Positions 1 through 64,000 of a DNA stretch of 64,000 bases are shown here, piece after piece. Each line of letters starts with the position of its first letter. The stretch's first letter is position 1. Below the pieces are notes generated by a model, which worked only from the letters and a program-made list of their open reading frames with translations, made no database searches and was not told the DNA's origin. A program made the translations under genes and the position numbers. Source of the DNA: Hyphochytrium catenoides (Eukaryota > Protista > Hyphochytriomycota); the NCBI GenBank assembly GCA_900088475.1, contig FLMG01003874.1:37967-101966 (forward strand), written 5' to 3'.

Positions 1-230
1 CCTTCAGGTCACTCTCTTTCTTTCTATGACGGCTAGACCAGGCTGGCTGTTCCTCATCAGCACTCTCACTCATTCTCTCACTTCCATAAGGATCGTCCAG
101 TCAGCCAAGGGGTCGTGCCCTACACCAGCAATCTTTTACTCTCTTATCCAACCGGCAAAGGTGGAAGAAGTACCAAAGACTTTCTTTGTCTGTACGGGCT
201 TCCTAGCCGGCTGGTAGAAGCAGAGACAGA

Positions 231-3200
231 ATGCCGCCTCAGAATGAGACTCAGGATGAAGCCCGCGCGGCTGCGGCTGTGCAAATGGCAGCCAAGCGTC
301 TTGTGCGGAGAGGAACCAACTCCTCGGAACTCTCGTTTGGTAACAGAGCTTCTCTGGTCAATCTGCTCTTCCCAACAACACCTGTTCGGGCAGCTAGCAA
401 CGCGCCTGAACCACTGTCTTTTGGACTTTCGCCAGGAAAGAGCATTTTTTTCAACCGAGTGGCTGATCCTGCTGGCATCTATGAGTCCCCAGAAGTGTTT
501 GCCCAATCTCCTCCAAAGCCAAAATTCACCGAAGCAGTACCCGCTGAGCAGAAGCTTGCCAATGCGATCACAGCTAGCGCCCATGTAGCTTATAAACTGA
601 GCGACATCCTCTTTTTATATCCAGCAGCGGCACCGGAATTTGGCGATGAAGCCTTAGGCTGGCAGGAGGAGGGTATTCCTAACGCCTTTGGCTATCCCGG
701 AAAGGTTACTAAAATGCATAGCCGCAATGGCGCTGCGGGGACTGTGCATGGTGCCCTCCTGACGGGCGAGCACGCTTCTGTCCTGTGCTCTGGACAGTCA
801 CTGCCGCTCATGATTCCCTCCATGTACCGGATTGCCAGGTCCAGAATTCCGACGGTCTTTCACGTTGCAGCCGAGAGTACGGAGGACGATTTATCTCTCA
901 TTAACTCTCACGATGACGTGATGGCAGTTCGCCACGCTGGCTTCGCCATGCTCTCCTCGTCGACGCCACAAGAGAGCCATGACCTTTCAGTCATCGCACA
1001 CATTGCATCTCTCCAGCAAAGTTCTCCTTTCCTACATTTCTTTGACGGGAAAACTGCTTCCAAGGAGCTCTCTGCTGTAAAGCTTCTCTCCACAGAGACA
1101 CTGAAGAACATTGCCCAATCTGAAGGGGTACAACGCCACCGCAACAGGCTAGAGACCGGAAACGCTTCTTCTTCAAGCGCAACTTCGTTCCGCGATGCGG
1201 CGCTTGTTCATGACTTGGTATCTTTGATGAACTCTCTAACAAATGTTCTTGGTAAAGAGTACCAGCCGTTTGAGTATCATGGGGCAGCAGATGCTGAGGC
1301 CGTGGTGGTGGTAATGGGAACTGCGGGCGCCGTACTTCACGAGGTGATTGATCATCTCCGCCTTGGAAGGAGAAAATTCGGTTTACTCAAGGTCAGACTG
1401 TTTAGGCCCTGGTCTGCGGAGCACTTCCTGAAAGCCTTGCCTTCCACTGTGCGGCGCATTGCCGTACTCGATCGTTGTGGGGAGTATGCTGGGGAAGCTG
1501 ACCCTCTGTATATGGACGTCCAGTCCTCCATCTCCTCGGCGGATTGGTTTGGCAAGGCACCTCAAGTGGTTGGTGGTCGCTATGGCACTACAAGCGCGGG
1601 GTTTACGGCTGAGATGGCCGCGGCTGTCTTCTCCTACCTCGAAGGCGAAGTTATTGCTCATTCCTTTGCAGTGGGCTTCGAAGATCCTCTGGGCGTTCAC
1701 CTCTCCATTCCCGTTCCCAAGAAGCTAAAGCTAAACGCTCTCTCTAGACACATTGTGCTCTGGGACGAGGTACCGGGCGCCTCTAAGAACAGTGTGCTTG
1801 AGCATCAGGACCTCGTCATGCACCTTCATGAGCACGATGACCTCAGTGTGCAGGGTACTTTTAGCTTGGATAGTAGGAAGGCCTTGGTGGCCAGCAGGAG
1901 CAATCTATCCTTTTATGTGAAGGGAAAGCAGCCCAGCTTCGTTCCAGACGCGGTATACGGAGACCTGGTGGCCTGCGCGTCGGAGTCTTTGCTTGGACTA
2001 TTCGATGTTACTGCTAACCTTAAAAATGGAGGTATTTTTCTCCTAAACAGCTCTGGGGAAGGCGAACTGGAAGATCGGTTCTCCTCCTCTCTCAAGTTCC
2101 AGTTGGCCACTATGCAGGCGCGTGTACTGGTTCTGGATGCGCAAAAGGTGGCTGATGAGTTTGGCTTGAGCGTATCCCGAGTCATGCAGCTTGCAGCCAT
2201 CTCTCTTTTGGATCTTGTAGAGGAGTCAGTGCTAAACGGGCTCATCAGCACTGCAACTCCGGAGTCAGTCCTGCAGCACATTGAAGGCGCACTCATGCCC
2301 GTTCTCTACTCTTCAAAATGGGTGTTACGTGAGGNNNNNNNNNNNNNNNNNNNNNNNNNNNNNNNNNNNNNNNNNNNNNNNNNNNNNNNNNNNNNNNNNN
2401 NNNNNNNNNNNNNNNNNNNNNNNNNNNTTCAAGTCCACCATCTCTTATCTTATTGGAGCTCCCGCCCACTCTGAGGCGAAGACTGCTCGGCGAGCGTTGC
2501 CCCACGAAGCTATCCTGCCAAAGCTGTTCCCAGCTGCTTATGGTGCAAAGGATGGATTTCGTCACAGTGCTACAGCCATTCTTACAGTCACGAAGTGGCA
2601 GCGCCTTACTCCTCTAGATTACGACCGCAACGTCTTCCATATCGAATTTGATACCACAGGCACTGGACTAACCTATAAAATTGGAGAGGCACTTGCTGTG
2701 TATGGCCACAATGACGAGAGAGAAGTTGATAGATTCCTTGAGTTCTATGGCTTGGCCGCTGACGACGTGGTAACCATGCCAAGAGGAAACAAGCAAAAGA
2801 AGGAAGAGCCACTGCCCGGAGAGTCAGAGACGATTCGACATGAAGTTGTAAGCGTTGGGCAGCTCTTTACCCAGGTCTTGGACATCTTTGGCCGCCCACC
2901 TAAGAAGTTCTATGAGGGTCTTGCAGACCATGCAACGGATGAGAAAGAGAAGGAGAAGCTCAACCACATCGTGTCTCCTGAGGGCAAGGAGGAGTTGCAA
3001 AGGAGAATCGAGGAGACCATCACGTACGCTGACCTTTTGAGAGAGTTCCGTTCGGCAAGGCCCTCTTTGGAAGAACTCATCCGTTTAATCAGCCCCATCA
3101 AGCCGCGTCACTACTCTATCGCATCTTCAATGAAGATGAACCCAAATAGCGTGCACCTCTTGATTGTGGTGCATGACTGGAAGACGCCATCGGGGGCATA

Positions 3201-3756
3201 CAAGATCGGCCAATGCACTCGATACCTAAGCAGTCTGCGGGAGGGAGCCAAGGTCTCTGTTGCTGTCTGTTCTTCCGTCATGAAGCTACCGAAGGACCAC
3301 AAGGATCCTATCATCATGGCTGGTTTGGGTACAGGTATGGCACCGTTCCGCGCCTTCATCCAAGAGCGAGCATATTGGAAGGCGCAGGGAGAAGAGGTTG
3401 GTCCGATCTCTCTTTACTTCGGCTCTCGGTACAAGTCCAAGGAGTTCCTCTATGGAGACGAGATGGAGGCGTATCATCGTGAGGGGCTTCTTACCAACCT
3501 GCGCACTGCCTTCTCGCGTGACCAGAAGGAGAAGATTTACATCCAACACCGGATGAATGAGGATGAAGAGCAGCTGGGCGAATATATGACCCAGAGGAAT
3601 GGTCACTTCTATCTCTGTGGCCCCACCTGGCCAGCAAGTGATGTAAAGGACGCAATGGTCCGTGCTCTGGTGGCTGGGGGCATGGTGGAGAAGGAGGCAG
3701 GCGGACATATTGAGGATCTCAAGAACATTGGCCGTTATGTTCTGGAGGTTTATTAG
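231..3756 (+). CDS. MET10: NADPH-dependent sulfite reductase flavoprotein (alpha) subunit, Met10-type: PFOR-like N-terminal domains + FNR-type FAD/NADPH module; spans an assembly gap
   Basis: ORF 231..2474 has PFOR-fold motifs (PFLHFFDG, FEYHG..DAEAVVVVMG, LKVRLFRPW, RRIAVLDR, GGRYG). ORF 2281..3756 has RLTPLDYDRNVFHIEFD, PRHYSIASS, GQCTRYL, MAGLGTGMAPFRAF, LYFGSR, KIYIQH, FYLCGP and ends RYVLEVY as fungal Met10 does. The frame change coincides with the N gap. No introns evident. Confidence 0.85.
2335..2427. other. Assembly gap (93 N) inside the Met10-like CDS
   Basis: Run of N. Confidence 0.99.
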
Positions 3757-3996
3757 AAAGGAGAGACTGTGGATCTCTACTCTTTATGTACGGCAGGGGT
3801 ATCGATGACACATGAACTTAGAGGTGGTAGCTACGCTCAGTCTTTAAATAAATATAACGTCAACATCTCCTATGCCCTTGCCTATCAATCTCCTTAGACT
3901 GCTGTAGCGGTGCGTATATAATTCTAGCCAAGGACCGCTGTCGTGCTACTGACTCTTCCAGCTTGGTAGTTCTCTAGATCCCTTTATGGATCACAC

Positions 3997-6900
3997 TCAA
4001 GCTCGGCGTCGGGTAACAGGAATACCACACGTGACGCAACATATTGGGCCATAGCACCTCTTTGAGATAACCCAAGAGAACTCCTCCCTATTTGCTGTCA
4101 AACGAATGTTACAACGGGTGTGAGAAGTTTTACGAGGTAAATACAGCGGAGAGGCATTATAGGTTGCGTTCAAGGACATACCTTCGCACAGGCCGGCAAG
4201 CGCCCGCCTACCGCAGAGATCGCATGCAAGATGCTCAAACTGCTGGATGGGCAAGAAGGTGAGAAAACAGCGTGTAAGCTTATGTCCGCTCCTGCATGCA
4301 GCCTCGGTAAGGTCCTTGAAAGATAAGGCTTCGTCACAAAGAAAGCAATGAAGAGCTTTTTGTTGGACGTCGAACTTTTCTTTGACCTGGATTATAAGCA
4401 GAAAACACAAAAGGATTGCTTAAGGTGAAAGCCCCACGAAAAGGGAAATGAGCTACAAAGGGTTTCCGACCTCGCCGCATAGAGCTCTGGTGCAGTCTCT
4501 TGATAGCCAGCTGCTGGATTTACCCCCTGATGTTTCGTGAGCAGTTGCCTCAGCTGCCTCGAGCATGAGAGCCATTGCGACTTTCTCTCTCTCGGTCAGC
4601 CTATCGCTTGCTATATTCTGAGCTACCGCTGTTCGTAGGCACTTAATAGCCCAAAAGCGCTGTAGCGTCTGGGATAAGAAGTACAGCCTACGAATGAAGA
4701 GGAAAACAGCGGAGAACCATTAGGCACTGCCAAGAGTGAGCAAGACTAACAACTGTCGGACTTCTGCGGACCTTTCTCTTAAGAGAGTGTTTTTAGGATT
4801 AAGCTTGTACGCCATCATTGCCACTTTATGCGCTATAACCCATCTTAGGAGGTATCTGAACTCTTGTTGCCGTCCTAGTTCTGGTTGCTCATCCTGAGAG
4901 CTCCTATCCTCTGTAAGTTTATCGATTAGCACAGTGCCAAGCAATCCTGCCACTTCACTCTCCTTTAGGGCTTCAGATTCCTGGTTTAACACTTTATTAG
5001 TTTTCCGTGACAACTGGCAACCAAAAGACTCTTCGAAGGGTCAAAGATCGCAGGAGCTGTACGACCCCATGGACTACGCAGAGGAAATATAGAAGAATAG
5101 AAATGAAAAGGGAATGAAAGGGGCTAGACATTAGCCCTAAGGCACCTACGCTATTCTCCAGCTGGTTGACTATATCTTGGTGGACCAGTAACAGAATGTC
5201 CCAAGTCGCAGGCAACGAGTCCGCCTTAGCTAATCCCCATATGTCCGTGACGTCCGCCTGATCTGCTACTAGAGGATCCTTGTCAGCATATCTGATGGTT
5301 ATTGAAGAGAACGGAATTGTGCCAAGAACCAGCAAAGGAACACCGAACACCTAACAGTAAGCCTAGGTATATGGAGATGTACCTGCATTCACCAACTGGA
5401 CTCTATCGATGACTGTTACAAGAGCCTCAAGGACCACTTCGGCCAGTTCCTCACTACCACGAGACTCTAAAGCAGGTCTGATGCTAAGCCTCAATCGCCT
5501 TAGTACGTCACTGAGTTTTGCTTTTATGCTCAGCTGTAGCGGCTTGGGAACGAGGTAGCTAGCCACACTTAGTATTGCGTTGGCGGACAACCCCACTCCT
5601 GTTAGGGAAAAGTCATTGGAGCTGCAGAAGGAAGAATACATCCGGTGCCGCGCAGGCGTTAACAAACTTGATAGCAAAGTGTGGCAACGTGGACTGTAAG
5701 GTTTGCATGGGGAATTGGGCTGTATAGGTTACTGGTCCATGATCCCCTCAATAGAAGGAGACTTAAGAGTATGTGTGGAGGCTAGGCTACCTGGAAAAGG
5801 CCTTCTCCGGAACTCCCTGTGAGATGTCCCAGCTCTTCACTTCTGAATCCAATCCGCAGGTGACGACAGTGGTTTCTTGCACAGCCATGCCTAGCAGTGT
5901 GTACGAACGTTTGCTTCTAGTGAGTACAGCCCAAGAGACATATAGAAGGCCAATAAGCGGGGTGGGCGGCGTAGGCAGGAGTAAGAAGCCCAGGGGACGG
6001 CGCGGGCAAGAAAAAGGAGCAGCATGCTTTGATGAGATCTAGGTAGAAGGTGCATAGACTTACCTGTGATGTTACCGTGATGTGCCATCCAATGACCTTC
6101 GATGACCCCTTCCCCCTCCAAATTTATTATGCCGACATGCCACCCGTAGCTAACAAGCAGTCGGCGAGGCCGACCTTCCGGTGCTTGTACCTGCGCCAAG
6201 GCGAGGGGTGAAGACGGAAGCGTACAGGATAGTCTTCTCAAGGAAACAAGTCCGTAGTGTTGCCTTCCTGTAGGCAGAATAGTGAACATTTTAGCGTCTG
6301 ACCCTGGTCACAACAAGACAGACCGACCAGGATTGACGCGTCGCTCTCCCCAAAGACGGGAAGGACTACAGATCAGACTAGGTAGGACTAGAAGAGAAGG
6401 GGTTGTGGACCTTCAAGGGGAGTCGTCAGCCTCAAGAGCTCCAAATCGCCTGAGCTCCATGCGAGGCAGAGTTCATATGTAGAGGAAGAGTTGTATAAGC
6501 CGTGTACCCAAGTGATAGAGTTTATCCAAGCATCCGACGGAGCAGTGGCCCCCAAGGAGCAGCATGCCGCAATGGAAAGCTTCTCTACTTCTCCTTCCTT
6601 CACTCCCACTGGTCTTGCATGCTGCTCCCATACGGTCACCGTAAGACCTGTGGCCACCGCCAGGAAAGCCACGAGGTCCCCTGTTCGCGAGGGAGCGAGT
6701 TCTAGTCAACATGAGCTCAAGAGGAGAAGTCCATATCCCCTACTCTTACATAGTCTGTGGCCAGCACACTTGCAGAGAGAAGGGATAGGCCTTACCGGAA
6801 GTTGAGCTGACGAGGGAGGGATACCAGGCGTTGCACTGGACTGCAATCAACCGTTTTCTCATAAGATAATCATCGGAATCCGCTGGATTTTGTTATGGCG

Positions 6901-7890
6901 ACGTAGTGCAGCCATCGGGAGTCAAAGGGGCGGAGTTCGAGACAGGGGAGGTACAAACTAAGTTCGTCCGCAGCTGTGTCCCTTCTGATAGCTCATACCG
7001 TTACTCACCTTCCGCTGATCCAGGAAGAAGCGCGCCATCTGCTTCCAGCTGTAACAGAAGCCCCTCATTTAACGCCTGTGTAAGGGTGCACTCTACAGAG
7101 AGAGAGTTGGCGGGAAAATCGTACAGCAGCGCATATCCCCCAGAAGTAACGACACTGAGTCGTCTCTGCCCGTGGCGGCCACAAGCTGCCATAACGAAGC
7201 CCATGAGCGCCTTCACTATATGGCAAAGATAGACACAACTTGAATAGATATATGTAGAGGTCAGGTTGGATGAACAAAGCCAGAAAGGTAAAAGGAGATC
7301 GATGCTTCAGAAGTGTCCCGTTAGCCCATACCTGGAGGGGACCATGCCAATGACATAAATGACGATGCGTCGACGGTGATCTTTGGCAGGCTATGAAGGG
7401 TGGTCATCCGGTCCACTAGAACGTCTACTTTTGATCTCTTCCATTGCCTGATCTTAAGCTATAGCCTAACTTCAGTATTGTGACACAGCTTATAGGACAA
7501 GCAAATGGGATGGTGACCACCTTGGGCTTGAAGACGCCAACAGCCTGCTTGAACGCTTCTGCTATCGGCGTGGTCACAGCTGGATCGGGTAGTGGAATAG
7601 AGTAACGAGAACCTAAACCGCCAACCGCGATACTCTTCTCCAATCTAAGACGAGTCGATTATCAATATAACCATGACGCAGAGCCTAGAAGGGGGCAAAC
7701 GTTTATAAGCTTACGACATAATGTGAATCTCCTCGATGCCATTGACAGCAAGCCAGCCATCCCGAGCAAGCGCCACGCTGTTTGGAAAGTACGACGTGCC
7801 CGTTAACTTCACAACCTCCTCGTTCCTGTCATTAGAAGTGCATTCTAAGTAGTGCAAGACATAGCTTGCCTCTTTTACTCGGACTTACAT
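3997..7890 (-). CDS. General transcription factor IIIC subunit 4 (TFIIIC90/delta)-like, multi-exon; beta-propeller-like N-terminus and C-terminal Cys-rich zinc finger
   Basis: C-terminal CFLC..ACRSGHKLTRCFLTFLPI..CDLCG..CVTCG resembles the zf-TFIIIC pattern. N-terminal FPNSVALARDGWLAVNGIEEIHI resembles the TFIIIC-delta start. A chain of minus-strand exon ORFs with GT-AG introns links them. Internal exon structure not fully resolved. Confidence 0.6.
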
Positions 7891-9337
7891 CTTGACCACC
7901 GAAGCTATCAGGTCATAAAGGCATCATATGGCTATCTCACCACAGAAGGGCCCCATGCAGGATTAGTTGCCTTACAAGGATGCCAGTACGAGGGGAGAAG
8001 TCGCACTCCATTAGACCAAGCAAGGTCCTTTCCTAAGGCAGATAACTTTCTTCGCCACTAGCGCACAGCGCTGCCGCCTGTGACTAGTCTCAGTCCTCTC
8101 TCTCTCCTCCGTCAGGCACTATCTGCTTCGCTCTGGATTTGAGCCCCTAACACGCCTCACAGGCAGCAGATGGCCATCATCTGCAGTGTCACCGTGGAAC
8201 AGCAAGCGTAGGTGGATGACACGTCTTATAATAATATAGGGGTGATGGTGGAGGTCAAGGTAACGAAGAAGGCCAGTGAGTTGTCAAGGAGGTGAGCCTC
8301 CTCCTCCAGAAAGCTTGCTGAGTTTGAAAAAAATTTTGACGTTTGAGTTATCTCAATGACGACAACATTGATGGGTTTATAGAATAATCTCTATAAGTTA
8401 TCTACCCTTCAAAAGCTTGTGAGTTTGTTGGGTAATTGAGTTTGACTTTCAGCACCGATCAGAATCTCTGATCAGGATCTCTACTGTCATCGTTCTTCTC
8501 TTCTTCGGTTCATGACAGATGCTCTCTTGCTGCTCCGCCGTCAGTGGTCGATGCCGCACAACAGTGATCATCCTCCTCTTCTTTCGTCTTTCGGAGACCC
8601 ATCATTCGGTCGACGCGACAGCTTGGCAGCAATCTCAGTCGCTGTTCGATGCCCGTTATAAGGGTGGTCCCGTCATTAGGACTATGTCTGCTCGGCCTAA
8701 CTTTGCTTTGGGTACTTGGAACCAACAATGAGACCTACGAGAAGACACACCTCGTCACAGAGTCCCTCATGGGACCAACCTCATAACGATGACTGAGCAA
8801 GAAAGAACGAGCGATGATTGGGGTTAACGACTTCAAATGTCGTTGCAGCTCATACCACAGAAGAGCTTTGGGATTGTTCTTGATGATATAACCAAGGGAA
8901 TCTCCTAGAAAGCGACGACTAGTCCACTGTCGGAAAAATTGGCCACCCGCATAACTTGGTAAGACCGCTTCTCGTAGAGAGCTAGGACCTTAGAGAAGTT
9001 CGTCGGCGCGGGTTCTCCTCCCTTGTGACGAGAGACATGAGTCCTTTACAATTAAAGTAACTTCTCCAGTTGCCATTCGCAGACCTCGAAGATCGATTGG
9101 CCAGTTAGTTTGACCGTAAGGGATAAAGAAGTAGTGGAGATGATTGATGCTACAAAACCACCAGCGCAGGAGGAGTAGAAGCCTGAGAAGATGAGGAAGA
9201 GTCCGACGAGGTCGAACGAAGAGAAAGTAGTCTTCTCAAAGGAGGCATCCGTCTCCCAAACACGTCAAAGATGGAAGGAACTAGCAATCGAAGATCTAAG
9301 TCAAAGGACGTGGGTCCATAACCTGTCAGCGAAGTGG

Positions 9338-9401
9338 NNNNNNNNNNNNNNNNNNNNNNNNNNNNNNNNNNNNNNNNNNNNNNNNNNNNNNNNNNNNNNN
9401 N
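9338..9401. other. Assembly gap
   Basis: Run of N. Confidence 0.99.
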
Positions 9402-11124
9402 CCTTCCAGAGCAGAGAACGAAGGAGTATAATAGTAGGGAAAATCAAGCACTAAAGAATGTATAAAGAAGAACTGTGCTATCAATAAGTGGCTGCTGATC
9501 AACAGTGGCTCTTGACGATAAGTGACTCTTGAACTCATAAAGTTGATTGACATATAGGCAGCAGCGACGTAAGTGCAAAGCTAAACCTAAGGCCAACAGA
9601 TGCAGCCGCCGCCACAACTGCTGTGCCGGGCGAAGGCGCGATGACCAGGGGATGGCTGTCTGGAGCCTGCTACTATTGAGGAGTGCATTGCACTACCTTC
9701 TCATCAGTACACTATGCCCACGTGGCTACTACTACTAGGGATTGTCTACTTATTATCGCCAGGTCTTGACTTCCATCATAATTAGGTCAGCTGCTCTAAT
9801 GTAGCGCAGGAGAACAAGTGCAATGCCATCCGTCGCTTTTTCTTTGCTTAGTCAGAGCGATCGTTTTGGCTTTGCAGAGTGTCAGAACAAAGGGCCTAGC
9901 GTTTAATCCAGCTCAAGATGGCCTCGTTTGCTTCGGAAGAGAGTAGCCATGTTGCATATTAGCAGGAGGGAGGCGGCTAATGGTGCTCTGGCTTTCGTCC
10001 TACATTATTCTAATCTCCTTGTGGCGTAAGCACAGGCATTTTAATGGAATGGGATGGTGATTTCATCTGCAGGGTAACTATGAATGGTGCTAGTGTTGTG
10101 AACGGTGCTAGTGTCTCTGCATTCCGCACCTCTTGGTGCGTTCGTTTCCAAGTCCCAACTGGACCCTTACGTCAGGGCCACGAATTAGACGGTAAAGTAG
10201 CTCAGAAGCCATCATAGCCAGCCGATAGCCAAAGGAGGGAGAGTTGAGAATGGGAACTAAGGAGCTCTTGACTGCTCCTCCCCAAGCTTCGCTCCCATCA
10301 CCAAGGAGGAGGATGGCTTCAGGTAACAAGCTCGCAGGTCACACCACAACGGCGCCATCACACGAGGATCTCGTCCTCCTAATAGAAGGACCCTAGACAA
10401 CAATCGCCTTGTGGAGCTTCATGAAGGCGGCAACTACGTGGCCGCATCACATTGAGGCGCAGGCGGCGCTGGCAGCATCAGCATGCAGACAAAAAGAGAA
10501 GAAGGAGAAGGAGAGAGGAGGGAAGAGATGTTCACTTGAAGAAACGAGTTTGTTCCCTATCAGCTCAGCCGGCATCTCTTGGCCCGGAATCTCCATATTA
10601 CTACTCATCCTGTTGGAACCGAATATGACTAAGATTAGAGTATGTGGAGTGAAAGTATTTTTTCTCTCTGTCTTTGGAAAGAAGCAAGCAGATACATGAC
10701 CCATCACTGACAGGGCAAAGACAGAGGAGGTGCAGAGATATAGGTCAGGGAGTGTAGCATACACAGACAGAAGAGGTTTTGGCCTATTTAATCCCATAAT
10801 AAGAATCGACCTAGAGAGAACTGGAGATGTATATCTGGTAAAGAAAGAGCATGTTAGAGATACGGGACTAGACATACCGAACTTTCGAACAAGAAAGCTG
10901 CGATTGACCTGTTGTAAGCAGCTCCTGAGTTGTTGCCTTCCACTTACGATCCTTCGTGAGCTGCTAATCTGGGCCTGAGACGTGGTTGCTCACCATTGAC
11001 CCAAGGGAATACAAGTGTGCAAGGAGAAAAAGGAGATCTTTCCTGCTCTATGACGTTATCTTCGCCGTCTAGCAGCTCCTAGAGGCGCGTCGCTTGATTG
11101 CGCCACATATAATAGCCGTCGAGG

Positions 11125-14100
11125 ATGACCAAACTTTTTAGAAAAGCACTCCAGACGCTCCTCTTCGCGCTGCTCCTGATCCATGTGCTCGGCGAAGAGG
11201 AGCCGCGACACGATAAGGATGAAGTTAGCATGTCAGAGAAAGCCTCAGAGAATAATGTCGCTGAGCCATCAAGCCTGAAAGGTGCTACCGTCAAGCTTCA
11301 GCTTAAACTAGACGGGAGCGTAGATGTCGAGAAGTACCAGGAGAGCATCAATCAGCAGCTTCAGCAGCTATTGGAGCAGGCAGGCGGTGGTGCGACGCAG
11401 GTAAGGAGATATCATTATAGGTACTTCTTTATTATTTCAAACTCACCTTCAGGTCCAGACGTTCGATAAGGAGGACGTAGTAAATAAAGTCCTTGAGCTC
11501 GTCAGAAGTATAGGAGCTGCGGACGAAGGGGCAGATCGCGATAACCCAATAACCGTTGAGGGTTTGACGGCCGCTTTAGATGGAGCGGAAGAGATTAGTG
11601 TCGGTGGCCAGCTGAGCCTGACCGTTGATTACGCTGTCAATAGCAGAGAGAGCATCGCCGTCCAGGATATTATGGACGAGATATTCATGGCTGAGAATGC
11701 GACAGAGCTGCTTTTGGAACTAGAAAGATTGGCACGGGAAGGAAATCTGTGAGTCGCTCTGTCGTGCGATTTGAATTATCCTAGAGCGTTAACGTACTTT
11801 CTATAGCTTCGCCAAGATGGAAATGGGAGTGCTGGGCCTGTTGGGTGCTAGAAGTCTGCCTCACATTAGTGATGCGGACTACCTAGATATGCTTCTCGAC
11901 GCCGCTGAGAATGGCATGGTTGGAGCTTCGCGGACGCTAGGCATAATGACAGTGGCGAACATGCTTGCACCCAATTACCTGACCTCTGATCTGGACACTA
12001 CTGCACGAGAAGTAGGCACAAAGTCCTTTTGCTTTTCTATCTCTCTTCATACTTGAGACTGCGGTTACCTCTTCCCTTGCTTTGGCGGTCAACCCCCAAA
12101 AGCTCAGAGCCTGCTTTCCCTACTGCAGTATATAACGACAGCAGCGGAGGCAGGGGATCTGCCTGCGACTTTGATGCTGGGATACTGGACGTTCTATGGC
12201 CTTCATGGTGTTAAAGGCGATTGTCAAGCTGCTTGGGGTCACTATGAGAAGATTGCGCTCGCAGTATTGGAGAGTCTATATGGCCAAGGCCCACAGAGTG
12301 ACTCAAGTGAGGTTTACGTCGAGCATGAAGGCCAATATGGTAGGTGTCGTGACGATTGTATGCTGCCTGTGATGTTCGACCAATAAAACAGACAATTGCA
12401 CCAGGCTCGGCTTGGATCGAGAGTCCAATTACTGGGCATGAAGTTCAATACTACGAAGAGCTTGCGGAACGCGCAAATGACCCGGACGCTGCAGCTATTC
12501 TGGGTGAGATATACTACTTTGGCCTAGAAGATGCTGGCGTTCGACAGGACCTAGGACGAGCGGTTCGTTATTTTCGCCGGGCTGCGAATCAAGGTCACCC
12601 AGCTGCACAGGCCAACCTAGGGCTCCTCCACGCCAAGGTGACTCAAAGTCAAGGCAGGCTTGATGTGTATCCTGTTAACTGTCACTGAAATAGGGCCAGG
12701 GAGTAGAGGCTGATCCGCATGAAGCCGTGAGGCTTTTTAACGCCAGCGCCGATTCTGGAAATGCCCTGGCTAAGAATGGTCTGGCGTATATGTAAGACAA
12801 TTCAGCATGTGTTGGAAGCTACTCGATGGTTACTAGCAAGGCCATAGGTATCTGGATGGCCTTGGCGTCCCCAAGAATCAGACAAAAGCTGTAGAGTTAT
12901 TCAAGGAGGCAGCCGAGCTTGGGCAGCCAGACGCACTGTATACCCTTGGAGTGTTGCATATGACGGTAAACGCTTACGTATTTGGTGAAGACGGTGCCTT
13001 TGGTGCTCATTGCATCGGTGCAGGGGCGTGGCTTACCAATGGACCTGGATTTAGCGTATCATTACTTCGAGGCATCTGCTAGATCTGGCTCTACTCAAGG
13101 AGCCGTAAATGCAGCCACCCTAGAGATGCAGGGGTTGGGCACGTGTGAGAGTGCTGTGGAGAGGTAGGATAGTTGTGCACGCTACTATGGCTAGGAGAAG
13201 TGCTACCGATTAATCTCTGTATTCCTCTTCTCTCTGGCTGAACTCCCCAAATGCAGGCTGATTGAGGTCGTTCGACGATCGCCAGTGCTGACGGAACTTC
13301 CGTACCCTAAGTCCTTAGCCTTAGAGCTCTATCGCGTAGGAGATTACACGGCTGCGCTCAGAATTTACGCCGCTCAAGGGGCGCTGGGCGATGCCGTGTC
13401 GCAACAGAATGCTGCCTACATGCTCCGGTTGCGAAAAGGGATCATGAATTATAGGTACCTGGAAGTTAGTCTACTGCGCGAGATTGCAAGTTCTCATTTA
13501 CTCCTTCAGAGTTGCCTGGGAAGAAACTTCGGCTCTCGTAGAAGACGGGCAGGAGGATGAGCAGGAATGTCTGTGGTGCGACAGTCAGGCATTTCTTTTT
13601 TACGAAAAAGCAGCCCGTCAAGGCCAAGCTCAGGCTAGCAGGCACCTTGCCGAGTGCTACAGCACTGGCTGGTCTGGAATCTGCGAGCAAAACTTCACCA
13701 AATCCGCCTTTTATTATGATGCTGCGGCGGAGTCTGGAGATGCACACGCCATAACAGACGCGCTATTCCTCCACCTAGGCCTCTCAAAGCTACCATCCAA
13801 TTTGACTAGAGCCAAGGTGAGCCTCGGAGAGCACAAGGCATTTCGACATCTTTAGTTGAGACTGTGTCACACGTTACCAATTGATGCTCCGTCCGCTCGT
13901 TTTACCCTGCACTCCATCGCCAGGAGCTGACAAGGATTTGCACTGAACTTAATTATCCGGAGAACGTCCCGTGCCTTTTTCTCTTCCCGCTGGTAGACGG
14001 TGCATTGGGATTAGCATGGCTTCTCAGAAAGCTACAGGGCATCAAGGATATAAACCTCCTGCAGTCCTGTGGAAACCTGGAGTGGATAATGGACGCTGTT

Positions 14101-14241
14101 ATAGCTCTCTCCACGCTGTTGAGTGCCATACTCATTGCAAAGTACTTCTTGCGGGCAAGAGCGAGGTCAGGAAGATCTCAATCTGCGCCTATTCGCCCTA
14201 CGGCGGTTAATGCAGCCTCTAGAAGCACATTGACCACATAA
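11125..14241 (+). CDS. SEL1L/Hrd3-like ERAD component (signal peptide, Sel1 repeats, C-terminal TM helix), multi-exon
   Basis: Signal peptide MTKLFRKALQTLLFALLLIHVLG. Sel1 repeats: LGYWTFYGLHGVKGDC..A, AAAILGEIYYFG..GVRQDLGRAVRYFRRAANQGHPAAQANLG, AKNGLAYMYLDGLGVPKNQTKAVELFKEAAELG, GDAVSQQNAAYML. C-terminal TM DAVIALSTLLSAILIAKYFL. Canonical introns. Confidence 0.8.
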
Positions 14242-14381
14242 TGTGACCGTGTACAATACACGAATGGAGGCGTAGCACAGCTTCGAAGCCGTGCTGCAAT
14301 TTATTTATAGTCCTAACCACTACATTAGGGCTTCTTATAGATAGGAATGACGCTTGGCATTTGCCTTTTTGGCTTGCCGGT

Positions 14382-15133
14382 CTACGTGGTGCTTCTAGGC
14401 ACAATAAATAACGCCGTGGCCTCGGAGAAGAGGAGCCCCGCGCCGTCTTCTACCCGCGATCTCATGAACACTTTCCTGCCTTCAACTTTGTCCACTTCAG
14501 TGGTGATCAGCACAGTGCTGTTGGCTGGAAGCGGCTTGCGATAGTTGACGTTGAGGTTGGCCGTGAAGCCTGGGCCTAGCTTTAAGCTAAAAACGCAAAA
14601 TTGATATGTCAAACGCTACGAAGCACTAGATCGGTAGCTGGACACGCACCAGTACAAAGTCCAGCCAAAAAGCTCATCTACCACCGAGGCAATGCATCCT
14701 CCATGGACTGCGAGAAAGACAGAGAGCGATTTTAAGAAAGTCAGAGAGGGTAGCGGATTGGATTAGACCATGCTACACGGCCAGCAGGCAAAGATGGGGA
14801 GAGAGCTTACTGATTCCCTTGTGACCGCAGAGTTTGCTTCCAAGTCTTAGCACTGCCATTGTACTGCTTGATTCTTCATCATGGAACACCTCAAACTGCT
14901 CGAACCTTCCTTCTTCGTTGATTGAATGAATGAAGTGATGGTCACCTTCTAGCAGGGAGGCATCGGCCGACTCACTGGTAAGCAACAGTTTTTAGACAGG
15001 AGGAAAAGTGTGATTTCTCAAACTTATCAGGCGCCTACCTAACGTTTATGAGTTTGGGATTGCAGCGAAGGTCAGCCAGCCAGGCAGGCTCGACAATTTC
15101 TACCTTCTTGCATTCCGATTCTTTGAGAGGCAT
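14382..15133 (-). CDS. Hotdog-fold acyl-CoA thioesterase (PaaI/THEM4-like), multi-exon
   Basis: Spliced LGSKLCGHKGI-x-HGGCIASVVDE and FTANLNVNYRKPLP..VEGRKVF..LFSEATALFI. Confidence 0.85.
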
Positions 15134-16643
15134 TATCGCCGGACGATGCGCACTTCTTTCCCGGACACTCAACCTTAGCCTCTTGCAGGAGGGGAGCGTT
15201 AGTGCGGTCCTGCTCCTCCGGTAAGCAGCCTTGCGAAGAAAGCGGAAAGCCAGTGTATCTGACTTGCACGAAGTAGTTGGCAGGCTCAAGATCTCACACT
15301 CACCGCCTTAAGTAGTTCGGCGAAGGATTGTCTTTATTAGAGAGATGGCAAAAGGTGAAATGACCCTCTGGTGAACCTGTAGAGGTGCTTAACTAATCAA
15401 CCTTTAGGACTAACAGGTCCAAAGACGATAAGATCGGGGAACCGGCCCTCTTCAACTCGGTTCTCAGAGCTTATAAAGGTTAAGAAAAGCGCTATCCCGC
15501 TTTGTTGATTGAGAAGAGAGAAAGATTGACTGCAGGAAGGGAGAAAGCCAGACACGAACGGTCAATCTTTACTCCAACAGAGAGCAGCGCAGAGAGACTC
15601 ATGACGAGTACAAGGTACCTCACCTCGCTGATCCCAAGCTTCTCCTCCTTTCTGCTCTCCTTTCTCTCCCTCTATCCCTTGTCACGTCATGGGAGTCTGT
15701 CAGGTGATGAGGTTCGGTGCTTGACTTGATGGCGACATCCGCTCCATGACCTCTCAGATTAGACCGATGGAGACGGACAATCGACAGCGCTATGCACAGG
15801 AGCTGACAGCGTAGAGGGAAGGAAGGTGGAACATCAAAGAAGCAGCAGAAGACACAACAGTGTCAGAGATATTGGAGCCCCCATACAGAGCGGGACTATG
15901 GTAGCTATATCCTATGTCAAGGGTATCCGAGAGATGCGAAATCCGGGAGACAGAGCGGGGAATAGACATGACAGAAGGAAGGACGAAGACATCAGAACGC
16001 CATCAGACTGAACATGTTTCGCACCTCAAAATGCTTGTACTTGCACAAACACGCGGGACGAAATGCATGGCTTTATAGGTAGGACGGCGTACAACACGTA
16101 CGCTCAGTTGACAGGAATTATGACTCCTCACCTCCTTCTCCTCTCGTCAGACTCGCAATAAGTTAATGACGAGAAATATCGATAATCAGTGGTTGGTTAC
16201 TACCGAGCTGTCGGTTACAAGCATCCTCAAGTTCGGCAAATGCACTCGGCTTGAGAGGCAGCAAAGGGCTGGCTCCTCCTCCTCCTCCCTGTCCTGTAGG
16301 CTCACCAGCGAAGAGGTACGCTTGGCTGGAGTTCCCTTGACTAAGGAAGGAAGCGGTACACATAGGATGAGTAGATTGATTAGGGAACTGCTCTTTCAAG
16401 CTCTCGGTAATCGGCGCAACAATGGAAGAGGATGTGTAGAACCTTGCGATGTTGTCATTAGTAAGGCAGTCTCTCAACCAGGAGTAAGCAGCACCAAGAG
16501 AGGAAGCATCTAGAGGAGTTTCAAGGCGAAGACTTTGTAGATGGGCCCAAGGCAGCGAGTGACGTGCTGATGATAGAAATATTTCACTTGTAAGCTCGAC
16601 TATTTGCAGCGATCTCTGCTATTGCCTAGGCTGTGAATGACAT

Positions 16644-16681
16644 NNNNNNNNNNNNNNNNNNNNNNNNNNNNNNNNNNNNNN
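16644..16681. other. Assembly gap
   Basis: Run of N. Confidence 0.99.
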
Positions 16682-16747
16682 GTATAGAAGAGTCCTGGCT
16701 TATTGGATGCGGCACCAATAGGTGAAGATCCCCCGTTCTGCTTAAGG

Positions 16748-19061
16748 ATGGGTTCTGGCGTGTCTCTCTTTCGACATGGCAAAGTCACGCCAAGCCCAAC
16801 ACAGAGGGAGCGAAGGGTAAGGAGACAATCTGTCCAATCTCTAGGTGGCCTGCATCCAGATGGAGGGCGACGGTCGATGTCTGTTAACAAGCGGGCAGCT
16901 CAAAGAAGATCTTCAACGACCTGGAAGGCCCCTCCTAACATCACGAAAATAAGGAGGGAGAGTAATGCCTTCCAGTCAGATCCTCTGTTGCTGGAGCTTC
17001 GGCTCTGTCTAGATGATCCCATGGGCCAGAAGCATCTTGGAAACTTTGCGAAGAAGATAGGGAAGGGTTCGACGGAAGCCCTATTCTGCTGGGTGGACAT
17101 TCAGGAGTACAGATCTATCCCAAAGAGTGACTATCGCCGGCATTTTGCTGTCTATATCTTCGAAAAGTATGTGAAGGATAATGCCAAGATGAAGGTCCAG
17201 AGTGTTACACCGGAGCTGATCAAGGAAGTGAAGGTTAGTGAAGACAAAATTGGTAGTTTATGCAAGCTGCATCTAAGAACACGTATTTCTCTGTCGCGCA
17301 ACTATATACAGGATAAAATAGAAGCGGCTAAAGAAGATCCCAAGAGCTTAGAGGACTCACTTTTCGAGAATGTACAACTCAACTGTCTCACTGAGATCAA
17401 AAGGACCACTTATATGGAGTTCAAGGCGTCGGAAGACTATGACAAGTATCAGAAAGAGATGAAAGATACTTATAACAAGGTGGTTGTTGATGACTTCGAG
17501 TACATGGATATCCTTGGCTTGGGCGGCTACGCCCGTGTCTTCCATGTCAGAAAGATCAGCACTGGTAGACACTACGGTAAGAGATTCCTCGATTGAGAGT
17601 TGCTCATTCTGCTCATGACTCTGATATCAAATGTTTTAGCCATGAAAGTTCAGCTCAAGAGCAAGATAGTTGAGGAGAACATCAACTATCCAGAGAACAT
17701 GGTCTCAGAAAGAAAGCTGCTTGCCATGTGCCACCACCCTTATCTCATAGATCTCTTTTACGCGTTCCAAACGGACAAATATATCATCATGGTCTTAGAA
17801 CTCATGCAAGCTGGAGATTTGGCCGGTGAGGTCAGCCAAGAGGTAGAACGGACTCTCTATGGACTCAGCGAAGAGAGGACTCAGCTTTACATAGCGGAGA
17901 TAGCAATGGTACTGAGCCACCTCCACAATATGGGCATTATTTACCGGGATTTGAAGCCCTGCAACGTTCTTCTAGGCGGGGATGGCCACATAAAGCTAGC
18001 TGATATGGGTTTTGCGAAGCGGACCACAGCCATTAGTGAAGAGATATATGACCCTTGGTCATACCCTAATATCCCCTCCTCTTCCAAAAAGCTTTTGGTG
18101 ATGGAAACGAAACCTCGGAGCTCGATTGCCTCATTAGTGCCACAAATGCCATCAGACGGCAGCGGACCAACTCTTGAAGGGCCATCGCAACCAAGGGATT
18201 CTATAACAGGAGAAAATGCTAACGAAGGCGCTAACAACTTAGGTGCTACCGGTCAGGTCTCTCCTGGCACTTCTACCACTCCGACAACACCCAAACCCTT
18301 AGTACGTGCCAAAAGCACCGTAGGGACCCGCGGCTACCTGGCGCCGGAGATTATCAAAGGGCGTCTGCACTCTCGCTCAAAAAGAAAGCCCTATACTGAG
18401 GCCGTAGATTTCTGGGCACTCGGAGTTTCTTGCTACGAGCTGCTCACTGGAACAATGCCCTTTCATAACCTGGAAATCAGTCAGGTCTTCGATGCTCAGG
18501 ATGGCAAGGGCAAGAATAACCTGAAAGATGCAGTAAATCATGCTATAAAACAAATGAGCCAAGAGATCCAGTTTCCGGCGAATATCTCTCCCACTGCGCA
18601 GGATTTTATACGATGTCTCCTCCACGTTGATCCGGAGAAGAGGTTGGGCTTTGATGGTATCAGGAAGCACCCCTTTATGGCAAACTTAGACTGGGACAAG
18701 CTGGCGATGCGCCATGTGGTAGCCACGACAAAGCCTAGAGTGAAGAACCTTCCAGAGAAGCCAAAATACAGCTCCTTCCAGGCTGCAATGTCTGCCTTTG
18801 ACTCCATTGATAAAAAAATTGGTAAGGCTTTCTGTGTGTAAGAGTATATAAGAACTGAGAACTATCACTTAGCTGACTTCTCATCCTATATTAGACTGGA
18901 ACGCTGAATTCAACCCTGAACATCAGCACTACTTCCTGGAGTGGGACTTTGTTTCGCCGCAAACCCTAAAGATTGAGCTTGGCATAGCGGTACAGCTGGA
19001 CGCTTCGAATGTGCCATACAAGATCTGTCAGTTAACAGGGGAGACTCCTATCGATGACTAG
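16748..19061 (+). CDS. GRK-like AGC Ser/Thr kinase with N-terminal RGS-homology domain; introns 17234-17311, 17577-17639, 18822-18894
   Basis: RGS: CLDDPMGQKHLGNFAKK..EALFCWVDIQEYR..YIFEKYV..LFENVQ..YMEFKASEDY. Kinase: LGLGGYARV, YAMK, YRDLKPCNVLL, DMG, GTRGYLAPE, DFWALG, KHPFMANLDW. AGC tail with HYFLEWDFVS. Start MGSGVS. Confidence 0.88.
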
Positions 19062-19708
19062 AGCTTCCAGGAAATGAACTACTAGACGCAGGTCAGGGCA
19101 AGGTTGATTTGTAAAGTAGCCCCACCTATTCACTCCACCATCCCGGAGAGTGAGATCTTCAGACTAATGCCTAGCGGGCCCAAACCGTTGGCACCAATAG
19201 TAAACGTTCTTGCCAATATGCTTTCAAGGATCATGTAGAGAGCAGTTACAGACTTAGCATAGCTTTAGCTCTAACGCGTTCTAGGTATTCTTGTACGGCA
19301 GGATCCGCCTTGCTATCACTTAAGTGCGCAAACAATGTACATGCATTGGTAGATTAGGTAGTGGGATAGGTCTATACACAGGATCTGGGTGCATGCGACG
19401 GCTAGTTCGCGTGCAATAGATAACAAAGAAAAGCCGATCTCTCGGAGAGATAGGGATTGTGCAATTCACCTGAATCTAGGCGCGATTTTATGGTGCTCAG
19501 GATGCAAGCGTAAACAAAAGACTTGGACCATGCTGTACTTCACAACCGCGGTTGTGCCGTGCTTGAACCAAAATTGCCAAGGGACGGTGGCACAGGAGGC
19601 TGTTCGTATAGGAATCTTGCTTCCCGCTTCCTGGAGTTAAGATTGAGGCTTAGCTGATGGGACACTGGGTCCTCCGGCTGAGTCAGGCGAGAAGGCCATG
19701 ACTGGAGT

Positions 19709-20038
19709 CTATGTAGTAGATGAGGTAGACTCCCGTTTCCTTTCTTGGTAAGCCTGAGCAATGACCTGGAGCCGCTTTCCCAGAGTGGAAATGTCAGCAT
19801 ATTCCTCTAAACTTCTCGAACATTTGTAGAGCAAAAGCTCTAACTTCTGTGCATTCCTGGGGATAGTGAGCAATGATCTGGCGTTGAGTTTGGGATGGCA
19901 CTGCCTCATAATCCTGACAATGTGCCCAAGCACTCGTCGCCTTATCAACTGTACTGGCCCAAGTTGAGTTCGTCGAATTGCCGTATGAGGAGCCTGTCTG
20001 AGCGTAAAGGGCTTGTTGAACTTGGTGGGGCAACACAT
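19709..20038 (-). CDS. Small stand-alone KIX-like (Med15/CBP-type) domain protein, about 109 aa
   Basis: IRRRVLGHIVRIMRQ..IPRNAQKLELLLYKCSRSLEEYADISTLGKRLQ fits the KIX_2-type three-helix pattern. First in-frame ATG is at 20038. Confidence 0.6.
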   Translation of the reverse strand: MCCPTKFNKPFTLRQAPHTAIRRTQLGPVQLIRRRVLGHIVRIMRQCHPKLNARSLLTIPRNAQKLELLLYKCSRSLEEYADISTLGKRLQVIAQAYQERKRESTSSTT

Positions 20039-22984
20039 GTTACTTCTTGTTGTTCTTTTGCTTCTCTCGGCCGCTACCAAAGACTCCGTCGGCTGGTTCG
20101 GCGCCGCGTTGGTCACCGCTATTGCTATTATGGCAAATTAAAGAGTGGAGTCGATAAACGTGCGTTGGGAGGGGGAGGAGAGATGGCTCATGGGACCTCC
20201 ACCTCTGTCTCTATATTGATCGTCCTCATAGCTGTCTCTTCCATCAACTTAGTGACAGTGTCGCCCGATGTAACTATCCTAGGAGGAGTCTGGTGTAACA
20301 GGCCACTGTTGTGATAAGCATGTTTGAGGATCTTTTGACCAGTTTGACAGAATAACATCTTTGCAACGCCAGCGGTCGGTTCTTCCGTCCCATCACCCTC
20401 CTCTCCCCTCTTTCTCCTTTCTCCTCTCTATGTCTCCTTTTCACTCTTTGCCCGCTTCCTCCCGGCCCCTTCCCGCTTAGATTTGCCAGCCTTATAGGTT
20501 GCTTCTGCACAGCTCACCAGCGGTTGTCATCGTGAGGTTAGAGGTTACTGTGAGAGAGACAGGATTGAGAGACTGGAAAGCAAGCTCTTCGCCTTCTTCC
20601 CGGAAGAAGGTCTGGAGCAGGGAGGTACAGGTACCATTGGAGGCTAGAGCAAGAGTCCTCTCGTCAGGTCTCATCACAGTCCAGCCGATCCTTGATCTCT
20701 GTGCCTTCAGAACATCAATCAACGGTGAAACACCTCACAGAACTGAAACTGGAAGTTTAACGCCAACTGGTGCGTGGGGGCACCGCCGCCACCTGGGGGT
20801 GGGCTGATTGATCCATAACATACTAACAGTTTCTACAGATCCGTATAGACATTGGAAGAGTTCGAACCGTACCCTTTCGCGCCAACCAAAACTCCGCTGA
20901 TTGGCGTTTTCGAGAGGCGGCCAAAGCAGCTCTCTGGCATTCCATTTGATAGTAACTGAGGCGGAGTATCTAGGGGGAGCGCGGCCTTGTGTGACCGAGG
21001 CCACTCACTTTGACTGCTCGACGCTATTCAACTGCCCGTCCCTTCCGCTTCGCCTGTGAGGGCGACGTCCTTTGATACAATGCTTCCCCCTTGTTTGTCT
21101 GCTTCCCTTCTCTCCGATGTCATTTATTTAGAACCAACCTAAACGATTTAGAACTAGCAAAGAGCCTCTAGGATGTGGGCTGTCGAACCTACAACCTTTC
21201 TGTTCTAAACTATGACGCGGACAATAGTAAACAAGGAGTTTTTGCCCCTCTTTCTTTATTTAGACCGGCGTCTCTAATCGCGTATTGAGGCCTTTTGTTC
21301 ATAGAATGTTGGTGTTATCAGACATTCCTGTCGTTGGCCTTGCATTAAACCGCAAGAAAAAGAGGACAAGCGGCTCCTCAAGCTGTCCGTGAGTTGCGAT
21401 GGTTGTTCCGCTCTAACAAGGCAGGTAATAAGGTGTAAACCCCAACGGAACCCTGTGGCCTCTCCACTCTCCACAGCCAGAGACCATCCGTGAAGCTAAG
21501 GTAGCTTGCTTTGGATGACTCACAACTTGGAAGTACACCAAAGGATCAGTTGTGAGGTTCTGAGTGTGATCAGCATACTATCGGGGACACCAGCTCCGCT
21601 GCTGCTACAGTATCATGCATACGCAGGACTTTCAGATTCCGTTGAGCGGCATAGAGGCAGCACCTGGCCAGTTGCCTCTACAGACTGCTGGAACATCAGG
21701 GTTATGCTTGCCTTGACAAAAGGTCGGAAGCTGAGAGTGATATTGAGAAGAACAGCTTTGCCAACGTGACAGAAGAGCAACAACGTATAGCTTCTTCTTT
21801 CTGAGTGATGAGCTTGGTTATTCTCCTTGTCTCGAAATGTATCCTGTACCCCTTTGCGTTGTTGTTGAGAGTGGCCTAGTGTCGGTCTTCTAGAAAACAG
21901 GCCGAGACTACGCTATGGATAGGGCGCTTGTTGCCAAGTTCGCTCGCATTTCTGACTGTTGGGCTACCCTTTCCTACTTTTGGGTCCTCTAGGCCAGGGA
22001 GGTTTTCTGAGGCCGTTTGCATTTATAGTTGCGGTCCATAGTTAGGCGTTCACTCCTTCTAAGCGGGGGCTAGGAATAGTCGAGGGTGGCTAGTCTATCG
22101 TTTCGACGCTCTAACAGTACGAGGAGAGTGAGCTGAGTGAGGCAGGGCCCATAAGGTAATGGTTTCACAGCATCTTGACAAAGCAGTGTAGTCAATGGCG
22201 AAAGTCATCAAGTCTCCAGGCAGCATAACCCTCTTTGCATTGGGAAGAGGAAACCTTATCAATAATGTAGTAGGCATAACGGAAGTCTAGTCGGACAAGG
22301 GTGGTCATGGAGGCGACCCCAAGGAGACAATCATGGGGGCATGTGTTGGGCAAATACTCACTTTGTATGGTAGTACACGACCTGCTCAATGCAACCCACA
22401 ATCCTTTCTATGTGGTCTGAGCATTGGACAGACTATCTCTATTATTGAAAGCTTCAGGGTCACATTCCCAGTCCACTATGTGAAGCCATGACCTGCGCCT
22501 AAGTGTCGCCGATACGTTTGGCCTCTCACGCCATACGCCTGCTGTCCGACGGCTTGGTTACTCTTAAGTTCTCCCACTTTCACAGATAGAGACTTCAAGG
22601 CAACAATCTATCATGGGGACCTGAATCGAGATGTGCACCGGAAGTCCTTCTGTTGGTAGATGTCGATAGGCAAAAATGAACGCCAATATTGTCCTTCTTG
22701 CCGTTGTACGCCCATTGTCATCTATCCAGCGTTCAAAACACAGCACTAAGCTAACCATAAGGCTTACGGTTCAGCTGGGCTCTCTCATAGAGGAATTATG
22801 TAAGTTGAGAGGAGTCTGAATGAATGAGCCAGGAGCTTAGACGTGTCACCCTTCATCCAGTCATAGTGATCAACCTCAGAAGGCGAAGCTGCGTGGCGAG
22901 AATGGGCACTGTCATATCCTTCAGTATCGAACGACGTTACCATAATAAACATTTCATTGAGGCTCGATCCTAAGTTCTAACAGC

Positions 22985-23648
22985 TCATCCCTTTGATTGC
23001 TTCATCAGCCACTGGATGACCTGGGTTTGGACAAGGCCTGTTAGGGAGTGTTCTTAAGGTAAAGGAGCTGCAAATAACTCTTACCTGATCGATGTTCACC
23101 ACTCGTAAAGCTGAGATGGGGATAACCAACCAGGGATTATCAACAACGTAGTCCAGATTGAGCTCCCGAATGAGCTCTGGTTCAGACACATGAGGCTCTA
23201 AGTCTATTTTGTTAGCCAACACCAGCAATGGTGTCGTGGCTAGCGCTCGATCTTCAAGCAGCCTGTGTAGCTCCTTTCTAGCCAACGGCAACTGATCATG
23301 AGCATTGGCATCCACGACGAACATAATGACGTCGCATCCTCTGGCATATCGGCCCCATTCTGTCCGGTATTGCGCTTGGCCTCCAATATCCCAACACTTC
23401 ATCTGCACTTTCCCTGCGTAAAATTAAGCTCTGTAAGGAGTTCCTTGGCGCGGACTATGCTTTGACACATGGGTACCTTTCTTAACAAGTTTGACATTGA
23501 GTCCAATTGTGGGGCACGTTTCCACCGGATGACCCATGGCCATAACGTTCAGTAGGGTGGTTTTCCCGCTATTCTCCAGACCAACAATAACCACTTCGAG
23601 CTTCTTTGTATAAAAAGTAGTGAGGAGCTTCTGCAACACCGCACCCAT
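22985..23648 (-). CDS. Arf-like small GTPase of the Arl8/Arl18 group; introns 23476-23414 and 23084-23021
   Basis: MGAVLQKLL.., GLENSGKTT, PTIGLN, WDIGGQ, ANKID, ISA. Splicing gives a clean ORF ending ..IDQVIQWLMKQSKG*. Confidence 0.92.
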
Positions 23649-25057
23649 CTTCGTATTGAGGCTGCGCGGCAGATAACCAAGACTAAAACCTGTGGATGTT
23701 GCCGACCAAGATGGGGTTAGATATAGGTTTGTCCAGACTCTTCTCAAGCTAGCTACCTACGGGAAAGCGATCTTGGGCAGATGCTACAGCAAGCAACTGA
23801 GAAACAAGCAACCAATCCCCCTCCAAAGTGCAGACAATGTCTTTGAGTACCTTCCAAGTCAGTCACGAAGGGAAGATATCGATAAAGTGGTAGACGTCAG
23901 TCCGTCCTCGTGCCGATAAGGTGCCGCTCGACAGTTATTGCGTGTTTCTCCGATAAACAACTTTCGAGGGAGCTCATTTCGGGAGTGCTCGGAAATTTTT
24001 GTTCATAGCATGAAAGAAGGGAAATGTCGCCAACTGGTCTCCTCTGTTTCTGTACTCTGGCGCGGGACATCGCCTCTTTCTTTCCCTTGGTCCTCTGTCG
24101 AAAATCCGAGCAAAGTTCTTAGCCAAACCATTTCACGCCGAAACCGGACTTGCTTGGTATATGAAAGACCTTGCGAGCCCACAAACCTTGATTAAAAACT
24201 CCGGAATGACTTGTAGCACAATATGAGACTGATGCTACTCAATCAAGGATCGGGCGGCGTCAATCGAGAATAATAGCTCAAACCCAACGAGATGACAAAT
24301 GGCTCTGGAAGTCAAGGAGGGGAATAGGTACGGGGGACCAGCCAAGTTCATCCTGCTGAAAGTAGTGCAGGCACCAAACAAGACCGTTCCTTTCCCGGCA
24401 AATATTTAGGTTGGGTTTGGCAGACCCCGAAGGATCCACCATTCCCGGCTCTCCTGTCAGGGAAGAGCGTTAGTTTCCTTACTCATTAGTTTGAGGCCAA
24501 TCTGACAGTGAGGCATGGTACCCTCAATATAACTAAGGCACAGATCCCACAAGTTTGCCTTATTCTCCAAGAACGGTACAGTGTGCAGCAGTGTCTGCTT
24601 CAGGAACAACGGCCAAAATAGCTCTATATATTCAGTATAGCGATATACCGGTAACCCCTAACATACTACTGTAGTATGAATAGGACAATCTTTGAATGGC
24701 AACAACTACAAATGGTTTGCAGCTCATCGAACGACAAGTGAAAGTTGAGATCTCCCAAGATCCACCTGATGACAGCAGTCTCACACAAGAACCAAGACCA
24801 CAAACAACATCATAGCGTGAACTCGACAAAGAAGAAAGCTTGCTGATGTCCAGATGAGCTCTCCTGCGGCCCTAGCCCACACAAAGGAGACGACGCGCCA
24901 GGGCTTAGTAGAAGTAGTCATAGGAGCTGTCACAGGGACAACAAAATATATCGCGGCAATTGGGGCACAATCTAGGGACTGCTAATACCTTGTGCTAAGG
25001 ATGGCTTCTTATACCTCTGGATTCTATCTGCTCTAGCAGCAATTAGAGTTCCTGGCA

Positions 25058-26977
25058 ATGGAGAGCGCAATAAGGGCCTTGCCCCTTATTTGCCTGGCTT
25101 CTGGCGTTACTTGGGCAATCAAGTACCGGAAAGAGAACCGCGGTAGACATTTTGAGCTTGTATCAGGTGAAAATTGGGTGCCATTGAATGCTTATCGCCA
25201 GATACCTCATTGGATTGTGCTTGTATTAGATGCCTCTGAGGGCCGAGTAGTCTATTTCAACAATCCGGACGCTGTGCTTGATATTGAAGTCAGCTATAAG
25301 GCCCCTTTTGAAGAGCTTGCAGTGCAACTCAAGTTGGTTGCAAAGAGGATCTGTAGTAATTGGTAGGTGCTACTGGTGTTTGGTCAATGCGCGCCTTCCA
25401 AGCGCACTGAAGCGTAGCCGCGTACAGGTCCAACATTCCAGATGGGACCATCAAGGTCAAGCAGATCAGTGGAGGAATCACAAATATGCTATACAAGCTG
25501 CACACAGAAGATGAGGTAAGTCCCCCTTTCCTGAGTCCTATAGCGCTTTACCTTACCCTTGCTTTCTCTGACCTTTAAGGCGGTTCTGGTGAGATTATAT
25601 GGTGATAACACAGACGTGGTCATTGACAGAAATAAAGATAACCGTAAGCCTCTTATGCCCTGATGATAGTGAATAAGTATTGGACAGAGGGACTTATTCG
25701 GCGTGCACAGGGAATTTTGCCTTCCTTTCGCTTAAGGGTTATGCCCCCTGCTATTACGGTCAATTCCGCAATGGTCGGATTGAAGGATGGTTTGAAGCAA
25801 GACCGTTAGAGCCACATGAATTGGGCCAGGTACGTAATGTTGCCGCAACCCTCAGCTGTCCTCTCCGCTTGGCCAAACTAAAATTATGGCTTGTACTAGA
25901 CGTCACCAATCAATTTCTCCCGTATGATAGCCCGGGAACTAGCTCGACTGCATCTCCTGGCGCCCGAGGGTAACCGCACTCCTGTACTATTTCCCGTAAG
26001 TGTTCTTCTCCTTGCAACCATTCAATTGACCACCTTGTCGGCGTAACGGACCACTTCTAGTCCATAGACGGCTACCTTCACCTCGTGCGGAAGATAGTGC
26101 TTGAAGATCCCACCAAGCAAGCGGTTGAACTGAACGTTAGCCAGATCTCTTCCGAGTTGATGTGGCTGAAGTCCAAGCTGCCGTCAGATTTAAATTCCCA
26201 GGGGAATGAGCTCATGGCCCAAGAGTTAGACGATTTGACCCAGCAGGCTACCCTCTATGCTCATGAGGTTACCTTCTGTCACAATGACTTGTTATCGTAA
26301 GTGACCCCCGTCTCAGCCACATGGATGACAATCTCCCTTTACTCATGCTATGGATATTGCAACAGTGGGAACATAATGCATGGAGATGGGTGGGATCGCG
26401 TACAGGTCATTGATTATGAATATGGTACGTCCAACGAGAGCACTGTAGTGAATGACGACCCTCATGAAACGTTTGTAAACAGGCGGGTACAATCATCGGG
26501 CCTATGACATAGCCAACCACTTCATTGAGCATACAGGCTTCAACCTCGACCTAGAGAACGCTTTTCCATCTGAAGCACAACAGGTATTTGCTGGTAGATC
26601 GCCACGCATTGTATGGGACCCCACTAAGTTTCCTTCGTAGGTTTACTTCCTCAAAGAGTACTTGCAGGTGGCATCACCGGAACTCCTCCACTCCCTTCAG
26701 GAGAAGAGACTCTTGAACCAATTTTGCAAAAAGTTATATAGAGTGGTGTGTGAGTTCACCTTGGCTTCGCATCTCTTTTGGGGTCTATGGGCAATTGTCC
26801 AGGTGAGAGTTAGAAAGCCTTTGAGCAAGCAATCTGGCCTTTCAGCTTTGCTGACTGTTTGCTTTGTTATAGGCCCGATATTCACCAATTGACTTTGACT
26901 TTGCAGCGTATGCCAGACTTAGAATTGGTGGGTATTTCTTCCATAAGGATCAGTTCTTTACACAAGACAACTGCTAA
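25058..26977 (+). CDS. Choline/ethanolamine kinase (ethanolamine kinase-like), about 10 exons
   Basis: Spliced motifs ISGGITNMLYK, VLVRLYGDNTDVVIDR, YYGQFRNGRIEG, Brenner motif FCHNDLLSGNIM, IDYEYGGYNHRAYDIANHF, LASHLFWGLWAIVQA, IDFDFAAYA. Confidence 0.92.
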
Positions 26978-27708
26978 AAAGAAGTTAGTTCATCATCCAA
27001 TCGCTGAATGTGCTTCAAGCCCCACTCCGCTCATCCGGACCCACAACAATATCTAGGTCTTCCTCGTCAGACGCAACTGTCACGCATTGGCTGCATATAG
27101 ATAGCATGGCGTCTGTTATCAGTATGGCCCCATCGCTATCTCGTTCCTAGACACAAGGAAGTCGTCCCCTCCTGCATAACAAAGTCGCTTGATAGAAGAT
27201 GCCTCACTTCGTCACATGGGGTACTATTTTCACGCTGAGACGAGTCAGACCACAACAGCAAGAATAGCAACAAGAGCGTCCTCTTCTCGACCGACCCACT
27301 GTTATAACAGCTGAAGCACCAAGCGTGGAAGCTAACAACGGCCGACACAGCGCAGGTTCTCCAAGAAGGTCGTTTGAAAGACATTAGATTATAGGTAAGG
27401 GAGTCCTAGCCAGCATCATACCCTAGTAATAGGCTTAAAGACAGGAAAACGGAGAAGAGCGATAAGTGGAGAGAAGAGAGATCAGATACGGGGCGCTGCT
27501 GGCGCACCACAGAGAGCCTAGCTTAGGGCAGAGATAATCCAACCCCAGCACCACTGCCTCGCTTTAAGCAGGAATAGTGGCAGACAACACGGGACAGGGC
27601 TCCCCAAGGGGGCGGTGTCAATGTAACCTCACTGGAGGCCTCACCACCCATACAGCCATCAATAAAAAAAGAACAAAAACTAGTTTCACACTACTGAGAC
27701 ATCGGACA

Positions 27709-28128
27709 CTAGAAGCGGAGGACCAGTATAGCTGTAGTTTGCTTGGACGTAGAGGTAGTTACGTGGAGTCCATTGCCACCTGTATAAAGTAAGACACACT
27801 TGGTCCAGCAGGTTTGGAAAGATAGTCTACAGCTCTTGCTCACTGGTCGTGCTGAAGTCCTTGGCGGCCTTCTTCTTGCTGATGGAGCCCATGTCCGTGT
27901 CCTGTATCGTCCGAAGAGGCAGACGCATTGATTGACATTTAGCGACCCACGCAGCCTGTAGAGGTTCAAGAATGGACCAAGCTCATCAAACAGAGTACGT
28001 CAAACCCGATGAGACCCACAGACGCAGCTCCTACCGTTTACACACACACAAACTGCCTCTATATAAATGTATCACAAAAGTCTCACAACACTACTGACAA
28101 GGGGAGTGATATAAACCCACTCACTCAT
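27709..28128 (-). CDS. Candidate micro-exon gene encoding a ~53-aa microprotein (not in the ORF track as spliced)
   Basis: Four consecutive GT-AG introns of genome-typical size (66, 79, 49, 64 nt) separate exons of 4, 24, 5, 58 and 71 nt that join into one open frame. No homology recognised. Confidence 0.35.
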
Positions 28129-28725
28129 TGGGGACGACGACCGACAAAGTACAAGACAACGCGAAAGTGAGAAGCATTTCTAGAGATCTTGCTTGTGCGC
28201 TGTCAACTATGAACAATTGTCATACATTATTGTTACACGTTTTCCTCCTTGAACTACAGACATGACTGACATAGAACATGGGGTTTACGTTTCTCCTAGT
28301 CCGAGAGCAAGCCAGAAGTTTCTGATACTGATCTCTCCTGAAGCTTCCTGGTTCTTCTGATCAACAGCGGTCGAATATAAACTCAAGGCGTTATTCCAAA
28401 GTTTACTCACTATCATTGCTCTTCATTTGGATGTTCTCACGGTTCCATTGACAACTTCCCTCAAGCGCGGCCGCTCCAAGAGAGAAGACTGTCGACCGGG
28501 TGCCCGTAAGGAAGCTTTAGCCTCTGTCGTCTGCCAGCGATTCGTAATATTATAACACATCAGCCATCTTCTGCCCGGTATTGGCGTCATAAGAAGGACT
28601 TGCACCGCGTCCAGGTATCGATATCAAAGGCCGAAGCTCGCGACATAGTCTTAGCTAAGAATCATCTCATTACCGTTTCTGAAGGCAGCCACAGATAACA
28701 GGTCAACTGCGTTTAGTGGCGTCCA

Positions 28726-29800
28726 ATGGGCCAGAAGAGCTCTAAACCTTCTGAGGCAGCTGAGACGAGGACCAATGGGCGACGACCTCCTCCTCGAAGA
28801 CAGCAGAATCGACCTCGGGCAGCCGTATCTGATAAGGATAAAGCTATTCTGGAGCTGAAGGCTGCTAGAGACAAGGTCAAAAGGTACCAGATCCGGGTAA
28901 GCACTTCACCTCTATATGTGCCTCGGTGTGGCCTCAGCTAACGCAAGAAATAACAGCTAGAAAATGAAGTCAAAGCGCACAGAACCGAAGCAAAGATATT
29001 CCTTCACCAGAACGATAAGGTGCTACATGTTAACACTTATGCCTCATGGCCCATCCTGTGCCTGACTCGTCCTACGTAGAAAAAAGCCCTATTCCTGCTG
29101 AAAATCTCGAAATTCAAGGAAGGACAACTTGAGAAGTCGGATGCACAGCTGATGAACTTGCTTCAAATGGTGAACGTGCTTCTTAGGACTTGCTCGCAGC
29201 TGTTGTTACTCATATCAAGCGCTCTCTGAAGGTTGAGACCATAGAATATGAAGAGACGCAGCTGCAAGTGGTCAATGGTCTAGATGCGGCAAACAAGGTT
29301 CTGAAGATGATCCACGAAGTAAGCCAACACCAAGAAAGTTGAAATTAGCTCTTATGATGACAAACATGTGTCTACGGGCAGGTCATGTCCCCTGAACGAG
29401 TAGAAGAAGTGATGGAAGATATGCGGGAGCAAAGTGAGATGGTGCAGGTAAGAAGAAGATAGATCTCGTTCTGCTTTTTGAGACCAACATCTGTTTCAGG
29501 AGATCAACGAGATTTTGGGTTCAAGCCTTACACATGAGGATGAAGAAGATATTCTGGCGGAGCTAGAGGAGATGGAGCATGCGGAGCAGGCTCAAGAGCA
29601 TGCTGCGCCGGAAGCAATGCTGGATTTACCCCTTGCGCCGTCCGCCCCATTACAAGTAGCCAACACTGCTAATGGTATGAGACTCTATGAATGTTAGGAT
29701 GTGTCAGTGAGACGATGAAGTGCTGAGCTATGACCCCGTAGGACCTATACGACCCCCAAAGACTGCCGCGCAGAAAAAGAAGCTGGTCGCCGCATCATGA
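28726..29800 (+). CDS. VPS20: ESCRT-III subunit VPS20/CHMP6 (Snf7 family), multi-exon
   Basis: Myristoylation start MGQKSS. VSDKDKAILELKAARDKVKRYQ, KKALFLLK, QLMNLLQMVETIEY, MSPERVEEVMED, EEDILAELE, LDLPLAP (MIM2-like). Confidence 0.9.
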
Positions 29801-31515
29801 CGTCGTTCGGCACTTCCAGCGACAATATCTTCTTCTACATCATGGGCAACTCTTCAAGGATATGTTGAGAAGACCCCTTCCATTTTGTTTGGACTGGGAG
29901 TAAGGGGGAGGGTTTTTCCTCCGTGCCTAGAGCCCTACTCTACTTTATGACACAGCCCACCATCTGTCACTAGCTCTGAGCAATGCATTGCTATGCATGG
30001 CTGTTGCATGTACTGTCGTACTGCGAGACCTCTCGTATCGCCGTTGCTAGTGGGAAGGTATGCGATCGTGTGAAACTCTTTATCCCTGGGTCGTATGAAC
30101 AGCTGCGTTTAGATAGTGTTTGCATGAATTTAGCGCAATAACGCAAACAATAGCCTTGTGGTACGGTGAGCTACTTACTGTACAGTCTAATATGCCCTTG
30201 ACCCATTTATGCAAAGTGCCAAGGGTTCCACCTGGTATGCCTTCAAGTGAATGGACGTGTCATCAAGATGTCCTACTCTTTCTATAGGTCTCTTCTGAGA
30301 CTCCACTTTCAACTGACGCATAGAAGCGTTATCTCACTTCCTTGCTCCTAGGATGCTATTCTTGGAATAGGCCACCATGATTGGGCGAATCTGCAAATGC
30401 TACCAGTGATCGTTTGTTTCAGCCACATAAACACCAGGCTCTCTGAAGCTTGATAGAGATTGGGCTTCAGTGGGTGATGGGTATGAAGAGTGCGTTACTA
30501 GGATTTAGAGAACATCCTCAAGGAGGAGGAGAGATCGTTGCATTCTTTGATCGAGAGACACTAATAAGGGCCCAGCTTTACTTACACATGTGCTTCGGGT
30601 TGCCTCTAACTGCTAATTAGTTGGCTCGCTTTCCAGAACCTCGCTTGTCTTTGCTGGCCTGGTAGGCTTGCCTTGAATCCAAAGTAGGAAACAGGGTTGA
30701 GGAACATTATAATGAGAAATGCCATCCAAGGACACAGGGACTAGTTCTACAGCTGAATAGGTGGCGATGAAATTAGTTGCATCGCGCGATCTCTTTTCGG
30801 GAAAAGGGGTTTCCTGCCTGCTCTCCTTTTTTGCCCGTCAATTTTATGAGAAAAGTACTGCATTCGCTTTCTCTACCAGTGATCCAGTGGACTTCTTGGG
30901 ATGTACAGTCCGGCCTCTGGTCTAAGGATGCCTTTGGTAGTTCTATGCCCTCTCCAGCTGGAAGATACGGAATTAGCAGGAGCTGAGAGTTGAGCTGAGG
31001 CTGTAAGTTCACCTGTGACATAGAGTGACCCTACTACTACCGTTTTAGTTGCTGTGGTTAGGAAGAATGAAATGCTTTAGTACTAAACTACCACTTTAAC
31101 AGATGTTCGGTTTCCCAAAGGTCTATGATCTGAATACAGTCACCTACCCTACAATCGGCTCCAGACGCCAGAACTCCAAAACGTCAATAGATGAGGACGA
31201 AGGATCAGCGGTGTGTCTGTTTGGCTGACGGCAGTAGAACTACCTGCCTGCCTTTTGGTGCAATACAACTTCGAGAAGAGATAGACACTTTGTTTGAGGC
31301 CTAGTAGTCAGTCATACAGTCCCTCTTCTTAGGTCAGTCACAAGCAGTAGAGCGACTCCCCCTTTGTGGCTGCTACTCCGTTCTCCTCATTGGATTTCCT
31401 AGCATTGCCAACCTAGAACCGTCCAGTGCGCTTGGGTTTTAGTCCTTCATGAGTCTGTCTGGTCTTCGGCAAGATAAACAGGAGCCCATTTGTGGTGTCT
31501 GTGTCGGTGCTACTA

Positions 31516-31569
31516 GTAGGCGGCAGCACTGGATAGTCGCAGGTAGGCGGCAGCACTGGATAGTCGCAG
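31516..31569. repeat. Perfect 27-bp tandem duplication (GTAGGCGGCAGCACTGGATAGTCGCAG x2)
   Basis: Directly visible. A second short duplication (TGCAATGGTGGCAA x2) lies at about 31667-31694. Confidence 0.95.
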
Positions 31570-32004
31570 CTTCTGTTGCTGTTGTGCTGAATTTTGAACC
31601 GAAATGATCTTTATTTAGCTGCTATTGCTACTACTCAGAAACAGCTACTCGCCTTTGACAATGCTGTGCAATGGTGGCAATGCAATGGTGGCAATGGCAG
31701 GGTGCTCGCTTGTGCTTTACCGGTTCATGGAGTACCTTTGCAGTAGCCCCATAGTTCTATAGAGAGAACTAGTGATGATGATAAGAGTAATAAGACGCCA
31801 GATACGTACGGACGGACTACTTACCGTACGGCATCACTGGCGTGAAGGCCATATTGTCTCTCTACTCCTTCCGACTCTCTATCGTGGTGCTCCACAGTTT
31901 AGTGACCCCTACGCCCTCTTTTACACCGTATAAGTACCAAGGACCAAGTGCCGCGCACAAACTTCACTCATAATAGGAAAGCTTGACGACTTGAGGATGT
32001 GTCC

Positions 32005-34170
32005 ATGCTAACTATCAGCACGGGTCTTTGCTTCTTGCTCCTACTCTGTACCGGTCATTGGGCCATCCCCACAGTAGCGAACGGACTACTCGATAATATT
32101 GATCACTTTCTAACTTCCCACCTTAGCGCCAAGGCCCACAAAATCCAAGGGCAAGAACAGAAAAACTCCTTGTACCAGGACGCCTTAGGTTTGTGCATGA
32201 TGGGGCTGACCATTGCTAGCCTGCGAGCAAGCCTCCAGATTGCACTGTTTCTTCTGGCGACACAGCAAACGTCTGGACTCACCTACGCTAGCCAGCCTCC
32301 CTCCGGCATCTTGGGGAAATATCTTAGCTGTGAACAGACTGAAGGATCAGATACTTCTCTGATTGTCACAACGGGTGTACAATTCTCTAAGGATAGCATC
32401 CCCAACGTGCCCGTGATCGCGACATTTCCTGCACCCATTGAGCTGGTTGAAGGCAAGAATGACCTGAATAGAGTAAAATACCTAAGTGCCTCTAGTGTCT
32501 ACATCTCACTGCAGCCAGGGCAACACATGGCAGGCACAATGGTGAGATTCAAGGGCGAGCATAAATACAGGTGCGAGAACCATGTGGTAGTGCCACCAAT
32601 TGATATGGAGAAGATGTTCCACCTCCATCAAGGGCCAGCATTAGCTTCCTCTGCGTCCTCCCTCCTGACGACTCCTGATACCACGGCTACCACAGCCATC
32701 CAGTCTGGCAGTGGAGATCTTGCGTCACCTGGACCTAACGTGGCTAAAGTAGAAGTAAGGTCCTCTGTCACACCTCAAGTCAACACTGTGACGACGAGGA
32801 GCCAGTCCTCAATGGATGCGAGCTCCTCTACGCCCTTAGCCAAGGGACCCTATGACGGGATCCCTTTGGTGACTCCACCAATTATTAAAGATGGCACAAG
32901 CAAAACGGTTCCTGCCGCAAGCTCGCAGCTGGTCATAAGCGCAGGTAGTGTTGCTCCTGCGAGCCCACATGCCTCCGGTGTGATCGGGTTGGAGAGATTT
33001 ATTACCTGCCATCCCGGCAAAGGAGCAAATGACCCTTTTGACATTAGCATCGGTGTCACCTTTGCAAAGAGTGAGATACCCAAGGGACCAGTTGTGGCTA
33101 AATTTCCTACCTCCATTCAGCTGGTGCCCGGGAAAAGTTCCAATAACTTCGCCCAGGCTCTTGGAACAGATTCTGTCCAATTTGTTCCGAAGCCTGACAG
33201 TGACAACGCAATCACAGTGAGGTTTGTTGGGAAGCATGACTACAAATGTCAGGACTTCATGGTGGTCCCTCCAATCAAGGCAGACAGACTGTACCAGCTA
33301 GCGGCGGCAGCGGGGTCCCCAGCGACAAAGAATGACATAACTCCGGACTCCCTCCTTATGGGAGAGTCACCATCGAGCTCAGTTGGCGGCAAATATGTAG
33401 GCATTGCGGATAGCGGTGGACCTACTGGACAAATAGGGGAGGAAATTGAAACTGATATTGGCAGCGCAGCAGTGGAGGACACTGCGGTCGGTGACGTATC
33501 CATCAAGAAGGTTTCTCAGCCTACTCCTAATCCTGAGTTTACACTCCCTGTGGCTTCTGCTGCTCCAACATCTTACACCGCCAGTGTGATAGTCGGTGAA
33601 CAAGACAAGTGTTGGGAGTCTAGAAGAGGGGCAGCCACAATCGTACGGGCGGCACTCAGCCCGATGCCACGCAAGGAGCTTGGCCTACCTGTGATGAAGC
33701 TGAGTTTCTCTACTCCTGTCATCTTTGAGTCCGTTTGGGGGGGCACAGCAATCAATCACGTTTCTTCACCAACCACTTGCCTGAGCCTCACCCTTCAGGA
33801 GTATCAGCCTAGCGTGGGAGCTGTCATCATCATTCCTGACGCCAAGTGTGACGCCTCTGGGGCGATTTCAGTGAAACTTGCGAAGCCTACCATCTCCTTC
33901 TCGCCTGGAGACAACAGCAGCCCTAGCTCGCCCCCAGCAGCAGTCGTCGCTTCTGAGACCAGACCACCCGCAAGCCCTTCACCAGTCCCAGCTCAAGCAT
34001 CGTCTCCCGCTGAGCCCCTGGGCTCTAAGGTCCAACCTCAAGGCCAACCAATAGATATCGCTACAAGCAACGTGATTGCAGCAGCTCCGATGGCTCAAAC
34101 AAGCTATAATGGCTCTGCTTGGCTAGATAACTCTAGTGGTCCTGCTAAGAAGTTCCGTAGGCTACGTTAG
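32005..34170 (+). CDS. Uncharacterised secreted protein with two ~105-aa homologous beta-rich domains, a third divergent beta-domain and S/T/P/A-rich linkers
   Basis: Intronless ORF of about 720 aa with a hydrophobic N-terminus and clear internal repeats (GV.F.K..IP..PV.A.FP..I.LV.GK ... VRF.G.H.Y.C...VVPPI). Start is either ATG 32005 or about 32197. Confidence 0.75.
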   Translation: MLTISTGLCFLLLLCTGHWAIPTVANGLLDNIDHFLTSHLSAKAHKIQGQEQKNSLYQDALGLCMMGLTIASLRASLQIALFLLATQQTSGLTYASQPPSGILGKYLSCEQTEGSDTSLIVTTGVQFSKDSIPNVPVIATFPAPIELVEGKNDLNRVKYLSASSVYISLQPGQHMAGTMVRFKGEHKYRCENHVVVPPIDMEKMFHLHQGPALASSASSLLTTPDTTATTAIQSGSGDLASPGPNVAKVEVRSSVTPQVNTVTTRSQSSMDASSSTPLAKGPYDGIPLVTPPIIKDGTSKTVPAASSQLVISAGSVAPASPHASGVIGLERFITCHPGKGANDPFDISIGVTFAKSEIPKGPVVAKFPTSIQLVPGKSSNNFAQALGTDSVQFVPKPDSDNAITVRFVGKHDYKCQDFMVVPPIKADRLYQLAAAAGSPATKNDITPDSLLMGESPSSSVGGKYVGIADSGGPTGQIGEEIETDIGSAAVEDTAVGDVSIKKVSQPTPNPEFTLPVASAAPTSYTASVIVGEQDKCWESRRGAATIVRAALSPMPRKELGLPVMKLSFSTPVIFESVWGGTAINHVSSPTTCLSLTLQEYQPSVGAVIIIPDAKCDASGAISVKLAKPTISFSPGDNSSPSSPPAAVVASETRPPASPSPVPAQASSPAEPLGSKVQPQGQPIDIATSNVIAAAPMAQTSYNGSAWLDNSSGPAKKFRRLR

Positions 34171-34369
34171 GCCATTCAGCTTATCGTTTCTTGTTTGTCA
34201 TTTAAAGTCCCATAAGTGCCATCGTCCAACTATCAGTAGCGACGCCTTTAGTCGTTTTTATATCTACTGCTGACTTTGCAGTCAACTAACTCTGAAGCAT
34301 GTCGAACGCAAACAATAACACCTGAGTACCGTTCTCTCTTCGACGAGACCCAAGTCACAGAAGGGAAAC

Positions 34370-35515
34370 TTAAGTGGTCATATCCTCTTCGCGGTGGACC
34401 TGTCTCCATTTGCGGGCGATGTAGTCGCCAAAAGTCGTTTTTGTTAAGGATCTGGCTTGTTCTAAGGTTGTTAATTTTCTTGGGGTGCTTACTTCTTGAC
34501 CGTTGCTCCTAGTCTGGCCCTGGTCTTCAAAGAGGCTGTAGTTGTTTAGCGAATTCCACACTTCGTCGGAAGTATCTGTCAGTAGCGGAATCTTGCTGTG
34601 GTAGGAGGGGTAGTAAAAGAAGACAGCAGAATATCGATGAATCTGGCTAAGGTCAACTCTATGTAACGGGGACTTGAACTTTCCACCAGTAAGCAGAGAG
34701 AGGTAATCCCCGCAGTTTACAAGCAGTGCATCCTCGACCGGAGACACTTCACGCCACACGCCTTCCACATAAGCTCGTAACCCAGTAACTGTTGCTTGTT
34801 GAGCAATGAGAGTGAGAAAGCCCCAGTCGGTGTGAGGACTGGAGCCAATCCTCTCTCCATCAAAGGGAATCGACTGGGCCTCTCCAATCGGGAAATAATG
34901 GAAGAGCCGCATGAGGGAAATCGTGTCGCCGCCATCGCAGTACTCCTCGAAGAAGCACTCCTCTTTGCCGAGGGCTAAAGCCAGACTTCTTGTGATGCCC
35001 AACGCCACAAAACAGAGTTTCTCATACAGATCAATCATGGTACGCTTCCATTCCGCAACCCTAAAGTTCTCGACACATTGTTGGTCCGGCCAGCAGTTGT
35101 CTCCTTGAAGGGAGTTAAATGATGGCGGCCGGTTCTTGCCCTCCCAATCATAGCCGTAAGAGAACGCCTCTTTGACCTCTAGTCTGGAGGAGCCACTCTC
35201 TCCTCCAACTTTGATGTAGCCACGAGTTAAGCCTTCACTAACGCTATTCAAGAGAATAGCCTCCTTCACCGCGGCTGGCAAATCAAAAAAGGCTTTGGCT
35301 TGACGGATGACGTTTCCAAGGTAACCGGGAGGGAAGAGGGAAGAAGCGGAAACATAGAGGAAGCCATAGCTTGAGGAGGCCTTGAATATTCGAGCTGCAG
35401 CAGAGCTCTTCAGTGTGAACTGCTCATCGGTGGCACTTCCTGGTGACAGGAAGGAGGATATGTCGACCGTAGGGATCTGTAGGGCATCTGGCTTTATATC
35501 TTCTACTTGACTCAT
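34370..35515 (-). CDS. 2-oxoglutarate/Fe(II)-dependent dioxygenase (IPNS/DIOX_N family), intronless
   Basis: IPTVDIS, GFLYV, AKAFFDLP, RGY..GGES, MRLFHYFP, HTDWGFLTL (HxD), LVNCGD, SPLHRV, RYS. Confidence 0.92.
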   Translation of the reverse strand: MSQVEDIKPDALQIPTVDISSFLSPGSATDEQFTLKSSAAARIFKASSSYGFLYVSASSLFPPGYLGNVIRQAKAFFDLPAAVKEAILLNSVSEGLTRGYIKVGGESGSSRLEVKEAFSYGYDWEGKNRPPSFNSLQGDNCWPDQQCVENFRVAEWKRTMIDLYEKLCFVALGITRSLALALGKEECFFEEYCDGGDTISLMRLFHYFPIGEAQSIPFDGERIGSSPHTDWGFLTLIAQQATVTGLRAYVEGVWREVSPVEDALLVNCGDYLSLLTGGKFKSPLHRVDLSQIHRYSAVFFYYPSYHSKIPLLTDTSDEVWNSLNNYSLFEDQGQTRSNGQEVSTPRKLTTLEQARSLTKTTFGDYIARKWRQVHREEDMTT

Positions 35516-35882
35516 CCAGGCAAGCTACTTGCACAAGGGCAGAGCGTTTGAGCTATCACAAGGCAATCGAAAGTAGACAGTCTTGGAACCCTTGCTGCTT
35601 GCACCGTTCGCGCGTTAGCCTTGCACCTTGCAGAACTCTCGAGGTGTTGACTGCATCGGCGTCTTGGTGCAAGTTGAACTATCAGAAGCCAGCCGCGGCT
35701 GATGGACAGATGGACAGCTCAATATCCTTCCAGTAAGCAGTGTAGTAATCAGATATGGAATCACTAATGCTGACAGTGATCTATGCGTATCAGTAATCAA
35801 ATGGCATGTCTGAGTCATTCAGAGTCTTCTTGGCTCGTTTTCTGTGGTTTGTAACTTTGTAATTTGGGCCTTCTCAACTAGT

Positions 35883-35900
35883 CCATAGTTCTACAGTACA
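35883..35900. promoter_or_regulatory. Candidate cis-element CCATAGTTCTACAGTACA in the divergent intergenic region between the 2OG oxygenase and zinc-finger genes
   Basis: 17/18 identical to 63262-63279. The TAGTTCTA core recurs at other intergenic sites. Function inferred only. Confidence 0.35.
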
Positions 35901-36441
35901 GTCCTGAGGTGGAGAGAAGCTCCCCCCCATTCCACCAGATGGAGACTATTACTAGATACAGCGAAGGGTAAGAGATGGGAGAGCGGGCTTCCTGATGCGC
36001 ATTATTACTGAAAGTAATACAGAGATGCGATCTGGGGCTCAGGCCGATCGCGGCTGGTCCTGGAATGTTAGGGCGCACAATGGGGGAACGGCCTGCAGAA
36101 ATGTTAGACAGAGTCTCTCTCTCTCACTCTTCCTTTCTTTCTGTGTTTTTCTACAGTAGAAAGAGGCTGAGGATGAGACCAGGGGACGGCGTTTGCCGCC
36201 CTGGCTGCCGCACCGCCTGAGCTTCACCCTGAGACTGCATTGAGCTTCTCACTGTATACAGATCCATCGACTTCCTGCCTCCTTGAGTGCGTCGGTTACA
36301 GAGCACTATAAGGCGGACAACTATCCTCCCGCTCTAGTGCAACCTTTATTGCAATGAAAGTACCAGTTGTTTAGGACTTCAACCGAAAACGCCATCAGAG
36401 CCCGCATTTTCCCTTGCGTCTCGCCCGCGGTCTCCGCCATA

Positions 36442-39400
36442 ATGGCCGGACAGTTAAGAGCTTCCGCGGATGTCTTCAAGGGAAAGCTCTTTGCTTTCCT
36501 TTACTTGGTCAACTACACGCGACCTTTGAATGAAAATGAACTCATGAACATAGAAGACAAGCCTGAAAATGACGTATCGGAACCAAAGCCTACGACCTCC
36601 GTGGCTCCTCATGCATCCTCCCCGTGTGAATACCTGATTCCCGTCGTCATTCCGGTGCAGGACTTTCCTGACGACTACAGCGCCGTAGACCTCCATCACT
36701 TCATCAAAAAGAAGCTTCCTAGTCATCTCAACGTGGATTGCGTACGCATCTGGTGTCCGCTGAAGATTTCCAGCACTGCAGAAATCTTGCAGCTAGTGAG
36801 TGCCCTAATACTCTGTTACTGCTTTCTTTTTTTATTATCTGACCTTGCTCTGTTCAGGGAGATCATGAGAAGTTTGAGGTTAGAAGCAATGATTCTGCAC
36901 AGATGGCCTTATGGTACCTACAGCTTCATCAGAGCACGCTTGTGAGGGGTGACGCTTTTAGAGAACACGATGGCTCCCGGAGAGAGGGTGCCCATTTGTG
37001 CCAGCCGATTCTCATTCTACAGCAGGCTAATTCTCCTCTTGGACTGACAGAAGATGAGTTTAACGCCCTGGATGTCTCAATCTCGAGACGACACGTGGCT
37101 ACCCCGCTTGCCAACACTCCTCGTACTTTGAAAAGGCCTAGCGGTTTGAAAAAAAAGGCCAAGACTCTAGTTAGACTTGAAGATGATAACGCTGTGAACG
37201 GCTCGGCTCCAATGCCCATCGAAGCTCCAGCTGCAGTAGATGACCTAACAACTGCGGTGAAGCTGCTAATTGCAAAGCTCAATCTACCATCGGACACCGT
37301 AACCGTTGTCAGCCCAACGGAAGTCACATGTCAGCTGAGCCAGCCTGAAGGAGGTAAGTTCAAAGAAGCTAGCTACTAGCATTAGTGAGCTCACCTTCTA
37401 ACTATTGCTGACAGAGGGGAAGCGCCAGGAAACAGTCAAGTTCTCTGAAGGCCAGGGCGTCGAGGCTCTAGCCGCGTACCTGGAAAGCCACAATGTGCCG
37501 GGAGCCAATAGCGCCGCTCAAGAGGTTGCAGAGGAGATGGACAAAAGACGGTTGGGGGTGGAGGAGCCATCTGTGGACGTGAAGATGGAAATGGACGCTG
37601 CTTCTGGGGGAGAGCTTTCTGACCAAGAGTTTGACGACAAGAAGAGACAAAGGATGATTGCTAGAATTGTTGTCGACAACAAGATTCCAAGGGATCACTT
37701 CGTTCTTGTCAACCCGCATCTAGTGCAGTGCAAGTTTCCTATCTCAGATGGTGTTGTCTGTGATGGCAAATACAAGCTTGCGAGACCCTACGAATATCAT
37801 GACTTCCTACGCCACTACAAGCGGCACACCAAGGATCCCGCATCTAAGGGTCCACGTAAGCGCAAGCGAAGTCCCAGTCCCTCTCCCGAGCCCGATCATG
37901 AAAGGAAAAGCAATGGGAAGCGGAGTCGGCTCAGCATTAAGTCGGATGATAATAGCAAACGAGGTCGCATTGGGCGCACTCTTGGTGAGAAGTTGTTAGG
38001 TTTTGAGATTCCTAGCGATGGCTTCGAGATAAAGAGCTCGGACTACGTCAAGTGCCTCTTCTGTGGCTCTATGATCAAGCTATCAGTCCCCAACAGCACC
38101 ACCAATTTCGTACGTCATTGGCGGCGCATCCACTACATGGATTTTGAGCGTGACTCTCAAGCTATTGAGTCCGAGATTCGGAAAGGGAAGAAGGCCAAAG
38201 CTGTGAAAAAATTGAAGGAGCTGATGATGAAGGTCAACATACCAACCGCAAGGTTCAGGATCCTGGATGAGAACAGGATCGCTTGCCTGTACTCTGACGA
38301 ACACGGCGATGGTCACTCCAAGTGCGACGAGCAGATAGACTTTACCAGAGCGATGGATGTGATGAGGTTTCTTAAGCATGTCTTCTCTATGCACAAGGGA
38401 GGAGAGCCAGGGATGGGTGGCGGCAAGAGGAAGAGCTCCAAGCGCGAACGTGAAGGCAAGGACGAGAATGGTTCTCAAGAGTCATCCTCTGAGAGCGGAA
38501 GCGGTACGAGTGAGGAGTCTTCTGGTGATGAGGAGAGCGGAACAGAAGGTAGCGAGGAGTCTTCCAGTGAAGGTAATGCTGATAGCGATAATGAGCTTGA
38601 CTCCCAGCGGAGTCAATCTTCTCCTGAGGAAGAAGAGGCTGAAGAGAGTGATGAAAGGAAGCGGAAAAGAGCTGAAAAGATGACAAATCTGATTGCCAAG
38701 AGAGACATTCCCGTGGAGCACTTCAAGATTGTTAGCTCCAAGGTTGTGGAGTGCCGATACATGGTTGATGGCCAGCCCTGCGGTAGACCTATCAGGGCGC
38801 CGATCAGCAACTTTGTGTCGCACTATAAGCGCATGCATTTGCAAGAGAAGCCTCCTGCTCCGATGCCCAAGGACCAGAAGAGCATGATATTGGAGTTGTT
38901 TGAGTCTGGGATCCCAAAGGGAGCGTACAAGATTGTCGATGAGAAATCTATCAAGTGCCAGTATGAATTGGAAAGTGGAGTTCTTTGTGGCCGTGTCATC
39001 AATCTGCAGAAGCCTTACAACGTGAGAAATTTCATCGGGCACTTCGCCACCCACTCCAAGGTACCCTTCCCTGCGGGGTCAGATGACGATTTCGAAGGCA
39101 TGCAGGAGGCTGAATCTCGGCCCAAGCCAAAGGCTGAAGAGACCCCTGTGAAGGATGAGAATGAGACCGCTCCCGTACAAGAGCAACCTCAGGCGCCGGA
39201 GGCATCCTCAGCATCGGATAGTCCGCTTGAGGCTGCCATCGTTGCCTCTGGCATCCCTTCAAATCACTTCAACATAATGAGCGGCAGCTTGATCGTGTGC
39301 AAGTTTTCTCAAAGTGGTGGTCAACCTTGCAATGTGCAGATGAAGATGTCCGGTGTGGATAAGGTTGCTCGCTTTATCCACCACTATAACTACTACCACC

Positions 39401-39621
39401 TCGCCAACCTCGTCAAGCCCATCCACACATCCCTCGTCAAGGCAATGGTTCCATCTAACGCTTTCTTCATCACCAATCGAGGTGAGGTGGTGCGGTGCGA
39501 TGCAGAGGTGAACGGGACACCTTGTGGCCAAGTCTTTAAGACCGTTGATGGGGCTGTTCCAGACCTCGTCGAGCACTATAACAAGGAACATCGATCGGGA
39601 GCGGGGTCTCTGGAAAGCTAG
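36442..39621 (+). CDS. Nuclear protein (~1018 aa) with seven BED-like C2H2 zinc-finger modules; introns 36796-36857 and 37354-37414
   Basis: Repeated IP..F/Y.I......C-x(2-12)-C..F..H-x(3-4)-H. Basic NLS-like stretches (RKRKRSPSP) and an acidic Ser/Glu tract. Both introns restore frame. Confidence 0.8.
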
Positions 39622-40813
39622 GACTAGTGCATTTGATTGTCGGCTAGCCATATCTGTCTGCTCAATCCCTGACAAGAGAGAAATATAAAGTTGCATAAGA
39701 TTCTGAACAATGAGGCCGAAGGGCAGTCTGTCTTGCCCCAAGTCCCATCGTGGTCCTCTTGGTCTTGGTGACTCTCTGTAGTTGTTAGTTGACCCCTGCT
39801 AAGTTGGCCTTGCATGCCTGTCCCATCTCGGGGACCCGTAAGATATAGGCTTCCAGGCAACCGCTTAGACTCTTGATGTCCCATCTTATCTACCATGGTC
39901 CTAAGGACCATGGCCTCTCAAACAGCGGTACTGCCCCTAATGACGTTAGACGCCTCGCTGCGTCAGCTTCGATTGCCGGCTGGCTCGCTCATGGTAGTAC
40001 CACCTCCTGCTTCTTCACAAACATTGCAGCTTTCTCTCCCATTTATTATCACTCTGCTCTATCCCTCCATTCAATTTGTCTTGCTTTTGTCGATACATGA
40101 GAAGGTTGCTGTCCTTCCACGTTCCTATGATGTCTCCTCGTGCATGTCTCTCAAAGAGTCACCATCATTCTTGCATCACCTAAGGATACTGTCCCAATAG
40201 GACAACCGCCATGGCCGCCCTTACTTCGAGCAAAAGAATGCCCTTCTTCCTATATCGCTTTGCAAGGCCCCTACTAGCAACCTTATTGATGCATGTACCA
40301 TCGTCCACCTAGCTCCAAGCCTTCGTTCCTCCTTGCTTCGATCCTCCTTTCCTTCAACCACGGAGGAGGAGTTGTCAATCTAGTAATGATGATTGGGGTA
40401 GGAGAGGGGGGTCGGGGGGGGGGCGTCAGCGTCGTGTATATGTCACGGGTGCGCCACCCCTATAAACGTTAGTGTATATCCCCACTCTGTCTCTCGGTGT
40501 CCTTTTGGAACTGTAACGCCCTTGCCCTACCACCTCACTCAACCCTTCACCAACACTCAGGAAGGGGACGGTCAACGTCATGGATGGGCCTGAACTCTAC
40601 TCGCTGGCCGCTGGCCGCACGGTGCTAGGCTGCCGAGCCACCACGATCACCGGCACCAGCTACTGCGGTGAGAAGCTCTGCGTTGCGTCGTGCACAAGTG
40701 TAGCGGCCTCTGCTACTTACTGATGACCTTTGTCGTTTACTACGGCCATGTAATGATGGTGATGAGATTCTTCTGTTGTCAGGCACTTCTTATAGTAGAC
40801 AACAGAAAGTAAT

Positions 40814-43678
40814 ATGTTGCTAAGCGCGAAGAGTTCAGTATCCTCATCCAGCTCCAAGGCTGCTGTCAATGCCAAGTTGATGGTGTCGGCGGCTGACAGC
40901 AGCTCCCCCGTGGGCAAAGAGAAAGAAGATGGTGAGGGAGCTCTCTCTCATTCGGCTTACCCTAATCTGTTAAAAGACGGCTCACCGCGCCGTCTTGCCC
41001 TCTATCTTCTTCTTTTGAAATTGAATGCTGCTAATTTGCTTCTTCTTGTCTGTCTTTCTTCAGACGATGATGCAAGTGCTATGGACCTTGCGGAGGACAG
41101 TGGAGAAGGGGTTCTCTCCGCAGCTTCGTCCTCATCTTCCCCGACCTTAGAGATAGAAGACGCAAAGTAAGGGTTCTAGCTAGCGCTATTAGGTTGGCAG
41201 CCCAGAGGAGCGCATCCCACTGCTGCCAAAGACAACTGCTACTCTTGTGCGAAACTGAGCGCTGCCTTCTTTCTTCTCCGATCCTCCGCCCAAACCCAAT
41301 CTGTGCTACTTCTAGTTGCATCTTAAGGAAGATTGAGGAGGAGAACAAGACGCTTAAGCATGAGTTATCTGTTGAGTCCAAGGCTGGGCGATCTCTGTAC
41401 GGCAAGGGTGCTACCAAGTGCGTAACTTATTGTTGATGATCTCTTCTATTATCATAAGCTCTCGGCAGATCGCTAACTCCACAAGAATGATCTTTGAAAT
41501 ATTATTGGCAGAGAGATGGACGGCGCGCAGAAGCAGATTGAGTCATACGTAAAGAAGATTGAGAGGGAAAAGATCCGTCGATTGGAGCTGGACTCCCAAC
41601 TAGAACTTCTTGGCCGCCGCTTAGAGGAAAAAAGAAAGGAAGCGGTACAAACTTCCAAAACCAGAGTCCTCCAGGCTGTCCGCCACGGCGCTAAGGTCAC
41701 AGAGGTACGCATATTGAGCCTACTTGTGTCATATTAGTTAGGCTGAATGTAATAACGCCCTCATGGCCCCGTGTCTCTCTGTGTAGAAAAAGCTGGAGCA
41801 TGCAATCACCAAGCACAATGAGATGATCGCTTTCAATAAGAATTTGAAGGACAAAGTTGGAGCACTAAGACGAGAGAGAGTAGTGCTGGACGCTGTCTAC
41901 AAGCAGTTAGAGATCGACATCCTCGAGACGAGAATGAGACTGGAGAGCGCCCAAGATAAGCTCAAGTAAGTCTCTCCTCAGGAGCAAAAGAACCCGATTG
42001 GCTTGCCAGTAAGAATGGAGGTGAGAACGCGTCTAACTAGCATAGCTAACGAAGCACTTGCACCCTGTCTGCTGGTTATATAGGCTAATTGAACAGAACA
42101 ATGAGCTCATACAACAAAGCATCACTGAGCTCAAGACGATAGCAGAGCAGCAAGAGAAGACATTTAAGGTGACATCTCAAACTTTTTGTTATTGCTCGAG
42201 CGAGATCTCCCATACTTATCAATTGCTCTTGATATAGAACGAATGCGGGGAGCTCACCCAGAGCATTGAGCACGATAGGGACCAGCAGGCCGTGAAGGCT
42301 GCAGCGCTGATGGAAGAGCAGCGCACGAGGAATGAGGGTAAAAAAGCTGATGAGCAGGTGGCGGTCAGCTCCACGGAAGATCCGACACAGCAAAAGAAGC
42401 AGGTCATCAGCCATCTTTCAGCAAAATACGTGCACTGATGTGATGATGACACTCTGAGTCTTGCATGTCTCTATTCCCTCTCATTCCACTTCCTTCCGCG
42501 TAGATCTTGAGGTATAAGTGGCAACACGTCGAAAACGAGACCACTGTCGAACTCACTCGCGAAAAGATTGCTAAATATGAAGAGGCCTTTGCAAAGATCC
42601 GGGCCATAACAGGCGTCAGTGACATTGCTGCCATTGTTGACCAGGTGCCTGATCTCCTGCCTGTGAGAATATAGTGCTATTTCTCTTCCAGAAACTAACG
42701 ATTCGTGCCACCTCCCATCCAACAGTTTATAGAGGAAGAGTCAAAAAATTTCTCGCTGGTCACTCATATTGCCGAGCTCAGCAATGAGAGTCGACGTTTG
42801 AAGTCTCAGGTACACAACCTTTGGCCCTTACGCATGCTACGGCGCTGACTCATGCCTCGAACTTGCATTCAGATCGAGAAGGTGAAGACAGAAGTCGAGG
42901 AATTGCGTCAACCATCCGCTTCCTCTACCGAGAAGACACCTCCCAAGCTAAGTCAAAGCTTCAAGAAGGGCAAGAAAGGCTTAGATGTTCACACAACCAT
43001 TCAGGAACAGGCGGCGAGCATAGCCGAGAAGAACAATCTTATGCAGCAACTCGTGTCCTCTATACATCGCATTGCCACTCACATCGGAGCGGAAGAAACT
43101 GTTGCTGATCTTGGGGCCTTCGGGGGGCTGGGCGGTCAAGTCACTGAGAGCAACGTCCTCGAGTGGCTCAGTGTAGTGGAAAAGAAAACTGCAGAACTCC
43201 TGCTAAGAAAGGCCCAAGGAGACAAGGAGTCGTCCAAGTACTTCGATCGGAATCTCGAGATGAGGGGCGTCGTCCATTCTGAGACGCTAATCGGCCAGGG
43301 TAAGATGTCTCTCAGCTTCTAAATGGTATTCCACGCTAATGTGCACAATCTGCCTTAGGACCCTCCCACCTGCACGGTGAGCATGTCAGACTGGCAATTC
43401 AACCACCATCATTGGATGAGAATTTGCTTGAGGACCCTACTGGCGACTACAGTGCCATTGACCGACCGCTTTCTCGGGAGGAGTTAGCCAAGAGCACGGC
43501 CAGAAGGCTGAAGCAAGCAGCAGCAGGAAAGCGACCTCCTGCCAAAGCCACGGCTAAGACGCCGCAAAGGACGATGAGACAGAGTTCTGTACCAGCCATT
43601 GCGGAGGATTCGGAAAGTGATGATGGGTTGCCTGAGAGTTCAACAGAGAATAATCCTCCTGCCGGCGCTAGCTTATAA
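40814..43678 (+). CDS. Outer dynein arm docking complex coiled-coil subunit (ODA-DC2/CCDC63/CCDC114 family), multi-exon; an upstream exon from ATG 40580 can splice in frame
   Basis: KKLEHAITKHNEMIAFNKNLKDKVGALRRERVVLDAVYKQLE, YEEAFAKIRAITGVSDI..FIEEESKNFSL, VTESNVLEWLSVVEKK, DRPLSREEL. Confidence 0.82.
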
Positions 43679-43779
43679 ACCTTTCCGTCGGACTCTGACG
43701 TGGTAGAAGCAATTAGTGATGTTGGTACTTCAGTAACAGGATTTTTTTAGCTTTTGGTATGCACATCGCCCTTAGCTCC

Positions 43780-46700
43780 CTAGAGGGCTTGGCTTCCGGG
43801 ATGAGCGCTTAGCCTTCTTAGATGTAGGGCTCCTTCCTTGGCCGTCCACTCTTGGATGATGGGCTTCGCATACTCATAACCCACCTGGATTGGAAGGAGA
43901 CATTAGCTCTTTCAGAACCAGCCTTAGGGCTTCCACTTTCTACTTACTGCTACGATCTCATCAAACTTGTCAAACTCCAGTGTATCGAAGTCTTGAATAG
44001 GGGGGTTTAGGTAAAGATCAACACTTTTTTTCACTTCGCTGCGGCAGAGGTCAGTATAACGGCATATGGCGATGGGATCTCGTAGAGCGGGAGAACGTAC
44101 ATTAGCTGCCTCTCTGCTGACACAAAGACCAAGGTCTGCGACACGTCGCCCATAGACGGGACTCTCAGCGTTTTGCTAAATGGATTCAGCTTGTTGAAAA
44201 GCAGCCACCAGCCAGATAGTCTTCAAAAAGATACTTAGCTCTTCAGAAGCGTGGAGCGGACTAGGCTATACTTACGAAGTTCCATAGTCGTAGTAATCCC
44301 GTAGGGGCTGTCTGCCCACGTCTACAGCAATGACACTTCTAACTCCAAGCCCCATCATGACATCTCCTACGAGGAAAGACGTCAACATCCAATTGCATTT
44401 AGATCTAGATCCTTCAGATGGTACCTGGGAGGTTATTTAGGTATCCCCCATCCACCAGAACAGATCCATTATCCGTTATCGGAGGTAGATAACCCTAGCA
44501 ACAAAAATCAGTGCTTACGGAACAAGCGCTCCACCCGAGGAGCCTGACCTGCAGCGACATGGATGCTCGAACGTACTTCCAGAGCGGCCCCTTACGATGG
44601 ACTGCGAGGTGGCTGGAAGCAATGTCCGTGCTCACACAGAAATAGTTGAGCAACAGATCCTGGATGCGCACCTCTCCGAACGTGTGAATGAGTCCTTGAT
44701 TGAACCTGTTACAACTCAGTCATTCGCTTGCCTCCATATGATTTTTTCTTTCTGTCAGGACGAACCTTGACCCATTGAAGAATGACGTTATAGGGAGCGT
44801 GAGGTCCAGCAACTTTTCCAAAGTACTGCCCAACTTTTTACTGAGGTTTCTTGCCTTCTTTACTAACGTAGGATAGTCGTCTGGATACATTGCATACAAG
44901 CCTCCCACAAAAGCCCCACAACTTTACACTCAGAGTCAATTTGCGCGTGTAGTAACCTGGGAGATAGTGGGTAACCTCCTTACCTTGTCCCGCCCACGAT
45001 ATCGATGGGCACTCCGCACTCCTCCAGAGCTCTAATAACGCCAATGTGAGCAAGGCCGCGAGCTCCTCCTCCCCCTACGAAACTCCAACTTCAGTTATGT
45101 GTCGCTCTTTGTCTGCAATCAAGGTTTATACCTAGCACGAGGCCAATAGAAGTGCCTGTAATTCGTCTCATGAGGCGGCCGATGTCATCCAGATGGTCAT
45201 GAAAGGGGGCGCGGACGTTATGGAACCCTCTTTCAGGTTCAGGCGTTAATCAGGCATCCTGAGCTGATGGGGAAGAAGCTTACCTCAACCAACGTCTCTG
45301 CTCGTAGAATTCGCTGATTGGATCACTGGGAACCCTGGGGTCAGTGAACAGATGACCCCAGTCTCTACTAACGTAACGCTGGTAGTTATGCGAGTCGTGT
45401 ATGCTAACCACTTCAATTCTCGGCTGGAGAAAGGAAGACATTGAGATTCGTGCTAATGCGTCCGGGCAAGATAGGTAGAAGACTCACGAACCTGCCGGCT
45501 GCCAAAAGCTTGAATTAGCAGACGCTCCACTGACTTTGGCAGGAAAGGCTTCTTGTTTGCCTAACGATGGAGCTTTGAGAAGCGCATGATCAAAATAGTT
45601 CTCTACTAAGGTACCTCGCATAAGATGAGAATGGCATCTGCCTGACGCACACAAAGTCTCGACCATTCGGAGTCTTTGTACTCAGCTTCAAAAATTACGA
45701 GCCGATGAGCTTCCTCCACCTCCGAGAGAAGATTACTCAGATGAAGCTCCTGAAGTAGTTCCTTTCCTCGGCTGCAGGAGCTCCGTTAGCCACTGCACTT
45801 CCTCCGCCCACTCGGCGTTAGCAGAAGTGTCACTCACGTTGCTCTTCGATGAACAATAGGTCCAAACTTCTGCCGCGCGAATTTGGCGTCAATGTGAATC
45901 GCAGAAGACACCTGCAGGATGCACTGCAGCAATTGATAGGCGAAAACCGAGGCTTGAACCGTTGGAGTGGCCGGAATTACCGCAATCGTTGCCTGAAGCG
46001 TGTCGGCTGTTAGAATCTGGAGCAAACACTCATTAACGAAGTATCTGCAGCTCGCTTACAATCTGGGGGGTCGCAATGCCGTTGGTATTGCCTTGGTTTT
46101 TGGGGTCTATCCTACTCATCTGAGCCACCATCCGCCCAAAGTGCAAGAGTACCTAAGGAGATAAGAGATACATAGTCTCAGTCTCTTGAAATATTAACGC
46201 GAGCTGTTAGGCATTTGAAACTGGCGCTTCAAACCTTGGGGTATCGACTGGCGATGATGTCGAAGACAAGCTTTGGCACCTGGGCCAGTTCGCTGTCTCG
46301 GACGGCAAAGAAAGTCTCATCAAAAGCTTCATCATTGATCATCTCCAAGGCCCCCACTATTTCACCTCGCAGAAAGTCTTTGGTAGTGATAGACGGCTCT
46401 CCAGGCTGGAAGACGGTGAGCGCTCAGCCGGGGTGGCAAGCTTAAAAAGAACGTAAGACGATGCACCTTATCCACCGCCCGGATTCTACCGCTAAGAACG
46501 ATAAATGACGCGTGGGGCCGCTGCCCCTTTTCTACTAGCGTTTCCCCGGCCTAAGGTGAGGAGTGTGCGGCACCCTTAGGCATATCTTGGTAATAGGCGA
46601 AGTCGACAGAAGCTTACCTTAAGGTGGATCCACTCCATCCCGAGATCAAGCTGGTAGACTAGGTCAGAAAAGCTGTCCAGAATCTTCGAGCAAACCCTAG

Positions 46701-48678
46701 GTTGTCGAAAGTTAGCCGGTATCCTAGGTAGGGATTGCATGGAAAATGATGGCACCTAAGTAGAATTCGAGGATCGGTGGACATGCTCATGAATGCTCCC
46801 CGCGGCAACTTTGCAATGGTTGTCTGCTCTGAAGCCACCAGCTGCCAGGCGCGAAAGTTACCAGATGTCGGAAATGGTCGCGGCAACTCACTTACCCCTC
46901 GAGAGCTAGTGCTTCCAGTGAATAAGTTAAGAGGGTCCACAAGCTGGCCAGAAGAATAGGAACTTCTTAAATGCTGTGCTACACTTTAAGACTTACGTGA
47001 GAGCTCCTGTCGCAGTAGTTGCCCTCGGGATGCTCACTTACCGCTTCGGTGTCGCGACTTCTCCTTGCAATATGAATACCATATCAAGTTTGCTATGCGG
47101 TAGCTGTAAGGCCTCTCCAGCATCCATATTCTATATAACATGCAGTAAGTGATACGATATCACCCCGAGCTCCCTTCGTTCTTTTAGGCCAAACCTTAAT
47201 TTCTATGTTTCTGAAGACTGTGTCAGCGAGCTCGGAGGTTCTGGGCAGTCCAAACCAGTCCAGAATCAGCTCCGCCGCCCTCTTCTTGGCTGTTGGGCTG
47301 GAAATATCGGGTGCCGCTAGTAGCTCTTGTACGTCTGAAGGGCTTAGATCTGGAGCTGCACAGGACTCGGAGCGAATGTGGTCCCTCTGACTGTGCTGTC
47401 AGTGGACTGTGTTTACTTTTTCGAGATCAGACACCTACCAGGCCAAAAAAGACTGCCAAGGTTCCAAGAGTGACCCTCTGCAACCTGGTTAATATAGTCT
47501 GCGCCAGTCTCATACTGTCACTGGGATGCTTTAATATCATCATCTTGAACACCGCCGGGGGTATCATTGCTAGAGGATATCAGACGCTGTCAAGTCCGTG
47601 TGATGGCCACCTGAGACGTTATAGAGTGGGCATTGCCTTTTCCTGACCTACATATGTCTTGCCGATGGCTTTAGCTGACATGCTGGACGTGACTTTGGAT
47701 TTGTACTTCGGCTTCTCGGAGAAGGCGTCAACACTACACGCCAAGACCGTGAGGAGAGATGTGAATGCTTCTCCCTACAGCCACTGTCAGCGATGGCACT
47801 TAGATGCAATAGTAAGAGATGACAACGGACCTTTCCCATCCTCCACACTAGTCGATCATGGTGACCAGCCAGCTTAAGATGGATCTCCCCTTCTAGTGAC
47901 CCACTAAGAATGATGAAGATCGTCCCGTCAGACTCTCCTTCTTTAAATAATGCCTCATCGTCCTCCAGGTTCTTAATGGTTATGAGCCTGTATCAAACGT
48001 AAGTTGGTTCCACATTTATGCACGAAAACTAAAGTCTCACCCTAGCATATCCTCAAAGAATGTCGCATTGATGTAGGAGATTAGCTTCACCTAGAGGGAT
48101 TGAATGTAAGCATGTGAGAGACGATGGAAGGGGTCTTATCGGGAGCGAAGATGTGGGAAACAATCCTACTTTGGGAAGGTTCTCTCTCAACCACTGTCTC
48201 CATTCCTCCGTCAGTTCCCCTGTAGACGTGGGATGGTGTTCCAAATCCGCCTCTTGTCGAGGAAGCAACTTTTCTGAGAAGGACAGGCAAGAGTCAGACT
48301 TGATGGGTACGCTTTGGTCAAGGGAGAGACTAAAAAAGGAATGCCATCAACCTTGGCCTTCAGTAGCCGCACTCTCATCAAAGAGAAGGCTCAAGTCAGG
48401 ATCGCTGTGTCGTCGAAGAAGAGCATGATGATCAACTCCTGGTTCTTCTGTCTTTTTAGCAGACTTATCAGCCTTCTTCCGCGGTCGCACTTGTCGGGAT
48501 GCAATCCATAGGTATAGCGCTACAGAGTAGATAGTGCCACTTTAGCCGGCGACGGCTTGCCTCATATATCGAAGGGCCGGAAGTAGACTACAGCGCAGAT
48601 GAGCCTACCTATGGTTAGCACTACCGCGACACCAGCACCTTGCGCGAGACCCAATAGAATGCTGATAGAAATCGCCAT
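43780..48678 (-). CDS. Neuropathy target esterase / NTE1 / PNPLA6-7-like phospholipase B (N-terminal TM, cNMP-binding domains, patatin domain), many exons
   Basis: N-terminal hydrophobic [23 protein letters not shown]. cNMP-like exons ([36 protein letters not shown]). Patatin [64 protein letters not shown]. Confidence 0.88.
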
Positions 48679-49590
48679 TGGCTCATGAGCACCCTAAGGA
48701 GGTCTTTGGAGTGTAAGGGAGGCAGCACGTTCCCGTTCTGCTAAAAGGCAAGGGAGATCTTGAACCTGCCAAAGCCTATGTTCCATGGACAACGTATCAA
48801 AGACTGCAATCGTGAGGTCCCAGGGAGCTTCATCCTCTACCTACCACGATGAACAGAAGTGCTGCTTGTGCATCTGGTGAGCCTCTGTTGCCTATCGCCT
48901 ATGGAGTCGACTTCATCATTCGTCGCAACTGAGAGAGGGCAGCAAGCAGCAAGCCCAAGACGGCAGGCAGCAGCTCCCACAGACTCAGATACTGAGGAAT
49001 ATTCACCTCATTACTCGTACAAAGTCTCTTGGTCTAGAGATCCAGTTGAAGAAACGAATGTACCGGCGATCCAGCAATCCCCTCCGACTCCTGCTACCTA
49101 TACCAGGACTCCTCCTGGAGCAGTGAATCCTGATGTATTTTGGTTTCCTGTTCGCATTGGTCTGGCCCAAGATTCTGGCTCTCTGGTTCTCATATTACTA
49201 CGCCAAAACCGCTTCAGCAATTATTATGGCCTCACACCTACCAAGCCGGCCCTATTGCTACGGTTCGAACTACTGCCAATGCCCCGTCTTGATCGTCCGT
49301 GTAGGGTTTGTAACGACCGCAGAGAAAGTGCAGAAGATGCGCAGGAGGTACAGTCCCGTGTTTATATTCCTAGAGAAGTGAAGCTTGTGCAGCTTCCCAG
49401 CACCCTTCTAGGGACTGCACGTTCCTCTAGTCATGACGGTACTAGCTGCTGGTTCACACTCGCGATAAGTCATTTCTGGGCCTTCTCAATGGCAAGGCAG
49501 TAGCCATGAAGTTTAGTACACTATGCTAAGCTGAGCTCTGAACGACGTGTGTGGGCTGACTCTACTCAAGCAGTGATTGCTCGATTAATT

Positions 49591-52466
49591 ATGACGACCG
49601 AGGTGGTATTCAGAGTCAGATCTTCTCAAGCTGGTGAGTTGGGCCAGCGACACCTACAGAAGGAGGTGCTAACTCTACTAAAAAAACTCTCTTCAACCAG
49701 GCCCCGCCACTTCACTCTATGTGACAGGAAGCTGCAAGGTAGTGTTGCAATAGCGTGGGCGCAGTCTGAGAGTGATGTGATTGCCTCACATCGGACTCCC
49801 TTGCTTGTTAGGCACTTGGAGAGTATTGCCTCCAGAATGCGATTAAACTAGAGAGGGGACCAGCGGAGGCAGAATGGACCACGCGGGTAAAAATCCCGAG
49901 ATCCCACTTGCCGTGCACCTATCGGTAGGACCTACGTTGGTGCAAATAGTATAGTGGAACCTCATGATCGAGTCATCTTGTTCCAGATACTTCCTCAGAA
50001 GGCTGGAGCGTCCTCACGAGCCTCATTCAAGCTACGGAGACTGGGAGATCCAGTGGGAAGCTAATGCAAACTCGCGTTGCATTACCGCCACTTCCCCAGG
50101 CTTAGGTCAAGTACGGAAATATTATTAGGCTTCTCCCTTCCACCGCCAGCGGCGAAATGGTTAACATTCTTTTACTGTCCTCTACCCAGGATACCGTTCA
50201 GGAAGATGGCTGGTTCGGTGACGCTAACTGTGGGGAGAAAAGGATTGAGGACAGGTGTGGCACGTACTGGCAGTCGTCATTACACTCCAGCCTTAGTTTT
50301 GCTCTAGATGGCTTATCCAGGACATGCACCTCCGGCTCTTTCTGGGTGGAAAAGGGTCGAGGTCAGATAGACGCAGATTGCCTCCTCTCACATTGTACAC
50401 GGTGGACAAGGTGAGCTAGCATGTTCCACCCTCTGGAGAAAGTTGGCACTGAGTCTGTTGTGTGAAGGATCAAGTCCGACACCTAACGATCGAGTGCCAT
50501 CGTCGAATGAACGACTGGCAGGATCAGGCACCACTATGTCAGAGGGTATGAACTCCTGAATAGTGCATGCAAACGAGTTTTCTGACCGCCAATTTAAGGT
50601 TACCGTAACAGAGCCATTGTCGTCGTACAAGGACATCATTTCGTTCTTGGGCAGTAGGCCAGATGAGTTCAACATCCTCATTACTCTGTATGCTGCCACC
50701 ACGTCGGGGAGTAGCGTTCATCAAGAAGAACCGATTGGAGAGGGCATCGTCCCGGCTGAGAGATTCCTTTCACATCGAGGATTTGTCACAGTACCAATCC
50801 TCTCACTTTCCACCACCAATACCAAAGGGAGATTCTTCCCAGTTTCAAAAGTCATTGGGGAGTTCACCGCTGAGTTTCAGGCTGTCATGCCTCTGAAGTT
50901 ACCGGCCTCTCTGCACAGAGTCAGGGATGACTCGCTATCAAAAAACTGGCGATCAACGTAGGTGCCATTCTTCTATGCGAACACTGCCTTAAACTCACTC
51001 CTATTCAAGGAGGCTTATGGACATCGGTCATCGGGGCTTGGGCTCCACCATAAAGCTGCACTCCTCTAGTCCAATGCTGAGTGAAAACACTGTTGAGTCG
51101 CTCAATGCTGCAGCAGCTCACGGGGTCGAATTTGTGGAGTTCGATGTGCAGCTTCTTGCGGATGGTAATTCCCTGTCGAAAAGGCTAACCACTTCATGAG
51201 CACAGCGTAACACATGGTGGTAAACAATCCTGCAGGAACCCCCGTGGTCTACCATGACTACATTGCCAAGTACTGTCCGCAGCTGCATGGCGACGTACAG
51301 CTTGAGGTTCCTCTGGCCAGTCTCACTTTGCAGCAATTCAAGCAGCTTGGGAGGAACCACAGGCCCGCCGGTCTTCCGCGGTCAGTCAATCCTACTTCAA
51401 AGGGGTGGTTTATATGCTAACACTTTTGTTAGATTGACAAGAAGGGCGTCCATGTCGGATGCGATATCAAAGAAGATAGTTGAGGACCAGAAACTTGTAA
51501 GGACTCTAGTCCAGGACGAAGGTGTTCCCCCGGACTATCATCTGGTGCCCTATACTTGTCATTCCACCTTCTCAACATTAGAAGAGGTACTTAGCCGATA
51601 TATTCTCCTCAACAGCCCCACATTGTCTTAAGCCTCTGAAATGCTCACAGGTGTGCCGCCTTGTCTCCAACAATGTTGGCTTCCTAGTGGAAGTGAAATA
51701 TCCTTCTGATTTGGCAAAGGAGAAGATGCGAATCAACTTTCCTGAAAGAAACTACGTCTGTGACCGAATACTGGAAGTGCTAGCGAAATGGGCCGGTAGG
51801 ACGCTGATGCACTGCATGTTCGCTCGTCTGGAGCGACGTAGAAATCCTTGACTTACGGGCTTCACCTTATAGGCCAACGTCGAATTGCCCTTCAGTCATT
51901 TGACCCAGAGGTTTGCGTTATGCTAAACCTGAAACAGCCTCTTTGTAAGTGCCCACCCGTAAGCCCATGCCACATAAGTCACTCACTTTTTCGGTTTGAC
52001 AGTTCATGTGCTATTTCTTTCTGATGCGAAGAGCGCTGAGATGCCAGCTGATTTTGAGGATGACGACCTCGATGTCTTTGATTCTCGGTGTACTCGGATC
52101 GACCGCTCGATTGATTTTGCATGCTCGGAAAAGTTTGCGGGCATCGTGATGGATGCGGTAGGACTCTTCTTTCAGTGGCGTAGCACATCTGCTCCAGCTA
52201 AGCATACCTAACTACCCTAACAGGCTGCACCCCTAAGCACCCCTGAAATAGCCGCTGACGCAAAGAAGAAAGGCCTTCTGATATTTACTTATGGCAAAGA
52301 TAATGCTGATGTTGTACAGATCAAGAAGGAGAAGGCCATCGGCGTTGACGCTGTGATAGGTACGCACTTTCGCTGCGGAGCTAATAAGATCAAACTGACG
52401 TACGATACAACGATCACAGGGGATTTTGTCTATCGGCACAAAAACAATCGAGATGCCTGCAGCTGA
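49591..52466 (+). CDS. GPCPD1: Glycerophosphocholine phosphodiesterase GPCPD1/GDE5 (Gde1-like) with N-terminal CBM20, multi-exon
   Basis: Spliced CBM20: MTTEVVFRVR..LYVTGSCKALGEY..AIKL..EWTTRVKIP..YRYF..QWEANANSRCI. GDPD domain: DIGHRGLG, ENTVESLNAAAAHGVEFVEFDVQL, PVVYHD, FSTLEEV, GFLVEVKYP, SFDPEVC, GVDAVIGD. Confidence 0.88.
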
Positions 52467-52996
52467 GTATTGGTGCGCTTCCTCCTGTACGTTGGCACTA
52501 TAGCACAGGCTCGGTGCCCAATACCGTCAGATGTACAATAAGTAGTTATAGTTATGGACCCTTGCGGTGGTCCTCTAACTTCCCTAGGGTGATAACCTAA
52601 TGCTGCAATAACGTGAAGAAGCTGACTTGCACCGTTTGCCCTCCTTTCCTGAGCTCATCCCTCTGAAGCCTTACACTAACACCTGAGTCTTAGAATGGCG
52701 CCAGTCGACTGTTGCCGGCCGGCCTGGATAAGCTTTAACCTATTGGCATTGTTATTGCTACGGGCATAATGGGCTCTGTCGCCAGGCCAATGGAGGAGTG
52801 CCGCTACTTCGGAGAAACAGGAAGAGAGGAGGTAACATGAGAGGGTCACCTCTGCGTTCCACCTCCCTTAACAGCGGAAGTCGGCATGCAAGCTAACAGG
52901 AGGGTCTAATACTGTCGGGTGGATCGATTACATTTCTCCCTAAATACACCTCCTTGATGCTTGCTTGGTTCACTTCTTAAGACAGGGTATGGAGTT

Positions 52997-54543
52997 TCAG
53001 TCGTTTCTGGAACGCTTTGGTTTTCCTCCATAATCACCATTGGAGGCTTGGGCTTGGGTGTGGTCGCTAGGTCCACTTTTCTTGTTAGACGTTCCCTTCC
53101 CGGCTGCTCCCTGGACGGAGAGAAGCTTCTTTCTTGTCTTTTCCGCTTCCTCCAGCGTCGCTCTTATCTGTTTCTCTAAGTACAAAATTTTCTGCTGCTG
53201 AAGCATCAAGAGCTTCTCTGGAAAGAACCACCGAACTTTAGATAATGCGGGCCATTTTGTTATGCGGTTCGTGTCAATGCTCACCTTTTCGTGAGAGCGA
53301 GTTCAGCATGCATCCTGCATAGCCTGTTCTTGATAAACTCTGCTTGGTCGACAAGCTCGGCGGCTGAAACGCAAAGGAGTTATTTTTGCGAGGTTTGGTC
53401 AAGCTTGGCTGGTCAGGTCCAATGGAGTTGGCGGAGTAGAAGATAGAGCTTGATTGTCCATGATGCAATGTCATATGCTGCAACAGCTTTTCCCAAGCCG
53501 TCTTGTAGTCAATGAGCTTCGCAGTCATTAAGGTGAGGTCCACATCCGAGGGATATACAAGAACTTGCTGACATGTCGTAGACCGCCAATCATTATCAAT
53601 CTCAGCCACGATGTCTTCCAGTGTACATGTCTCATTCGCGGATAAGTGCCCGTCTCGAATCTGCTTTAATTCTCCCAACCTGTGTGTCTGATCTCTATGA
53701 AACGCAGCCTGGGACGCAGCCTGAGTAACTCCCGGATTTTGGGTGTCTAGGAGAATAGTAAATGGATGGACTCCCGACTAAGTGCTCACCTGTTGCTCCA
53801 ACAGCTTTCTCTTGATATTTGGGTGGAGAGCTGAAGTGATCTTCGTAATCTCGAGACTTAGTCTCATTTCTTCAGCCGTTCGCTTCATGTTTGGGAAACT
53901 CTATTCATTACTGGTTGCAGCCAGATGGCAGACCTGAATGGGTCGCAAACGTAGGAGATCTATGTACAAGGTGATCCGTCAGCGCAGCTGTAAGTATTCG
54001 TATAGATCTGACAATCCCGGATATTTCGCTTAACAGGAGCTCCTCACGGATCTCAGCAATGCCATTTGCCTGCCTACGCGATACAGTGGCAACCCTTACA
54101 TAGAGGTGCGTCGCAAGCAAGGCGGAGGAACACGAGCTTTGGCACAGCCAACAGTCGTGATGATTTATTGATGACAGCACGAGGAAGCTCTCCACCCCAG
54201 GTGCCGCGCCGCGTCTTCGTCTGCTCAATAACATCGCTGAGCTTCTCTTTGTTCTTCAACTCAATCGGTAACCAAGCCAGGTTTGGAACTGGTTATCAAG
54301 ATGACACTTCTTATTTTGTTTCAGGTCAAATCCTGCATTTAGTTTCGTACGATCTTCAGAAGGATCGATAGCTGGGTGGACTTACTAACAGCCAATGGCT
54401 TCCCAAAATTACAACATTCTGGAGTCAGTTTTAATATCGTAGGTTACTTTAGGGCACTGTGTGTGGTTTTCTGTGCTCATTCTGTTCCGCTTTGTATGCT
54501 CTGTTCTTGAGGGACTGGGGCCTGGGCTGGCGTGGCTGGCCAT
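52997..54543 (-). CDS. Hypothetical multi-exon protein with C-terminal coiled coil (5' end uncertain)
   Basis: ORF segments 53908..54078, 53274..53750 and 52997..53240 join in frame through GT-AG introns. No family recognised. Confidence 0.45.
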
Positions 54544-54992
54544 CTGCAGATTGAAGACACGAGGATCTGGACTGTCCTGTTACTTGCTTGTTCTGGCAGT
54601 GCGTTCTGGAGCTCCACAGTGCCGCGCCGCAGCTGCATAGACGTTCGGTCATCTCCAGAGAGACTCGAGGTGGGAGACGAAGAGAGCGTTGGAGGGTGAA
54701 GGGAATAGAGCAGGGTAAGTCCAATGAATCTCGGATCGTCTTCCACAAGTGAAGACCTTATTGGCGGATGAATCTGATTCTGCTCTCACAGTTGAGGTTG
54801 GAGTTTATCTTCCGTAGAAAGAAAGGTAGACAGTTTGACTTTCATTCTGTCACAACACCGACTGCCATTCTTATTTGTGTTCCAATAGTGGTACAGACTG
54901 ACCCCTAAGAGAGAGCCAGCCCTTCCAAGGTAGCGCTAATCGCTTGTGCAACACTGTGGCCAGAGCTGACGCTCGTCTTTTCTAGCGTAGCC

Positions 54993-57489
54993 ATGAGTGA
55001 AATCGCCGATGCCGCCGAGAGGGCGAGAGCGATCGCCGCTCGCCTTACTGCCACACTGATGGGGGGAGGAGGAGGAGGCGGAGCACCTGCTCCAGTAGGT
55101 GCAGATTCAGGTGATAGATAGTTTAGCTTAGCCCTCACATAAGTGACGATGTGATGACTGACATGGTTTCTCTTAGGGGACGCTTTGGGCAAGAGGAAGA
55201 ACAGATGGACTGAGGTCTGCCTAGGAATATAGTTATCATCACTTGCTTGATACGAACTTGGAATTCTTAACCAACAGGAATCTGACAGCTCGAGCCAGTG
55301 GGGATGGAGCAAAGGTACGCCTCTTCCTGCCAAATTTGAAGATTCTCAAGCTAATAACAATGCTTAGGAGATGGAGACTCTAAGAAACGGAAGATTGAGA
55401 AGAAGATCTACATCCCTCAGGATAACCCAGATATCAATTTCATGGGCCTCTTGCTAGGACCCAGAGGATCCAATCAGAAGCGGATGGAGGAAGCTTCTGG
55501 GGCACGCATCTTTATTCGGGGCCGTGGTTCGTCTAAGGTGAGCTGTTTCCAGCCGGTTGACAATTCAAAGTAGTAACCAAGGCCTCGTCTTGGCCAGGAT
55601 CCTCTACCTGCCAATTCACCCGATGCAGATGAGGATCTCCATGTATTCATCACTGGCGAGACGGAAGAATCAGTAAGTACATGCCGTTTGGAATTAATCT
55701 TTGCCTGACCAACTGCGTGAAAGGTTGGTGAAGCCGCAAAAATGGTAGAAGAGATCCTGTTTAACCCTCAGCAAGCTATGGCACTGAAGCGGGCTCAGCT
55801 GCGAAAGTAAGTTCTGCACTTTTTCTCAGCTCCAAGGTTACCCATCAGCTTGACGGAATCGTCGTTTAGCTTGGCGGAGATGAATGGGACACTAAGGGGT
55901 GATGAGGGCACGGGTGGCTCTGGTCATTACGGACCTGGTAAGGATCATAAGCTTTGATGCATTTATATTTATAATCATTGGCCCTACAAGGAGGCGGAAA
56001 CTCCTTGTTAGGTGATGGCGAGAACAAGGTAGAACTCAAAGTACGGCAGGAGAATGTTGGCCTCATCATTGGCAAAGGTGGTGAAACAATTCGAGACATC
56101 CAGATGAGATCAGGGGCTCATATCCAGGTACGGTAGCTCAGTCGTCACTCCCCCGCCCACAGTCTGACGGTCCATTCAGGTCGTCAAAGAGACTGAGGTC
56201 AATTCCAGGGATTCGGACCGCTCCGTGTACATTAGCGGTGCGCCTGACGCGGTCGAAAGAGCAAAGAAGCTTATCAACCAGGTTCTAGGAGACCGCGGCC
56301 GGGGCACTTCGGGTGCAAAGGTTATCACAGTTGGGGTGCCCAACGAGAGAGTTGGGCTCATAATCGGCAAAGCTGGCACCACAATTAAGGGCATTCAGCA
56401 ACGGACAGGGACGAATATTAATGTACCGGATAGTGCAGACCAAAACAACCCTGCTCAAAGGTGTGTAAGGCTATGCTGAGTGGAAGAATTTGAGCTGACC
56501 CGCTGTGACACAGGACTGTGGAGATATCGGGGAGTGAAGAGGGTTGCGCTGCTGCAAAGGCAGAGATCGAGGGCCTGCTGTCTGGAGGGAACCCTGCTGT
56601 TCCAGCTGGGGCAATAGAGTACATGGTGGTTCCTAACGAGCGGGTGGGTGTCGTCATTGGCAAAAGAGGAGAAACGATAAAGGGCATCCAAGCTAGGACT
56701 GGATGCAAGATCAATGTACCTAACTTCCCTGATGCAAACTCAAATCCGCCCGTGAGGTATGGTTACTAGAGCGTGGTATATACTTCGTTTGCGCCTAACA
56801 CTCTCTGGTGCTATGCCAGGACCATCACCATTATTGGTGGCGATCCTAACCTTGCCAAGTATGAAATCCAGTCACTCCTGTCAGGCCAGGTGAGACAATC
56901 GCCTCCATCGGCTCAGCGTCTGCGATATCATTGACTCTTCACTTCCTGCCCCCTCAGTCATACGGGTTTGGACAACCACCGCCCCAGCAGCAGCAGCAAG
57001 GGTACGTTAACTCTACGTAATGAAAGATACGTGTTGGCAATTCTAACCCCATTAACTGTGGTCCAGATACTATGATCAGTACAGTAACTACCAGGTACTA
57101 AGGTTCTTCCTATCATTGATCGGTTCTCCTATTGACGTTGGACTCCTTTTGTTTCTTCATCACTGAAGTTCCCCCAGTATGGACAAGGCGGATTTCCGCA
57201 GCAGTACCCAGCAGCTGGCTATGATCAGGGCTACAACCAACCATCAGCTACCTCACAACCTGCTACTCAGCCAACGCCTGACCAGCAAGCACCTGGAACA
57301 ACTGACGATAGCGCTGCCCCTGGTACCACGAACGCACCCGCTGCGGGGGATCCCAACGACCCACACGCCTTTTGGTTCGGATTTGATGCATATGCTGGTT
57401 ATTATGGCCGCGAAGCTGCGGTACAAGCCTGGGGAAGTGAGCCGCCCCCAGAGGCCCTAAAGGCAGCCGCAACACCCCGACAGGTGTGA
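54993..57489 (+). CDS. KH-domain RNA-binding protein: FUBP-like N-terminal box + SF1/BBP-type KH-QUA2 + three type-I KH domains + Q/Y/P-rich tail; many small exons
   Basis: [14 protein letters not shown]; [59 protein letters not shown]; three VG(L/V)(I/V)IGKxGxTI GxxG loops. Confidence 0.88.
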
Positions 57490-57670
57490 TGGAGCGACGA
57501 AATACTCCGCGCAAGAGGAGGCTTTGAGGTACCGGCGGCTCCTATCACGTTGTACGTTGCGTTACCTTGAATCGACGCGCTCTATGTAACTTCAGACCTG
57601 CAGCGAGCAGACAAGGTCCTGGGCATCTACGGGGCTTTACCTCTGCCTCGCCTCACTATGAGAGGGACTC

Positions 57671-58129
57671 TCACAATGGGAGTAGGGCTTTAGCAGCGTT
57701 GATTATGTTATCTGGGTCCGAGAAGAGCATTAGCGTCAGCTCAGTGACCAGGCTGTACAGACTGAAGAACATCAGGATTGAATAAAGTCCGCCTTCTACA
57801 AGGATCTCCCTCTTCTTTCGCCTGAGGACACCGTACTTCAGAATCGTCGTAGGGTCAACAAGGTGCTCCTTCTGGCGATATCGGATGAAGTTTAAAGCCA
57901 CAAGTGGTAGTTGAGTCAGTAGCATGAGGTACTTCCCCGCTACAATCAGAAGGGATGACATCAGGAAGTGTAGGATATATGCGGGGAAGACCCATGGGTT
58001 GTAAGCTTCCGCGACGTCGGCCGGGTTCAGATAATCGCGCTCCAAGTCCCATAAACAGGTAAAAAGATGACCACTTAGGAAGCACAAAGCAGAGCTCGCA
58101 AGAAGCTCCACCACCCAGAGGAGCCACAT
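57671..58129 (-). CDS. Cornichon/Erv14 family ER cargo receptor, intronless
   Basis: LWDLERDYLNPAD..YNPWVFPAY.LH, LPLVALN, HLVDPTTI, three hydrophobic helices. Confidence 0.9.
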   Translation of the reverse strand: MWLLWVVELLASSALCFLSGHLFTCLWDLERDYLNPADVAEAYNPWVFPAYILHFLMSSLLIVAGKYLMLLTQLPLVALNFIRYRQKEHLVDPTTILKYGVLRRKKREILVEGGLYSILMFFSLYSLVTELTLMLFSDPDNIINAAKALLPL

Positions 58130-59244
58130 GGCGCAAAGTCGACCTGGATAAGTGAAAGCCGACCCGCTAGGTCTAAATGGCTATCCCTTTAACTCCTTCT
58201 TCCGGGGATGAGTTCCTCCTCTTCCTGTCTCCTTAATTCACAGCGCCAACCTCCTATCGTCGAGCGTCAAACCCAATATTAGTCGTCGTTTGTTGTCTAC
58301 CCATAAGATCCGGTCTCAGCGTCCAAAGGGCTTTTCTCCAGAGCGGAACTCCTTCTCCCTGCGCAAATAGCTCGTCTACCACAGATAACCCAGTTGCATC
58401 CACAGGGTGCGACCGCACCGTCGCAATTCACAGAAAAGAGCCCTCTCGGAGGTACAAGGATCAGCGGCAGCACCAGGAAGGCGAGAGGCGAGTGACCTGC
58501 GAGTGAGCAGATGAAGAAAAGACCGTGGCGGAAGTTGACTAGCCGGTAGGCGGGCAGTGGCAGTGACACGGTGATACATGACGGTTCGAAGTCGGTATTA
58601 CTAAACTTCAGCCTAGAGTCCTAGGGCTGAGAATCGGTGTACATCATGGGCTATTATTACTGTAGCTTGGTGCCCTAAAGATACACTCCTCACACTCTCG
58701 CCTAGGTCCTAACAATAATATAATTGTCCTGGGTCCTGGGTCCTCATGGGTCCTCGGCAGCGCGCACATACAAGGACCTTCATTCAGATGCTGGCTGGTC
58801 CAGGACTTGTCCCTTGCTTGCGTTTGATGACAGACAGCAGCCACCCTTGTAAAAGGAAAGGCACCAAAGAGCCGGAGGATAAATGCGACCTTGAGGAGCT
58901 GCCTTCCGCATGTTGTTGAAAAGAGGGACCCGATCAGTTTGCGCTCCTCCGAGTCTCCATGAGCAGAATCGATATGAGTGGCCTGCATTATTGCACAACT
59001 CTCTCAGCCAGGTACTTCCAGTTCAGCGTCGAAGGAGCTTGGAGCCTTACGAGCATCGCTCACCCATCTAGGAGTGCCGACATTGATGGGAGGACGTCCG
59101 AGGTGGCTTATGGTTTCCTGCCTGTCTAATGGGACGGATGGTTGAAGCGATTTGTCGCCTCTGCTCGTTGGGATATACACCTTGTCCTGTGACCCACGAC
59201 ACTGTATTGTGGTTTGCGAATGTGCTCAACGAGACCAGGTGCTC

Positions 59245-59383
59245 AACAGCTAGACTTCATGTAGAGTCGGTCACGTGCTCAATAGAAGTAGTAACTCTCT
59301 CTTTGAAGGACTATGTGCTGAACAGCTAGTCTTCATGAAAAGTCGGTCGCCTTCAACGAGAATAGTAAGCTCTGCCTTGAAGG
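59245..59383. repeat. Imperfect tandem duplication, period about 76 bp
   Basis: AACAGCTAGaCTTCATG..AGTCGGTC..TAGTAA..TTGAAGG at 59245 and again at 59321. Confidence 0.7.
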
Positions 59384-59887
59384 CTTCAGCCTCACGTCAG
59401 AACAGAACAGAATGCAGAATTCAGGCTTAAAGTCTGCATCTATCTTACGTGTGACTTTTAACAACCAAATGTCTCCCTTCCTCTAAATGTTTGGGGACTC
59501 TGCGCCGCAATAGTATCCCTACTTTCTTGCTGACTTTTGATCGTTTACCAATGTTACATATCTCTGCCTCTTCGTCGGGGTGGAAGAAAGCAAGGTGCTA
59601 CACAGCTGCTGCTTACAAAAAAATCGAAGAGACATGATCTGTCTTGCAAGCGTTCTCATCATGGGCGTTTGATGGCTACGCTTTGATGCCTTCCTTTTCA
59701 AGGTCAAAGGTCAAATCTTGCTCTACGGTCAGCGCCAGCGCCAGAAAGTGGGTCGCGAGCTTCCAGGACAGCGAGGTTGGAGTAGCACACTATTGGTATT
59801 ATTACAACGAACGGTTATTCACATAGCTTGCCTTTTAGAAAAAGAATCCATCAGCGTAGTAGTGTATGGCAAAGCTTGCTGCAGAGC

Positions 59888-61831
59888 TCAAATGTAGACA
59901 TAGTGAGGCATGTTCTTTGGGCTCAGAAGGTCGTAGGGTAGAATTTTCTCTGTGGATGCGCGAGCCGCGATCGTAGCCGCGATGGCGTCTAGCACCCTCA
60001 TGAACTTCTCAATAGCGCACTTGGTCTTAGGAGTGTTCATAGGGGAAGAGTCAAGTCCCGTATAGAAGCCCTCCTGAGGGTTCATTGGCCTAGCAAATCC
60101 TCTCATGACTCGGATGCTTTGGATGGCGGCAGTTACAGGGGGCATCCAGCTAAGCACTGCGTTCACCGTCAGTGGGCTCTTGGCGGTTGGCGCTGCTTGA
60201 GACAGTGTCGGGCTCTGGAAGGGAATGGAGCTCCCAAACCTATAAAGACTGTATGTGTTCATTGAGTGGTGCTTCGTCGTAACCAGGTGAATCAAATGTG
60301 TGAGCGCACTAGCCAGCTCATTTAGTGATGCGAACTTGGACGGGAAACCCTTCACATTCCCAAACTCGGGGCTGGAAGCCTCTGCCGCCCAAGCTGTCAG
60401 CTCTATATCTTCCGCGACAGCAGAGTCCGAAGAATAGTAGAGGCGTAAGTAGTCTGTCACAAAGCTTCGCACAGCAGCGCTGATGGCAAGAGCATCCTGC
60501 GAGTAATAAACAAAAGATGAAGACGAAGGTAAGTTCCCAAACCAAGCTGCTGCTAAAGAGCAGAGACAAGCAGCTTGAAGAAGACCATGAACCTGAAAGA
60601 AGGGATTGGCATGAAAAACGACGTCTAACATAGCGAACTTTACCTGATAGTAGTCATAGGCAGAGATCAGGGACCCAAGACCGCGAGAAGTAATCTGCTG
60701 GGCGTGAGTATCCTGCTCCCAGGTCCACGTGGTAAATTTTTTGTCGAGAAGCACTCTTGCTCCCACGCCACCCATTGCGGACCAAACGTCAAGACTGCCG
60801 GTGTCTTTAGGAAAGAGAAGTCGAAAGCCACCAACATTATTTCCAAAAAGCATCTTGAGATAGTGCTCAATCAGGACGCGAACTGGATGAGCCGTCGCAA
60901 GCTGGCGATAAGCTGCGATTTTGAGAGGCTCAATAGCCAGATGGGTAGTGATAAAGTGGTCGACCTGTTGATCCTGAATGGCTCCATTGTTAAAGAAGAT
61001 CTTGGCGAGCAACCATTCACCCTCGGAGTCCTTCTTGGTGTACACTGGGCCCTCTTTTCCTAGTATCTGAATGGCCAGGGGGATCAGGCTAGTGCCACGC
61101 GGATCCCATGCAAACAAAGCTATCGGGTACCCCATGAACTCTCCCGCTTGTCGCTGCTGCTCAACCTCCTTAAGGTGCGACAAGTCAGCAATGTAGAGAT
61201 GACCGCGAAGCTTCACATCGGAGAGGGACCCTCTCATGAGCCGAACAGTTTCAGCTGGAAGATCCGCATCAGCTAAGCTAAATGGCAATGCCTCTTCGCC
61301 TGCCATTCTTCTGATGATGTGCGGGTACGAAGTAAACATCTGGCGCGCGAACACGTTATCGTCACCTACAAAATCCATGTTGTTGACGACCGGTATCTCT
61401 CCGAAGTAGCTGTATAGCTCCTTATAGTCGTCCAGCTTTGTTGGAACAAATGACCCCTTCTCCGCAATAGCTTTTTGAGCTTGGGGCAAGACGGTACCCA
61501 GAATCCAAGGGCCATTGTTAGCCTGAAATGCCTGGAACTCAGCCTCCCGCACACTAGTTCCCTCGGGTCCTCCAGGGCCCGGGGAGACTCCTGGACGAGC
61601 TTCGTAGACAAAACCTGAGGTGAAGTTTGCCACGGTAGTGCGACGAAGCTCAGGGTCACTCGCTAGAGCGGGTATGGAATATGTGTCACTCTGTCCGCTG
61701 CAGGCATCGGCTAACTTTCGGAGGGATGGACCTTGGCGGTCACTACCCACACCGAATGGGGCTGCAGAGACGCCACTACTCAGTAGATTGACCGCGGCAA
61801 CGGCACAGCAAAGATATGTTATACGAACCAT
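59888..61831 (-). CDS. Secreted lipoxygenase (catalytic domain only, no PLAT domain); one in-frame intron 60643-60497
   Basis: DDNVFARQ, LIPLAIQI, EWLLAKIF, HFITTHL (two His ligands), HPVRVL, YYQ|DALAI, DIELTAWAAE, HHSMN (His/Asn ligands), C-terminal Ile (..YVYI). Signal peptide MVRITYLCCAVAAVNLLSSGVSA. Confidence 0.92.
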   Translation of the reverse strand: MVRITYLCCAVAAVNLLSSGVSAAPFGVGSDRQGPSLRKLADACSGQSDTYSIPALASDPELRRTTVANFTSGFVYEARPGVSPGPGGPEGTSVREAEFQAFQANNGPWILGTVLPQAQKAIAEKGSFVPTKLDDYKELYSYFGEIPVVNNMDFVGDDNVFARQMFTSYPHIIRRMAGEEALPFSLADADLPAETVRLMRGSLSDVKLRGHLYIADLSHLKEVEQQRQAGEFMGYPIALFAWDPRGTSLIPLAIQILGKEGPVYTKKDSEGEWLLAKIFFNNGAIQDQQVDHFITTHLAIEPLKIAAYRQLATAHPVRVLIEHYLKMLFGNNVGGFRLLFPKDTGSLDVWSAMGGVGARVLLDKKFTTWTWEQDTHAQQITSRGLGSLISAYDYYQVKFAMLDVVFHANPFFQVHGLLQAACLCSLAAAWFGNLPSSSSFVYYSQDALAISAAVRSFVTDYLRLYYSSDSAVAEDIELTAWAAEASSPEFGNVKGFPSKFASLNELASALTHLIHLVTTKHHSMNTYSLYRFGSSIPFQSPTLSQAAPTAKSPLTVNAVLSWMPPVTAAIQSIRVMRGFARPMNPQEGFYTGLDSSPMNTPKTKCAIEKFMRVLDAIAATIAARASTEKILPYDLLSPKNMPHYVYI

Positions 61832-62729
61832 CGTTGTATGAGAGGTTCAGCCCTCCACTGTTAGTATCCGAAAGAATCCTCTCCTCCTGCCAGCAGCGAG
61901 GTTACGCTTCAAGAACCCCCGAAGATAATGTGGTGCAAGATGGCTTGCTTGTGACGAAGGAGATTGGATAATGATGTATTAAGGATAAGGGACCAAGCTT
62001 GGATGATAAGGGCGGAAAACATTGCTCACACCTGCTTGTTGCAGGTGCCCTTGGGCTGATCTTATACAAGGTATAAACTTGTTTTAGGAAGCTTCTTTTA
62101 AAAGGGATGCAGCTCGTGCAAGTGCAGAGTCCTCGGATAAGGGATGCGAAGCCATCATCATCAAAAGAAGAGATCCAACAAAAGTAGGAAGCTACAGGAA
62201 GAAAGAGATGGTGCGAGAACAAGGGGTTGGGGAAGGAAACTGCTGCTGTTGTCCGTTGGATTGATGTGCAGTTGGAAAGGATCAAGATCCCACATCACAC
62301 AGAAGGAGAAGAGGGAGGAGAAGTATCTTCTTGTCGATGAATGATTTGGCTGATGACTGATGAAGAGAGGCAGGACAAGGAACTGGCACTTGGGTGCCAA
62401 CTGAACTCGCTTGGGTTGGGCAGCATACACTTCTAGGCCTTTCACCCCGGCTCTCACTTCTTGAAGTCTCGCCGCGACAAGCTTGATCGGTTCTCATGAG
62501 GCGAGGCGGCTTGTGAAGTTTGCCCCCACCGTGGAGCTGTAGGATGAGGACTAAACCAGAGAAAACCTGTGCTGCTGCACAGCTAGCTTTCATCATGATG
62601 AAGGAAAGGGTACGTCGGACTGGCGGGGCACACAACATTATTGACCTGAGAATCTCTAGTACTTCAAGGTGCGTGCCCGCTATGGCTGCTGGAGACGAGG
62701 AAGAAGGCGGACGATGAAATTTCGTTATG

Positions 62730-63090
62730 AGAGGGAGGACAGAGGACAGACAGACAACAGCAGCAACCAAGACCCAGAAAGAAAGGAGGAAAAAAAAAAC
62801 AGAGGGGCGGGAGACCAACCTGCTGGAAGCAGACCTGAGAACAATGGCTGGCACCTTCTTCTCAGGGAAGAGGTAGTAGGAAGAAGGAAGCAACGAAGCC
62901 AGGCCCAGCAGCAGAGAAGAGAGGTCAAACTTTTCTTGGTGGCGAGGACTGAGGGAGAAACAGAAAGAGAGAGATGGGAAGGAGAGAGCAGAGACAGGGA
63001 TGCCAAAACAAAGGGAGAGGGAGAGTAGGGGAAAGAGACAGAGAAGAGAGAAAGAGCCAGACAGAGAATAGAGAAGAGACGAAGAAAGGT
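62730..63090. repeat. Polypurine (GA-rich) low-complexity tract upstream of the lipoxygenase gene
   Basis: Strong A/G skew on the + strand, e.g. 62950-63088. Confidence 0.7.
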
Positions 63091-63261
63091 TTTTTTAAAA
63101 AGTACTTTACTAGGAATAAGTAGTTCTACTGTAATGGGACTGTAGCCTGAAATAAACAGAAGGGTTTGCTAACTATACAATAATAAGGCGGCCCGGCCCC
63201 CCTGGTCACCCAGTGGCCCCCAGCCCCATCATCACCCTCCCGTTCCACCCCTTGGCCCCTG

Positions 63262-63279
63262 CCATAGTTCTACTGTACA
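63262..63279. promoter_or_regulatory. Candidate cis-element CCATAGTTCTACTGTACA (second partial copy at 63121-63133)
   Basis: Near-identical to 35883-35900. Confidence 0.35.
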
Positions 63280-64000
63280 AATAAAGAGCTTGACATCATC
63301 AGAACTCAGAGTTTTGTAAGATTCCTAGGCAGACACCACGCGGTCAATGCACAATGCTGCGAGAGGTCGGTCTGATGCTCAAACTGCAAAGGGAAGAAGC
63401 GGGTGCCATCATCACTGCCACTCAATCAATCATAAGAAGTCGCTCACGTTCTGAACAGAGCAGCATACCATGCATCCATCTTCTGAGAAGAGAGAAGCAA
63501 CAGGGTGATGGGAGGGCGTCATATGGTGCTAAAAAACAACTGATGAAATCATTACTCTAGAGGCTGGTTGGCATCTGATTATGTGGAGCGATAATCAAGT
63601 GACACATTCATCGTCAGCAAACGGCACCGCCTACGATCTACTCCCTACTAATACCTCTTTTGTGGAGGAACCTAAGAAGGGCGCCATTCAAGTACTAGTG
63701 AGGGGAGAGAAGGCGGTCTTCTCATCATCGTTTCTTACTGATGAAGGTCCGCTACGTACCAATAGGACTCCTTTTCATTGCTAATTAACCCTCTCTTTCC
63801 TCGTCCCGCTCCTGCGCTTCTCCACTTTCAATTATCAGCCTATTATTTGACAGTAGTAATGGTTGGTGGTGGGAAGACGAGCGGATCCATCCTGTTGTCG
63901 AGGTTGCCTCACCTGCTGGGAAGATGGTGACGACCATCCTTGAATCTTCGGAAGCGCTAGAAGAGGAGGTGCTGTGTGTGACATCATGTTTTCTTTTGTC

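Follow-up and report, generated by a model that had tools for sequence, protein, structure and literature searches.

Enzymes of the NTE/PNPLA6-7/Nte1 type deacylate phosphatidylcholine (PC) and lysophosphatidylcholine (LPC) to glycerophosphocholine (GPC), and GPCPD1/GDE5-type enzymes convert GPC into choline and glycerol-3-phosphate. These steps are consecutive in animals and yeast. To our knowledge, NTE1/PNPLA6 and GDE1/GPCPD1 are unlinked in yeast and human, and we know of no NTE-GPCPD1 pathway cluster from fungi, animals or oomycetes. A full-text literature search surfaced no paper reporting such a pair. PNPLA7 and GDE5/GPCPD1 have been described as working consecutively, from PC or LPC through GPC to choline and glycerol-3-phosphate, and loss of PNPLA7 in the mouse leads to up-regulation of GDE5/GPCPD1 (PMC10046082). 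A further source places PNPLA6 at the step from PC/LPC to GPC (PMC11906636). The initial annotation of the present locus, which called the two enzyme types consecutive, agrees with both sources.

The window, a stretch of 64,000 nucleotides from the hyphochytrid Hyphochytrium catenoides, carries one gene of each type, arranged head to head. The start codons had been placed about 910 bp apart, and the divergent ATGs are indeed separated by 912 bp (48679-49590). The features of the minus-strand gene are as follows, in window coordinates.

43780..48678, minus strand: NTE/PNPLA6-7/Nte1-type lysophospholipase / phospholipase B gene (collinear tblastn, Pfam, ATG and stop read directly)
48609..48678, minus strand: first coding exon with the ATG and a 23-residue hydrophobic N-terminus (three-frame reading, GT donor after ...VLTI)
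46232..47992, minus strand: cyclic-nucleotide-binding-like domains (Pfam PF00027, three exon frames)
45609..45785, minus strand: NTE_Ploop exon (PF24179, E 2.8e-10, 40.8 bits against a cut-off of 27)
44417..45228, minus strand: patatin catalytic domain (PF01734 in a six-frame genome search, motif reading, identity to oomycete NTE)

The gene opens with an ATG at 48676-48678 and closes with a TAG stop at 43780-43782. It shares its domain order with NTE/PNPLA6 and PNPLA7 of animals, Swiss cheese of Drosophila and Nte1 of yeast: an N-terminal hydrophobic segment, cNMP-binding-like domains, NTE_Ploop, and a patatin domain with GGGxRG, GxSxG and DGG motifs. Named NTE proteins are collinear with it over its whole length, from 48595 down to 43816 in tblastn. 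The nearest of these are oomycete proteins, in line with the stramenopile affinity proposed at first. They begin to align with their N-termini at 48595, extend to 43837, and are only about 48% identical across the aligned parts (about 480 residues). Oomycete NTE genes are nearly intronless, whereas the hyphochytrid gene is divided into many short exons. A crude splice-graph gene finder over-split these exons and its model was discarded, so the exon chain is only partly resolved.

The hydrophobic N-terminus may be a membrane anchor. Exon-wise Pfam searches placed cNMP_binding matches at 47651-47992, 46365-46550 and 46232-46423 (E 2.2e-4 to 7.3e-3), each scoring below the gathering threshold, as the domains are interrupted by introns; their positions are collinear with those in oomycete NTE. 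The NTE_Ploop exon lies upstream of the patatin domain, which was matched at 44426-44923 and 44986-45078 in the six-frame search and is 48-53% identical to oomycete NTE. In-frame reading located the glycine-rich GGGGARG at 45055-45075 and D-G-G at 44441-44455. The G-T-S-C-G motif spans 44986-45000 and 44900-44920, a short intron interrupting its Ser codon as AG|T. The Ser-Asp dyad and the glycine-rich oxyanion loop expected of this family are thereby present. The gene product would be an ER-type serine hydrolase that is apparently intact, and its initial naming as an NTE1-type phospholipase B stands on the cNMP_binding, NTE_Ploop and patatin domains and the collinear alignment.

On the plus strand, the second gene was modelled by hand.

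49591..52466, plus strand: GPCPD1/GDE5-type glycerophosphodiester phosphodiesterase gene, 15 exons, about 624 codons (hand-built GT..AG model, Pfam GDPD and C2_GDE1)
49591..50110, plus strand: CBM20 module, exons 1-4 (HMM from CBM20 domains of the same genome)
50190..50957, plus strand: candidate GDE1-like C2 domain, exons 5-7 (PF25329, weak; the exon 6/exon 7 junction is uncertain)
51010..52466, plus strand: GDPD catalytic domain, exons 8-15 (PF03009, six-frame genome match and motifs)

The model runs from the ATG at 49591 to a TGA at 52464-52466, and its 15 exons total 1875 nt in frame. The introns are GT..AG and 52-84 nt long, together with one uncertain intron of 167 nt. Human GPCPD1, at 672 aa, compares with about 624 aa predicted here. 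The GDPD domain was matched at 50993-51196 (PF03009, E 5.5e-10, 40.2 bits against a cut-off of 23.6) and more weakly at 52221-52463. We notice the motifs GHRG (51026-51037), SENT (51080-51091), EFDVQ (51137-51151) and VYHD (51247-51258); together with the patatin motifs of the neighbor, they bear out the earlier statement that both genes keep catalytic motifs. The C2_GDE1 model matched 50560-50958 weakly (E 1.1e-3, 19.7 bits, under the cut-off of 27), and a genome-wide search with this model matched nothing anywhere, controls included.

Exon-wise Pfam and PDB searches of this gene gave no CBM20 match. An HMM that we built with 10 CBM20 domains taken from this genome, on the other hand, aligned collinearly with exons 1, 2, 3 and 4 at profile positions 2-11, 16-24, 26-61 and 73-89. 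Exon 3 scored 12.3 bits (E 7e-6), and exons 1-4 gave four of the five top scores among the 15 exons. We assign an N-terminal CBM20 with moderate confidence on this basis. The product would be a cytosolic GPCPD1/GDE5-type enzyme, apparently intact, with a putative CBM20-C2-GDPD architecture. As in mammalian GPCPD1/GDE5, CBM20 stands at the extreme N-terminus, a candidate C2-like domain in the middle and GDPD with its catalytic His, Glu and Asp motifs at the C-terminus, although single exons match CBM20 and C2 only weakly and the specificity for GPC is taken from the family. Searches with the spliced models of both genes used single exons.

The label Gde1/GPCPD1 in the initial annotation therefore holds for GPCPD1/GDE5 (CBM20-GDPD) and fails for yeast Gde1 (SPX-ankyrin-GDPD). 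CBM20 fills about 105 N-terminal residues, where SPX or ankyrin domains could not fit as well, and Pfam matched neither of these on any exon of the gene. What is shared with yeast Gde1 is the GDPD catalytic family, the same presumed reaction on GPC, and a weak match to the Pfam model named GDE1-like C2.

The interval between the two genes contains a long open frame.

48679..49590, no strand: inter-ATG interval, putative shared promoter region (912 bp, sequence)
48853..49500, plus strand: 216-codon open frame inside the interval (200 aa from the ATG at 48901; P = 0.001 by simulation)

Because this open frame occupies most of the supposed promoter, a shared bidirectional promoter is uncertain. 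If the frame belonged to a genuine small orphan gene or formed an upstream exon, the NTE and phosphodiesterase genes would not be immediate neighbors; the NTE gene would share a promoter of about 220 bp with the open frame, and the phosphodiesterase gene would be driven from within or just after it. Only 0.1% of composition-matched simulations produced an open frame of this length in the interval, an ATG stands at 48901, and the frame stops 88 nt ahead of the GDPD gene ATG, all of which speak for a real gene. Its codon log-odds of 0.03 bit/codon, however, equal those of random open frames (0.002 +/- 0.064) and lie far below those of real exons (0.22 pooled), and GC3 is lower than GC2. No similarity was found in Pfam, the Atlas or the paralogues, its exact sequence is absent from the protein collection, and the AF2 prediction reached a pLDDT of 37.8. 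We also rejected the idea that it is the orthologue of the Rsa3 neighbor of oomycete NTE, to which it shows no similarity. A real gene at this position is thus rather doubtful; were it one, its product might be a regulator peculiar to this lineage or join the two enzymes as the third component of a module.

Regulatory motifs were sought in the same interval. The P1BS-like GAATATTC at 48997 is not enriched, with 11 matches in the window against 9.6 expected, and no k-mers common to the interval and the upstream regions of the paralogues occur beyond chance. A bacterial-type promoter scan was set aside as irrelevant to this interval.

In the surroundings of the pair, from about 40.8 to 58.2 kb, gene orientation alternates every time (judged roughly from open frames and their codon scores rather than full gene models), and head-to-head spacing below 1 kb is not unusual at this compact locus. 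No lipid genes were recognised in either flank. Pfam matches identify a flanking cornichon gene and a KH-domain gene; the coiled-coil-looking upstream gene and the gene at 53.0-53.8 kb have no match. Farther away, a PFOR-like ORF at 231-2471 matches only bacterial PFORs in a search. Elsewhere in the genome, contig C1704 carries another NTE-like gene and contig C121 another CBM20-GDPD (GPCPD1-like) gene. The first contig has no GDPD and the second no patatin, so these paralogues are unlinked; a six-frame search confined GDPD to contigs C3660, C121 and C2738.

In order to see whether the pairing extends beyond this genome, we compared NTE loci of other eukaryotes with flanks of up to 10 kb per side, several of the loci having short flanks. 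A GDPD gene was next to NTE at 0 of 12 informative distinct loci. The loci checked comprise those of Phytophthora pseudosyringae (L001) and Saprolegnia parasitica (L017), an oomycete-like Logan contig (L002), and the further eukaryotic loci L003, L004, L005, L018, L019, L025 and L027, with L006 and L026 as near-duplicates of L005 and L025. Loci L001-L015 were covered by tblastn of the window GDPD exons, and L017-L019 and L025-L027 were judged from precomputed Pfam lists. The metagenome loci L008-L015, seen by tblastn only, gave no match at E <= 0.01; among them, only L013 and L014 reach beyond about 3.5 kb on the upstream side of the match. Oomycete NTE instead has an upstream neighborhood of Rsa3, DOT1 and F-box genes. 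As far as these data reach, then, the pair is not conserved in relatives.

The nearest comparators are oomycetes, the closest lineage with sequenced genomes, from two sampled orders (Phytophthora, Saprolegnia), not hyphochytrids, and since they are only about 48% identical, a linkage conserved within hyphochytrids could go unseen. Exon-level searches for closer relatives gave no match above about 66% identity: the patatin exon reached at best 61-66% against 1.8 billion representatives, and the C2 exon matched neither metagenome contigs nor a word search. An alignment-based metagenome scan returned 8 loci, most of them short, with identities of about 50%. One candidate, P0007, was a spurious bacterial match and was rejected.

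Both genes are real and belong to ordinary families; the adjacency is probably specific to this lineage, and chance rearrangement, rather than selection, is its most likely origin. The minus-strand enzyme would deacylate PC and LPC to GPC and the plus-strand enzyme would split GPC into choline and glycerol-3-phosphate, reactions we infer from family knowledge. Both would be transcribed divergently from the 0.9-kb interval; the genome is compact, and neighboring genes face opposite ways. The pair would have arisen by chance rearrangement, without being retained by selection as a pathway cluster, and any co-expression would be of the generic kind found between close divergent neighbors. From about 18,500 genes in the genome (PMC5795050), 2 of them NTE-like and 3 with GDPD, we estimate the chance of this particular adjacency at about 6e-4. 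A whole-genome scan over a few thousand consecutive-enzyme pairs would be expected to yield roughly 0.1 to 1 chance neighbors. The small value for this specific pair and the strictly consecutive products count against chance.

The same two points would fit a co-regulated catabolic pair, in which the 0.9-kb bidirectional promoter couples PC deacylation to GPC hydrolysis, recycling choline, phosphate or glycerol-3-phosphate, and selection keeps the linkage in this lineage. The divergent orientation with ATGs 912 bp apart points the same way, as does the mouse response to PNPLA7 loss, which shows transcriptional coupling of the steps in at least one system (PMC10046082); the consecutive action itself rests on that work and on PMC11906636. 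Against it, the pairing is absent at every other NTE locus examined, both sampled oomycete orders included, the paralogues are unpaired, the interval holds no enriched or shared motif, and the long open frame may split it. We regard co-regulation maintained by selection as unlikely. Its fullest form is distinctly improbable, namely a two-gene module of hyphochytrids, kept by selection and served by a bidirectional promoter, that salvages choline and phosphate from phosphatidylcholine. The algal scenario of lipid remodelling under P or N starvation serves only as an analogy, since the hyphochytrid is a non-photosynthetic osmotroph.

With chance adjacency as the preferred reading, the present value of the locus lies mainly in annotation, since it cleanly documents genes of the NTE and GPCPD1 types in a stramenopile lineage that has been little studied. 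A further use is as a worked example: where a compact genome brings functionally suggestive genes together, conservation or expression data should come before the label of a cluster. Were the pairing a product of selection, protists would have a rare case in which one divergent promoter serves two consecutive enzymes of phospholipid turnover, and a handle on the regulation of PC recycling outside animals and yeast would be gained.

Known divergent catabolic pairs and small metabolic clusters of eukaryotes include yeast GAL1-GAL10 and the DAL cluster. Those arrangements are conserved across related species and have been shown to be co-regulated, whereas the NTE-GPCPD1 pair was not conserved at the other NTE loci examined. 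What the hyphochytrid locus has in common with them is its layout: consecutive enzymes, divergent transcription and a short common interval.

The window is eukaryotic and rich in introns (GC ~50%), and its introns are short, running from GT to AG over 52-84 nt. At 43.8-52.5 kb, a bacterial-style ORF list yielded fragments only, while the expected domains are carried by stop-free frames. On the minus strand (43780-48678), we located the following features.

47651-47992, 46365-46550 and 46232-46423, minus strand: cNMP_binding, three exon frames (Pfam)
45609-45785, minus strand: NTE_Ploop (Pfam, E 2.8e-10)
45055-45075, minus strand: GGGGARG motif (frame reading)
44426-44923 and 44986-45078, minus strand: Patatin (Pfam, six-frame genome search)
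44441-44455, minus strand: D-G-G motif (frame reading)

Frame reading also recovered the G-T-S-C-G motif of patatin, in which the codon of the nucleophile Ser is split between AG and T by a short intron (44921-44985, minus strand). The gene starts with the ATG at 48678, followed by a hydrophobic N-terminus of 23 residues, and stops with TAG at 43780-43782. The gene has many exons, whose chain was traced in part; a crude gene finder gave too many. From 48595 down to 43816, it aligns collinearly with named NTE proteins. The closest are those of oomycetes (~48% identity, ~480 residues), as expected of the sister group of hyphochytrids; identity is 38-40% to fungal and remaining other NTE proteins and ~33-36% to animal ones. 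Judged from these domains, motifs and alignments, the minus-strand gene is of the NTE/PNPLA6-7/Nte1 type.

The plus-strand phosphodiesterase gene was read by hand as 15 exons, extending from the ATG at 49591 to the TGA at 52464-52466 and summing to 1875 nt in frame (~624 codons). All junctions are GT..AG, with E6/E7 the sole uncertain one. All four GDPD motifs (GHRG, SENT, EFDVQ and VYHD) are found, together with two Pfam domains.

50560-50958, plus strand: C2_GDE1 (Pfam; weak, E 1.1e-3, under the cut-off)
50993-51196 (E 5.5e-10) and 52221-52463, plus strand: GDPD (PF03009, Pfam)

Exon-by-exon searches of Pfam and PDB matched nothing in the N-terminal 105 residues; both spliced models were searched one exon at a time. 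We trained a CBM20 HMM on ten such domains from this genome, and exons 1, 2, 3 and 4 match it collinearly (2-11, 16-24, 26-61 and 73-89 of the profile). All four rank among the five top-scoring of the 15 exons, and E3 alone reaches E 7e-6. Because the four exons follow the profile in order, we infer an architecture of CBM20, a putative C2 and GDPD, by which the phosphodiesterase is assigned at the sequence level to the GPCPD1/GDE5 type. The initial annotation had described a divergent pair with an NTE1-type member, catalytic motifs kept in both genes and start codons about 910 bp apart, and our reading agrees, with a measured distance of 912 bp (48679-49590).

CBM20 starch-binding modules are unusually numerous in this genome, occurring on at least 16 contigs (e.g. 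C2276:13757-14008, C31:9131-9391 and C2158:3490-3759), and many belong to long open frames (340-700 aa) uninterrupted by introns.

The interval between the start codons contains an open frame of 216 codons (48853-49500, plus strand; ATG at 48901), which stops 88 nt short of the phosphodiesterase ATG. This frame may represent an orphan gene or an upstream exon, or may have arisen by chance. Its length is statistically unusual, reached in 0.1% of composition-matched simulations (P ~0.001), but its codon log-odds, 0.03 bit/codon, matches the random-frame value (0.002 +/- 0.064) and falls well short of the 0.22 of pooled real exons. Searches of Pfam, Atlas and the paralogues gave zero matches, comparison with the Rsa3 gene, which holds the same position in oomycetes, revealed no similarity, and the predicted structure has a pLDDT of 37.8. 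With non-coding-like codon usage and no homologues in these searches, we regard a real gene or exon as rather doubtful. A P1BS-like palindrome, GAATATTC, lies inside the interval at 48997, but across the window such motifs show no enrichment (11 matches vs 9.6 expected). No k-mer common to the interval and the upstream regions of the paralogues rose above chance.

Hyphochytrium catenoides is a non-photosynthetic osmotroph, so an algal nutrient-starvation scenario applies by analogy only. Its genome publication reports 454 cDNA sequencing as well, giving SRX033129 and ERS1151585 as accessions (PMC5795050). In mammals, PNPLA7 yields GPC (PMC10046082), as does PNPLA6 (PMC11906636); GDE5/GPCPD1 is regarded as the enzyme converting GPC to choline, and it is up-regulated upon PNPLA7 loss (PMC10046082). 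The logic of two consecutive steps, as the initial annotation had it, is sound. Its further proposal of a candidate pathway gene pair finds no support in synteny: no GDPD gene adjoins NTE in any of 12 distinct informative loci of other eukaryotes, that is, loci with enough surrounding DNA (flanks up to 10 kb a side).

L001: Phytophthora pseudosyringae
L002: oomycete-like contig in which NTE has the Rsa3-DOT1-F-box neighbours of L001
L017: Saprolegnia parasitica
L003, L004, L005, L018, L019, L025 and L027: seven further eukaryotic loci (L006 and L026 are near-duplicates)
L013 and L014: metagenome loci, the informative two of eight; the other six have at most ~3.5 kb upstream of the match and carry little weight

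This absence is based on Pfam lists for L001-L006, L017-L019 and L025-L027, and on tblastn with the window's exons against L001-L015. Exon-level searches for close relatives gave nothing over ~66% identity, and the nearest lineage compared is that of the oomycetes. The oomycete loci L001 (6445-13477) and L002 (6913-13342) have F-box, DOT1, Rsa3 and NTE in common, and two eukaryotic contigs, L003 (6947-18782) and L027 (475-12259), share the order NmrA, NTE, then FA desaturase and ArfGap-methyltransferase.

The genome holds a second, more divergent NTE-like gene with NTE_Ploop and patatin matches (C1704:61113-63233, minus strand) and a second GPCPD1-like (CBM20-GDPD) gene (C121:76668-80135, minus strand). 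In the latter, a weak CBM_20 match (80031-80135) adjoins the GDPD exons (E 2.7e-20 and 1.6e-13), two exons share 39-59% identity with the window phosphodiesterase, and the 5' end is ~2.6 kb from the end of the contig. The two paralogues are unlinked: C1704 lacks GDPD, and C121 lacks patatin. Neither flank of the pair yielded a recognised lipid gene; an upstream gene of coiled-coil appearance and a gene at 53.0-53.8 kb had no match, and two downstream genes were identified.

55358-56766, plus strand: multi-KH-domain RNA-binding gene (Pfam)
57674-58180, minus strand: cornichon-family gene, apparently single exon (PF03311, E 5.9e-29)

On a coarse reading, each successive gene at ~40.8-58.2 kb switches strand, which makes close head-to-head pairs the local norm. 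Farther off, an open frame at 231-2471 (plus strand) resembles PFOR, its top matches being bacterial pyruvate:ferredoxin oxidoreductases at 36-38% identity.

The a priori probability of this exact adjacency is small, ~6e-4, given two NTE-like genes with two neighbours each, three GDPD genes and a gene number of ~18,500 (PMC5795050), which speaks for a selected, co-regulated module. By estimate rather than calculation, a genome-wide scan for consecutive-enzyme neighbours would by chance alone meet some 0.1 to 1 of them. Against selection stand the 12 loci without a neighbouring GDPD gene, the paralogues on separate contigs, the flanks free of recognised lipid genes and the head-to-head spacing usual in this locus, so that such a module seems unlikely. 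Its strongest form, a bidirectionally promoted NTE-GPCPD1 choline/phosphate salvage module selected in hyphochytrids, is less likely still. The likeliest account, which we favour with some reserve on these same grounds, is that two ordinary genes became neighbours in this lineage specifically, probably by chance.

A full-text literature search surfaced no report of an NTE-GPCPD1-type gene cluster. In yeast and human, the counterparts of the two genes are not known to be linked. The plus-strand gene had been labelled Gde1/GPCPD1, of which the GPCPD1 part stands and the Gde1 part is ruled out by domain architecture: yeast Gde1 is SPX-ankyrin-GDPD, whereas the window phosphodiesterase has CBM20, a putative C2 and GDPD.
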